A stretch of DNA of 64,000 nucleotides from Sphagnum compactum (GCA_965153455.1 OZ234494.1:6076001-6140000); one strand, 5' to 3'. Shown: positions 1 through 64,000, numbered from the stretch's first letter. Numbers and translations: made by a program. Notes: generated from the letters alone by a model not told the origin.

Positions 1-1450
1 TTGATGCAATGTGTAAGAACTATAGTATTACACATTTGTTTATGATGCCATAGTGGCCACAGTGCAAAGGAATGGTGGAATGGTTAATAAAGATAATCAA
101 ACATGGGATTACAATTTTATTTGCCACATCTAAACATTTGTATTCTTAGGATGAACAATTGGCTAGGGTTATGTTTGGATACTGATGTGGCATCCAAGCC
201 AACACTAGATTATCTCCTTTTATGATATTAATTGGGCGTACATTGCACCTTTGAGTTAACAACTATCTACAAGCTTTGACTACTACGGTGGATGATGCTA
301 TTGATATAACAAGTATTGTAAAATAATTCATCAAGAAGATGAAACTGGTAGCAAGTATCCATGAGAATGTGTTGCTTAAGGTGGAACAAACACAAAAGAA
401 ATAGAAAAGAGCTTATGCCACGAAAAAAGGAAAACAAACATTTGAAGGATTTGTTTTGAGCATACAATGGTCAAAATGAAGAAGCTAGGGAAGAAGAAAG
501 TTTTAACATCAAGTTGGGAAGGTCCTTACCAATTTTTTCGGTATGTAGATGGGAATGGCGATTGACGCGCTCCCAAGTCCCTAGTTAGGCCCAAGATGGG
601 ACTAACTTATTCAAGTTGGGGAAAAGTGAAAGACTCGAGGCACGCTCCCAGCCTTCAACACTAAAAGGGGTAGAGGGGCATGCTAAAGCCTCGGGATGGG
701 ACTAGGAAGAGTGACAAGTTATTCACTTACTCGAACCTGCATCAAAACCAACCACAAGTTGTTTAGATCACTTTCTGGATCCACCTTGGTGCTAAGACAA
801 GCCACGGGCAACTCTGGATTCACGAGACTCACCACGGCCCGGACTCGGGGGAAGCCACCACCTTCCCCCATATAGTATTCTCTGCGTTCGCCCGCAGCAC
901 CCGCATTCGAATGGCTTTTTGTCCCAGGACTCCCAAGGAGGAGTCCCGAAATTGTCCCAGTTTGGACTCCCGGGACTTTGGAAGCTCATAGCTCCCAGCT
1001 CAGACCTCCGATTGAGATGAGTTCTAAAGCAATCTTATAGCTCTCCTCGAGAGCTTTCCAACGGTGTTGTCGCACTCTACCTGCACGCACCAAAATCAGG
1101 TCGATTCTCGACTTTGAGTGGTCGGGAGTCAAACTGGCCCTTCTTTTGCCCATAACTTATGCTGCAGATCTTCAAATGGCCCATGCAAGGCCATTTTGGA
1201 CATCTACTCTTCAAGACCTTTCCAACGATATAAAGAACATTCCAATGCGAGGTGTTTTGACCCCTGCAATCAAGCTCTGAATTTTCGGGAGTCCCGGAGG
1301 ACTCCAAGTCCCACTATTGGGAGTGTGAGTTGCATCCTCACACTTTGCCTCAAAGTGGGGTTGCGACAGCGACATTGATTTTGATGAGGGCAACAAATTA
1401 TGCATCATTCAAAATGCTGATGAACATCAATGGGAACGATCATCCTAATG
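1..1450 (+). mobile_element. Degenerate Ty3/gypsy-type integrase C-terminal relic, interrupted by a solo LTR at 563-1368
   Basis: Manual translation across stops and frameshifts gives WPQCKGMVEWLIKIIKHG...DEQLARVMFGY*CGIQANTRLSPFMILIGR...SWEGPYQF...GNGD and resumes after the LTR as IDFDEGNKLCIIQNADEHQWER. This matches the integrase-core PQ.NG.VER, SPF...GR and W.GPY motifs. Confidence 0.75.
563..1368 (-). mobile_element. Solo LTR (806 bp), same family as 1941-2846 and 52767-53641, opposite orientation
   Basis: TG...CA termini (TGACGCG...TTGCGACA); flanks GCGAT (558-562) and GCGAC (1369-1373) form a near-perfect 5-bp TSD; its reverse complement shares blocks such as TATGGGGGAAGGTGGTGGCTTCCCCCGAGTCCGG with the copy at 53328. 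Confidence 0.85.
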
Positions 1451-1549
1451 AAATTATGTGTACTTGGGATTAATATTCATAAATTAGACCATGCATCAAA
1501 TTTGAGTTTATGTCTTGTATGATGATTCACTTTTGCAAGTTTAACATCA

Positions 1550-1940
1550 TGTCATTAGTTTAAAAGTGAGGTGTAATTCATTAGCTTAAATCATTATGAG
1601 ACCTTAAAAATGAAACATGTTTATCATATCTTAATCGTTACATGGTCACTATGTATGTAATCACCATGTTTCATTACTAATGAACATAATTTATTATTAA
1701 TTGAAATAATTTGTTATAGTAATTTTTTTAATAATGTTATTTTTAAAAATATTTTAGGTTATTATATTTTAGGTTATTTTAGGCCATTCTACCCTAAGTT
1801 ATTTTAAGTTATTTTATTCTAAATTATACCCTAAAATAGATAACCTAAAATAATTGAAGATGGAAAAGCTTTGGATAACTTAAAATAAAATAACTTAGGG
1901 TGGTTCATAACCTATAATAGCCTAAAGTTTAATAATTTAA
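1550..1940 (-). mobile_element. Terminal fragment of an AT-rich dispersed element related to 19240-20797
   Basis: Reverse complement of ~1555-1615 (TTTCATTTTTAAGGTCTCATAATGATTTAAGCTAATGAATTACACCTCACTTTTAAACTAA) aligns to ~20736-20796 (TTTCACTTTTAAAATCCCATAATGATTTAGGCTAGTGAACTACACCCCACTTTTGTACTAG); both have the same GGTTATT/AATAACC low-complexity body. Confidence 0.6.
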
Positions 1941-2846
1941 TGTCATGACCCTCTCCTTAGGCTCATGACCAAGGCAAGGGCATGGAAAGGTGCAGGTTGA
2001 GAGTGCAGCTCTGGAATCACATTCACATTCCCGAAAGTGTGGGAGAATGTGAAGGAATGAACCCACACATTTCCAAATGAACTCCCATTTTGGGAATTAG
2101 AGTCGGCAATGGACTTTTGAATCTTCAAAGAACAATTTGAGGGGTCAAGACTTATTGGATTAAAACTTCTTTATACCATTAAAACTCTCTTAAAAAACGT
2201 AAATGTCTAAAATGGGCTCACGTGATCCATTTGAGTACTTACAACATAAGTTATGGTCGAAAGAAAAGTTGAGAGTCAAAATGTTAATTTGATTCTTGAC
2301 CACTAAAAGTTAAGAATCGTTTTGAATTACGTGCGTGCAGGAGGCATGCCACATATCATTAAAAAGTTCTCGATGAGGGGCTACAACTTTGCTTCAGACC
2401 CCATCTCAATCAAAGGTTTGCACAATAAATTATGGGCATCCAAAATGGCAAGAGTCCTAATTTCAGGAATTGCGGGACTTTCAACTTGGGGATCTCGGGA
2501 AAAACACCATTTAGATGTAGCCCTTGTGGCGTGTCACCAAGCATATTATAAGGGGGAAGGTGATGGCTTCCCCCAAGTTCGAGCCATGGTGAGTTGTGAA
2601 TCCATGTATGTTCGTGGCTTGTCCGTGCACTAAAAGTGTTTCAATTATGCACTAATCAACTTGTTGTTTAGTTTGTGTAGATCGATATGAATAATTGACT
2701 CATTTGGCACTCATCATATTCCCCATCCTGAAGATCCCACACGCCTTTCTTACCCCAAAAGTCTTGCGAGCCAGAGAACGTACCCCAACTTTTTTTTATT
2801 TTGTTGTTTTTACTTTGGGACTTGCATTCGAGTCTTTCAAGGAGTT
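1941..2846 (+). mobile_element. Older degenerate LTR copy of the same family
   Basis: Starts TGTCATGACCCT like TGTCACAACCCT at 52767 and is collinear with it (CCCATTTTGGGA, AAAATGGGCT, GGGGGAAGGTGATGGCTTCCCCC); 3' end eroded, no clear TSD. Confidence 0.75.
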
Positions 2847-4043
2847 GATGGGATTTTGAAACAATGTGACAACTAAGTTTTTCTTTCAAAATTGGTCCTA
2901 GGAAATAATTAGTTTTTTGTCTTGGTTTGTAGTTGTTGTAATTGTTTTCATTGTGCCAACGACTACTTAATGACAAACAATGTGTTGTAGATCGCAATGT
3001 TTTCTATAAGGGTTGATGTTGAGGCGTGATGATAAATTGAGGAAGTCCAAAATATAGTTAGATGGGCATTTAGAGTTTATGTATTTATGCATAAGTGCAA
3101 AATACTTGTTGAGCTCTCTTTGATCCATGTCATGGGTTGGGTGTTTAAATGAACATTATAAACCTTAGTTGGGGTATCCTTGGGTTGGGCAAAGTGGGAG
3201 AAATGAGAAATATATTGGGGGAGGTTCATGGATATGCATTTATATCTTGAATTTGCACCAAGATTTGCCATACTTAAGTGATTCTAATTAGATGAACTTA
3301 GTGAATGTCATTGATATTTAAGTTCAAACATAGAGTTTAAGGATTTCAGTGGTGAAGTCTCTTAGTTGGGGAGTTCAACGTTTCTTTGCATCATTGCATA
3401 ATTTGAGGATGGGTTAACAGTTCAATTGGATTGAATGAACATTAAAGGTTCTGACCTTAAGTTATACCTTTGTAGATTTGGACATTTGAATATTTCTGGA
3501 GATCTTGTAGGTGAATTATTAGTTAAACTATGTTATAGTAAATTAAAAGTAAACATCAAGTTTGTACCAATTGGAAACCAACACATCAAATTCTTGAAAC
3601 TTTCTATATCAAGTCTATAGTAGGAATAAAATGTTGGGAGTTCTAAATATGTCTCCTCTATGGTGCATATGGTTGGAGTCAACAATATTTGCACTTATGT
3701 GAATATTGTTTGTATCATGAATATTACTTGTACAAGAATTCTTTTTCATCTTTTTTTTAGTTACATAAGATCCTTCCCATTTTTAAGGAATAAGTGTGAG
3801 AACCCTATTCCTCCCATGATTCGTGATTTCCTACTGTTTAAGTTGATAATAATGTTTGCCTCATGTTTTACATGGGTAACACCCAAGGGGGCGGGGGGGC
3901 ACATTCCCCGAATAGGGGATTGGATTTAGCTACTACTTAAAATGAAATAGTAACCAAGTCCATCCCCCTATCTTGGAGTATTTGGAAGGTGTCTCATATC
4001 TAATAGTATTATGCTATTGCCTTATCTATTGGCAAAATTTCAT

Positions 4044-4082
<39 letters not shown>

Positions 4083-4769
4083 ATGAAATGATTTTGGAGG
4101 TTTTCAATAAAACTAAATATAGTTGAATTCCAGGTTTGGGTTTTAGTGTGTAACCAAAATTACAAAAGGATCATTAAAGATTTGTACTCCATATATGGTT
4201 TTTCACCAAATTTGGTTAAATCTTAAATATGATCGTCAATTTTTTCTACATTTTCTTTTATGATTGCCACTTTTTGTGGCATTAAAAAAAAATTCCTTTA
4301 ATGAGACACTAATGAATATTCGCCTAGAAAAGAAGAAGGGTCTTAAGCCTACTAGTTAACCTGAACACCGATCGCATGACTTTACACCTATAAGTAAGAA
4401 TTGTCGTACTCCTATCACCTCAAAATCTACCTATGTTTATTCTTTTAATAAAGTACATCTCATGCTTTTATATAAGGTTAAGACCCCATGGGTGAGGTGC
4501 ATTCCCAAAATGCAAGGCAAGTTTCACCTTCTAAGGTTGCCTTATGATAAGGGTACCTCCTTATCCTAGGCCCCCTTATTTTGGGAATATATCGGCAACT
4601 TGGGGCTTTATCCTACACATAATTTAAGTAAGAAACAAACATTCAATTCTTCCCATATGAGAGAAATTATCAACACTATTAGCCTACATCAAGTATTGTT
4701 GTTGACAAAATTTTGTTAAACATTTGGTTTAATTTGGTGTTGTGTGGAATTGGAAGGTGTTGGCTCGGT

Positions 4770-5000
4770 AGGTTAGGCTTGGCTTGGCTTCGGTAGGTTG
4801 GGAATTGGTAAGTTATTAGTTGGGTTGGATAGGTTGGATTTTATTAGGAAGGTAATGGTAGGCCAGGAAAGGGTTAGGTTGGGTAGATTTAGGTTAGGTA
4901 GGGTTGGGTTGGGTTGGGTTGGGTTGGGTGGGGTTGGGTTGGGTTGGGTTGGATTGGAGTGGAGTGGAGTGGAGTGGAGTGGATTGGGTTGGAGTGGACT
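4770..5000. repeat. Compound pentanucleotide microsatellite (GGGTT/AGGTT)n then (GGAGT)n upstream of the RING-PUF gene
   Basis: Directly visible runs of GGGTT and GGAGT units. Confidence 0.9.
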
Positions 5001-5637
5001 ATAAATTTTTGGGGTCCAATTGCCATTCAAACGAAATGTGGATCCACCAATGATAGGGCCTAAACCAGATGACAAAATCAGATGCCGTAATTTGGCCCCT
5101 CTTTTCTTTGAGACTGTTTGTACCTAAAACCTCTGTGCATTTTTTTTAGGGTTTCAGTTCGCTTCGCCGATTCCTTCACGCGCTTGCGTTTTTGAGGTAC
5201 CCTGCGTCTCTTTCCCTCAATTTTGAACGCGCTCTTCGCCAGTAGAAATGCTACTCCTACAATTGCAAGCCCTCTGCATGTTCGTGGCTTCAGATTGCGC
5301 CAGGAAACGCGTGGATTTTCGGTAGTCTGTAGCTCTGCAATTGTTTTCTGTCTAAGTTTGTGGCTCCGATTTTTGTAGTGGGGTGTGGGGTGAGAGCTTC
5401 TGTTTAGGGTTGGAGGAAGCTATTGTGGCGAGGAATTGCCGCTCGTCTTTAGTCTTTTTAGGGGGGGGGGGGGGGGGGGGAGAATCGATGCGTGGAATCA
5501 CAGGGGAATTTGTTGACAAGGCGAAGTTGGAGTTGGCGTTTGTTGAAGTGTGTAAGGTGGCTGGAGAGGTTCAGTGATTGGAAAGTTGAGGAACTGAGGA
5601 GACGACGTCGGGGAGTTGAGAATCGAAGAGTCAGATA

Positions 5638-5666
<29 letters not shown>

Positions 5667-5668
<2 letters not shown>

Positions 5669-8600
5669 GGCTTCGGTTTGGAAGAATCGAGGGTCTATAG
5701 ATCTTGTAACAGCGAAACCCTCTACTTCATCGACTGAGATTATTCCTGATGACGATTCTTGCGACATTTGCTGTGGAGAGGATGGGGCATGTGACGTCTA
5801 TTTCAGCCCGTGTGGCCACAAGGCCTGCGCCTCTTGTGTGCAAAGGATGCGTATCGCAAACATTTACAAGGTCATTTCAAACCCCTGTGTGTGCTTTAGA
5901 CGTGAGTGAGGAGTGAAGCTAGGGTTAGGGTTTTGGTCGTGTGTCAGTTGTCTTTAGTATCTCTTCCTCAAATAAATAACAACCATTATATGCACTGTGA
6001 TCTCCGTCTGCAACATTCCACAACTAATGAACTCAGAGAGGCGGGAAGCAATCAGTGCAAATGTGACCCTGGGACATTTTCTGTAGTTTCAGTCCTTTCT
6101 TTTCTCTAATTTTTTTACGCCTTTACCAGTCTTCAGCTTCCTGCTCAATCTTGAACTGTGGCCACACCTCCACCTGGTCACTCTGGTAGTACATCAATTA
6201 CCTCGTCATGGAGGATAAGATCTTTTGTCCATGGCAGATATAGAGGTTGGAAACAGGTGGTAAATATGTTGTTAATGTTTGTTAGGGGTTGGTTTGAATC
6301 TCCAAATGGCCACACATCTGCTTGATGGGGGGATGGATTTTTGAGCCAGAACAAAACCATGGCAGATTGCCAAAGTCCACAGAAGTTGCCTGGAGACTCT
6401 CTGTAAAATTTGTTTTCTAGCCACATGTTTCTAGTTTCTACATGACACAATAAATGGGAAAGAAGAATTAGTGAATTGAACTTTTTTGCAAGTGATTAGT
6501 GACATTCTGTTTGTGTGCTTTCCTTATTCATTTATTTTGTTAAATTCTATCTAGTCATTTTGTCTGAGGGGTCATTTGCAAGTTCTTCTAAAGGGATAGT
6601 GAATATCTGAAGTTAAAAGCCAAGTCTGCAACATTCTGTGAATGCTGACAACTTTTTACAAGATGCAAACCACTTTGAGCGGTTGTTGATAAATTTGTGA
6701 AATTGCAGATGTAGCAAATTAGTCAAATCTGGCTGATGTCTGCCAGAGGTAAAGGTGGTTATAAAGTGATTCTTTGTCTTGGACATTGTAGGCCGATAAA
6801 GGAGTGAGGTGCCCATTCTGCCGGCAAGTAATTGAGCTCTATCTTCACTCCCCTCCACCCTCTCCATCTGCTGACTCCCAACTCCCACGGGAAGCAGCCT
6901 CCTTCACTCTCCTCCTAAGTGGTTTGGATACTGGGCCAAGGGTGGTGACAGAAATCAAGAAGCCCTATGGCCGAGGTGGAATAATCTCTATTGGTGGTGG
7001 CAATGACTATATTCCACCCAAAGGAGTAACAGGGAGTGATGGTGGTGGTTTGCGGTCAAGCACTCGAATGGATGAGCTGCTTCCGGGTTATATTGTCCCT
7101 CCTTTGAAAGACACAGATGACATTGTCAGCATGGCTATGGATCGCACGGTATGCTAAAAGCAGACACAGTCTGAATAGTCCTGTTGCCAAATTATTGGCG
7201 TGGCAATATGCTTTTCAATGCTATCACATGATCAAATAGCATAAGCTGCAGGCTAACCTCAGTTGTAATCCACATGGGCTCCATCAGAAGGACAGGCACA
7301 AGCTTGAAATTTGTAGTCAATTCTGTTTGCAGGGTGCAAGGCATTTGGACTTTATGTTACGGGAGGGGTACGTAAAGCGGCATAAGGTGGCAAAGCTTTG
7401 TCGAGAAATGCTCACCCCCTATGCTGCTAAGTTGGCTGTTCATGGTGAGCATTTGTGCCTGTGCTGTGTTGGTAGCTGTATTGGAAATGCAATCTTTTGT
7501 GTTTTATTGTTGTTGTTTTATGTTGGGGTTTCATCTCCTCTCATGTATGTGGTTTTTTGTCAGCTGCAACTTCCTTGGTTGTCTCTAGGAAGCATGGCTT
7601 AAGGGTGTATTTACTTACCAGTCAACATTCTTTTAGGGTTCCTTTTTGGATGCGGTGGAGTTTTCCCCCATTTGGTCTTAGTTGTTCTGTTTATTCCATC
7701 TCAGTCAGGCATATTGCAAAAAGGTTGCATTTGAATGAGGCCTGCAAGATTTTTCAGCTACATGGTGTTTCTTCTGCAAGCTAGAAGTGATTGGGTATGA
7801 AATGAAAGTTCCACAGGCTGGCTCTGCATTGTGAGGAGTTCTGTTCATGTTTGTTGACAGCTTCTGGAAATTATGTGCTGCAACGAATGCTGGAGTATGC
7901 TTCTACTCACAGAGGAGAGGGAAGCAATGCTGAATGCTTCTTCACTGCCATAGTTCGGTCCTTTTGTCAGGAGAAAGGCCTTGTCACAGCTGCACAAGAT
8001 CACCGTGGCACTTTTTCTGTCCAAAAAATGGTCACCATCACTATCCACTCCTGCACATTTGAGAATCTGTATCTGTGCTTCAACACTTCAGCTTGGGTTT
8101 TCTCATTCAGACAATTGATCACCAATGTTGTTCTTCCTCATTCTCACTGACAGCTTTTGTTTCTGGTTAGGCTAAAACTTTTAGTTTAGTATTGCTGGTT
8201 AGATTGGGTTCTAACTTCAGATTAGAAAGAACAATTGGTTAATCACAGTAACATCATTCCCTGAATATATGCATATCCAAGGCTTCATGGTGACCCCTTG
8301 AGAATTGTCAATTGAGAAGGGTGATTTTGTGTACAGCTGGTGTCATTGAAGGGAGCAGAGGAGGCAACCCTTGTGGCTGAGTGCATACAAGGCTCAGTGG
8401 TAAGTGACTCTCTAGAGGAGTGCTTTCCTTGTTCTAGTTAATCTTGAATGGAGTGTGGGCAGAGTTTGACACAGAAGACCTCCTTCCTTTGAAGCTTGCC
8501 TGACTTTTGTTCAAGTTAATGTGTTACATGTTGACCTCACTAGAAAGTTGTCTGTGTAACTGCTCACCAACTGGTCATAAAGCAGTCTTTGGTTCCCAAG

Positions 8601-11600
8601 TGTATGCTTCATTAACCCCTTCAGAAGGTAGTAGTCACCAATATTATGATTTCCTTTTTTGGTGAACTCATGAACAAACTCATGGGGGAGGTCATTTGAA
8701 TTTGTGGACTTGAATTAGGATATTCTTTTGGGCCCATTATGGCTTATGTTGTCCTTCTGGTTTCTTAGCAACCACCTTGCTATTGACACTCACAGGAGAA
8801 TGTCAATTGATGTCTGCAGGTGACACTGGTGCTGGACCAGTATGGAGTTTATGTCCTGGAGCGGCTGGTGTGTCTTGATTCCTTAGTAGTGCGCAGTAGC
8901 ATCTTTTCACAAGAGACTATTTGATCTTTTTGAACCATTGTGTGACTCCATACACTATCTTAACTTTCTTTTCAGGTGTCTTCTTGTTCTTCTCTCTTCT
9001 GCGGTGCATCAACCTGTAGTGTGGTGGTGGTGACAGGTGGAGGCACTGATTACATCAATGAATGCAGCCCAAGGCAAGAAACCAAGAGTACCACCAAAAG
9101 TTGCATTCAAAATACTGGCCCAGATCTGTAAGGAGATACAAGCTGATACCAAGGCTTTGTCAAGTGTTGCCAAGCACCAGGTCAACATTGACACAACAAT
9201 TAGTCTGTGTGGAGTTAAGCAGTTTAACTTTTCACCTCTTTCTTGCCATTTGTGTGATGGTTGATTATTGTTTCTTTAACCTTGTTTTTGATTGATAGGT
9301 TGCAATTTCTGGTCCTTTCTTGGGTTTCTTTAATCACCTCCTCCATTTCTATTGTTTCCTTTCTTTTCTTCTGGTTCATTCTTTTACTTCTTTTTCTGGT
9401 ATTCACTTTTTCTCTGTGTTTGCTCCTCCTTCATGTCAGTTCTGCTTTGCTCTTGTCAAAGGGGGGTTTTTCAAAGGCCATTTTGTTCTGAAAAGTTCAT
9501 CATCTTGTCCCATTTCTTTCTCTTCTTCCTCTTTTCTTGTTGTTTTCCTGCTTCCTTCTCTGCTCCTTTTTCTTCTTGGTTTCTTTGGTCTTCTCCTTCT
9601 CTTTTAGCTTCTGTTTAAATAGCCAGCATCATGGCTGAGTTCTCCTATTACTGCTGGTCAGGTGACAATCAGTCAGTACATTGGTTGGTTGACAAGATTG
9701 ACCTCCACCCACTGCTGGGAGCTGATGAAATCAGTGGGGATATTATGATATTTGGTCAATACCATACATCTATGCTGTCTCTGAACATGTGTGTGACTGT
9801 TGCTGTTGTTCAGACCATTTCTTGGTTCTGGTTTTTGTGTTTTCTTTGTTCTGGTCTTTGTTGTTCTTTCTGGTTGGGTTTGCACTTTTTCCTGTTTGCT
9901 CATATGTTGTTAGATGTGAAATCTCTATGATTGGGTCATATCGGTTTGACACAGATCATATATATGGAGAAGTTCTCAGTACTTAAAGAAGATATTTGCT
10001 TGTGGGAAATGCATTCCTAGTTTTTATTGATGTGTATGCAGAGTACTAAAAACTTTGATTTTCTGTTAAAATGATACAGACTCAAGCCATGAACATGACA
10101 TCTGGAACATATGTCCTTGCCCATCAAATTGTATCTCTGGTTTCTGGAGTGATAATTTGATTGTCTACCAGTTTTAGTTGCTCGGACAGAAGTGGAGTAG
10201 GCATGGAAGATACTAACTTTGATGACTAAAGAGGTAACAGGTGAGTGGGATAATGCTGGTGGAGTGTATAAGGTGGGCGCTTCCGCAAGAGGAGGCAATG
10301 GCAGCGGCTATGGCCCTGGCCCATATGTCTAATGAACTTGCAGGCTCCAAACTGGCCAACCGAACACTACAGGGTGTTCTCAGGTTGGGCCTCACTCTAC
10401 TATTGTCATGTCTCTACTGTAAACAGTCCTGGATTTGAAGGTGCCCACATGTGGGTGATCACAATGATGGCAACTAGTTCTAGTCACCACCAATGTATGG
10501 AGAGGTACTTTCTGAAAGCAAACTGTATACTCCTGTTGGGGGTGGGGCTTTTCTTTTGCAGTCTGGAGGTAAAGGATGTGGCAGAACAGTTAATCAAGGG
10601 ACTACAAGGGCGATATGTGGAATTGGCGACTGATACAGTGAACTTTGGTTTTAAGCTAGTGCGCGCCTGTCTTGCAAGCCCTTGTGGTAATATTGCCTTG
10701 CTAGTATGATGTGTGTGTCTCTTCTATGCCTTAGCTTCATCCTTTCTCCCACTTCAATGATGTCTTTTTTCTTTTTAGTATCTCTGATGTGCTCTTGCTT
10801 TGCATCAGCAGAACATTATGCTTCCCTTATTTCTTTCTCTGTTGCTTTGTCATTTGATTACCTCTGCAGAGTACTGTTAACTATAACTGTTTGTTGTAAT
10901 CTATCCACTGGACAACCATTACACTGAGCCAAGGTAATCTGACAGGAAGCTCAGAGCATAATGTCATAGTAGTGTCCATTCTATAGTACATCACCACTGT
11001 CATTTTATATTCAAAGTGATGTTGCAGAGATTTCTCTGCAAACCTGTAGATAAGTACATCACCAGCAGTCTTAGGCCATGTACAATCATGCTCACGAAAT
11101 TTGTCTGCATGGGATTCTGGTGGGAATGAACAGTGGGAGAAAGTACAAGACTGCTTATAGTGGATGAGCTCCTTTATGCAGTTCTTCATCCTGCAGGACA
11201 CATTTCCTTGCTAGATATTTCTTCTGGCTGCGATGCTCTGGCCTTTGGGCTCTGCCTTCTTACCCAAAGGTGTGTCCTCCCCCCCTTTTCTCTCACAAGA
11301 ATGGTGGTGACAGGAGATATGGCTTGCTGTGCATCCTATGGCTGCCATCTGAGCTCACCCTGTGAATTTGTTTTACCCACTTGATAAATCTCCCCAACTT
11401 TCAGGGGATGTCTCAAGCATGTATCTGCATGTATCTATTCATCATAACTAGCATCACTGTGCCTTCAGTTGTTCTTACCATTGCTAAAGGGTGTCATATA
11501 GACATTAGATAGCTCTAATTTCTCATGCTCTCTCTATATTGCAGTCTTGGAGTGTTGCTGCCTGCCTGTTTCTTGACTTGTGTCCCTTCCAGTGGATTTG

Positions 11601-13899
11601 AACCATTTTGCTGAAGTGAACTCAGCTCACAGTGGAAAGACCTTTTTGGCCATCTGCTTGGGTTGTGGACAATGAGAATATATCAGATACCTTCATGCTG
11701 ATGGCATTCGTTATAACAGCAGAGAGATTTTGTGATTGTTCATGCAAGCTAGGTGATGTGTACCAAAGATGGGACTTCTGGGGAATGATTGCAGGGTGCT
11801 GGATGAGCGGCTGGATACACTGGTGATGGTACTGGAGCGTGATAAGTTCCTGCACTTTCGAGATGGCATGGAAAACTTGCGGAAGCTCTTCTTTGTTGGG
11901 CCCCCACTTCCGTCTTCCTCTCAAGGAAATTCTGAAACCCGATCTTCTACTCTTGCCTCTGTGATGCGTGCCCGTTCTCATGACCCCTCCAGTGTGGAGA
12001 TGGCCTTGGATCCATCCTTCGGACCACGGAAAGGGGTTTCAGACCCTTGGTCTGAGGAAAGCCCTTCAGGAAGCACTTTCCGACTGGAGAAACCATCAAC
12101 CCAAGCAGCTTCACTCCCTCTGTCTCAACCCACCCTACCTCATCTGCATGTATCTCCTTTGGAACTGCCATCAGCTGCAAATTTGGCAGGTCAATCCGAG
12201 CGCCATTCTACTCACACAAATGCCACATCCAGTGGGGGTAGTACAGACCGTTCTGGATCATCTGTCGGAGTGGGAGTGTACACCCCTCCACACTTGAGAG
12301 GGATTTCATCCCCCTCTTTCCTGCCCTCAAATTATTCTTCCACAAGTGTATCACCACTTTCTATGCAGCTTGGAGGGATTTCAGTGTCCTCAGAGCCCAT
12401 CCCTTCCCAGCCTATTTCTGGTCGAATTGCCTCAAAACCTGGGTCTTATGCTCCACCACACATTAACCCGACATTGTCTGCTGTGTCAGCCCCAGCTGGT
12501 TTCAGTGACCCCAGGTTTGGTACAGGTGCATCTAGCAGTGGAAGCTTTGAAAATGAGCATATTAATGGAGACTTTCAGCAGATTTCTTCTGGAGACGGAG
12601 GTCAAAGTTCTGTGCCATTACCAACTGCAGAGCTTTCAAGGGGGGGCTCATTTTCAACACAAGAAAAAATGGATGTAAAAATGTCAAAGTTTCAGGAGGG
12701 ACAAGAGGTAGGAAAAGCAACTGGGGGGCATCGACAGTCTGGTGTATGTGCTGTTTGTAACCAAGATGCAGCAAACACGGTGAGTTCTCAACTCTTGTCT
12801 TAACTTCTTATTCAGTCTCAACTTGATTTTGTCAGGCATCCATTAATGTATGAGCAAGTACTGCTGAAAATGGCATGTTGTAATAATAGTGTTTTCCTTA
12901 TTGCAGGTGCTACTGGATTGCTCACATATGTGCTGCTGTACTACATGCTCTCGCAGCATCAGTGTTTGTCCAATCTGCAGCAACCATGTAACAGGAGTAA
13001 TTGACATTCAGCCTGTAGGCCCACCACCACTCAACCTGTTGCCATCTCCCCGGGCAATGTCAACTTCCCCTTCTCTTGATCTGTGGGACATGCCGAGGTT
13101 GTCAAATTCCAATCGCTCAGTTGACAGCTCCAGCTTTTTAGCCCAAAGCAAAGAAGGTGTCAGTCACCCTTCTTTGGGATTGAGTCAATTTCAAGGGTCT
13201 CTATCAGGCATTGATACTAATCCTAACAGTATGGGATCGTACACAACTACAGTCGGAGGAAGGGCAAATTCTCCCTTTGAGCGTTTGTCTTTAGAGGAGC
13301 AATACCCTGCCAGTGTGGGAACCTCACGTGCAGGAGCTGCAACAGCCAGTAGCATCCCATTAACTCATACAGCAACCCTGCATGTAACTGGCTCTCGTGC
13401 AATCAGCTCTCTCCAACAGGGATCTTACAGAATTGGCTCTCGTGGAATGAGCTCCCAGATAACCGAACCTTATGGAACTGGGTCTGTTGCAGTGGGCTCC
13501 ACCAGTACAACACCATCAATGTCATCAAGTGTTATGACGCCCCATTACCTTCCCTCAGATTTCTATTTACCTGGGAAGTACTCTGGTACAACAGGATATA
13601 GCATAGGGCCTGTTATTTCTTCAGTGGGTTCTTCAGTTCCACCAACTGTTGCTCAAAAGATGGTGTCATCGAGTCCTAGTCTAAGTTTCCCACCACAGCA
13701 ACAAGGTAGTGTATCGCATTTTCTGCCACCACATCGACCTCCAGCACCATATCGCCCTCCTGGATTATACCGACCCCCTGACCTATTTTCTCAGAAGGGG
13801 TCCCCTGCAGTAGTCTCACAGGCTGACATTATGGCCATGCAGTCTATTCAGGCTGGAAACATTGCGCCAGTTGTCCCATCACAATGGAGGACTTATTAG
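5667..13899 (+). CDS. Dual RING-finger, Pumilio (PUF)-repeat protein, 1159 aa; putative RNA-binding E3 ubiquitin ligase
   Basis: 12 GT-AG exons, all phase-compatible, no internal stop: 5667-5870, 6792-7148, 7333-7444, 7861-8030, 8337-8399, 8820-8867, 9037-9180, 10241-10383, 10562-10686, 11134-11269, 11795-12779, 12907-13899 (3480 nt). N-terminal C3HC4 RING CDIC..CGHKACASC..CPFC; PUF-like repeats e.g. VHASGNYVLQRMLE, QDHRGTFSVQKML, LDQYGVYVLERLVE; second RING CAVC..CSHMCCCTTC..CPIC; S/P/G-rich regions on both sides of the second RING. Confidence 0.85.
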
Positions 13900-14987
13900 A
13901 TAGTTGGGCTTCTAGACAGTCATCTTATGACCTGATACTGGTAGAAAGAAGTTGTTTTTGCTTCTTCATTTTTGTTCTTGATCTGGGCGGTGAGTCTTGC
14001 CAAAGAGCTGAAGACGCCAGGTAAGGGATTTGTTTTCCACCAATGCTATCCTGGAACCCAACCAAAACCCCAAGCCCAATGCTCCTAGTCTCTGAAGACT
14101 TGTATTCTTAGAATGAAGAGTGGATGATGTTCAGTCGTGTTGCAAACAGGGCATTTGTTCCATTTTGAAAGCTGGAGGGTTGAGAATCTCTGTGGACAGG
14201 TTCATGTAGTTTTCATAAAGCAAAACCAGGTTACCAACAACCAATCCAAGTCTTTCTGCTGTATGTTGTTTTCTCCGCACTAAGAGTTTGTCCTCTGCTT
14301 GATATACAATCTTCTAGGCCACCATTGCCTTTTTCTTCTTCAAACTGTATCCTGAGATGGCTAAAGGGATCTTCAAAAATCAGAAGATACCTTAATTCTG
14401 TTTTTAAATTGCTGAAATTTAAAAGTTCATTACATTGGCCAAGAATTGAATATAAATTTAAATACATTGCCCAAGTAATTTGTAACAAAATTTTCCTAAA
14501 CCCAAACAAAAGGTCATCACAAAATTGATGAACCACAATAATCAAATATTGTCATCTAAAACTTGAACCATAATTTTCTCATTCTACCTTGTTTGCTTGA
14601 AATCTACCATATTATGACATTCAATGTCACATGTGAAATGAAATCAATAACATATACATAACATTGTAATACAAAAGATATATAAATGTTTTCAGCTCTT
14701 CCTGAATGTTCAGGATCAGCCTTGGGCTATCATATCCTTGGGCAAGCCTTCAAATCCAGGAAGGGCCTCAAAAGGATTCTTTGGAGCATTGCCGTCTCTT
14801 CGGAGACATCTGATAAAAAATTGGAGCACTGCCACTTTAGAGTGGTAAAGACGGGTGCTGTGCGGGTATTGACTTTTAGGAGAACATATAGTCTTGGGTA
14901 TTTTATCACTTTGGTTACCCTATTGGGTAAGGCTTCAAATTCTTCTAAAAATATTCCAGAACCTTGAGGTATGGTTTTATTTATTTA

Positions 14988-15162
14988 TCTCAATTCATGG
15001 CGGTCACCAGGTTTAGGGTTGTTGAAGTGAATGCAGTTCTGGGTTTTCTCAATTCATGGCGGTCATCAGGTTTAGGGTTGTTGAAGTGAACGCATTTCTG
15101 GGTTTTCTCCATTCATGGCGGTCATCAGGTTTAGGGTTGTTGAAGTGAATATAGTTTTGGGT
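14988..15162. repeat. Tandem repeat, ~3 x 59 bp, each unit containing TTTAGGG
   Basis: ATTCATGGCGGTCA at 14993, 15052 and 15111. Confidence 0.92.
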
Positions 15163-18049
15163 AAAGTTACGATTTACAGTTGTGATTTCAAAAGTTCTCA
15201 TCATGTGATTCAAATTGACATGGATTCGATCATCTAACTTTTCTTACACCACAAATTGTCACAAATCTTTAAAAAAAACATTAAAGTACATGTTACATAT
15301 GTGCATAATGCAACATATGTTTGTAACCAAAAAAATGATATAGAAGCTTTGATCTATAGCTCAAAGTTTTTAACATCCTATGATCATCCATGAAGATGAT
15401 TTTTTAATTCAAAATGATCGAAAAAACCCTAAACTATTTTAATAGTACCTATCTAAAACATTGAGACCTAGGAAAGAACCCTAAACTCTAACAACACTCA
15501 TCCAAAACATTGAAACCTAGGGAAGTTTTCAAAGGTTTCCTCCATTGAAAAGAGATGGGTAAAAAAGGTTTGATGTTTTACCTTAGTTTTACCATGATCA
15601 TCAATTCACAAAATAAGAATCTAAGTCAAGTTTTTAATATTTAAATCCTGTGAGGTTAAATTTTTGATACCTAAATACAAAACCGCCAATTTTAACACTT
15701 GGATCTAGGTATTCGCATAATACTAGTAAAGACCCCTTTTTAATAAATCTTGTAGCAAGATGTGCAAATCTTCTTGTTCTTCAACAACCATGGCCGGAAT
15801 TGAATGCGGTGATCATAAATGTGAGAAATATTAAAGTCATTGGTAAAATCACAAACTTTAAAAACATTGGGCAACAAAACCCACCCTTAGTTTGGTCAAA
15901 AGTATGAGTCATGTCAAAAATTGAAGCCAAAAAAAAATACACATGCACAAAAATAGGTCTTGAAATTCACCAATTTTAGTGCTAAAATGAGTTTCAAGCT
16001 TCGTTTCTAATTTGTTGCTTATCCCAATGGAGTGCACCTACACTATGTTTTCGTTGTTGTTTAATGATTGTGTTTTTTTATGTTTTTTTTTTTGTTGGCC
16101 TTAGGGTTCAAATCTTATGAACCTCACCCCCAATATCGATTTTGTTTTCCCCTAAATTTCATCCACTTTATGGATACCCTTTGTTTTGGTATGAACTAAA
16201 AATAAAAAGTGAAAATTAAGGTTCGAAGAGTAGGTGACTTTATGGATAACTCTATTACTTGGACACTCTACATATTGTGATTATGTTGAAACACATTTTG
16301 AGCACTCGACCCAAATGAGTTGCCATTCACAACTTACAAAAAGTGATACATGACACGATGCAAACAAATAGTGTAATATCAAAATAAGAAGGGTCTAAAG
16401 ATGCTTTAAAATTATGGCATATAATAGTTGCAAAACACATGAACCACTTGCAAAAAAATTCCCATATCTTGTAAGTTGCTTGAACATGTAGAAATGTTAC
16501 AACAAGAAAGAAGGAAAGAAATTGAAAGAACATAGGTTCTATTTGAATTTCCAAGGATCCATGACAACTTATTAGTATCATATTTAAGGCCCAACATTGC
16601 AAATCATAAGGTTAACTACCATCAAAAGCACATCAATGAAAATTGGAGAATCTAAAGGGGATGAAGTTGAAAGCCACCTAACCCCATTGCTTTTGTTCAA
16701 TTTATAATGGAGGATGCTTGTTTTTATTTTATTTTCTTTTAATCTAAATAATATTGGTGAGTTTCCTTGTGTATGTGTGTAGCAATATTCCTATTGGGAT
16801 TGCCTGGCTTAATTAATATAAGTATGTATAGTTTATGTTTCAAAGCAAGTGTTTGAGTTTTATTGCAAACAAATTTCAAACTAAAACTATCGAAGGTCAA
16901 TAACTTTACAGCTGAACTGGAGGTTAAGATTTTGCACTCCGTCAAAATTAGATGACCTTAGTGTTGACAAAACATTCTCAAAAAAATTATAACCAAAGTT
17001 GGGCATCTACGGTCATTTGGAGATATGAATTGGTACATGATGAAAACATTATAATAATTCATTTACATTGATTGTTTTAAAAAAATTCAACCAAAAAAAA
17101 TTTGTAATTCTTTTAATATATTAAGAGATTTTAAGAAAAAGAAACTTCAACATTAGTTTTTTGAGTTCACCATGTCTTATGTCCTTACAACATTTCACAA
17201 TGGTTTTTTTTTTTGTTTGATTTCAACTTTAAAAGTACCTTTTAAATATCTGTAAAAGTATGTCACATTTTAAGGGTTTTGGATCTACTATGAACAATAG
17301 AATTTTTTTATGAGAATTAGAAATTCAACACAATTGATCCAATCAACTCCTTTTTAAAAAAATTTAAAAAAAACTTAAGTATTTCATGTCTATTTTCAAA
17401 TGCCCACATAATTATATACTTTCAAATTTTAGAAATTAATACCTACGATAGTTTAATTGAATGTACTAAGAATAATTTATATTTTTAATTCAATGAATTG
17501 AATTTTGGTGCAAATTAATCAAAGACACTAATTTGTACATTATAACATTCATTTTTTTGTGTCAACTTATAATACTTTCACTTGCCATACATATCAAAAC
17601 TCTCAAAAGGAAATAAGAATAGATGGGTTTTGGTATGTGAAGGGTCTTCAAAATTAATACCCCGTCATCATATGCATATTCAGCATTTATTTAATTGCAA
17701 AAAAAATAGCAAAAATAACAAGTTTTAGATTTTGATACCACCTTAAGAACGATTCTAGTGGCAAGAGCAAAAATGAATGCTACCACTATTTCTAAATCTA
17801 GTGTTAGTTGCCCCTTCCCCATCGATAAACAATAAACCATGCACAAAAAATTTTAAAATTATAGCTAATTAGCTTCAAGTGGACCAATAAAGTTGGTTGG
17901 CCCATCAAGACTAAAACATGTATCAAGTTAATTTTGGACTTTTTAAACTTAGTGGTTAGGATCAAATTTCTATTGAGTTTGAAACAAAACATTGAAAACA
18001 TCTATTTGTTGGATCATCTAGAGATAAAAAAAACTTATTAATATCTATT

Positions 18050-18720
18050 GTTGCATCATATGGTGGCCTTTAAATCAAATTTTTTTTCCAAATTTATAAT
18101 CTTCAAATGGTAATTGGTTAATTCTAAACTTAACAAATCCACAGCTACTTGAAGTTGGATGTTATATCCTTTCAACTTGAAAAAATAATAATCACGTGCA
18201 AAATGCTGACCCATTGGACATTTCTACAAGTGTATTAGTGTTGCATCTATGGCACCATGAACTCATGGCAAGCCACAAAAGTCCCTAAACCTAGCCATGA
18301 TCTCCATTATCTCAATTATCCCCTTGGGCCATTTGAGCTAATTCTTCAACATTATGTTCAATGCACATATGTATTCATGCAACACTAGATGTATAGTAAA
18401 CTTTTCAATTACAAAACGCTCGAAACAATGGAGATATTGAGTAGCGTTAGCTAATTTATATAAGTTGCAAGCCATGCGAATGCTCATAGGCATTACTAAC
18501 CAAAACTTGGTGTTTCTTTTTTTCATTAGAGTTGACAATTTAATTGTGAAATGTTGCACAATTTTTTTATTGACACAAAAATGTTTGATCCAACGATGAT
18601 TGTCGTATTGTGTCATCAAGAAATTATAGTACCATGTGGTTGATCTGGCTTTAACCTAGTCACCAAGCTCCTGGTCGCCCAAAAATTCATAACATTACAC
18701 CAATGCGTCTTAGTTCACTA
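18050..18720 (-). mobile_element. PIF/Harbinger DDE transposase (HARBI1/ALP1-like) relic
   Basis: Minus-strand translation: RWIKHFCVNK...SIRMACNLYKLAN...WPKG...FRDFCGLP*VHGAIDAT...DYYFFKLKGYNIQLQVAVD, matching Harbinger motifs (F.LP..GAID.THI; Y..K.Y.IQLQ.VVD); contains stops and frameshifts. Confidence 0.8.
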
Positions 18721-19239
18721 TGGGTTTCATTAGATTCTGAGTGAATTTGGACATTTTTACCATGGTGAAACTAGTCAACCCCCCTATGAACGGGGATTAG
18801 TTGCTACGGATAATGAATTGGTCCATTAGTACTTAGTGAAATACAAACTTATCAAGCCATTTCACTTGCTAGTTAATTAACTAGGCAGCATGGAAATCAA
18901 TTAAATTTAAAATATTTAATATTATTGATAATTTCATGATTTCCAACCTATGAATTATTGACACTATTTATACTAGATTAAAACCTAACCTAGGTACATA
19001 GGCCACATAATCAACTTAAGTAAGCAATTACTTTAAGGAACTACATAGGAGAATATTCGGTCAACTTACCATTGTTGACCACAAACACACCATTTGTGAA
19101 ATTGGATCCCTTAATATTTAGGATGGAGGCAAACACCCTTACCATCAAACCACCACACTTGTTGTGATAATGGGTTACATTGCATTTTATTTATCAAGTA
19201 CTTCATTTTAAACATTATGAAAATATAAACTTTGAAAAT

Positions 19240-20797
19240 TCATTTCTTATTCAGATTTTGTCAAATGAAATGATTAAAGTGTAATTTTTTTCAATAATGT
19301 ACATAGTTACATTTATTTCCTTCTGAAAATATAAAATCATTTGAACAATTTTTTTAAAATATCATTATTCAATAACATTTCCATGACCATTCTTTTGAAA
19401 AAAAAATGTTTAATAATTACCTATGTTAAGCTACTTTCAATTATTCTATGGCTACTTTTCATTGTTCAAAGTTATTTCACCTTACATTATTTACGGTCAT
19501 TTATGGTTATTCTTAGTTTTTTTTTGCTAGTTATAGTTATTTCATTCAAGTTATTTTCAATTATTTTAAGTTACTTTTGACTATTAGATGTTACTTTTGA
19601 CTATTTTAATTTATTTCACTTTAAGCTTATTTTGATTATTGTAGTTTTTTTTACTATTTTATGTTATTTTAGGCTATTGTTGGTTATTTTTGGCTATTAA
19701 AGGTTATTCATCTTATGTTATTATTGGTTATTATTAGGTTATATTACCATAGGGGTTTGGTGGCTATTGTTGATTATTTTATTGGTGGTTATTGGTGGCT
19801 ATACTATTGGTGGCTACTAATGGTTATTTTAGTGGTGTTTATTAATGTTTATTCTATTAATGGCTATGAGTAGTTATTTTATTAGAAGCTATTGATGGTT
19901 ATTTTAGGTTAAATTGCTATAAGCTATTAATGGCTATTGATGTATATTGTGGTTATTTTATTAGTGCTTATTGTTGGTTATTCTATTGTAGGCTGTTGGT
20001 GATTATTTTATTGGTGGTTAATGATTATTATTTTATTGGTGGCTATTAGTGGTTATTTTATTAATAAATATCAGTGGCTATTCTATTGGTGGTTATTTTT
20101 TGTTATTTCTATTGGTGGTTATTATATTACAAATTATTATTGGATATTTAGGCTATATTATCATAGGTTATCGGTAATTTTTTTATTGTAATTTTATTTT
20201 TATTTTTTCATAGGCTATTATTGACTATTATAGGCTATTTTATCTTAGGTCATTTTATTTTATTTTGAATTATTATACTTAGGATAAAATAACTTATAAT
20301 AACATAAAATAAAATGACCTTGAATAACTTAAAGTATAACTTGAAATAACATATATTAAATTAAAATAACCTAAGGTATAACCTAAGGTTAATTGAATAA
20401 TTTAATTTAAAATAATTTAAAGTAAAAAACTTATAATAAGCTAGCTAGGATACCCTACTTGGTAGAATAACATATAATAGTTTAAGGTATAATAATTTAT
20501 AATAGCCTATAATAACTTAGGGTATAAGTTAGAATAAATAAATTAACCTAAAACAATATAAGGTATATCATAAAGTAACATAGGATATTTAAAACAACAT
20601 CAACAAAAACTTATTTGTCATAGTAAAGTATAATAATGAATTATGTCAACTAATAGTGAAACATGATGTTTACATAATGATATTATAATGAAATAACTTT
20701 AACCAAGGTGAAATTACTAAAGTGCAGTGAATTTATTTCACTTTTAAAATCCCATAATGATTTAGGCTAGTGAACTACACCCCACTTTTGTACTAGT
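19240..20797 (+). mobile_element. AT-rich non-autonomous element with low-complexity GGTTATT/GGCTATT body, ending in CTAG (possibly Helitron-like)
   Basis: Degenerate short-unit repeats switch from T/G-rich to A/C-rich near 20280; terminal ~250 bp homologous to 1550-1740; ends TACTAG followed by T. Left boundary is approximate. Confidence 0.45.
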
Positions 20798-23700
20798 GTA
20801 AACATATGAGATTTGAAACAAATGAAAAATCAGCACATTGTGCATTATTTTTAAAAAAAATCGTGCATCATCTATGGGAGAAGATGCATTATGAAATTTT
20901 CTTTTGTCATAACCATGTGCAATCAAATTGTGCACCTGTAATGCCAACTACAAGAATTGGACTAAAAAAGCAAACTTCAAATGACGCATTACAACATGCA
21001 AGGATACAAATGATGCAACAAATTCAAACAAAATCAACATGAAGGATAAATTTCAAATGAAATAAAACATATGAAAAACACAAGGAGAAATGTGAAAGTG
21101 CAAACAAGATCCATCACTAGCCATCACTAGAAACAAAAAATAGCAAAAAAAGAGGAAGGAAACAATAAAGAGAGGAGAAGGAAATAATAATTTTACGTGT
21201 GTAATGAAATGATCAACTGAAGCTTTCCTTGGCTGGCCACGAAACTTCTTGAACTTTACAAAAGATGATGTGAAATAAGACTCTAAGGTAGGATGACACG
21301 TAGGTTTAATATTTTAGGTTTATCACCTTTGAATCATGAACAATGGTAGGTCGGCACGTGGTTAGTAGCTTACTAACCAAAGTTTTTGTCTTATATATGA
21401 ACAAAAATAACCTATGACAAATTAATTAGAACCTATAAAAAAATTAGTGATGTTTAAGCTTGTTTCATTAGTAACTATTTAACAAAATAAGGTATCATTT
21501 TTTATAGCTTATCACCAAGTGTGAGGCAAGTTTTATTTAACTAATAAAAATATCATTGCCAATAATTAAGTTTTAGATGAAACTTTGATCAATCTAAAAG
21601 GTTTGACAATTATCTTTCTCATTGCATTTTACATATATTGTTAGGGTTAAATCTAGGAGTAGGATTTAAAATATAAATTAGATTTTTTCAAAAAAATTGT
21701 TTTTAATTTATCTTTATCATGAAAATCGTAAATTATATCAAGGCTAAAACGTAGAAATAAATCTAGCACATCCATTAAACAAGCAATCAAATTCTCAAAT
21801 TTTTACTCATTTTCATATTCACAAATATAAATATAGTTTATTTATTTTCATGTCAAGTAATGGAACAAATGATGGGTGAAAACAAAGTTGAAGATGATTA
21901 TTTGGACCATCACAATCAATATTTTCATTGACCATAAATCATGAACTTAAAATATAAAGTTATATTCAACATTACCATTGTCGATTTTTTAATTATTCAT
22001 GTTGCAATAGGTTTTAGTGATAATCCTATTGGAAAACTTGCATGAGTTTTTTTTTAAAAAAAGACTTCTAGTGATTTTTTGAAGTTAAACATTGTCCCAA
22101 CCACAAAGTAAAATTTGACATGTGGATTTAAAAATAATACCATAATAGGGTCAAAATTTTCTAAAAAATATGACAACATCAAATTAGGTTTTCAAGAATA
22201 AGAACATTGACATTTTCCCTATAAATTTATTATTCTGATGTTTTAGTTGAATATTACATTATAAGGTCTTATTAGTCCATTTGTCATTCAAAACTTCATG
22301 TTTTGCATGGATTTTTTGACCAAGTATAGGTCTAGTCATGTACACACTAGGGTTTTTAATATACTTTAAGGGAAGCATAGGTAAATGTACACTGAATACA
22401 TGAATTGTTAATTATCATATTAATGCAAGAGGTCTAGCTAGTGTTAAGAATGAACTTTCATGAAACCAAAGGGAACCACCTAACCATGTTTTTACCTTAA
22501 TGTTGCATCTAAATAGTCACATCGGACTTATGCCACACTTCAAAGGTGTTATCATAATATCTAGATCAAATGTCAACATCATTTCATATGAAATTAGAGA
22601 AAACAACGATATTTGATTTGGATTTCTTGTAAGAATGTGAGCGAGTCATTATCATCGTGTATATTTTGTCACCTTTTGTGGACCATGTCCCAATTTTCAT
22701 ATCATCACAATTCATAAGAATGACTTCATTTAGTCTTGTCATAAAATGTTGTGACAAATGATTTTATTGATGATTACAAGACTTTATGTTGGACTAAAAT
22801 TCATAATGAAAACTTGTGAAAAATCTCCATAGGTTTGGGTTGATATGCATCTTTGGGTCCTCAATCCTTATTCAATTACATGTGTTTGTACTTATATGTA
22901 CTACATATGTTAATTTCTTTAACTAGACATCTAATTACACTTGAACATTTTCATAATAGTTGAATGAAAGAAAGCAACCAAAAACAGGTTATTTGAAAGT
23001 TTGAAAAAAATAAAATAAATTGAAACCTCAAAATAATGAATAATTAAAACCTCTTCACTTGTGGTTTTACCCTTTAGAAGACCATTATCTTATTTTCATG
23101 CACCTCTAATTCTAACGACGTAAAAATTGGTTTATATGGGTTTTTTGCAAAAAGTTTCATATGTCATTTCTACATGACCTTCTAGTCATATAGTTGTCTT
23201 TGGACCATTCCAAAGGCAATTAAAAAATAACTACTTCATTTTCAAGCCTAACTATTTCATAAATTTTTTTTCCTATTAACTTTCATAATAACTATCCACC
23301 TTTTTTAATAACTACTTCCATTTTATAACTACTTCACTCCTTTTTCCTATCCACCAACATGGATATAAAAAAACAAATTAACATGTGTCTTTTCATGTCC
23401 ATCAAATGTATATTAATTTAAATTAAATTTGACTTGACATAAATATATGAAAACATAAGAAAAAATTAAAATAGTTCATTGTCATTAGTAATGCACAACA
23501 ACGTGAAGCTTAAATATTTTATAACATATCTATTCAAGGTTTCAAATTTCAACTTGTAAAAGAAAAACCCAAATTTGCAACTAGGGTTTACAACTAGATT
23601 TTAATTACAAATGACAAATTGTGACTAAAATCTCTTTAATCCCTTAAGACAAGTTGCAAGCCACCATTGGTTGCAAATGACATAATGTTATGATGATGTC

Positions 23701-26700
23701 ATCAAATTATGGATGAATTTCAATATGTTTGTATGTTGTTTCATCCATTATATAGTACCTACCATAATTGTATGGGCATTTGTGACTAACCATGCAATTA
23801 TCTTAGTGACATTCAAGATCACATCACATGTTACTCCCTAGATGTGACAAGTGACAATTGTTAAACTGATTCTTTTTTCAAAATTTCAAAATTAATAAAT
23901 AAATTAGACTTAATCCAAGTTGTTGGTTTTTAAATTTACATTATTTCAATTGTGCAGCTAAGAGTTGCCCATGTTTTAGGGCAATTGATTAATGGGATAA
24001 TACCATGTGGCATGTTAATAATATTTGACTATTTATTTTATTTTAAAATCCAAATATATCTCATCCATCCAATAAGTGATGTTTTCAATTTACACATGTG
24101 ACACAACATTTTGGTGTCATGTGGCAATTAATGAATAGTACAAGTGATTTACGTACTTATTTACTTAATCAAATACCTACCTACCTACCTACCTACCTAC
24201 CTACCCAAGTTAGATATTTACTTAGGTAAGTAAATATGTTAATTAAGGTAGTAAATAAGTTAAGGGTAGGTACATAAATATTTTTTATTTCATTTTGGGT
24301 TAAGCCTTTTTTTATTAGATCATCCCCTAAGCCCATGTTTTTAAATATGAATATGTAAGAGTAAACACCTTTTTATATAATTTTCAAAATGGGAATGGAA
24401 GACAAAACATATGGGATAAATTTTGAAGTCACAAACTAAGTTGTCACTACAAAGTTTTGTTGCAAACTACTTGTAATTAAAAGGTTTATGCCATATCTTT
24501 CATTTTCATTTTTACCTTTATAAATTATGTAATTAACTAGGTAAGTGGATAATCAACTAGCTAATTAATTATTTACATTAATAATTCGTCAATAATTTTT
24601 AATTACATGATTATATAATTAACTAACTAATTATATTATAATAATATATTAAATAATTTTATTACTATATAGAATTTTAAATATTTATTTCTTATTATCT
24701 ATTAATTATATTTTTAACAATATTTTTTTATCCTAGTAATATTAGTATTGTAATTACTATATTTAATAAAAACATAGTAATAATTATTGTAAATAGAATA
24801 TTAACATATTAATGAATTATAGTTTTTTATATTTAAATGAATTATTATTTTAAATAATAATTCAAATAAATAACTATTATTATCAATATAATTGAATTAA
24901 TATTAAAACTAAAAGGTAGCTTAATGAGGCTAGCTATAATATTATTATTAAACTTTTTATTATGTCACTTGTTATAGGTGTTATAAACTATATTAATCAT
25001 TATTTAATAATAATAATAATAACCAAAAAATAATTATTTGTGTAAATATAATAAACCTTGGATAAGCTTGTAATATGGCTTTCGTGTGTTCTTTGTATAT
25101 TTTAAATACAACTTTAATAATCACAAGATATACATATATACATTTATCTTTGATTGATGTATTGTCACCTTTACATATATTTTAATGTGAAGCTAATATA
25201 TTTCAATAGCTTTTCAAACCAAGCTTAAGTGAACAGTAAAAACGACACTAAGATATATCCTAATGGATGTAGAATAAATAATGTATACATACGGCCTACT
25301 ACACATAATTATTAGTTATCATAACATAAAACACATAATTTACCTTATACAAAAATACACACATACATAATTTAATGTATAAACAATTAGTGGTTATCAT
25401 TTTTTGGTCACTTTTGCAACTAATGGGTCATACGAAGGCCTTTTAGGATGAAAGTATTGCAAAAAATCATCCCATTGAAAGAATGAAAAAACTAGTAGTT
25501 GCAACATAGTTGCAAATGTGATCAAAAAATGTGTAATGTGATTTCTAATTGCAAAAATAACCAAGGTTAGTTACAAGATATAATTAATCACATATAATTA
25601 CAAATTAATTGGTTACATTTTGGCCTTTTCTTACTCACTAATTATATTCATGAAAAAACTACCAAAAATCATGGGCCTAAATTTCTTCAAGTTATTTCAA
25701 GCTTAAACATTGTTGTTGTTTTGTTTAAAAGCAAGTTTTCAACTACTTAGACCCAAAGCAAAATGATGACCTTGAAAAGATAAATACTTTTCTGAACTTA
25801 CATAAGCAATATTACAAATAAACTTTTCATTTTTCTTATGAAGACAAAGATATTTGAGCCCATTTGCAGTGCAAGATTTGCAAGGTGATTTTCACATTTT
25901 AGCCATAATTTGTGTTAAAGAAAAGGGATGAAGTCTTTATAGATTTGATAATAATTAATGTATAACAATGCAAATGCATAAAATGATTGAATGGGTTATG
26001 CCACGTATATTGTCAAAATAAGTTAAAGTTCCAAATGTTAATTAATGCAACGGGATTTTAATGCATAAATGAAATCATAGTTACGTTATAAAACACATTT
26101 ATGAATGATATTGAAATTTAACTTTGTTTCCACATTTTTTTCATTTTTCACTACAACAAAAGGTGTTCTTGTACGCTAAGTGATTTCATTGGATTTAAAA
26201 TGAATTCATTGGTTGCAGTGAACAACGACAAGTGAAGAAATAATTATTTCATTGGTCTAGTGAACGGGGACTAATGAATTGCACCCACATTTTGTAATAG
26301 TGTTTGAATTCTTTTGCCATTCATATTACATCCATCATATATGTTTTGAAATAAAAAGTTTAGCATACAAATTTATTTCCATAAATAACTTCCAATATCA
26401 ACTTGCATTTGATCAAACACATGAAAATTGATCTAACTTGGGTGTCTTCCAATATAAATTGTTTCAAATTTAGTTTTAGAGAATTTTTTAATTTTTAAGA
26501 AATATTAATTGGAAAATATTTTCATGGGTGATGTTTCTTGTGCTTGTTGTTTAGTAACATGGTTTGATTTTTCAATTTTTGTATATCCTTTGTGCATTAG
26601 ACTCCAAACAAAATCAATAACAAAGAGCATAAAATTCGTCTAATTTTTTAGTGTTACTCTTGTGCATAATAAAGATATATGCAAAGCTTAGCAAATTCAA

Positions 26701-28659
26701 GAGCACAACTGTGAGTTTGTCCAAAACTAACAATGATGACGAACACCCATGATGTGAGTGCACCTCCTATGTTACATCTTTTACAAATTTACACTGAAGG
26801 TTGTATGGTGTGTGGGCATTGAGTGTATTTATGTTAGGGAGCAAATGGTGAAGCTTTATTTATTCATATATTTTGTTGGGGGGAGGAAGATGTGAAGCTT
26901 TATGTTTTATTTCTGCTTGTGTTGAGTTTTGCTTAATGTCAATGTTAGGGAAAGCAAGATGCAACATTTTTGTGTTGTATTTTTGCTTACATTGTGGTTT
27001 TGGTTGTTTTGTGTTTCTGTTAAGGAAAGTGAGAGACAATGCCCAACATCATGGGTTTGTTAACCATAGAGCTCATTAGATTGTGTTATCAAATATGGGC
27101 TTATAAATGTGAGAAGATTATTAATTATAGAAAAATATTGTTTTTCATTTTGGAAGTAAATGTGGGTATGGCCATGGCCATGCAAAAGACTAAGGGGTGT
27201 CAACAAACCAAAGAGCATACTTGAAGCATACACCACTATGATTAATGTGGCAAGATTAAACTGTGAAGGATATGTTTATATGTATTTTTATTGTTAAGCT
27301 ATTTTCTTCTTCTTTCATATCTCCAATTGCTTCTCTCATATCTCCAATTGTTTCTTTGATGTCTTTAAAACTAAGACTCCATCAAGTTACGAAGTCTTGA
27401 AAAAGATAAAATGTTCAAGCTTTAAACACTTACACAAAACTATCCCAACGTTCCAAGTTTGTTTCTCTTGAGAACATATAAACACACATAGATAGAAACA
27501 TAAAAACAAATATGGAAAATGATTTCCCACATACTTCCATAATTAACAAGGACATATATAGATAATTGAATTATATTTGGTTGTGCATGACCATCATTGT
27601 TTGGTTTTCAACAACATGCATTGGTTTGCTCAAAGCTTTTGAAATTGATGTGTGAACCTTCATGTTTTTGTTGTTGGTGGATGATCTGACACAATTGAAA
27701 GAATTAACTTATGTCGAGAATATTTGTTTAACAAATCAATTTGACTTTTTGCATAATAATATGTAAGTTTTGGTAGTGTGAAAGTTATGGCATGTAAATG
27801 ACAACACGATTATGCTTATTGCACATCATAGTTTGGGGATGTGATTGATTGTCTTCTTCCATCTTCTTTTACAAACAATTTTGTTATTGTATCACATGGC
27901 CACCACAAATTGTTACATTTCTGGTGACTTCTCTTTCTACATACTTTAGGAAGATATTAAAACTACAATTTATATGTCAAGACCATGGATTTAGAAGCCC
28001 CATGGAATATATGATATTCGTAGTTACGAGCTTTTTGAACATTACAATCATTTCAATCATCTAATCAATAAAATCTTTCATAAGGTGATCATCTAGAAAC
28101 TTCATAATTTAAAAAACTAAAAAAAAATCGTGATTATGTAATAAAATCTTTTTTAAAATTTATAAAACCATCAACAAATGAAAATATTTTTAAAAATGTA
28201 CTAGCCAAAATGAAATAGTTCAATAGTCTTCAACTTGTACTTGAACGTACACCATATTTTTATTATAATCAATTTTTTTGAAAAAATTAAATCAAATATT
28301 TTTGAATATGATATCTTAAATCACCATATATTTGATCTTGGTTTCAAAAACAGATGGGTTAACAAACGTTTAAGACGACTCTTATTGGAATGGTTTTTAT
28401 TTAAGAAGCTACATTATCACACTAAACATTTCTAATGTTTTTTTTAATAGAAAACAATTCCATGTTTAAATTAAAAAAAGAAACATGTTTTTTTTTTTTT
28501 TAAAGAAAAAAATTGCTTAAAAAATTTGTGAAGATTGTTGAAACTAATGCTTTCATGTGGTTGATAAGGTGCCCGCCAAATGCACTTGGAAATTTCTTTG
28601 AATTCTTTAAGGTTGGGAAATTTTGAGGATTACAAGGGAACTACTCCATGTAATGACTC

Positions 28660-28895
28660 AATTAAAATGAAATTCCCTGAAAGGATTTGTCATAATTCGA
28701 CCCTTTTACTTTCATAATTAAAATGAAATTCCCTGAAATTAATTATAAAACTTATAATTAATAATAATTATAACTTATAATGAAAGAAAATTAATACTTA
28801 TGAAAATAATTTTTCTCATTTTAATCCTTTCAGGGAATTTCATTTTAATTCATTATAAGTTTTAAAATGAAATTAATTCCCTGAAAGGATTTGTT
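28660..28895. repeat. Cluster of direct and inverted ~25-30 bp repeats (TTAAAATGAAATTCCCTGAAAGGAT)
   Basis: Direct copies at ~28662, ~28718 and ~28862; reverse-complement copy ATCCTTTCAGGGAATTTCATTTTAA at ~28824. Confidence 0.85.
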
Positions 28896-29811
28896 TCCAG
28901 GAAAAAACTTATAATGCCATAATTACACCTCAGAAAATTCACCCTAGGAAATGATGCCAAAGGCTTTTTGCATGTAGGGTAAGGGACCCACTAGGTTTTG
29001 GGAGGGCCGGGTTGTGGCTTCACAAGTTTGAGCCCTTGTGAACCAGGGACCAAGGGCAAGAACCATGTGAGGGCTGAGCATTTGAGTCCCTTATGAAAGA
29101 ATTTGGAACATTTTTGAAAGGGTCACTGAGTTGCACCTCTAAGAACTGAACTGCTCTAGCAAGGGTCGCACCTTATGGTGACCTGTGTTATAGGACCAGA
29201 TACCCGAGGTGGTCCTGTGGGCTTGTTGGCTTCGGCCCTACTGTAGGACCCTGTGACCTAGACCTCCTCGGGTGCCACAAAGGGCCTTCTCGCAGACTAT
29301 GCCGCCCGCGGTCGACCGCGCTGACAGAGCACAACCGTGCGGTCAGAGGGCAGGGGGCAGGAAGAGCTTCGCGGAGAGCGAGCGAGCGAGCGAGCGAGCT
29401 TGCTGCGCGGAGGGAGGTCGAGTGTTGTCGCAATGGGAGTGTGCAAACAAGCTGGAATGAATTTCTCGTCTGGCAATAATGGCGCAGTCTTGTTCGCTTC
29501 CGTGACCGGCCAGATGATTGCAGTTCCTGTTTTGATTTCATCTCCTGGGTCGCGCAGTGACTGCTGCGATCCATGCTTTCCAAGATCGTTTGTTGCCTCC
29601 TTTGGCCAGCGACGATGATCGTCTGGCTGGCTGCGGAACAGTGATTCTGCGGCCAGCAGAAGAAGATGAAGGTGAAGCTGATGATGATGAAGGAATTGAT
29701 TACGTAGGAAAGGAGGAGGAGGAGGAGGCAGCGACACAAGAGTGGTTGGGTGGGTGGGTGGAAGGGAAGTGGGAGGAGGGGGTGATTGGGGTCTTTCTTT
29801 ACCGGGCAGGG

Positions 29812-31392
29812 ATGCACTCTGTAGTGCAAGAACCAAGGGATAGAGAGGGATTGGTGAGTGGCAGAGGAGATGGGTTTGGCACATCCTGGGCGGGAGGAGA
29901 ACCGTTTGGACCTCATCACATCCGGAGAGATGGGGCGGGCAGCATCGCGCGCCAGGCGATGGGACAGCAGCAGCGGCAACAACGACAGCACCACAGGAAG
30001 CGTCCGGAGCCTCTAAGACGAGCTGTGGCGGACTGTCTTTCCGCCTCTCATCATCATACCTCCACGTCTTTGTTCCCATCCGAAGCTGTGCGGACTCTTC
30101 AGGTACCCAATAACTTCTCCAAAACCTTAGCTGCTGATCTCCCTATCAAAGAGGTCTAGCTGCACTTCCCGTCGCTTCTCGTTGAGCTCCCTCCCTGATT
30201 TCAGAACAGCTTGTATCCAATCCAAGTTGTTGTTGTTGTTGTTGTTGTTGTTTGGTGCCTTGTGGGTCTGAGGAAATTGCACTCTGAAGAAAATGCAATC
30301 TCATATTCATGCTTTCAAGCAAGGCTTTTGAGATCTTGTACAATTTTCAAATAGTACCCTAAACTTTGCTTCACAAGATTCTCAGAATTGCATCTGGTTT
30401 GAACCACTTTCCTTTGGAACTTGGAGAATTTGCCCTGGAAAGAGTTCTAGCTTTTAGATCAACAACTTGTCCCAGTGGATACTGTAATTGGGTTCCAGTC
30501 AGGGGGAGCTGGCTCTGGTCATGGGGAGCAGTTTTGCTTCTTGTAGAGAAAGCCTGAAACATGACGTTGCATCAAATGCCAGGTGGGTCAGTTCTCTGAC
30601 ATGTGTTGTTGTGCTCCACTCCCTGGTGGTGGTGCCTTTGGTTTGGTGGGCAGGACTACCTTGTGAATTCTGTGACTGTGGATTTGGCATACTGTGTACT
30701 GATTGACCATGCACTTGCAGAGAGAGACCGTAGGTAGGTATGAAAACCTTATCAGTGAATTTGCAGGTTTGTTGGGTTTGTCATTCTTTGCTTGCTTTCT
30801 CTCTGGCCCTGGGAATATTCTGTTGTACTTGGTTTTGTCTCTATGGGTAAAATTGTTGCTCCAGCCAGTCCTTGATTCCCAGTGGTATTCTTTCTGAACA
30901 GTCCACCAGGCATCACCAGTGTGTTGCTCTACTCAAGAAATACCACTTCAGGTAAGCCGGCCTCCACACTGTGACTGTGTCTGATTGTCCTCGTCCCCTG
31001 GGGTTTATCTTCTTGCTCCTGTACAGTTTGTTGTGAACCCAGCAGTTGTCAACAGATGGAGAAGCCTCAAATGTGAAGTCCAGTATACCTGTTCTTGAAA
31101 CTGGGTGATAAATTGAAATAAAATTGGAGAGCAGAACATGTTGCTTCATGAAGAATTGTGTGGATGTGTGACTGTGGATCCTGCGTTTCTGAGCAACTGG
31201 CTGGCTGACAGATACGTACCAAGACCTTCAACATTGCAGCAGATTGATGTGTTCTGTGTGGGTCTCATTTTGGAGTGCAATACTGCTGCTCAAGGTGATG
31301 CCTTCAGAAAGAGCACACCCTGGGCTCAACCTGCTGCTAATGAGGCGGGTGCGATGACTGGATGTGAGAGCAGAAAAGGCTCTCACTCATAA
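29812..31392 (+). pseudogene. Truncated, frameshifted copy of the N-terminus of a conserved uncharacterised plant protein (Arabidopsis AT3G12590-like)
   Basis: Exons 29812(or 29959)-30102, 30654-30733, 30902-30951, 31212-31392 give RKRPEPLRRAVADCLS...PSEAVRTLQ DYLVNSVTVDLAYCVLIDHALAERDRS PPGIT/CVALLKKYHFR YVPRPSTLQQIDVFCVGLILEC, matching from memory KKPPEPLRRAVADCLS...DYL...EHTIAERDRSPAVV.RCVALLKRY..RYKP..ETLLQVDKFC..LIAEC. Exon 3 is 50 nt (1-nt deletion); no downstream exons recognised. Confidence 0.75.
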
Positions 31393-31825
31393 GCATTTTG
31401 TAAATTGGCTCCCAAGTACAAGCATACTAGTGCTCCTCCACATATCCCTATTTCTTTTATTCATCACCACAAGAAGTCATTTCTGGGTCTTCTGAGATAT
31501 CAGCTCTGCAAGCTGGTATGTCCACAATCTTTTGAGTTCATCCAGCTCATGCCATGAAAAATGGGTTGGGCTGGAGGGATTTGTTTGGGGTGAGCAAGGT
31601 TATTGTATGAGTTTATTTGCACAGAATCGTAGTTGAAGTTGGTAGAATTGTCAAAGATATGTATTGACATAGAATGTTGTGCTGCCCACAGGCAATTGAT
31701 TGGAGAAGATTGCATCTGCTTTCCTGGGAATGGACACAGGTGGTCTGCAGATTGAAAAGTATGGTAATCATGAAAGCAATATATCTCCAGTGGTGCACCA
31801 GATTTAGTGGTTCTGCAATTACAGG

Positions 31826-32610
31826 TGAGAAATTCTGTTGAGCTAAATATATCCATCAGAAGGGGTGTATAAACATGCAATAATCTACTAACTGTGCTTC
31901 TGGCTTTGAAGAGTCCAGGGTAAGTTGGCACCATTTTCTTAATGTATGGTTGGTTCCCTTTCCATGTAGAATTTATTTTTTCTTTGTAGGTTTAGTCTCT
32001 TCATAGTGAGTTCCAGGCCTTTCTGCCTCACCACTCTGGGGCACATTCTACAGGAATCCTTTTCTACTGTAAAGTAAATGAAGCTAGGGGTGTAGAAAGC
32101 CAATTTGGTGGATTAAAAAGTCTTCAGTTGCTCCGGAAGACTGTTCTTTAGGAAATAGCCCATTTTTCACGGCTTCTGGGAAGTATGGATTTATGCTTCA
32201 GACCTATCTATCCTCTTGAAGAGGTGAAATAATATGTGGGAATAATTTCCAGCACATTTATTGACTTTTGGTTTATGAATTTTAATTTGGGGTTGAGGGT
32301 GCATTTGGTTGCTCATGCTGGTGAGCTATCAATGTCAGGAGGAGTGAAATAAAGAACCTGAAGGATAGCATGTAGGCAGTCTGTTCAGAGTTAGGGTTCC
32401 AGGAAAGTGCTACCCTGTCCATTATCAACACCATTGCAGTTGGGACCTGACATGATATTTTCTTGCAGGAATGGTTGAGGTACCTGTTCTACAGGACTTT
32501 GTTTTATCAGAAATTGATGATCAGGTGTGAAAGACTCTGCTTTCAGTGCATTAATATCTGTTGTTTCATCACACTACAGGGTGCATGCTTACTAAAACTG
32601 GTGAAGTGGG
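31826..32610 (+). pseudogene. Possible decayed exons of an unidentified gene
   Basis: AG/GT-bounded blocks translating to VRNSVELNISIRRGV*TCNNLLTVLLALKSP, ILFYCKVNEARGVESQFGGLKSLQLLRKTVL*EIAHFSRLLGSMDLCFRPIYPLEE, MVEVPVLQDFVLSEIDDQ and GACLLKLVKW; the single stops could be CAA>TAA and CAG>TAG; family not recognised and phases do not join cleanly. Confidence 0.3.
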
Positions 32611-33764
32611 TACATATGGCTTGGAGACTCGAGGATTCAAGACTATTTTTTATGAGTTTAAAGTTTATATCTAATTCTCATTGCTTTTTATCCATTTCAT
32701 CATTACAGAATTTGGTATTTAGCAACTGCCAGTTTTTGTCAAAGCAATTTAGGAGCTGAATTTCTTGGCATCTGTCTGCATTTGTTCCATTAAGTTTGTG
32801 CTGTGTGTATATACAGGCCTGCTTAGTTCTAAGTGTTTCTATCAAGAGTTATATATCGATTGTCTGCAGAGTGCTAGGGGAAATGGCTGTATACATAATG
32901 CAAGAAATCATGGCTTCTGGAGTAGTAATGAAAAGGACATTTGATGTGAGAAACAAAGATGGCTAGTGGGGTCAGAATGGTAGAGAGTTGCTGGAAATCC
33001 ATCTTGTTTTAATCTCTTTGTGGGTATGGTCACATTGATAGAGAATTGCTTCAAAGTTGGTAATGACCCATTGTTCACTGGACTGGCAGGCTTGTATCAT
33101 CTTCTTTCTGGTTTTCATGCAATGTTCAGTGGAGGGTATCAAACTCCTTGCAACTATTTATTCAATCTCTAGTAAGTATTTGGTTCTTTCTCTGACTCAT
33201 CTCTTGCAAGTGCCTTTCTGTTTGGGTTCCTTCTGCACTCCAAAGTAGTGTACTGACAGACTAGTTCATAAATGCTCCATAACAGAGTCTTAGAATGCAC
33301 TTGGGTATTGGGGAGGAGACCACCATTGCAAACATCCTCCTCCAACCAATTCCTCCCGATTTATTATGTTCACCAAGTTGTGACTAGTGGGCTTTCGATC
33401 CTCTGTTTCCCTTGGAAAATCAAACCTTTAATCCCAGAGGAAAATACAGTTGCAGTACTTGTCTTGTGGTTGCATGTAGAAAATTATACCCAAACAATTG
33501 TTTGTGTATAATTTTTGAGTGGGAAAATATTTCAACCACATTTTTCATTACCAAACTGTTCATCAGTCTTGTCAATGGTGTTGGGAAGATGGAATTTCTG
33601 ACATGAAGTGGAATAAGTTATTTTTGGAAAACCTAAAATTGAAGTTAGAAGAAGACCTAGTACAAGAAGCAAGGAATTGAACAAAAGAACCGAAGTTTGT
33701 TTTTATTCTGTGAATTTGGAAATCATACCAAAGACAAAAGTACCCTCCATCAAATCTCCTGATT

Positions 33765-34131
33765 CTATTTGTCTCTAAGTTTCTTAAATGCTTCCTTAGC
33801 TCTAGCCACAGCTTTCATCACTGGAGGAGCACCATCTGCCACTCCATTGGCTCCAAGCTCAATGTTCCTTTTCATCATTAGATCGGAGATGGTGCCAAGC
33901 CTTCCCAATGCTTGATTTAAGTTCTCCTTGATCACTGCCTTCATTTCACCATCAGCAAATGTAACCGGCTGCAGCAGTGGTGGTGGCACTGGCAACTTCC
34001 CCTTCTTGCATTTTATTGTTTGAGACCTAGAGTTGCAAGATGCTGCCAATGCCTCCACTGCCTCCTTGCTGCTTGTTCCATTCAACATATTTGTGTCTAA
34101 ATACTTACCATGTAAAGTAAGATAGCTGCAT
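33765..34131 (-). other. Orphan terminal-exon-like coding segment (~120 aa), unidentified
   Basis: Acceptor TTGCAG just above 34131, then open frame CSYLTLHGKYLDTNMLNGTSSKEAVEALAASC...KGKLPVPPP...AVARAKEAFKKLRDK* with protein-like composition; no upstream exon recognised. Confidence 0.4.
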
Positions 34132-34899
34132 CTGCAATGGATTCCCTTTGTTTTTTCCCCCCAATAAAATCATATATACATATATAAACATATGTGTATA
34201 TTTGATTTTTCATAAGAAGGTTTCCCCTACAAGCTATCTCCAGCATGAAGACAAGAGAAGGTCCTTAGGGTTGTGGGTGGTGTGGTGAAACGGTTTGGGA
34301 AGCTCTGGAAGAAATGGTTGAGTTTGGCTAGGAGTCTTTTCTTCATTGGCCTATAGATTTATATTTTGGTTACTTGCCTCTTGGGTATTTATTAATTAAT
34401 TAATAGTGTTGTAATAAAGTTCCAAATGAAGAAAGAGAGAAAGAAAAAAGAAAGAAAGAAAGACAAGATAAGAATGAAACTAACTAATTGGGGAAATACT
34501 TTAAAGCTTTGGAACATCTTGTGCAACCACCCAACTCTAGTGTTGTGCTCTCTCTCTCTCTCCCTCTCTCTCTCTCAATAAATCATCAACACCCTTTTGA
34601 ATGCCTAATTTCATGGGTTTCATGGATGAGGAATTTGCTTCGTAAATGATGTCATGATTTTCATCCACAAAGGGACAAGTGGTTATGGATAATATAATTG
34701 TAAGTTACCATTTGTAGCATTAGATAGTAATTTATTTAGTAGATTTGTGTCTATTATTTCATCCACAATTTTTGTAGTTATAATTTTCAGTTCTGTCTGT
34801 TTTTCGTCCAGTGAAAAAAAGAAAAAAAAAGGGGGGGGGGATTATGGTATTAACAAATGGCTCTGTGTGGATGATTTTAGGTCTCAAAAAAAGCTCCAC

Positions 34900-35160
34900 A
34901 CGGATGGATGCTTGGATTACTGTCTTAACAATTACTCTCCATGGATGGATCCCTAGATTATGGTCGTAACACTGGCTCTGCATGGATGGATGTTTGGATT
35001 ACAAGGTTAACAATGGCTTTTGCAGATGGATGCTTTGATTACGCCTTCACAATGGATGCTGTGCAGATGGATGCTTGGATTACGGTGTTCAAAATGGCTC
35101 TACACAGATGGATGCCTGGATCACTTTGCTAATAAGGCTCTGCATGGATGGATTCTTGGA
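34900..35160. repeat. Degenerate tandem array, ~40-bp units with GATGGATGCTTGGATTAC core
   Basis: Core recurs about seven times between 34903 and 35160. Confidence 0.8.
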
Positions 35161-36721
35161 GCACGCTCGCCTACCCACAACCTCATCAATATTAATCCAA
35201 GTGGCACAAAGCAAGTCATGCAAGGAGATGAGTGACAAACTTTCTTGTCTAGTTCAATAGTTTTGCAGGTTCCTTGTCCTCGTGGTGGCATCTAACCATG
35301 GAAACCCATGCAAGAAACTATTTTCTTCTTGAATTTGATAGTGTGTTTGTGGAGCTTTCTTTCCATTGTAACATTTATTTCACTTTCATTATGTTGCAGG
35401 ATATATATATATATATATAACATACTAATTGCTACTTCACAAACAAAACAATCAACATTTATATCTTTTTGTGAATATGGTGTTGAAAAATAAATTAAAA
35501 AATTAAGACACAAATTTGAAAATATATCTTTCCATGCTTCTTTGCTTAAAAATGAGTCAACAAATCTCATTTTGGAACTATCCAATATATTATGTGATTA
35601 CAACTCATGAGAATTAAAGTTTGTGTTACCTAAACTAGCTCCATGAATGAATCATCATGATCATTGGAATTACATTATTAGAAGAGTTCAAAGGTCAATT
35701 ATGTTGGTCACTTGAATCAACATAATCATTTTTAAAAGTTTGATTACATTGTCCATTATGTGATCATGGGGGTGAAGCTTTGTACACACCCAAACGGGTT
35801 TTGTTGCTTACCTATCTCATGATTAATTTGTCCATTATAATGCCCATGGTGATATATAGACATGGCATAGCCAAAGATAATTGTTGTCCATATCAGTCAT
35901 AGCCATGTATGCCATGACCTTGGCACGGGCGAGAAAGTGTTTATAAAAATGACATTTGAATCATCAACTATTCAAATCTCTACACTTGAAAAGAGTTTTG
36001 AGTAATCGATGATTCAATAATCAATCCACTCATATGTAACCAGTTGGACACTTGAGAAAATCAATTATTGCAAGCAGATAAGCAGAAGATAATCAGCCTT
36101 TGAAATGCCCTATTGAAAGAATACAACATTGCCTGCTTCAAATAACTGGAACTTGTGTGAGGATGTACAGCACTCATAATCCGGCTCAGGTTCTGGTTCC
36201 ACCAGAAGGATAGTTCCATGGTGTAGGGTCTGCTTCCAGTGAGAAGGCTAGTAGCACAGTTTGGTTCTGGTTTCAGCGGTTGGATACACCTCCAATCAGA
36301 TACAGTCTCAAGTCTGTTGTCAGCAAGTATGTAAGTGGGTGAGTATCATAGTTAGTTAGTTAATGTAAGTGTTCATAATGAGTATATGTACGAAGGTAGA
36401 GCACTACCTACCTACAAAGTTAGTAGCTACATGTAGATGGTCTTTCTGGTACATCCATGTGCTTGGCCTTCCCACCAAGATGGACAACAAGAGCAATGAC
36501 GGGGCTCATCCGAGACATGTCAAATTACATTTCAAAAGGAAAGCTTTGCTTGTCAAATTGAAATCCAATACCATACTGAGAGGAAACCCACTCAGTGCCT
36601 GTTGAAGTATTGAAGAAATCTTCACCTAATGTCCTGCAATTTTCAGTTGCGGATTGAGCTTTAAACCAAACTGTTACGAGGACAGGGATATCTACTTTAT
36701 GAACAGAAAAGACTGACACCA

Positions 36722-37975
36722 CTACAACACATCCCCTCTTCCTCGCTGCCGGCTCCTCCGCCTACGACTTGTTGAACCTGCTCCCCCATCCACATTAGTA
36801 CTAGTCCCTTGCCCATAATTTGTGCCCCCACGCCCATTGCTGCCTTGAAGACTCTCCCCCCACAATGCCCCCCTCATCTGGCTGTTCCCAGAATGATGGT
36901 ACCTTCCTCTGACCCTAGATGGCAGTCCTCTTCCCCCTGCCATCGATGGACCAAACACCTGACACAACAAGAACACTGTCCACCAGTTCCCTTCATCACC
37001 AGGAAAATCACTTATATCCTCCTCTTCATGATCTTCCTCATCACCATCAATTACATAATCCCCAAGAACTGTGGCACCTGGCATAGCTGACTGTATGGTG
37101 CTCAGTACATCACCTAGATCCCTTGCCCGCTCTAATTGCCACCAGTCCCGCTGCCTTGCTGGATCAACATCACAGGGACGTGCTGAAGGATGCATGCCCC
37201 GTGCATGCTTCCGCAGGTCCTCATAAGGTCCACTAAATCCACAAGCTTCATGTGCACAGTTCCTTATCTTGCGATTGAGATGCTGCCGGGCAGCATCAAC
37301 AACCCTCCACCCTTCCACTTTGCCTCTGCAAAGAGGGCACAGCAAGTCCCCTACATCAGCCTCCATACCTGATGCAGCTCCTTGTAAGAGCTCCAATGAC
37401 TCACTTCCATCAGCACCCTCTCTTCCCAAATCAACTTCCACAGAGGATCCTCTGCTCATATTCTCAGCCCCTCTTACCACAAGCCCTCGCATAGCCAACC
37501 CTGTTGGTGTTGCAGACATCTCCCCCTCCACCTGCTCCTCCTCCAATCTCTCACTTCTTCTCAATGAGATCCCCGTTACTATCCCCCTAGGTCTCCCTAC
37601 ATCTATTGTCAGCGACTCCTGAGATGACCTATCATGGGTTAAGCTGGAAGCACTGCCTAATGGCCTGTCCACAGCCTTGTCTGAGGAGTCATGAGCTTTT
37701 CTGTATTGGTCCAGGCAGTTTGAGTGCCGGTAGCTGGTGTCACACATATATGGGCGACAACCCTTGTCATGGGATGCACAAATTAGCAGAACTGCATTAT
37801 GGGGATGCTCCATACAAATAGGGCAAGTGGCCTCCTCCCACTCTTTCTTCCATTCACTGTCATCCACAAACTTCGATGAGCTTGCCACTCCCCTGCCATA
37901 ACTAGAATAAGGCTTGTACAGCACGCCCTGTGACTTTGGTGACAATAGAGAGCGGCTGCTAGGATCTTTGGGCAT
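36722..37975 (-). CDS. DUF1644 family zinc-finger protein, 417 aa, single coding exon
   Basis: Hallmark motifs WEEATCPICMEHPHNAVLLICASHDKGCRPYMCDTSYRHSNCLDQY, LLCPLCRGKVEGW, C..EACGFSGPYEDLRKHAR..HPSARP..VDP.RQRDW..LE..RDLGDVLSTI...PGA.VLGDYVI. Confidence 0.95.
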   Translation of the reverse strand: MPKDPSSRSLLSPKSQGVLYKPYSSYGRGVASSSKFVDDSEWKKEWEEATCPICMEHPHNAVLLICASHDKGCRPYMCDTSYRHSNCLDQYRKAHDSSDKAVDRPLGSASSLTHDRSSQESLTIDVGRPRGIVTGISLRRSERLEEEQVEGEMSATPTGLAMRGLVVRGAENMSRGSSVEVDLGREGADGSESLELLQGAASGMEADVGDLLCPLCRGKVEGWRVVDAARQHLNRKIRNCAHEACGFSGPYEDLRKHARGMHPSARPCDVDPARQRDWWQLERARDLGDVLSTIQSAMPGATVLGDYVIDGDEEDHEEEDISDFPGDEGNWWTVFLLCQVFGPSMAGGRGLPSRVRGRYHHSGNSQMRGALWGESLQGSNGRGGTNYGQGTSTNVDGGAGSTSRRRRSRQRGRGDVL

Positions 37976-39990
37976 CTTGACTAGCCCTCCCTATCCTGCT
38001 CTGTGGTTGCAACATCAGTTACATGTACCAAAAAAAACATATGCCACACAGACACAGGTACCCAAGTCTAAACAAGCATATACAGACTAAAATATAGACA
38101 CCCATCTCATAAGCACATGCATAAGAGTCACCACTTAATACACACAATTACAGATAACCAGTCATTTTACTGCATCCAGAATGAGAGAGATCAAATGAGA
38201 CTAGATTGACAAAAACACAAACAGCACCCTTCACTTCCTCTTTCAGACAGAGTGAGCAACCTCCGAGCCTGTGCTGCTCCATTGACTTTGTGCCATTAGA
38301 CCACCCTGAGCCAAGTTTGGGAGGAGCAAGAGGAGTGCAAGGAGGAGTAACAAGATTGACTGGCAGGCTACATGATTATGGCAAACCCTTCCTCAAAAGT
38401 TGACCAGAAGTTGGAGTTACAGTTTGTTCAGATCTCTCAAATAGCTCTACAAATCTCTTAAATAAGCAAAAATTCTCGAAGATGCAAGGACTGTAAGGAC
38501 TCAGGCTGAAACAGCGGAAAGGACACTGGGGAAGCACCTAAGAGAAGGTGCTGCTAAGCAGAGGGCCACACCAAACTCCAGATTTGCTATTGGAAAGAAA
38601 CTCTCAAACAAGCACCTCCAGAGAGACAGTGACAATCAGAATGAGGAGAGAAGGGAGCAGGAGTGTGAGAGAGTTGATGGTTACAAAGTCTTGGCAGGAC
38701 ACTCTGAGCAGATGCTCCAATGGATATACATCCAAGGACCAAGTGTGATACTTGCATATGATCTGACAGACAAGACAAAACTGTTGGGGACTCAAATCAT
38801 GCAGGAAAATCTAAACAAAGTGTCTCTCCACTGAAGCACAAAACTGAAAACATGATTCTTCTAGGTGGCAAGTCATATCCTCATGATCCGGGAAAGGTCA
38901 GCAAAGGAGAAAACAGAAAACCTCATCATATACCTACTCCAAACAAGAATCACAGAGGGATTTCCTGCAACCCCATATCTGCTTCCACATACAACAACCC
39001 CCCAGCAAAATCTGTGTCCAACTAGTACAATCTTGCACACTACAACAGAGGCCTAACTGCCATACAATTGCCACGCCCTTCCACAAAGAGACAAGTTGAC
39101 GACCCAGGGTAATGTTTAAGATGCATGACACCTGAGATTTTTTGCTGATAGATCTCCCCAAACAACGGCCGGTACGCTTGTCTCCTGGCGTCCCACTTCT
39201 TCCTAAGAAAAAGCACAAGTACAGACCACATCAGATGTGACAAACTTGTAAGATCCGTTCCCGACGGCAGAGTCTAAGCAGACAAAACCATACATACTAT
39301 AGTAAGCGTCATAAGACATAATTCCACGAAGAATCAGCAGCCAGAACACAAGAAAAGCCCTCCCCCTCCCTCCCGACCATGATACAAACCCGCCCGAGCA
39401 ACGTCGGCTCCGGACCCTCTTCGTCCCTCTTGGCCGTGAAGGAAAACCAAGGAGAGACAAGAAAAAGCACACAACAACAGAGATGTCGACAGACAGCCAG
39501 ACAGACGGAGACAGGGATGGCCTGGAAGGAAAGAGAGAGGGCAAGGGTAAGAAGAAGAGCAAGCAAGCCCTAAGCAGCAAGCAAACAAACGACAGATGAG
39601 GGAAAGGAGAGACACAAACAGGATCAACGATGCAAGGAAAGAGATGCTATTACTATGTCATACCTTCACGCAACGCTGCTCCGCTCGCCTGCACTCTCGG
39701 CGAAGCTTATGACTTAGTCCTCCTCCTCCTCCTCCTCCTCGGGCAAAATCACCAGATCAATTCCGCGGAAGACTGCGACCCCACAAGCCACAGAAGACGA
39801 AGAGAGAAAAAACAAACAAGAGATGATTAGGGAGAGAAGAACACAGAGACGGAGATGCAAATTTAAGCTGCTGCCGGTGGGAGATGGCAGCGAGCAAATT
39901 GCTCCAGGGATCGAGAGGGGTCGGTGGAGCGACAAGGAGATCTGTACTGCGGAGCAGAGCACCTCCTCCCTCCCTCTCTCTCTGCCCACA
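37976..39990 (-). other. 5' UTR of the DUF1644 gene: non-coding first exon (~39990-39664) and ~1.6-kb leader intron
   Basis: GC/CT-rich ATG-free segment ending in AAG|GTATGA at ~39664 on the minus strand; candidate CAG acceptors ~20-27 nt upstream of the ATG. Confidence 0.55.
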
Positions 39991-40019
39991 CAACAGCACA
40001 GCCCAGCATTGTGCCATGT

Positions 40020-40620
40020 ATAGCCAAAATGCCACATTAAAAAGTAAAACTACTAAAAATATGCTTTTTGAGATTTTCAATAGCCATAATTGGACCAAGA
40101 TTTAAGAAAATTTGACAGATTTCTATATATGGTTCAACTATATAGCCAAAAATATCGAAGGATTTTTTCAAATTTTACTTTCATATCTAACTTGTAGCCA
40201 TATTTGGCTAAATCTTGCTGTGGATCATCGCCACATTGGATATAGCATAAAATTGTGTGAAAAAAAACACTGGCATAGTCCTTTCTTCTGTTACGGCCTT
40301 CTGTTACAGCTTAGGGCCTAGGCTTCTGGGCCGCCACGCGGCGGCCTGCTGTTACAGCCTGGCCTCTCGCAGCCCCACCTCGCCCCCCCCACTCTCTGGC
40401 CTTTTCTTTGCTGGCTATCTATGGCCAAAAAGAAAAATTAAAAGTGCTTTAAAATCACTTTTTTTTGGAGATTTTCAATAGCCAGAAATTCAAACCAAAT
40501 TTAAGAAAAACCTCCAGATTTTTAGTAGCCAAAAATATAAAGGACGTTCAATTGTTTTTGCTTTTATATTTAGTTTGTTGCCAGTTTCGGCTAAATCTTC
40601 CTATGGATGATTGCAACTAA
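40020..40620. mobile_element. Two copies of a short gene-flanking dispersed repeat (MITE-like); relatives at ~4015-4290, ~42470-42630, ~60545-60800 and ~61360-61440
   Basis: Shared motifs GAGATTTTCAATAGCCA, AGCCAAAAATAT..AGGA and TTTGGCTAAATCTT...GGATGAT recur at these sites. Confidence 0.6.
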
Positions 40621-41049
40621 GAGTTCATTTAGTTTCTCTATCTATTCTTCAAATCTATCATCCAAATAATACACATTGATTTTTTCGGTTTTGTAACTTG
40701 GGTGCATCATGGCTGTTGTTTTTTTTTTTCTTTTCTTTAGGGTTTGGATGAATTGTTGATTCATTACATACTATTGTAGTTTATGCCATTAGCTCAAGTG
40801 TGAATTGGTTACCCAACTAATTTTTTTCCCTCCAAGACCTTTTTTTTTTGTTTTTTTGTTGGGTCTAAATTTAATTTCCGATGACAAAAACTATTCCCAT
40901 ATCTTAAGTTTAAAATTTTCAAAATCACCTTGGTTAAATCTTACTCATCAAAAAAAGGCTTTCCAACAATACCCAAGAGCATGCCCAAAATCCCTTATAG
41001 ATTTTAGTTTTGATTTAAATAAAAATTCAACCAAAAAAAATATAAAACA

Positions 41050-41215
41050 TCATTTGGGTGCAAGCTCCATGGCCATGTACAGAATATACTATATGGAAGA
41101 ATATGGTGGCTTCTCCCAAGTCCGGGTTGTGCTTAGTCTTGCGAGTTTAAGTTGCCCGTGGCCTGTCCTAACACCAAAAGTGCTTTTGTTATGCACTAAC
41201 CAACTTGTTGTTTGA
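41050..41215 (+). mobile_element. Internal fragment of the solo-LTR family
   Basis: ATACTATATGGAAGAATATGGTGGCTTCTCCCAAGTCCGG...CACCAAAAGTGC...GCACTAACCAACTTGTTG matches ~53320-53450 and ~2540-2670. Confidence 0.75.
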
Positions 41216-43599
41216 TTTTTCAACATTCATAACTTCTCAATTGTAGGTCAAAAACTTATGAATTCAACTTGATGCACCCTTACTCATCAAGGGCTTCCCA
41301 TTGGTATGAAGAGTGAAGCAAGAAGTCACTATGGTTTTCCTTGGTACCAAGAGTGAGGCTCTTAAGAGGTCATTATAGTTTGGGAAAATTTCAAGATGAT
41401 GTAAAACATTGTTGCATTTTATTTTATTTTTAAAATATTTTGATCTCTCATTGGGTTGAAAAAATTCATGTTCATCATCGACATTGCAATGATATCAAAC
41501 TTACATAATTCAAGAAATACTCTTCAAATTATCAAAATAACTTTTACTAGGGTGAAAGTTATTTATTAATCTGTCCCTCCTCACTATCCCTATCGCTACA
41601 ACATTGTCTATCTATGTGCAATATCATTCTTAAAGTGGCACTTTGTGTAGGAGAAAAGTTTTATCAACTGAGCCTTCTAAATTTGAAATCTTCCAAGCTC
41701 AAAAGGATATATGCTAATAAACCCTTCTCCTATACAAAAACAAAAGATACAAACTACCTTCATAGAGGATTTGATTTAGTTTGGTTATTTGGGGTTTGAA
41801 TAGTTCATCTTGGCTTATGTTTATGAGTTTGAAAGTCCATGATTATAAGTGTAACTATGAGTCATATATGTAAAAGCCTGAGGGGCCGGGCTTTTACATT
41901 GCATAAAAATCATCACATGTAAATTTATTTATTTTTATATTTATTTATTTATTTATTTATTTATCCTATGCTTTCCAATAGGTACCCATTGTGAGGAAGG
42001 AAAAAAACAACAATAAGAGCTTCCAAAACTTTGCCATTTCATTTTTTTCAAAACACTCACCCTCACTCAACAAAGCATGTCGTATTACACTTTTGTAAGA
42101 CGCCTTTGCAACTACACTAAAATAAAAAAAAATGCCCAGGTTTTTACTAAAGGCTTGTAAGTAGTACAATAAAGCTTCGAGGTGATCTCCGAGGAGGCGC
42201 CTATTGTGGCCACTCTTCTTGCGCTTTACCCATTGTAAAGCACAAGGTGAAGGGGCCATTGTGATCATGGTCATGTGCAACAAAGCACCAAAATTTATAA
42301 AACAAACAAAAGAGGCCAAGAGTAGGGGGCACAAGTTACTACTCATCGGGTCACCTTCTCCACATTCCATGTCAAGTTTGGGTGTGAAAATAAGATTTGC
42401 CCCTCATCACCACATTTTTGTGCATTTGTTGTCATTTATTTTTGCAATTCTTAGCTTCCATGTGTGGGCCCAATTTTGTGATGTAGTAGGCACACTAGCA
42501 ATCATCCACGAGAGGATTTAGCCAATTTTGGCTACAATACTACAGAGGGAAAAAAGTAGAAAATTTTAAGAAAACCTTCTATAGGTTGGTGACCCGGGTG
42601 AAACCCATTGAATAAATATGGTGAATTTAGACTTTTATTATCTAATACATAATGCATGCAAAGGTAAGCAATTACATTTCATAAAGCCCACCAGCTTTTT
42701 ACGCCTTGTAATGCGTAATTAATTTTCAAAATTCAAAAACTTCTAATCCCTACAATATTTAGAAGAACGGGTGTCAATAAGATGAAAATGTTTGTGTTGG
42801 GGAAAAACAATATAATATTTTTAAAATGTTTAGATATATTAAATACATCTTTTCAATCTTTTTATTCCTTTTATACTTTACCATGAGTCCATTTATATGA
42901 AAATGTGTATAATCAAGAGGAGTTACAAATGCCATGAATTTCTTGGCAATGAGTTTTCTTTGCAATTGTAACTACTAATGTGCTACTAGCCCAAGTGTGA
43001 ACAAGAATATGTAATTGCTTCAAGTCTAAACATGACCCTGATGAGAAGGCCCAATTGTGAAAATTTCAATTTTCAATTTTCAATTAATTTATAGTGACTA
43101 TGCACTCAGAAATTCAAAAAACAATGGGCTTACTCCCTCACCTTAAGTTTTAAAATTATGAAATTACCTTTATGAATTCCCACTCATCAAGTGTTTTCCA
43201 ACAACTAAAAGCTTACCCAACTCCCCAAATTACCATAGTATCTTTGGCAATTTTGGCATTTTAATGCCATTTTCTTTTTCAAATTTTCATTTTGGCAAAA
43301 ACAATGTAATAAAAAATTTAACTTTTAATCATTCTCAATATATTTGGAATTTTTGATAATTAGATATCATCTCAAATTGTGCATGGATGAATCTAACATT
43401 GATTCATTTTTTATTGTTATTTCTTGAAAGTATTCATAGCTTTGTTTTTCAAATTTTCATAGTTTTTTTATTCATTTTGAGGTTCCAAATTAATTTTCAT
43501 AAACACAAGAAAATAATTTAATGTGATTTTATCAAATTGTGTTTGATAACAGCAAGATGACAAAATAAAATAAAAATTTACCTAAGTTTGTTTGATAGA

Positions 43600-45350
43600 A
43601 ACAAGATGGAAAAATATTTTGTTTGAATGTTTTAATGAAAGATGGAAAATAAGAAATTGCAAGAAAATACACTTATTTTTATTTTCAAGTTCAAATCACA
43701 AGGAAAGAGAACTCAAATTACAACACGAGGTAAATTTATTCAATGCACATGTTGTACCAAACAACACCGTTTCAAAGCAAGTGGAAGATTGGTCAATAGG
43801 TAGGCCACAAAAGTTTGTTGTAAAGTTGTTATCAAACCATAAGGTCAAGCAAAAGCCAAGTGAAGGGCAAGAAAAAAGGATTAAAATGCAATAAAAGGCA
43901 AGGGGGGAGTACACCATTTGGTTTTTACCAAATTTTTAGCGGCCTATCATGGCAACTAGAAAGAAATATGGTAATAACTCACAAGCCTTGCACTTCCTCA
44001 AAACAACATACAAGAAGTCATGATTCCCAAGTTTATATGAGAAGCTAGAAGGGCAAGTTTATGGGATTGGTTTACACCCAAAACCAAACTACATTCATAC
44101 TAATTGCAAAGCAATTTGAGATCGTGATAAAGAAGAATAAACAAAATATGTTCATACTTGAAAAATACTTAGAGCTTTGAGATACATTGGTTATTATGCT
44201 ACAAGAAACAAAATAGAATAACCAACAACTTATTACATAAACCTTTTTATTATCTTACCCATAATGTGTGGCATGATAAAGTCTCTCACTCCTAAAACCA
44301 TTTGTGATGCACCTAAAGGTTTCAAGTGTAAAAGAAAATAGAAATTCATCAATTCTTCAAGCAATACATGAATTGAACTTTCAAAGTGGCAACAATTACA
44401 ACAAATAAATTTCCTACTAATTAGAAACATCAAAGGCAAGACATGAGTTTTTAACTTGTTTACCTTGTCAAAACATATGACATTTTTGCAACCTTAATGG
44501 TCAACAAAGACCAAATTGGAGTGCACCTTGTGCCAATAGCAAGAAAATGGGGATGGGAGAGCAAAGGTACAAAACATATCAAGGATAGAGGACAAGTAAC
44601 AATTCACACTTGTGATTTCATCTTATGTAAAAGGGTTGCTACTCCCCCCTCAAGTCATATTTACAAATACCACACAAAACTCTACCTCGAAACAATGAAA
44701 GAAATCTCATGTGCACCAATCATTGGTCAACTTTGGAAACCATAAAAAAATTGTTGAAAAACTCTTATTATTGTATCTACATCCACAAATTGAACAATTG
44801 ATTTTACCATTTAACATTAGAAAATAATTCAGTTGTTAGATTGCTTGGTTAATACACAAGAACAAAGAGTTTTTAAATTGCATGAAAGAAGATTACCCCA
44901 ACATTTTGGTCATATTCATTCTAGCAAATTGCACAAATGAACTGCAACTTACAAATGTGATTTTGCAACAACCACGAAAAATGTTTTTAAAGTTCAATTC
45001 CATACCTAGACAACAATAGTCATCAACGAGTAGATTGATAATGGACAAGAACCATGTGTTGACTTCAAGATGAATAGCTTCAAACCAAAAATGTGTAGTT
45101 AGTTACACATAACATGGACAAAGGTTAAAGAAATGAGGAACATGATTGTAAAGGGATGCAACAAGATAAAACTCACAAAAATGTTAAAACTTGATTTTCA
45201 ATTTGTTGCAAATTGGAGGCCAATGTTGATACACCAATATTCACAACGACTCAAGGCATTGAGGAACAAATGGAAGAACATTTGGATGTAGACCTTGCAT
45301 TACCACTATCAATCATTGTGGAATAGTGTTTGCAAGAAATTTTAGTTTCA
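43600..45350 (+). mobile_element. Degenerate DDE_1 (pogo/CENP-B-like) DNA transposase relic
   Basis: Fragments across frameshifts: VNKDQIGVHLVP..WESKGTKHI..DRGQVT..LPPQVIFT..NHWSTLET..LLDCL...MKEDYPNILVIFILANCTNELQLTNVILQQP, matching N.DQTG...DKRQ.T...LP.QVIF...HWS...LLDCW..H...VPA.CT.ELQP.D motifs. Boundaries approximate. Confidence 0.7.
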
Positions 45351-48300
45351 ATTCAACCATCAACTAAAGGTTTGAGCACTTCATGATTTAAAATGTGGCA
45401 ATTAGCTAGGGGACAAAATAGTGTGAAAAAAGGTTAAAGTTACACACCATAACATTTTGTCAAAAACTCTATAATATGTTTTGACATTAACCCATGACAT
45501 TTTCAAACTTTGAAACTTGCCTTTCACGTAATTGTTTCACAAATGCAATAACAAAACCTATAATATTATGAATGTTCAAACACATAATGAAAAACACTTT
45601 TGCACGATAGCTATTTGTTGTTGATGTTGTTGTTGCTCATGTTAAATTTGATGTAATTGCATTAGTACAAAACCATGGTTTTTATGCTAGTTTTTAAATT
45701 TTAATTTAGTCCAATTCTTAATCATAATGGACAATGGACAAGGAAAATTTAACTACATTCAAAATGAACCAATCATTTATGCCATAAACCTTATTGAATT
45801 CAAATGATTAAGATGATTGAAACATGTCAAACAACTTGATTGAAAAAAAATCAACTTGACTTAACATCCTACATGGCTTAATTAATTAATTAATTAATTA
45901 AAACCATTAAAAAAGAAACCATTACAAACTTACCAAGCTTCATAAGTTCACACAAATTATGTGCAAAATCTAGTTTTCATAGGTTCATACAAAAATCTCA
46001 TGAGTTCCATGTTATGTTAATAGGAATGATATTTTTACATATTCAATATTTTAAATAAACATCATTATGGATGAAACTTTATTTTTTAATGACGTGCATG
46101 AATGTTCAAGTTTAATAAACAAAAAAACATAGTTTTATGCAAAATTACATCATTATTATTACATTGATTTAATTAAAATGTAAATTGTATGTATTTCACA
46201 TCAAGACATCACAATGTATATATTATTTTATTTTATTTTTAAAAATATTTCATGTTATTTTTACACTTTGAAACCCACAACTTTTGCACGAACATATTCT
46301 ATTACGATTTTCACATAGATTCTATTGAAATTTTGTGATATTGGAAATTTGTGATGACTATCATATGTATAATTTATTGGCCTATCACATTGAATCTATT
46401 TTTGGATTAAACTACTTAGGAAAAAAATAGGTTCAATTAAATTACCAATAATCGCTAAACCCACATCTAGTCCTCCATTAGGTTTTTTTAATCATTATAG
46501 TATGTTATGTGTCAACTTTTTTGCATATGACATAAAAAAAGTTGAGTTCACCACATTTAGACTTTGTGGTCCTATAGGTAGCTAAAAAGCAAACATGATA
46601 CATGATATATATATATAATTCTCTTATAAATAAGCCTAGTTAAATCCAACTATGGATTGTTGTTAGTGTGGTTTCATCACAAGATTTCAAAAAAAACATG
46701 GACTTCAAGGCTTTAACCATCCAACCACAAAGTCAAAATGGTGAGAAATATTGAAATCTGAATAGATATACACATTAGATTAATTTTCAATATGCATTTG
46801 AAAAATTTAAATATAATGTCTTTAATAATGTGTAATTTTCAATTTTTCAATTTCATAAATTAAAAAATAAATTCAAGTCTCATGTGTCAAAAAATTACAT
46901 ATTAATTTGAATTTTTTTAAATTGGCTAGAAATTTGAGTATGATAATTTCATTACTTTTAAAACATGTAATTTCATACTTACATACAATTTAATATTTTT
47001 TTTGATGTCAACTACACAATGAAGCTAATTGAAAATTCTTTATATCATTATTATTATTATTATTCTATACTTAGGCTTTGAAAATAAATTTTTATTGGAT
47101 TTCCAATTAAATGTTTTACTAAAAACTTATTATATGTCTCCTACACCTTAAGTCTAAAAATTACAAAACCATCGCCATTATGGTCTCCTACACCTTAAGT
47201 CTAAATCCTACTCATTGAGGCCTTTACAACAACACCAATAATGTGCTTCAACTCATTAATCTAATTTTGAAATTGAATTTTCATCTTCACTAAAAATTAA
47301 ATATTCATTTATTAATAATATTTTAATGAAAACATAATTATATTCAAAATTCAATGGTTTAAAAATTATATAATCCATTGATTCCCATTCATTAAAATAT
47401 TTTTAAAAACACCAAGAATTTACCCCAAATCCTTTAACCTAAGTTTGAAATTAGAATTTCATTTTCACTCAAATTTGATGTGTCATTTGTTACTCAATTT
47501 TTCAATATAAAAATTATTACTCATTTTTTAGTATCTCTATGCACCTAGGTTTAAAAATTATGAAACCGCCACCATTAAATTCTAGTCATTAACATATTTC
47601 TAACAACACCAAAGACACGTTCAAATTTATTTAGCCTAAGTTTAATTTTTTATTTTCATTTTCACTAAAAATATAATTTTGATTTGTTATTAATTCTTCA
47701 AAGAAAAAACTTACTTGAGATTTTAAATCTCCTACTAATCATTAAAAAATTTCCAAAAATATCCAAAGCATGCCCCAATTGCCCCAAAATGCTTTCTTTT
47801 TTATTTCATTGAATTCTTGATGATAAAACCTAATTTCAATAATTTTTGCACCATAGGTCCAAAAACTTAATGCATCCCAATTCATTGAAGATCCAATGGT
47901 ACCAAAAGTGTGATAAAAGGTGTTGCAATTTTGGAGATCTGAATGTGACAAAATTTTAACATAAATAAACTACCTTACATATATAAGAGTAAGATTATTA
48001 TAAACAACAATTGAAACCATGAAAACTATACTAAACTTTCAAACGTTTTAGTAGTTAAACTTTAAACAAATGAATTACATAATTCTTTTCAATTTTAATG
48101 TTATCATATCATCAAAGGTAACACTACAGTCACAAGGTGTCACATTTGAATGACTATTTTTAGTCACATTAGTCAGAGTAATCAAATGTACAGTTCCACA
48201 TGGGTGCCACATTTGCCACATGTATAATATAATGTTTGATTTGATTATATAATTAATTCTCGAAGTCATAATCGACATACGTAATTTTAATATTACACAA

Positions 48301-51300
48301 ATTAAACACAATTAGTCATTTCAAACTAGTTACTTTGAATCTATATTCAATTTAATCATGATTTGACTAGCATAAAAATCATGTTTTATAGTATTGTTGT
48401 GTTGTTGGAAAATACAAGCATTTGATCATAATCCTTTAAATCATCACAGAGGTGGTTGTTATGGTTCAAATAATACAAATTATTTCTATTATTGAATTTG
48501 AAATCTAAGGTTTTTTCATTAAACATGTTCTATTACTATTGATGTTGCTATTGCAGCAAACCCCTTATATAAAAAATAATCACACACAATTGATGTTATA
48601 TACAAGTTTGCATAGAATCACATGCATGGTCATGATCCATAATATATAAAAATTTAATGACAAACAATACCTTTGTTTGATGATGATTGGTTGTAACGTT
48701 GACAAACAATAGGACAAGTGTGGCATGCAAATGTGTACTTGGTTGTGGAACTCATTGTTGTTGTTGTGGTTGTTGGTTGCTACCAACAAGTTTGTTGTTA
48801 TTGAAATAGTTGAATAAATGCTTGTAATTGTTGTGATTAGCTTGGTGTTGTGAATGGATGTTATTGTTGTTATTTATTCTATTGTACAAAAACCCTATCA
48901 AGCTATAAAATTATACCAAAATCACACACACACATTGATGAGACATGAACTTCTCGAGTGAAACCATAAGCCAATGTCGAAAACTTTAAATAAAAGTATA
49001 GGTAATATATGAAAAAAATGAAAACATGTTTAGGTATGTGTAGTGTGGAAAACTCACTAATCATTGTTTTGCATACTACTATTGCTATAACGTAAAATTA
49101 TTCTAAGCCAAAAAATTGATTATTAGTTGATGGTTGATGTTGTTGTTGTATAATTGGAACTTATACACCAAAAACACCATGTTTATTGCGCTCATAAAAC
49201 TTTATGTTTTTGAATTAGTACTCAATGACCTAAACTCCAAAAAGTGCAAGCAATTGTGGCCATTCCTTTCCATAGACATGCAATCGCTAGACCTACGATA
49301 ACCACCCCCCCGACCCCCACCCCACACACACACACAACCAACACTTTTGTCTAGAAAATATCAACTTGATGTTGTTGTTGGTGTTAAACAAGGTTACGTT
49401 GATGTAACTTATGATTGAAGATTGTTTGTTGCTACAGTTGGTTGTGCTATTTGTGCCACCATCATCACCCCATCTAAACACAAGTTAGGCAAAACTTTTA
49501 TATGAAACAAAGCTTAAGCATAAATGTTAAATCTTGTTGTACCCACAAGCAAGTTCAACCACTTTGAATAATGCCATGTATAATGTTAGAAAAGAATGCC
49601 ACTCACAAGTATGAATGGGAAAAACCTATTATTGTTGTTGTTGGATATTTTATTGTTGTTATTATTGTTGTTCAATATCAACAACTTTTTATTACTATTG
49701 AACCCCATTTCGTAGAACTTGTGCAAAATTTCGCATCAAAAGTTTTTTTACAAAAATGCATGTAAAAACAAACAATATACATGTTTTATAGACAACCTTG
49801 GAAATTTTAACTTTGACACAAGCTTTATGAGCTTGAAAACAAGTGCAAAAAAATGCAACAACCTAGTTAGTTTATAAGCAAAAATGAATAATATCCCTTT
49901 TGTTTTTTTCATGATCGCATTTGCTCACATGTTATTTCATGTACTACTTGGTTTCATCTATAAACATGCTAATTAGAAGCATGATGAATGTGTGTGACCT
50001 TCTTATAAACTTATGGCCATTGACAAGGATCAACTAAAAATGTCAAACACACATCAGAACTTTGATGACCTTCACCATGATCCAAGTGTATGTGTTTCAT
50101 ATATTATAAAATTGTGTGCAAGAAGTGATTGGAACTATATTACAGTTCTATTAATTTGTAGTGAAATGATCCAAACATTCATTGGATAGCTTGATGTGGA
50201 TGAAAGTGACTGTGTTTGTAACATATCCTACAACAAAATAAACATTCCCAACCCCTTTTGAGACAAACAAACATGGAGATTGCCAAAATATGTCCTTTTC
50301 AACGATTGTGTTATTTACAACAATGTTTTGGAGTGATGTAATGATTACAAACATAATGTTGGCCACCAGATTCAATATTACATCACATCAACTATATTGT
50401 TGCTAACAAATTGGCAAGCCTGCTTCAATGATGTCTCTTACACCTCAGTAGTTTCGTGTTGAAAAAAACTTTCATGTCACTTGACGTTTATTGACAAACA
50501 CACATGTAGCATAATTTTGAACATTATTGTTAGATGCAAAACATTTTCGAACATGAATTGCAAAAGAATGATGAAGATGTAATTAACATAATAGCATTGC
50601 AAAAAAGGCAATAGTTGTAACTCCATTTCTGAAGACAATAGTTGTTGCAGTCATGCTAGCTGCTGTAATAAATGTGAAGATGGTAAACACCCTCACAATC
50701 CCATTAGTTCCCAAGCTTATTATGACAACTATGGTTGTTCTTACCATTGCCACAATTGCATTATGGCAATATCCAATTTTTTAAAACATGTGTTGGCTTG
50801 AAGTTTTAAGAATTACAGTGGGTGTTGGCTAACATTTTTTTAAATTAAAAATTTTAATTATTTAGTGCCAAACCACCAAGGTATTATGATATTTAATTTG
50901 GATATTTAGATTTTTATTTGATAGAATTGTTCAATATTAAAAAAATTGCACACATTTAAAAACCACTTTGTTGCACCTTTATTCATTAAGAGCTTTTGAT
51001 GGTATCAAGCACACAATAAGGGCGATGTTGTGATTTGAAACCCTTTTACATCAAAGAGACCAAAAAAAAAAAAAACAAATTACCTTCCTTACAAGATAGA
51101 TTAATTTGACATGTGTCACTAGATCAAGTGTGAATTCGTTATTCAAATAGTTTGTCTTTTCAAAATTAATATATAGTTGAATTTTTAGTGGAAATTTATT
51201 AAAATTTCAATATGTATCATTACCCAACTAATTTTCCTTCCAAAACCATATTTTGTATTTTAATTGGATTTCCAATGACAAAACTATTCAAAATTCAATA

Positions 51301-52766
51301 TTTCATACACGTTAGGTTTAATTTTTTTCAAATCACCTTCATTAAATCCTACTCACCAAAAAATTTCCAACAATATCAAGAGCACACATAAATTCCCCTA
51401 TAATTTTAGTTTTGAAAATATTGTTTAGGGTAGATGCAAGTTAGGGTGGTTCAAAAGCGGCAAGAATCCTAATCCCAAAAGTCCATATTTTAACACTAAA
51501 ATGGAAAAAACACTTAAAAACTGATTTTGAGTGGGCCCTATGTGGTGATTAATCAACTAACAAAGTCCATATGAAAGGCTACCCATCTAAAACAATTCTT
51601 TTGACATACATGTTAGGGGGAAAAAAATATCAATCCAACAAAAAATGACCAAGATAGGGACTTAGGAAACTAAGGTCCAAATTTGATCATTCAAAAGTCC
51701 ATAGTTGTTTGTTGGTTAAATTTTTTGTTGTAATTTTTTTCAATCCATATTTGTTTTTCCATCGCATATTGTATATTGAGTCCATATAAAAAATATTGAA
51801 ATGAAATCGTAACAAAAAATGCATTTTAATGTTAATGCAAAACCCATAACATAGTCCATATGCTCACTTTAAAAGTCCATTACTATATGATTGGTGTATG
51901 TTTGTTGAATTTCACCCGTCAATAAGTATTTTTATTGAAGTTGACAATCTTAATTCATAAATATTTTTGTCAAATTGATGATTTTTTAATGCATTTGTGA
52001 CATTTCAACATAGTACACTTTGCAAAAAATTCAAAAAGGGACAAAAAATGAGCCACCTTAGCTTGCAAAGTCCTTTTAACATTCAATAACTTTTCCATCA
52101 TAGCTTCAAACTAATGTTATGTGGGTATATAATTTACCCATATATACCCATAAGGTACAAATAAGGTATATATTTACCATAACTTATTTTAAAAAATCAA
52201 TATACTCTAATGAAACAAATACACAAAGGAATTCAAATTTGAAAATTTATGCCTTGTTCATAGCCTTGGATATATGTAAGAAATACCCATATCCAAAGAT
52301 AGATATGTATTGGCATTTGGGTTAAAAAATATTGGTAAGTATGACCTAAACCTTAAACTTTGTTAATTTTTGTTAATTAAATGAAGTGCATCCCGAGTTT
52401 GTCTTTTTGGGTGCAATTTGCCAATTTGATGGGTCCATAACAAAAATAAAATATACAAAATAAATTTTTTTATGTGAAAACATTAGACCGATGTATTCTA
52501 ATTGATTTTGTATTTCGTTAGATTTTGAATGAATTTGCATAATTTTACCGACATGAAAATGGCCAACCCCTTAATGAACAACTTGATTAAAATTGTTATA
52601 GACAAATGAAGTCACTAATAGTTATTTATGAAATTCATTAATAGTTAATTCATTAGATTAACCTCATAGTTCATATCTAAGCTAAATTACAAACCTAATT
52701 AATTTAAGCCACTTAGCCCACCAACTTAAAGTGCAATTGTGAAGATTTGAACCCTTCACCTCCATG

Positions 52767-53641
52767 TGTCACAACCCTAGCCTTGGGTTCGCGACCAAAG
52801 CAAAAAAGGTTATAAGGGCGCAAGCCAGAAAGAGTGTGAGAGAGTGTGGGAATGAAGACTCACACTCTCGAGTGAGCTCCCATTTTGGGAGTTGGAGTCC
52901 CGGTGGACTCCTAAACTTTCAAAGAGCGATTGCAGATGTCAAAACACTTTGCATTGAAAAGTTCTTTATATCATTGGAAAGCTATTGAAGTGTAGATATC
53001 TAAAATGGGCTTGCACATTTGAAACACAAGTTATGATGAAAAGAAAGGCCATGAATCAAATTGACAATTTGACTCCCCACCACGAAAAGTCGGGAATTGA
53101 CCCGACTTCCGTGCGTGTAGGTGGCATGCGACACACCGTTGGAAAACTCTCAACAAGAGTTACAACTTTGCTTTAGACCTCATCACGATCGGAGGTCTGA
53201 ACATGAAGTTATAGCCCCGCAAAGTTGCGGGAGTTCCAACCTTGGTAGTTTCGGGACGTTCCTACGGGAGTCCCGAGACAAAAAGCCATTTGGATGTGGG
53301 CCTCGCGGAGAGGTGCAAAGTATACTATATGGGGGAAGGTGGTGGCTTCCCCCGAGTCCGGCCGTGATGAGTCTTGTGAGTCCGAGGTCGCCCGTGGCTC
53401 GTCCTAGCACCAAAAGTGCCCCAACATTATACTAACCAACGTGTTGGTTGGTTTGATGCAGATTTGAGTGAGTAAATATATTTCTTGTCACTCTTCCTAG
53501 TCCCATCTCGGAGCTCTAGCACGCTCCTCTACCTTTTTAAAGTGTTGAGAACCAGGGAGCGTGCCCCAAGCTCTTAACCTTTCCACTGCTTTTCTACTTT
53601 AGACTCATCCTAAGTCTATCAAGGAGCTTGGGAGCGCATCA
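52767..53641 (+). mobile_element. Solo LTR (875 bp) with perfect 5-bp TSD
   Basis: TGTCAC...GCATCA termini flanked by CCATG at 52762-52766 and 53642-53646. Confidence 0.92.
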
Positions 53642-53849
53642 CCATGCTTAAGGAACAAGTTCTTAATCATTGGACCACAATTTAAATAAGTGAACAACTT
53701 GTCATTTTGCTCCTCAAATCCTAATTGTAATGGATCAACATTTTGTTTCCCAATTGTCTGTTCTGATGAAGCAACATTTTGCTTCCCTTTCTTTAGTTTC
53801 CTTCCTCTAGCAACAACTTTCAACATTAAAAAGAACCACCATTTCATTG

Positions 53850-54670
53850 TTAATTCTCAATTTTAATGAACTAGACCTAAAGGACCAGAAAAGAAAAAAA
53901 AAAAAAAAAAAACGATGACGGCTTATTGTCATTACCTTCTTCATAGCAACACCACCATAGAAGAAGGCGACGACATTGTTGCCGTCACCTTCTTCTTCTT
54001 TGCAACACCACCATAGAAGAAGACGACGATGCATTGTCATTGTCTTCTTCTTCTCAAACACCAAGAAAGTAACGACAGCTTGTTGCCGTTATGTTCTTCG
54101 CTGCAACACCACCAGAGAAGAAGGCGATGAAAGTCAAAGACAGAGAAGAAGGCGACGACAACTTGCTACCGATACCATCTTCACTGCAACAATAACACAA
54201 AAATAGACAGGAGAGGGAGGTAGGTAGGAGGGGGGGGGTAGGTAGGAGGGGAAATTTTTGGGACGACAACAAGCTTGTTCGCAACAAAAAACAAAAGAAA
54301 AAAAAAGGCAACAACACACTTGTGTTGTTGCCTTCTTTGCTTCAAACAAAAACAAAAAAATGAAAAAAACAAGATGATGGCGTTTTCTTTTTCTCAAGTA
54401 GAAGAAAAGAAGAAAAAACATTAAAAAAAAAAAAAAACCATAAGGAAAAAAAAATGCAAAGAAGGGAGGGAGCTTACCTTTCTTCTCTCGCTTCTGCATT
54501 TGGGATGAAGCGTTCCTCTTGCCTTCTCCTCTCCACGTTTCTTCAACATTAAGCTCTCCACCTTTCTCCAGCCTTATGTGTCACGTCTCCTCGAAGCTCT
54601 ATACTACTCGAGCTTGGAGATGCAGTGGGCGGGAAATGAGGTGAGCGAGGTAGGTAGGAGGGGGGGAGGT
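53850..54670. repeat. Low-complexity, probably transposon-derived block with CTTCTTC/GAAGAAG motifs and a duplicated GAGGTAGGTAGGAGGGGGG
   Basis: G-rich motif at ~54217 and ~54648, related motif at ~60491-60525; recurrent GAAGAAGGCGACGAC units. Confidence 0.5.
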
Positions 54671-54679
54671 ATGTCATTG

Positions 54680-55150
54680 TTAATTTTCCCCAGTATCCTC
54701 CAAGTTGACAGGCTCCTGTGCAGATCCACCCACCGAATCAATTGGAACACCGTTGTCCATGCCTCCAGCAGTGCCACAAGCCTTGGCAGTCTTGCCCCAA
54801 ATCAGTAAACATCGCTCAAACCATGGTCATTTGCATTGACCTGCGTCGGATTCTTCATGCTCCTGTTTCAATTGATTAAATTTCTTCCGCATTTTATGTA
54901 CTTTGGACTGAACTTGAGGCCAAGTGCGCGGATGGGTCAATGGAAATGCCTCCTCAATGCTCAATAAAATTTCTTGCCACTGTTGCTGTGTCAGGCTGTT
55001 CATGCTATTGGCAAGAAACTTCTCCTCAAACAAATCCATCAACAATGCTGTAGAATCATCTTTCCAATCTCTTGGATTTGCGTGGAGCTGGAGGTGCTGT
55101 GTGAGGCACAATGGACAAGGGAAGAGCTTGAACCCATCATCATCTGGGTC
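54680..55150 (-). pseudogene. Myb/SANT-like (trihelix, Myb_DNA-bind_4 type) fragment with an in-frame stop; host gene or Harbinger Myb ORF
   Basis: RDWKDDSTALLMDLFEEKF...LTQQQWQEI...RTWPQVQSKVHKMRKKFNQLK...GQCK*PWFERCLLIWG; TGA at 54827-54829 sits at the conserved W of the W.WF motif and the frame continues after it. Confidence 0.75.
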
Positions 55151-55224
55151 AGGAAACTTGGCTCTTGAGAAGGTTCCATGGTGAGAAAGACAGAAAAAAA
55201 TGTGATTCAAAGAAAAATTTAAGA

Positions 55225-55440
55225 AACACAGTGCCTGCATTGTGTGCAGTGAGAAAGACAGAAGAAAATGTGAGAAACACAGTGCCGGTATTGTGTGCAG
55301 TGAGAAAATGGCTATGGAATGCAGGCAGGTGAGCACGTTGGAGCACGAAGCTGAACGGTGAACCTGTATTGTGTGCAGCGAGAAAATGTCTATGGAATGC
55401 AGGCAGGTGAGCACGTTGGAGCACGAAGCTGAACGATGAA
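55225..55440. repeat. Local tandem duplications (~50 and ~78 bp units)
   Basis: ATTGTGTGCAG(T/C)GAGAAA at ~55239, ~55290 and ~55368; TATGGAATGCAGGCAGGTGAGCACGTTGGAGCACGAAGCTGAACG twice. Confidence 0.85.
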
Positions 55441-55768
55441 ACTCGTAGACTCGGGCAGAGTACTAAACGGAGCGATGCAATTCGTGGGCAGGCCGGAAGG
55501 GGAGCTACAGTGGCAGGCCGATCGTCGGGATTTTCTGCCTGCCAGGTTTTGTGGCCGATCGCGGGCCCCGATCTGCTTCTCGAGCGGCAGTCGGCCACAC
55601 TTCTTCCCTCATGTGCGCGACCCATCTATTATAGGTATGCAAACTTATTACTGGATGCAATATACAAAACACTAAACCCTAATCTATGAAGCTGGTGGAG
55701 ACATACTTGGTGTTACAGACCTCTATGATCTCTGCAAGCAGTGGACCTCATATCTCATAAATTAGCTA

Positions 55769-56140
55769 TCAAAGCCAAGGAGATTTTCTTGAAAAATTGT
55801 CAACTATGTGGGTGGCCAGAAGGCTCTCATCATAGGTCCAACCAACGAGCTGATGATTATTTGGAAGGTACACATTCCTGTCTTGCATCTTGATTGCATG
55901 TACCATCATCCTATTAGCAGTATAAGAATGCAATGCTTCTGAGACATCCTGATGACCCGATGGGAGATCACTGTGTGGAATTTGCATGAAAATGGAGCCA
56001 AAAAAATTTATATTGATGGATCATGACCTTCAGCTGCTCTTCAATGGCTGTGTTGAGCCATGCACCCAGTGCAGATACTTGTGTGTGAAGAAGTTCAAAG
56101 GAACGGAGGAATTTGTTTTGTTACTGATTGATGGGATCCG
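55769..56140 (-). pseudogene. Unidentified coding-like fragment abutting the SecA fragment
   Basis: PDPINQ*QNKFLRSFELLHTQVSALGAWLNTAIEEQLKVMIHQYKF, frameshift in a T-run, then SIFMQIPHSDLPSG...ANRMMVHAIKMQDRNVYLPNNHQLVGWTYDESLLATHIVDNFSRK; protein-like but family not recognised. Confidence 0.4.
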
Positions 56141-56149
56141 GATGGACAG

Positions 56150-58178
56150 GTTGAATCAGATGTTGTTTTCAGGACAGTAATGGTAAATGGCATGCTGCAG
56201 TACTGGAAATAACTCGCATGCATAAGACAGGGCATCCCGTGCTTCTGGGTACCACAAGCATGGAGCAGAGTGAAGCCCTTTCTAAGCAATTGACAGAAGC
56301 TTCTATTCCACATCAGGTAGAAGGAGAGCATTCTTTTGTTTCTGTCATCATGTCCCCCATAAACCCTGGCAGTTATTATTGTGCTTATGCAAAAAAATTG
56401 TATGCTACTATTACACAGTGCCAGGGATTGTATGCCTTCTGAGTCTTAGTTGTTAAGATAATTCTTTTATTTGCATGATTCTGTTGCAGGTCCTTAATAC
56501 AAATCTTGAGAATGTGGAGTGAGAAGCAGAGATTGTGTAGCACAAAGATCTGGGAGGTGTACCATTGCCACCAACATGGCAGATCATGGAACAGATATTA
56601 TCTTAGGAGGGAATGCTGAGTTCATGGCCAGGCTCAAGCCCTGTGAAATGTTTCTGCCTCAGTTCATTCACTGTACTGGAAGTATGGGTTCATTTGGAAG
56701 ACATGGAGCAGTGTTACTGTATGGACCAAGTCTGTCTTAGCCCATCTTCAGTCTTGTATAATTGAACAAGCTGTTGTCTATATGGCCAGGGTCGTGTGGT
56801 TGGGTAGAGGAGACTGCTGCATTGGCGGACGAGTCTGTTAGATCTGCTGCCCAAAAATGGGGAGAGATGTCATTGACAGAGCTCAAGGCAGAGGATCATC
56901 TGGCATATGCTTGTGGGAAGGCAGTTGTTGTCAAGCAACAATGCTAGTCCTGGAAGTTATGGCCCTTTTTGCATTTGGGAGATCAGAAACTTCTTCTAGA
57001 ATGTACTCAAGAGAAGCTGTTCTTAATAGACCACTGTTCTTGCTGTAACTTCCCATAGGCATGTGCTGTTCATGTTCTCTGATATCAGAGAAGGTGACAT
57101 GGTGGATCATGCAGGGTTGAACCAAAGATGATGTGATGAGGCAGATACATAATGTGATGCAAGCCATTATCTCAGATTTTAGGTGCTTTACAGATGAAGA
57201 GAAGAAAAAGGTAAGTAGATAGAAAGAGATCGTCATGGTCTGTGTATCAAGCTGCTCACTTTGTAGTTCTAGAAGAGCAAGCTTTGCATCATCGCTCATG
57301 CCTGACTGCACAAGTAGCCGAACCCATTTAGCACCTATTCTATGCATTGAGGAGATTGACAATGGGTTGCTCACCTTGTCATATTGCAGGTGGTAGCAAC
57401 TGGAGGACTCCATGTTGTTGGTATTGAATGCCATGAGTCAAGGCACATTGATAATCAGGTGCTATTTGGTCCCCCTTTTCCTCAAGGGTTGCAATTCTTA
57501 CTGACAGCACCATGGTTGCAAGTAATCCACCTTGTCTCTAACGCTGTGCCATTTTTCAACTCATGTAGGTTGTATGGTCCTGTGGTCTCCTTGCAGCTTC
57601 ATGGTCATAGTGGTCATCAGGGAGATCCTGGAAGCTCCAGATTTTTCCTCAGCCTTGAAGATAACATTTTTAGGATTATTGGTGGTGATCGGATACAGGT
57701 GCGTTTTTCTCAAGTTCAGTGTCTCCAGAAAGCAAAACCAAAAGTCTAGAGATTGTCCAACTCTTACAAAATGTATGTGCAAAGTGGGTTTTGTTGATGC
57801 ATTATCCCTCCCCCCCCCCCCCCACCAGCCCTTATTGAAATGATGGTAGGGTTGCTGGCCTTGATGAAAGCTTTCAGAGTTGAGGACCTTTCCATTAAGT
57901 CAAAGATGTTAACTAAATCACTTGATGAGGCACAGAAAAAGGTGGAGCGCTACTTCTATGTGTCAGACGATGGAAGCATTTTACATTGTAGTGCGATTGA
58001 TTAGATGAAGAAATATTGCTCTCAGTTTTGCACAGCATGGGTGGTGGCGAAGGTGCAGGTACTGTTATTTGCTTGAAGACTTCTCACCCAAGCTGCTAGC
58101 CGAGAAGCATTCCACCCTTGAGAGTCTTGGTGATTACCTTCACTTCCAGGGTCAGGAGGCTTTTACTTACAGAAAAAG
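56150..58178 (+). pseudogene. SECA1: Intron-containing internal fragment of plastid preprotein translocase SecA1, pseudogenised
   Basis: Exon remnants [207 protein letters not shown]. Stops at 56520 and 57118, frameshifts, internal deletions, both ends missing. Confidence 0.95.
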
Positions 58179-58642
58179 GTAAAAAGAGTTGATGCACCTT
58201 CATTCTGCTGTATGCACATATCAGAGTAATCTTTCTTTCTTGGATGCCAGTGGCTGAGTTTTCTCACACAAAGCATATGGATGTATGTGTCAACAGTTCA
58301 AACCTGTGCTGGCAAATCCTGGTAGCTCCAGAGTCTAGTAATGGAGCTCCAACATCGCATGTAGATGATCCAACAAACGAATTTCTGGGCAGGGGAGTGG
58401 CAAAGATTATATTCAATCAAATGGCATCAATGTTGTAGCAATTTGCAAATTCTGGCGGGGATCAGATCAATGATGAATATCATTCTGACTGAGCCTCGCT
58501 TTGTATGGGAAAAAAAACTATGTGTTTTTTGGCATTTCACATGTTCTAACAATGTTGACATGCTGTGCATAAAAGCTTATAAGTGGTATCAATTGGTCGT
58601 GTTTCCTAACTCAAAACTTCAACAAAAGAATGTCAAAATTTG

Positions 58643-58780
58643 CAAGACGCATCGAATTAGCTCCTCACAAAATAGGTCAAAAGTGACAAGACGCATCGAA
58701 TTAGCTCCTCACAAAATAGGTCAAAAGTGACAAGACGCATCGAATTAGCTCCTCACAAAATAGGTCAAAAGTGACAAGAC
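58643..58780. repeat. Perfect tandem repeat, 3 x 44 bp
   Basis: CAAGACGCATCGAATTAGCTCCTCACAAAATAGGTCAAAAGTGA at 58643, 58687 and 58731. Confidence 0.97.
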
Positions 58781-59449
58781 TAACTCCAAGATGCTACGAC
58801 AACATCACCCTTTGTAGACATGCCCAAGTTAGATTAATTACCAAGCCAACAAAAGGTGATGGATTTAGGTAATGGAGTCAATTTAATGGGGCCATTCATG
58901 ATTCAAATCCCAATGGGTAAGGAATTGTCCAATGGGTATGTATTAATTGTGTAATAAAAAGAAACTACATTCCCAAAACCCATTCATTCTATACAGTTTT
59001 CAATTCTTCATTTTTTTAAAAACTATTTTCCCATTTTTATTTATGTTTAAAAAATTATTTTAATTTTTTTTCCAACTAGGGTTACATATGTTGTTAGTTT
59101 GAGAAAAAAATTTCAGGTATGCATTTTTTTTGAATAATACATTTCCGAATGGTGGTGGCATAGGAGGTTACTTTTGAAACATGTCTCAAGTATGCAAAGT
59201 TTTTTTTAAAAATTATTATTATTATTTTAAAAAGGGTTTAAGCATGTAATGGATATATACTTGGTCATTTTTTATTATTTGTACAATGCTAGTAAGTAGA
59301 AATTTTTTAATTCTCTTTATTGTGTGGAACCAAAACTGGAACCAAGGATTTTGAAAAAACAAAAAAAGAAAAAAGTGATTACAATCGAGGGTTAACCAGA
59401 GGTTAACTGAGTCAATTTTTTCAGTTCAAGTTAGTAAAGAACTAGACAC

Positions 59450-59695
59450 GAATAAAGTGTTTTCTGTACATAGTTAACCACCGTGGTTAGCTATGGGAAA
59501 ATAAACACTCTTTTTTTTCATTGAATAAAGTGTTTCGTGTACTTAACCACTGTAGTTAGCTATGGGACAGGTAACACTTTTTCTTTTTCTTTTTTTTCCC
59601 ATTGAATAAATTGTTTCCTGTCCACACATCATCCATCCACCCATCCATCCATCCATCCATCCATACATTGGATGGATGGATGGATGGATGGATGG
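59450..59695. repeat. ~73-80 bp degenerate tandem repeat followed by a (CCAT)n/(TGGA)n inverted microsatellite
   Basis: GAATAAAGTGTTT...TTAACCAC.GT.GTTAGCTATGGGA at ~59450 and ~59523, partial third at ~59604; CCAT run and complementary ATGG run at 59630-59695. Confidence 0.85.
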
Positions 59696-59995
59696 TGTGT
59701 TACTCGGCTGCTGGTCCACTCTAGCTGTGAAAGGTGTGCGATTCATTCACAACGTGATTTTACATAACAACACTTCCGGAAAAGAAAGGCCAAGAGTCCA
59801 ACTGACTTACATCATGTGATGGCATTTGCCTTACGCAACAAAATGGCTCTCAATACGTCATATGATGTAACTATGTGGGCGACCTTCCTTCCTTCACTTG
59901 GGTCGACTGCATGTGAGTCGCTTTGTCTCACATGATGATTTGGGAACTGAAAAGAGAAGAAAGTCTCTGTATCTAAAGATAAATTAAAAATGTGT

Positions 59996-60095
59996 GGGGA
60001 TGGAAAAGAACAAGATTTTGCTGCATGGTGGGGATGGAAAAGAACAAGATTTTTGCTGCATGGTGGGGATGGAAAAGAACAAGATTTTTTGCTGC
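59996..60095. repeat. Tandem repeat, ~3 x 34-36 bp
   Basis: GGGGATGGAAAAGAACAAGAT(T)nGCTGCATGGT repeated three times with a lengthening T run. Confidence 0.92.
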
Positions 60096-61448
60096 TAGTA
60101 TATGTCCCGCACCCGACAAACACAAGAAAAAAGATGGGGAGACCCCTTCACTCCATGAAGCGACTTCTCGTTAGTTAGTTGCATGGAAATTCTATTCCTA
60201 ATATTGGCTGCCATTATTTTTGTCCTGGACTAATAGCCCTTCCTAAGAACACCCAAACCTATTCAAGCCCTTGCCATTTAGACAAGACCAAAAATGGCGA
60301 CCAACACAATTATTAGAAATTATTTTACATTTTTTTAAATTTAAAAAATTTAAAAAATCTCTTGTTGACTGGGAGAGTTTGGCAAAAGAAAGAGAGGGGG
60401 AAAAAGAAAAGGGAAATAAAAGAAAGACAATCAAGTTTTTGTGGTCAAAATTTGTTGCCACCCACCCAACTAGGGTTTTTTTTTCAATTTGGAGGGGGGG
60501 AAGGGGGGGTAGGTAGGTAGGTGGGTTGACAACCATTCGCACGAGGGTCTTAGCCAAATTTGGCTATAGGTCAGAGAGGTAAGTAGCAAAAGTTAGGAAA
60601 CCTGGCTACCCATATTCTGGCGACAAGCTATATGAACTAATGTCTAAATATGGCAAGTTGAAGGGAAAATTAAATTAAAATTCCCTCAAAATCAGGCAAA
60701 CTTTTTGGAGTTTTTTTTTTAAAAAAAAGGGAATCTTCCAAACAAGAGAGAAATCTGTTCTCTATTGAAAAATAGGTGCAAATTTTCACACCCAAAACAA
60801 ACAAAAAAAAAGAAAAAAGGCTGGTGACCAAACTCAATCCCTAGTCATAACTGAAATTATCCAAATGAAATAAGGGCAATCAAATCAAATGGGGATTAGC
60901 CATATTTGACTTTTTAAGCTTTTGTTTGTACAACTAGAATGTCCACATATTTTGGGGGGTTTTTTCTTTTTCTTTTCCTTTTTTAATGGGGTGTGTGCCA
61001 GCCAAAAAACCGCCCACCAACATATACATATTTGCATAAGTTAAGACCAAGGGAATTATATGATAATACATATTATATTATATTATATTTTCATATATAT
61101 ATATGAAAAAATAATAATATAATATTATATATATATATGACATTATATTTAATAGGTTGAGAGAAAGGGATTATGTGATTGTTATGTGGGTACGTATGCA
61201 TTACATATGCATACATAGTACAAGACAAATGTTGGGATTGGTACATCTCAAGATATTGTTCACAAATTTGACCATGGTTTAGAATGTGTGGTGTAGTAGT
61301 ATGTACTAGGTCCACTAAAGAGACTCTCTCCAAAGCAAACCTCTTTTTTTTCTTTTTTTTCAATTGGTGAGATTTTGCCAAAAATGAAGTGAAATTAAAA
61401 ATTAGTTTTGTTCGAAAATGAAGTGATTTTGGAGGATTTTTTTGTTTA

Positions 61449-61910
61449 ATTCTACCCTAAACATTCAAACCTACCCTAAATCCTAAAAATCAACAAAAAC
61501 ACATTCTACCCTAAAATTCAAACCTACCCTAAATCCTTGAAATCAACAAAAACACATTCTACCCTAAAATTCAAACCTACCCTAAATCCTTAAAATCAAC
61601 AAAAACACATTCTACCCTAAAATTCAAACCTACCCTCAATCATTGAAAGCATCAAAAACACATTCTACCCTAAAATTCAAACCTACCCTAAATCCTAAAA
61701 ATCAACAAAAAACACATTCTACCCTAAAATTCAAACCTACCCTAAATCCTAAAATCAACAAAAACTACCCTAAAATTCAAACCTACCCTCAATCCTTAAA
61801 AGCAACAAAAACACATTCTACCCTAAAATTCAAACCTACCCTCAATCCTTAAAAGGCAACAAAAACACGTTCTACCCTAAAAAATTCAAACCTACTACCC
61901 TCAATCCTTA
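61449..61910. repeat. Minisatellite, ~9 x 53 bp, rich in CCCTAAA telomere-like motifs
   Basis: ATTCTACCCTAAAATTCAAACCTACCCT(A/C)AATCCT.AAA.CAACAAAAACAC at 61449, 61503, 61556, 61609, 61662, 61716, ~61765, 61815 and ~61870. Confidence 0.95.
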
Positions 61911-62707
61911 AAAGCAAGGAAAACACAAAAAGGCGCAAGAGAGGTGAGGTATATATAGCAAGTAAGCAGATTGATTGAATGGAGATGAGTTTTACAAAGA
62001 GTTCCTGAGTTGCGTATATAATCTTTACAAACATTTTGAGTGTTTCTGAAAGGTGTGTTGTCTGTCTGTCTGTCACCAGCCCCTTTTCTTTTCTTCTTTT
62101 CAAATCAATGGGCAGGAGGAATGGCTGTTTTCTGAAGGGCCAGCCCCTTGAAACAAACTAACTACATACAAAAAAGAAAAAAACTGAATTGAGCCTCACA
62201 CTCTTTTTCTATACCCTAGAAGCTTTTCCCATCATCTTCCAAAGAGAGGGCAAACTCTGCTGACTGCACTTTGATCATTTCATTCACTACTCCCAAAGAC
62301 ATGACTTTGTTTTTTTCTCGCTTGAGCGCTCACAACTGCCTGTAGAAGACCTAATGGATGTCCTTTCTGTATTTGTACAAGAGACAGTGATCACATCTTC
62401 CTCCGCCCCCACCACCACCACCACCACCACCACCCCCACCCTAACCCTAATAACACACCAGATGTTCCCACCTCACAACATGTGCCTCCTTGTCGTTACT
62501 GTAATGCATTGGACATATTTCTAGATGTGTGCTTTGTAAGTAAGCAGGGAGTTGCTAATCAAGATTTGTTCATTGTTGTGGCTTTGAACTCTGTGTGTAC
62601 CTGTCTCTCTACCACCCAAGCAAAATGTTTCTCACTTACAGTACATCCCCAGGCAGGCAGGCAGGCAGGCAGGCACGATTACTTTTTGTTTTGCCCCTTT
62701 TAAAATC

Positions 62708-64000
62708 CTAGTCTCGGGGTCGTGCTGACCACAGGGAGCTGAGTGCTCGCAAGCGGGCAAAGTAATCACCCATTGCAAGAAGGCCTCTTGCTGCTTGACG
62801 GGTTGTCAAGATACGATGCATTTGCTGCAACGTCTGTTGCCGCAAATTATCTGCCTGCCAGCCATGCCATGCCCCCCCCAACATCAACGGATTTGTTTTA
62901 TGAAAAACAGATAGTCTACAGAATCGAGTTCTTATGCAGTCAAGTAGTAGAGCATATCTAAAACTCAGATAATAAAGGAGGATTCTTATCAGGAGAACAA
63001 TGCAAAATTATTACATACATACCTGGCGCACAAAAGACTCAAGTGTGCCCAATTTCCCCATTGCCATGGCCATCTGACCCATGTAATTTGCAACATTGGG
63101 TGAAGAGACCAATAAGCCACCCATAACCGTATCTGCAAGGGATTGCTGTAAAGCTTCCATTCCTTGTGAAAGTGCATCCTCGGCTTGCTGGGATGACTGT
63201 TGCAAGTTACAGATTCCAAGTAGCTGTTGCTCTGTCAATGGCTCAATTTGTGGTATTAGAATCTGCACACTCCCCCAACAACCCAAGACCCAGTGGTATC
63301 TCAAAAAACCTTCTTCCACTCTGATGAACAATTAACTACTGGGCCCTGCATCTCTACCATCAGGTAAAAAAGGTGAGACAATTTCAGAACAGGAAAAATG
63401 AATTAAGTAAACTGTGCTCTTAAATCAGCAGCAGCCATTGGACTGGTATGTGGATTATTGTATTCCACCTTGAGGAGTTCAGAAGGTCGAAAACCACCCA
63501 TCCACATAAAGCAGCGCTCAGCTGGTGTTTTCCACATTCCTGACACAAGGTGGAAGACATCTGCTTTAGCAGCAACAGCTTTTAGGCGGAAAATATCATC
63601 ATAGTGCGCCATTCCCCCATCAACAAGCAAGCGTAACTCATTGTCAGCCACGTGCGCTTGCAACGCTGCCCGTAGCTCACACATCTGCCGATGCTGCTCT
63701 TCCACCCACCTTCCATATTCCATGTCGAAAGCCACTGCCCCTGAGATCACATAAATCGTGCACCAAATTTAAAATTAAAATCAAAAAAATCTGAGGTTCC
63801 ATGCATACTTAAGGAATTTATGGTATTCAAAGTACCTCTCGACCCGTATTCAAAATCCATACATACTAGAGCAATGTACGGTATTCAAGTCCTGACATCC
63901 TAACTCATGAATCTCACAAAACCCCATGAAGGTGGCAACTGGAAGGAACCTGGATTCAACGCAGTAGTCACACCATTTGCACCACTGGAATGAAGATTCT
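62708..64000 (-). CDS. TGA: TGA-type (group D) bZIP transcription factor, C-terminal DOG1 domain; 5' part lies beyond the window
   Basis: Phase-compatible exons >64000-63974, 63740-63469, 63262-63023, 62854-62708: GAVAFDMEYGRWVEEQ...KADVFHLVSGMWKTPAERCFMWMGGFRPSELLK ILIPQIEPLTEQQLLGICNLQQSSQQAEDALSQGMEALQQSL...LESFVRQ ADNLRQQTLQQMHRILTTRQAARGLLAMGDYFARLRALSSLWSARPRD*. Confidence 0.96.

What the first reader, a model, noticed from the sequence alone, without database searches (positions are those of the whole stretch)
5667..13899. RING-PUF-RING protein: candidate sequence-specific RNA-binding E3 ubiquitin ligase
Seen: twelve exons splice in frame into 1159 aa with a C3HC4 RING at the N-terminus, about eight Pumilio-like repeats spread over small exons (poorly visible in the ORF track), a long S/P-rich linker, a second C3HC4 RING and a second disordered tail. 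Established: PUF domains read RNA one base per repeat, RINGs recruit E2 enzymes, and the canonical plant APUM proteins I know lack RINGs; RNA-binding E3s such as MEX3 (KH+RING), Roquin and Makorin use other RNA-binding folds. Inference: an undescribed or poorly described fusion that could ubiquitinate proteins on specific mRNPs, a functional analogue of MEX3 in bryophytes. I cannot verify novelty without a search.
Basis: partly seen in the sequence, partly recalled or inferred. Interest (0 to 1): 0.88.

Follow-up and report, generated by a model that had tools for sequence, protein, structure and literature searches.

The report
Moss RING–Pumilio–RING protein gene
This is a real, expressed moss gene whose protein joins a Pumilio-type RNA-binding domain to two RING ubiquitin-ligase fingers, a combination found from green algae to clubmosses that nobody appears to have studied.

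Summary
Twelve GT..AG exons on the + strand (5667-13899) splice in frame to 1159 aa. Stranded polyA RNA-seq shows all 11 junctions (11-51 reads each). At junction 7 the reads use a donor 33 nt downstream (9213), which gives 1170 aa.

The middle domain is a classical eight-repeat Pumilio homology domain, not ARM/HEAT:
- The family profile hits PUM1 at E 8.7e-15.
- hhalign against canonical PUFs gives probability 99.45 and E 5e-22 over repeats 1-8.
- The AlphaFold model has pLDDT above 90 and matches Puf4/PUM2/Puf5 at Z 24.5-25.4. The best ARM/HEAT match is Z 12.5.

Both RINGs keep all eight zinc ligands. The linker and tail are S/P/G-rich and predicted disordered.

Only about half of the repeats keep canonical base-reading residues.

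The family is not bryophyte-specific. Uncharacterised members occur in mosses, Selaginella, Chara, Zygnematophyceae, Mesostigma and chlorophytes. No seed-plant member was seen. Seven literature searches found no description.

Best reading: an RNA-binding RING E3 ligase with a PUF reader. Its function is inferred, not shown.

The parts
5321..5666 (+). 5' UTR (approximate start); a (TCTA)n microsatellite runs into the ATG
   Evidence: X24 depth rises from 4 to 11 to 32 across bins 5000-5962. The repeat was read directly and flagged at 5627-5675.
5667..5870 (+). Exon 1 (aa 1-68): start codon and first six Zn ligands of RING1
   Evidence: junction 5870/6792 has 30 reads. This exon alone gives sub-threshold RING hits (17 bits).
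5760..6821 (+). RING1 (aa 32-78, C3HC4), split by intron 1
   Evidence: Pattern match. All eight ligands are invariant in 7 sequences. Orthologues hit zf-C3HC4_3 and related RING models.
6792..7148 (+). Exon 2 (aa 69-187): end of RING1, a conserved but disordered linker motif (PYGRGG..SIGGGNDY), the N-terminal cap and start of PUF repeat 1
   Evidence: The linker has pLDDT below 50 in both models.
7098..11894 (+). Pumilio homology domain (aa ~171-545), eight repeats spread over exons 2-11
7333..7444 (+). Exon 3 (repeat 1 / start of repeat 2)
   Evidence: junctions have 30 and 23 reads.
7861..8030 (+). Exon 4 (repeat 2 GNYVLQ and repeat 3 GTFSVQ)
   Evidence: PF00806 scores 18.9 bits on this exon alone and 33-34 bits on orthologues.
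8337..8399 (+). Exon 5
   Evidence: 21 and 20 reads.
8820..8867 (+). Exon 6 (repeat 4 GVYVLE)
9037..9213 (+). Exon 7 with two in-frame donors. Donor 9180 gives 1159 aa. Donor 9213 gives 1170 aa and is the one seen in RNA.
   Evidence: Junction 9213->10241 has 11 reads in X24 and appears in contigs of 3 other runs. Both forms are annotated in Physcomitrium (P0002 versus P0003).
9181..9213 (+). Alternative 33-nt segment (VNIDTTISLCG), inserted in the helix1-helix2 loop of repeat 5
   Evidence: The PUF HMM score drops from 86.0 to 80.6 bits when it is included.
10241..10383 (+). Exon 8 (repeat 5 GIMLVE, repeat 6 ANRTLQ)
   Evidence: (38 reads at its 3' junction).
10562..10686 (+). Exon 9 (repeat 7 GFKLVR)
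   Evidence: (51 reads at its 3' junction).
11134..11269 (+). Exon 10 (repeat 8 GCDALA)
   Evidence: (45 reads at its 3' junction).
11795..12779 (+). Exon 11: C-terminal cap of the PUM-HD, the S/P/G-rich disordered linker with SDPWSE and two Y-x-PPH-[LI] motifs, and the first two Cys of RING2
12747..12978 (+). RING2 (aa 830-864, zf-C3HC4_3 / IAP-MGRN1 type), split by intron 11
   Evidence: Pattern. P0001, which is 97% identical to this half, scores 37.5 bits for PF13920. Nearest solved RINGs are MGRN1, MYLIP and XIAP.
12907..13899 (+). Exon 12: rest of RING2, an S/P-rich disordered tail with PAPYRPPGLYRPPDLF, C-terminal QWRTY, and the stop codon at 13897-13899
   Evidence: junction 12779/12907 has 36 reads.
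13900..14308 (+). 3' UTR (approximate end)
   Evidence: X24 depth is 54 in bin 13667-13987, 23 in bin 13988-14308 and 0 after 14309.

Best explanation
The locus is one expressed moss gene. It encodes a single-chain RNA-binding RING ubiquitin ligase, an 'RBUL' whose RNA reader is a PUF domain.

Shown here:
- A 12-exon mRNA.
- An N-terminal C3HC4 RING.
- A classical eight-repeat Pumilio homology domain.
- About 280 aa of S/P/G-rich disordered linker.
- A second, IAP/MGRN1-type C3HC4 RING.
- About 290 aa of disordered tail carrying short conserved motifs.

Inferred:
- The concave face of the PUM-HD binds single-stranded RNA. Base-specific contacts come from at least repeats 2, 3 and 6, which keep the Asn/Thr...Gln type side chains. 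The more divergent repeats 1, 4, 5, 7 and 8 contribute less or differently.
- RING1 has Ile after the first Cys, Pro after the seventh and Arg after the eighth ligand. It recruits a ubiquitin-loaded E2.
- RING2 either dimerises the protein or adds a second E2 site.
- The ligase is thereby placed on particular mRNAs. There it ubiquitinates itself or proteins sitting on the same mRNP. The most obvious candidates are CCR4-NOT or other decay and translation factors, by analogy with MEX3C acting on CNOT7.
- The disordered regions and their conserved short motifs recruit partners.
- The alternative 33-nt donor in exon 7 inserts 11 residues next to the RNA-binding helix of repeat 5 and may tune RNA binding.
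For: One gene, one transcript: all 11 junctions are seen in stranded polyA RNA-seq. The same domain order occurs in Physcomitrium, Ceratodon, Selaginella, Chara and Mesotaenium.

PUF identity:
- The family profile against PDB sequences hits PUM1 at E 8.7e-15 and Puf4 at E 4e-11, the latter over profile positions 161-300.
- 10 of 10 tested database hits to either half of the central domain are canonical PUF proteins, with PF00806 scores of 182-248 bits.
- hhalign against a canonical PUF alignment gives probability 99.45, E 5.2e-22 and 273 aligned columns covering repeats 1-8.
- The AF2 model of family member P0011 has pLDDT mostly above 90 over residues ~150-510.
- All 42 listed Foldseek rows are PUF-family structures.
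- A Foldseek-independent search gives Puf4 Z 25.4, PUM2 25.2, Puf5 24.5 and FBF-2 21.6. Nop9 scores 16.9, APUM23 15.3 and the best ARM/HEAT match 12.5.
- The window's own spliced protein scores 80.6-86 bits against a canonical-PUF HMM, versus at most 4.5 bits for 200 shuffles.

Constraint on the RNA face: the Gln of repeat 2 (GNYVLQ) is the only column invariant in all 22 family sequences, from chlorophytes to mosses. The Phe/Gln of repeat 3, the Glu of repeat 5 and the Arg/Gln of repeat 6 are invariant in the 7-sequence streptophyte alignment.

RINGs: all eight ligands of both RINGs are invariant in 7 sequences. Orthologues score 58-60 bits for PF13920 with two stretches. RING2 is nearest to the RINGs of the E3s MGRN1, MYLIP, XIAP/cIAP and MUL1.

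Precedent: human RING-type RBULs exist with KH, CCCH, RRM and K-rich RNA-binding domains, and MEX3C ubiquitinates CNOT7 to activate deadenylation (PMC5707401, passages read). PUF proteins recruit CCR4-POP2-NOT (PMC5855632, passages read).
Against: - No biochemical datum exists for any family member. RNA binding and E3 activity are both inferred.
- Three of eight repeats (1: ARxxD, 7: FKxxR, 8: CDxxA) lack the Gln/Glu edge-contact position. Repeats 4 (VYxxE) and 5 (IMxxE) have hydrophobic residues where canonical PUFs have Asn/Ser/Cys. A full eight-base code is therefore unlikely, and RNA binding could be weak or non-specific.
- Pfam detects only one repeat above threshold in orthologues (33-34 bits). 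In the window, taken exon by exon, nothing reaches threshold.
- RING1 is modelled with only moderate confidence (pLDDT 51-83).
- RING2 has Ser/Asn, not Arg, after the last ligand.
- The structure evidence comes from homologues (P0011 and P0005), not from the window protein itself. The spliced window protein could not be handed to the folding tool.
- The E2-contact and base-code rules used here are recalled, not taken from a call.
Confidence: 0.62

Rival explanations
1. The PUF-like domain no longer reads RNA. It serves as a protein-binding, substrate-recognition scaffold of an ordinary RING E3, or binds structured or non-specific nucleic acid as Puf-A and Nop9 do.
For: Half of the repeats have non-canonical residues at the base-contact positions. 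The Pfam PUF_NOP9 model also scores near threshold (24-29 bits against a cut-off of 27). Helical repeat domains are common substrate receptors (general knowledge).
Against: The fold matches classical eight-repeat, sequence-specific PUFs (Z 20.5-25.4) better than Nop9, APUM23 or Puf-A (Z 12.1-16.9). The base-contacting Gln of repeat 2 is the single invariant residue across 22 sequences. The corresponding positions of repeats 3 and 6 are invariant among streptophytes.
Confidence: 0.2
2. The protein acts as a conventional PUF translational repressor or decay factor. The RINGs are non-catalytic, serving as dimerisation modules, RNA-binding zinc fingers or regulatory modules as in MDMX or BARD1.
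For: RING2 lacks an Arg after the last ligand. RING2 belongs to the IAP/MDM2-like group, in which dimerisation through the RING and the strand after it is common (recalled). Conserved residues V-I-D-I follow RING2. Two RINGs in one chain could pair.
Against: Both RINGs keep all eight ligands over the whole streptophyte range. RING1 is the best-conserved part of the protein, at 67-90% identity. RING1 has Ile, Pro and Arg at the positions that I recall as E2 and linchpin contacts (read directly).
Confidence: 0.13
3. The architecture is an artefact: two adjacent genes (RING-PUF and a RING-tail gene) were merged by the reader.
For: An automatic gene call on near-identical DNA (P0001, 667 aa, 97% identical) starts at an in-frame ATG inside intron 10 and lacks RING1 and the PUF domain. 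Chlorophyte and Mesostigma members lack RING2.
Against: 45 split reads join exon 10 to exon 11, and every other junction is covered by 11-51 reads in one stranded polyA library. The full-length architecture is annotated independently in 5 genera.
Confidence: 0.02

Closest known systems
Classical PUF proteins (human PUM1/PUM2, yeast Puf4/Puf5, C. elegans FBF-2, plant APUMs)
   Same: Both have an eight-repeat PUM-HD crescent. The profile hits PUM1 at E 8.7e-15, hhalign probability is 99.45 over repeats 1-8, and structural Z is 20.5-25.4. Repeat 2 keeps the NYxxQ motif.
   Different: The PUM-HD lies between two RING fingers instead of at the C-terminus of a RING-less protein. Repeats 1, 4, 5, 7 and 8 have non-canonical contact residues. 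A plant PUF survey does not mention RING or ubiquitin (PMC2848763, term search; its supplementary alignment could not be seen).
MEX3 family (KH + C-terminal RING RBULs)
   Same: Both put an RNA-binding module and a zf-C3HC4_3-type RING in one chain, with long disordered regions. The family profile weakly hits the MEX3C RING (E 0.0024). MEX3C ubiquitinates CNOT7 on bound mRNAs (PMC5707401), which is the working model proposed here.
   Different: There are no KH domains, so this is not a MEX3 family member. It has two RINGs, and RING2 is internal rather than at the extreme C-terminus.
IAP/MGRN1/MYLIP-type RING E3s (Pfam PF13920)
   Same: RING2 has the same ligand spacing, C-x2-C-x11-C-x-H-x3-C-x2-C-x6-C-x2-C. 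The best solved matches are MGRN1 (E 9e-10), MYLIP (2e-8) and XIAP (1e-7).
   Different: The context is wholly different (PUF, second RING). The residue after the last ligand is Ser/Asn.
Other RNA-binding RING E3s (NOT4: RING+RRM; Makorin and Roquin: RING+CCCH/ROQ)
   Same: The same logic of an E3 tethered to RNA. The human RING RBUL families listed are CCCH, KH, RRM and K-rich (PMC5707401).
   Different: None of those uses a PUF domain. 'PUF' and 'Pumilio' occur 0 times in that paper.
Nop9 / Puf-A / APUM23 (11-repeat nucleolar PUFs, PF22493)
   Same: Borderline Pfam match (24-29 bits against a cut-off of 27).
   Different: The structural match is clearly weaker than to classical PUFs (Z 12.1-16.9 against 20.5-25.4; Foldseek TM on target 0.27-0.29 against 0.6-0.72). 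The domain length fits eight repeats.

Membership tests
PUF / Pumilio homology domain (PF00806) | Significant match to PUF repeat models or PUF proteins | tested here: met
   Orthologues score 33-34 bits against a cut-off of 26.3. The family profile hits PUM1 at E 8.7e-15. hhalign gives E 5.2e-22. The spliced window protein scores 80.6-86 bits against a canonical-PUF HMM, with shuffles at most 4.5. Window exon 4 alone scores only 18.9 bits.
PUF / Pumilio homology domain (PF00806) | Eight tandem three-helix repeats forming a crescent | tested here: met
   This was tested on models of homologues, not of the window protein. P0011 has pLDDT above 90 over ~150-510. All 42 listed Foldseek rows are PUF-family structures. 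Z is 25.4 for Puf4 and 25.2 for PUM2, against 12.5 for the best ARM/HEAT match.
PUF / Pumilio homology domain (PF00806) | Canonical base-contacting residues (positions 12, 13 and 16 of helix 2) in each repeat | tested here: inconclusive
   R2 NYxxQ, R3 TFxxQ and R6 NRxxQ are canonical-like. R4 VYxxE and R5 IMxxE are partly so. R1 ARxxD, R7 FKxxR and R8 CDxxA are not. The code itself is recalled.
PUF / Pumilio homology domain (PF00806) | Sequence-specific binding of single-stranded RNA | not testable with these tools
   Needs EMSA, Bind-n-Seq or CLIP.
RING-type E3 ubiquitin ligase (C3HC4 RING-HC) | Eight zinc ligands in cross-brace spacing, in both fingers | tested here: met
   The regular-expression match finds aa 32-78 and 830-864. 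The ligands are invariant in 7 sequences. PF13920 scores 58-60 bits with 2 stretches in orthologues and 37.5 bits in P0001, which is 97% identical to the window's C-terminal half.
RING-type E3 ubiquitin ligase (C3HC4 RING-HC) | E2 binding and ubiquitin transfer | not testable with these tools
   Only the presence of Ile33/Pro76/Arg79 in RING1 and Val/Pro in RING2 was read from the sequence. Their role is recalled.
MEX3 | Two KH domains N-terminal to the RING | tested here: not met
   No KH hit appears in any Pfam scan of 4 orthologues at E<=0.01, nor in the other family members scanned at E<=0.001. The RNA-binding module is a PUM-HD.
   The best ARM/HEAT rows score Z 11.5-12.5 with rmsd 6-8.6 Å. 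Classical PUFs score Z 20.5-25.4. No ARM/HEAT sequence hit appears among 48 PDB hits.
Nop9/Puf-A-type PUF (PF22493) | Eleven repeats in an L- or C-shaped arrangement | tested here: inconclusive
   Pfam scores 24-29 bits against a cut-off of 27. Z is 12.1-16.9, lower than for classical PUFs. The ~375-aa domain aligns to repeats 1-8 of canonical PUFs.

The most novel reading that the evidence does not exclude
A natural RNA-sequence-guided ubiquitin ligase. The PUM-HD docks the protein on a defined motif in target mRNAs. The two RINGs then ubiquitinate CCR4-NOT subunits, co-bound regulators or nascent chains in cis, coupling mRNA identity directly to protein ubiquitination. On this reading the module is ancestral to the green lineage. 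RING2 was added in the common ancestor of Charophyceae, Zygnematophyceae and land plants, and the module was lost before or in seed plants. A conserved alternative splice in PUF repeat 5 switches RNA specificity.
Probability: 0.3. Interest if true: 0.8.

Novelty: new variant of a known kind. Interest (0 to 1): 0.6.

Why it matters
PUF proteins are the textbook modular RNA readers. They are thought to act by recruiting effectors such as CCR4-NOT. RNA-binding E3 ligases are known with KH, CCCH, RRM and K-rich RNA-binding modules, but none with a PUF domain.

A conserved natural fusion of a classical PUM-HD to two RINGs would be a direct, genetically tractable link between RNA sequence recognition and ubiquitination. 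Physcomitrium has orthologues and efficient gene targeting.

The family's presence from chlorophytes to lycophytes, and its apparent absence from seed plants, would explain why Arabidopsis-centred work has missed it. It would also mark a lost layer of post-transcriptional control.

It is also a natural precedent for the engineered PUF-effector fusions used in synthetic biology.

Tried and rejected
- My first hand-built model used wrong small exons at 10080-10139 and 10201-10233, a weak acceptor at 10569, and a short exon 10. Alignment with orthologues exposed this. The corrected model is the one RNA-seq supports.
- Pfam on single window exons gave only sub-threshold hits, because introns split every domain.
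- The third word-indexed homologue search, with an 11-sequence profile, found nothing new and even missed Closterium. It is therefore weak evidence on distribution.
- The ESM Atlas search gave no usable hit.
- No whole genome is held for this window, so paralogue number in this moss is unknown.
- Rfam gave no family at gathering score in the whole window. In intron 7 it gave only a chance-level sR52 match (18.7 bits against 50, E 0.3). A C/D-box-like look of 9715-9790 was not substantiated.
- The P0017 hit to the family profile is an artefact: alignment A1 included the Closterium fused model P0009, which carries a NOT2/3/5 C-terminal domain.
- I considered a complex prediction for RING1-RING2 pairing or RING2 homodimers and did not run it. 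RING-RING pairs tend to pass by likeness to solved dimers, and the controls use unrelated proteins, so a pass would have moved my odds little.
- I rejected the ARM/HEAT reading, the two-gene artefact and MEX3 membership (no KH domains).

Full report
**Observation**

The window is eukaryotic DNA with intron-rich genes. GC is 41-48% in genic stretches and 23-31% between them. Reading 5400-14200 and the stop-to-stop frames, I first built a 13-exon model by hand. It was in frame but wrong in the middle.

A search with the last exon returned full-length relatives from Physcomitrium patens and Ceratodon purpureus. It also returned a 667-aa JGI gene call that is 97% identical to the C-terminal half. 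Aligning these relatives to my model showed which small exons were wrong.

The corrected model has 12 exons, all with GT..AG introns, and gives exactly 1159 aa. The 667-aa gene call (P0001) starts at an in-frame ATG inside intron 10. It is therefore a truncated automatic prediction, not evidence for a separate gene.

**Transcript evidence**

17 RNA runs hold 36-43% of the sampled words of the 8.35-kb stretch. That is about the exonic share.

I laid one stranded polyA raw-read run (X24) and three metatranscriptome contig runs. All 11 introns of the model are spanned by split reads in X24: 30, 30, 23, 21, 20, 20, 11, 38, 51, 45 and 36 reads. The first mates lie on the - strand, so the RNA is + sense.

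The listed junction between exons 7 and 8 uses the donor at 9213, not 9180. This adds VNIDTTISLCG in frame and gives 1170 aa. Both forms are annotated in Physcomitrium (P0002 with the segment, P0003 without), and Ceratodon P0004 has it. The 9180 junction was not among the rows shown (one row was withheld), so I cannot say whether it is used here.

Four other joints (9541/9623, 9640/9963, 9738/11027, 10869/10985) occur only in metatranscriptome contigs, with 0 reads in X24. I disregard them.

**The central domain is a PUF domain**

Sequence evidence:
- Pfam on four relatives gives PUF (PF00806) at 33-34 bits against a cut-off of 26.3. That covers only one repeat, GNYVLQ. PUF_NOP9 scores at or near threshold, 24-29 bits against 27.
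- A profile of seven family members, searched against PDB sequences, hits human PUM1 (E 8.7e-15), PUM2, Drosophila Pumilio and yeast Puf4. The Puf4 hit (E 4e-11) aligns over profile positions 161-300.
- In the exhaustive HMMER search of 1.84 billion representatives, many hits to profile positions 161-301 or 341-470 are proteins of 430-900 aa. I tested 10 of them with Pfam, and 10 of 10 are canonical PUF proteins at 182-248 bits.
- Profile-profile comparison with an alignment of those ten gives probability 99.45, E 5.2e-22 and 273 aligned columns. These run from repeat 1 to repeat 8.
- The window's own spliced protein, scored locally against an HMM of the ten canonical PUFs, reaches 86.0 bits (1159-aa form) and 80.6 bits (1170-aa form). 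It matches in two pieces, aa 176-327 and 360-481. The best of 200 shuffles of the core reaches 4.5 bits.

Structure evidence:
- I folded family member P0011 (561 aa, RING1 plus the PUF region) with a 22-sequence alignment. Mean pLDDT is 76.4, and pLDDT is mostly above 90 over ~150-510.
- In Foldseek against the PDB, all 42 listed rows are PUF-family structures. TM-scores on the target are 0.53-0.72 for natural classical eight-repeat PUFs. They are only 0.27-0.29 for Puf-A and APUM23.
- A search that does not depend on Foldseek gives Puf4 Z 25.4, PUM2 25.2, Puf5 24.5, FBF-2 21.6 and S. pombe Puf1 20.5. Nop9 scores 16.9 and APUM23 15.3. The best ARM/HEAT proteins score 11.5-12.5.

**How good a reader is this PUF?**

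I used the hhalign register and the 22-sequence family alignment with the window protein added. The helix-2 motifs of the window protein are:

| Repeat | Window protein | Canonical template |
|---|---|---|
| R1 | GARHLD | GCKFLQ |
| R2 | GNYVLQ | GNYVVQ |
| R3 | GTFSVQ | GTRAVQ |
| R4 | GVYVLE | GHHVIQ |
| R5 | GIMLVE | GCCVLQ |
| R6 | ANRTLQ | GNYVVQ |
| R7 | GFKLVR | GSNVVE |
| R8 | GCDALA | GNFVIQ |

R2, R3 and R6 look able to make canonical edge contacts. R4 and R5 keep an acidic residue but have hydrophobic partners. R1, R7 and R8 have lost the position. The recognition code itself is recalled, not taken from a call.

The Gln of R2 is the only column invariant in all 22 family sequences, from chlorophytes to mosses. 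F/Q of R3, E of R5 and R/Q of R6 are invariant in the seven streptophyte sequences. I read this as selection on the RNA face. I also expect a shorter or partly degenerate recognition site rather than eight read bases.

The alternative 11-residue segment sits in the helix1-helix2 loop of repeat 5, next to that face.

**The RINGs and the rest of the protein**

- Both fingers match the cross-brace pattern. RING1 is C-x2-C-x13-C-x-H-x2-C-x2-C-x17-C-x2-C at aa 32-78. RING2 is C-x2-C-x11-C-x-H-x3-C-x2-C-x6-C-x2-C at aa 830-864.
- All ligands are invariant in the window protein, three moss sequences, Selaginella, Chara and Mesotaenium.
- RING1 is the best-conserved segment, at 67-90% identity. The PUM-HD is 38-78% identical and RING2 38-72%. 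The two long segments are only 19-33% identical.
- The two long segments are S/P/G-rich and fall below pLDDT 50 in the full-length model of P0005. In that model the PUM-HD scores 79-94, RING2 73-79 and RING1 51-68.
- RING2 is closest to the RINGs of MGRN1, MYLIP, XIAP/cIAP, MUL1 and CGRRF1. MEX3C is a weak hit at E 0.0024.
- Short conserved motifs survive in the disordered parts. PYGRGG..SIGGGNDY lies between RING1 and the PUF. The others are SDPWSE, two Y-x-PPH-[LI] motifs, PAPYRPPGLYRPPDLF and the C-terminal QWRTY.

**Distribution**

The word-indexed search with the first 520 residues of P0005 found members at 44-48% identity over 87-95% of that region. They come from Chara braunii, Mesotaenium endlicherianum, Selaginella moellendorffii and Closterium.

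The exhaustive search gave 7416 hits at E<=1e-3. These are mostly RING-only or PUF-only. Only 106 reach E<=1e-10 and 15 reach E<=1e-30.

I looked up 30 of the 150 listed representatives:
- Named organisms: Closterium spp., Mesostigma viride, Chlorokybus atmophyticus and Physcomitrium.
- Named chlorophytes: Symbiochloris, Neomeris, Apatococcus, Ostreobium, Micractinium, Myrmecia, Haematococcus, Enallax, Cymbomonas, Gonium and Chlamydomonas sp.
- One mollusc protein matches only RING2.
- The rest are unnamed metagenome or Logan fragments.
- 0 of 30 carries a seed-plant, fern, liverwort or hornwort name.

RING2 is present in mosses, Selaginella, Chara, Mesotaenium and Closterium NIES-68. It was not detected in the 1084-aa Mesostigma protein or in the chlorophyte proteins scanned. 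This suggests that RING-PUF is ancestral in green plants and that RING2 was added in the lineage leading to Charophyceae, Zygnematophyceae and land plants.

The limits of this evidence matter:
- The library holds one representative per 50% cluster.
- Only the top 150 hits are listed, and 120 of them were not looked up.
- The third word search added nothing.
- No eukaryote genome collection could be searched.

'Absent from seed plants' is therefore a well-motivated but unproven statement.

**Literature**

Seven full-text searches found no paper describing a RING+PUF protein or naming any of five gene identifiers.

| Paper | What I did | Result |
|---|---|---|
| Plant PUF survey (PMC2848763) | Term search, | 0 'RING', 0 'ubiquitin'; counts 11 Puf-like genes in Physcomitrella. 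Its supplementary alignment could not be seen, so I cannot tell whether these genes are among the 11. |
| Plant RING repertoire paper (PMC6118397) | Term search, | 0 'PUF', 0 'Pumilio' |
| Chara PUF paper (PMC7247198) | Term search, | 0 'RING' |
| RBUL paper (PMC5707401) | Passages read, | Lists CCCH, KH, RRM and K-rich RNA-binding domains for human RING RBULs; recounts that MEX3C ubiquitinates CNOT7 to activate deadenylation |
| PUF review (PMC5855632) | Passages read, | Describes PUF recruitment of CCR4-POP2-NOT |

**Mechanism and verdict**

Shown:
- One expressed gene.
- The RING, PUM-HD, disordered, RING, disordered architecture.
- Conservation concentrated on the zinc ligands and on part of the RNA face.

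Inferred:
- The protein binds specific mRNAs through the PUM-HD.
- It uses RING1, and perhaps RING2, to ubiquitinate itself or mRNP neighbours. CCR4-NOT is the most natural candidate.

I put about 0.62 on that reading. The rivals are a PUF domain turned protein scaffold or non-specific binder (0.2), catalytically silent RINGs in a conventional PUF repressor (0.13), and an artefactual fusion (0.02).

The protein works like the MEX3, NOT4 or Makorin class of RNA-binding E3s but belongs to none of those families. It is a member of the PUF superfamily and of the RING-HC E3s. I rate it a new variant of a known kind. It is unstudied rather than undiscovered, because orthologues sit in public databases as 'uncharacterized' or 'RING-type domain-containing' proteins with PUF and RING Pfam labels.

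Noticed in passing
window 9181-10240 (intron 7): In the polyA run, RNA depth across this intron (18-24) is as high as in neighbouring exons. In the metatranscriptome contigs, depth in the 9494-9814 bin (200-256) is far above that of the flanking exon bins. Many reads match only 9576-9607 or 9710-9740 and run on into unlike sequence (16 and 15 reads at 9710/9740). A repeat or another transcribed element probably sits here. Rfam finds nothing, and 9715-9790 has C-box-like and D-box-like words but no support.
   Followed up: partly
window 5871-6791 (intron 1): Depth in intron 1 is 10-15, against about 30 in exons 1-2 of the same polyA run. This suggests appreciable intron retention, which would truncate the protein inside RING1.
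   Followed up: no
window 9181-9213; P0002/P0003/P0004: The alternative in-frame 33-nt donor extension in exon 7 is conserved at protein level in three mosses (VNIDTTISLCG / VIIDNTVSLCG / VIIDSTISLCG). It falls in the loop before the RNA-binding helix of PUF repeat 5.
   Followed up: partly
proteins P0009, P0159, P0017 (Closterium): In one Closterium strain a family member is modelled as PUF fused to a NOT2/NOT3/NOT5 C-terminal domain. In another strain the same region is split into two models with consecutive protein accession numbers. This is probably a merged neighbour gene. It is still a curious adjacency, given the known link between PUF proteins and CCR4-NOT.
   Followed up: partly
window 5461-5481 and 5627-5669: The 5' UTR holds a run of about 20 G and a (TCTA)n microsatellite that ends in the start codon. 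The microsatellite made read laying skip 5627-5675.
   Followed up: no
window 36722-37990, - strand: A 422-aa open frame with a Cys/His-rich stretch (CPICMEH...CRPYMC) lies in a GC-rich patch. It is probably a single-exon zinc-finger gene and looks like the plant DUF1644 type, from recall only.
   Followed up: no
protein P0001 versus window 11757-11795: An automatic gene call on near-identical DNA starts at an ATG inside intron 10 and so reports only the RING2 half (667 aa). Such truncated calls would hide the RING-PUF-RING architecture in domain-architecture surveys.
   Followed up: yes
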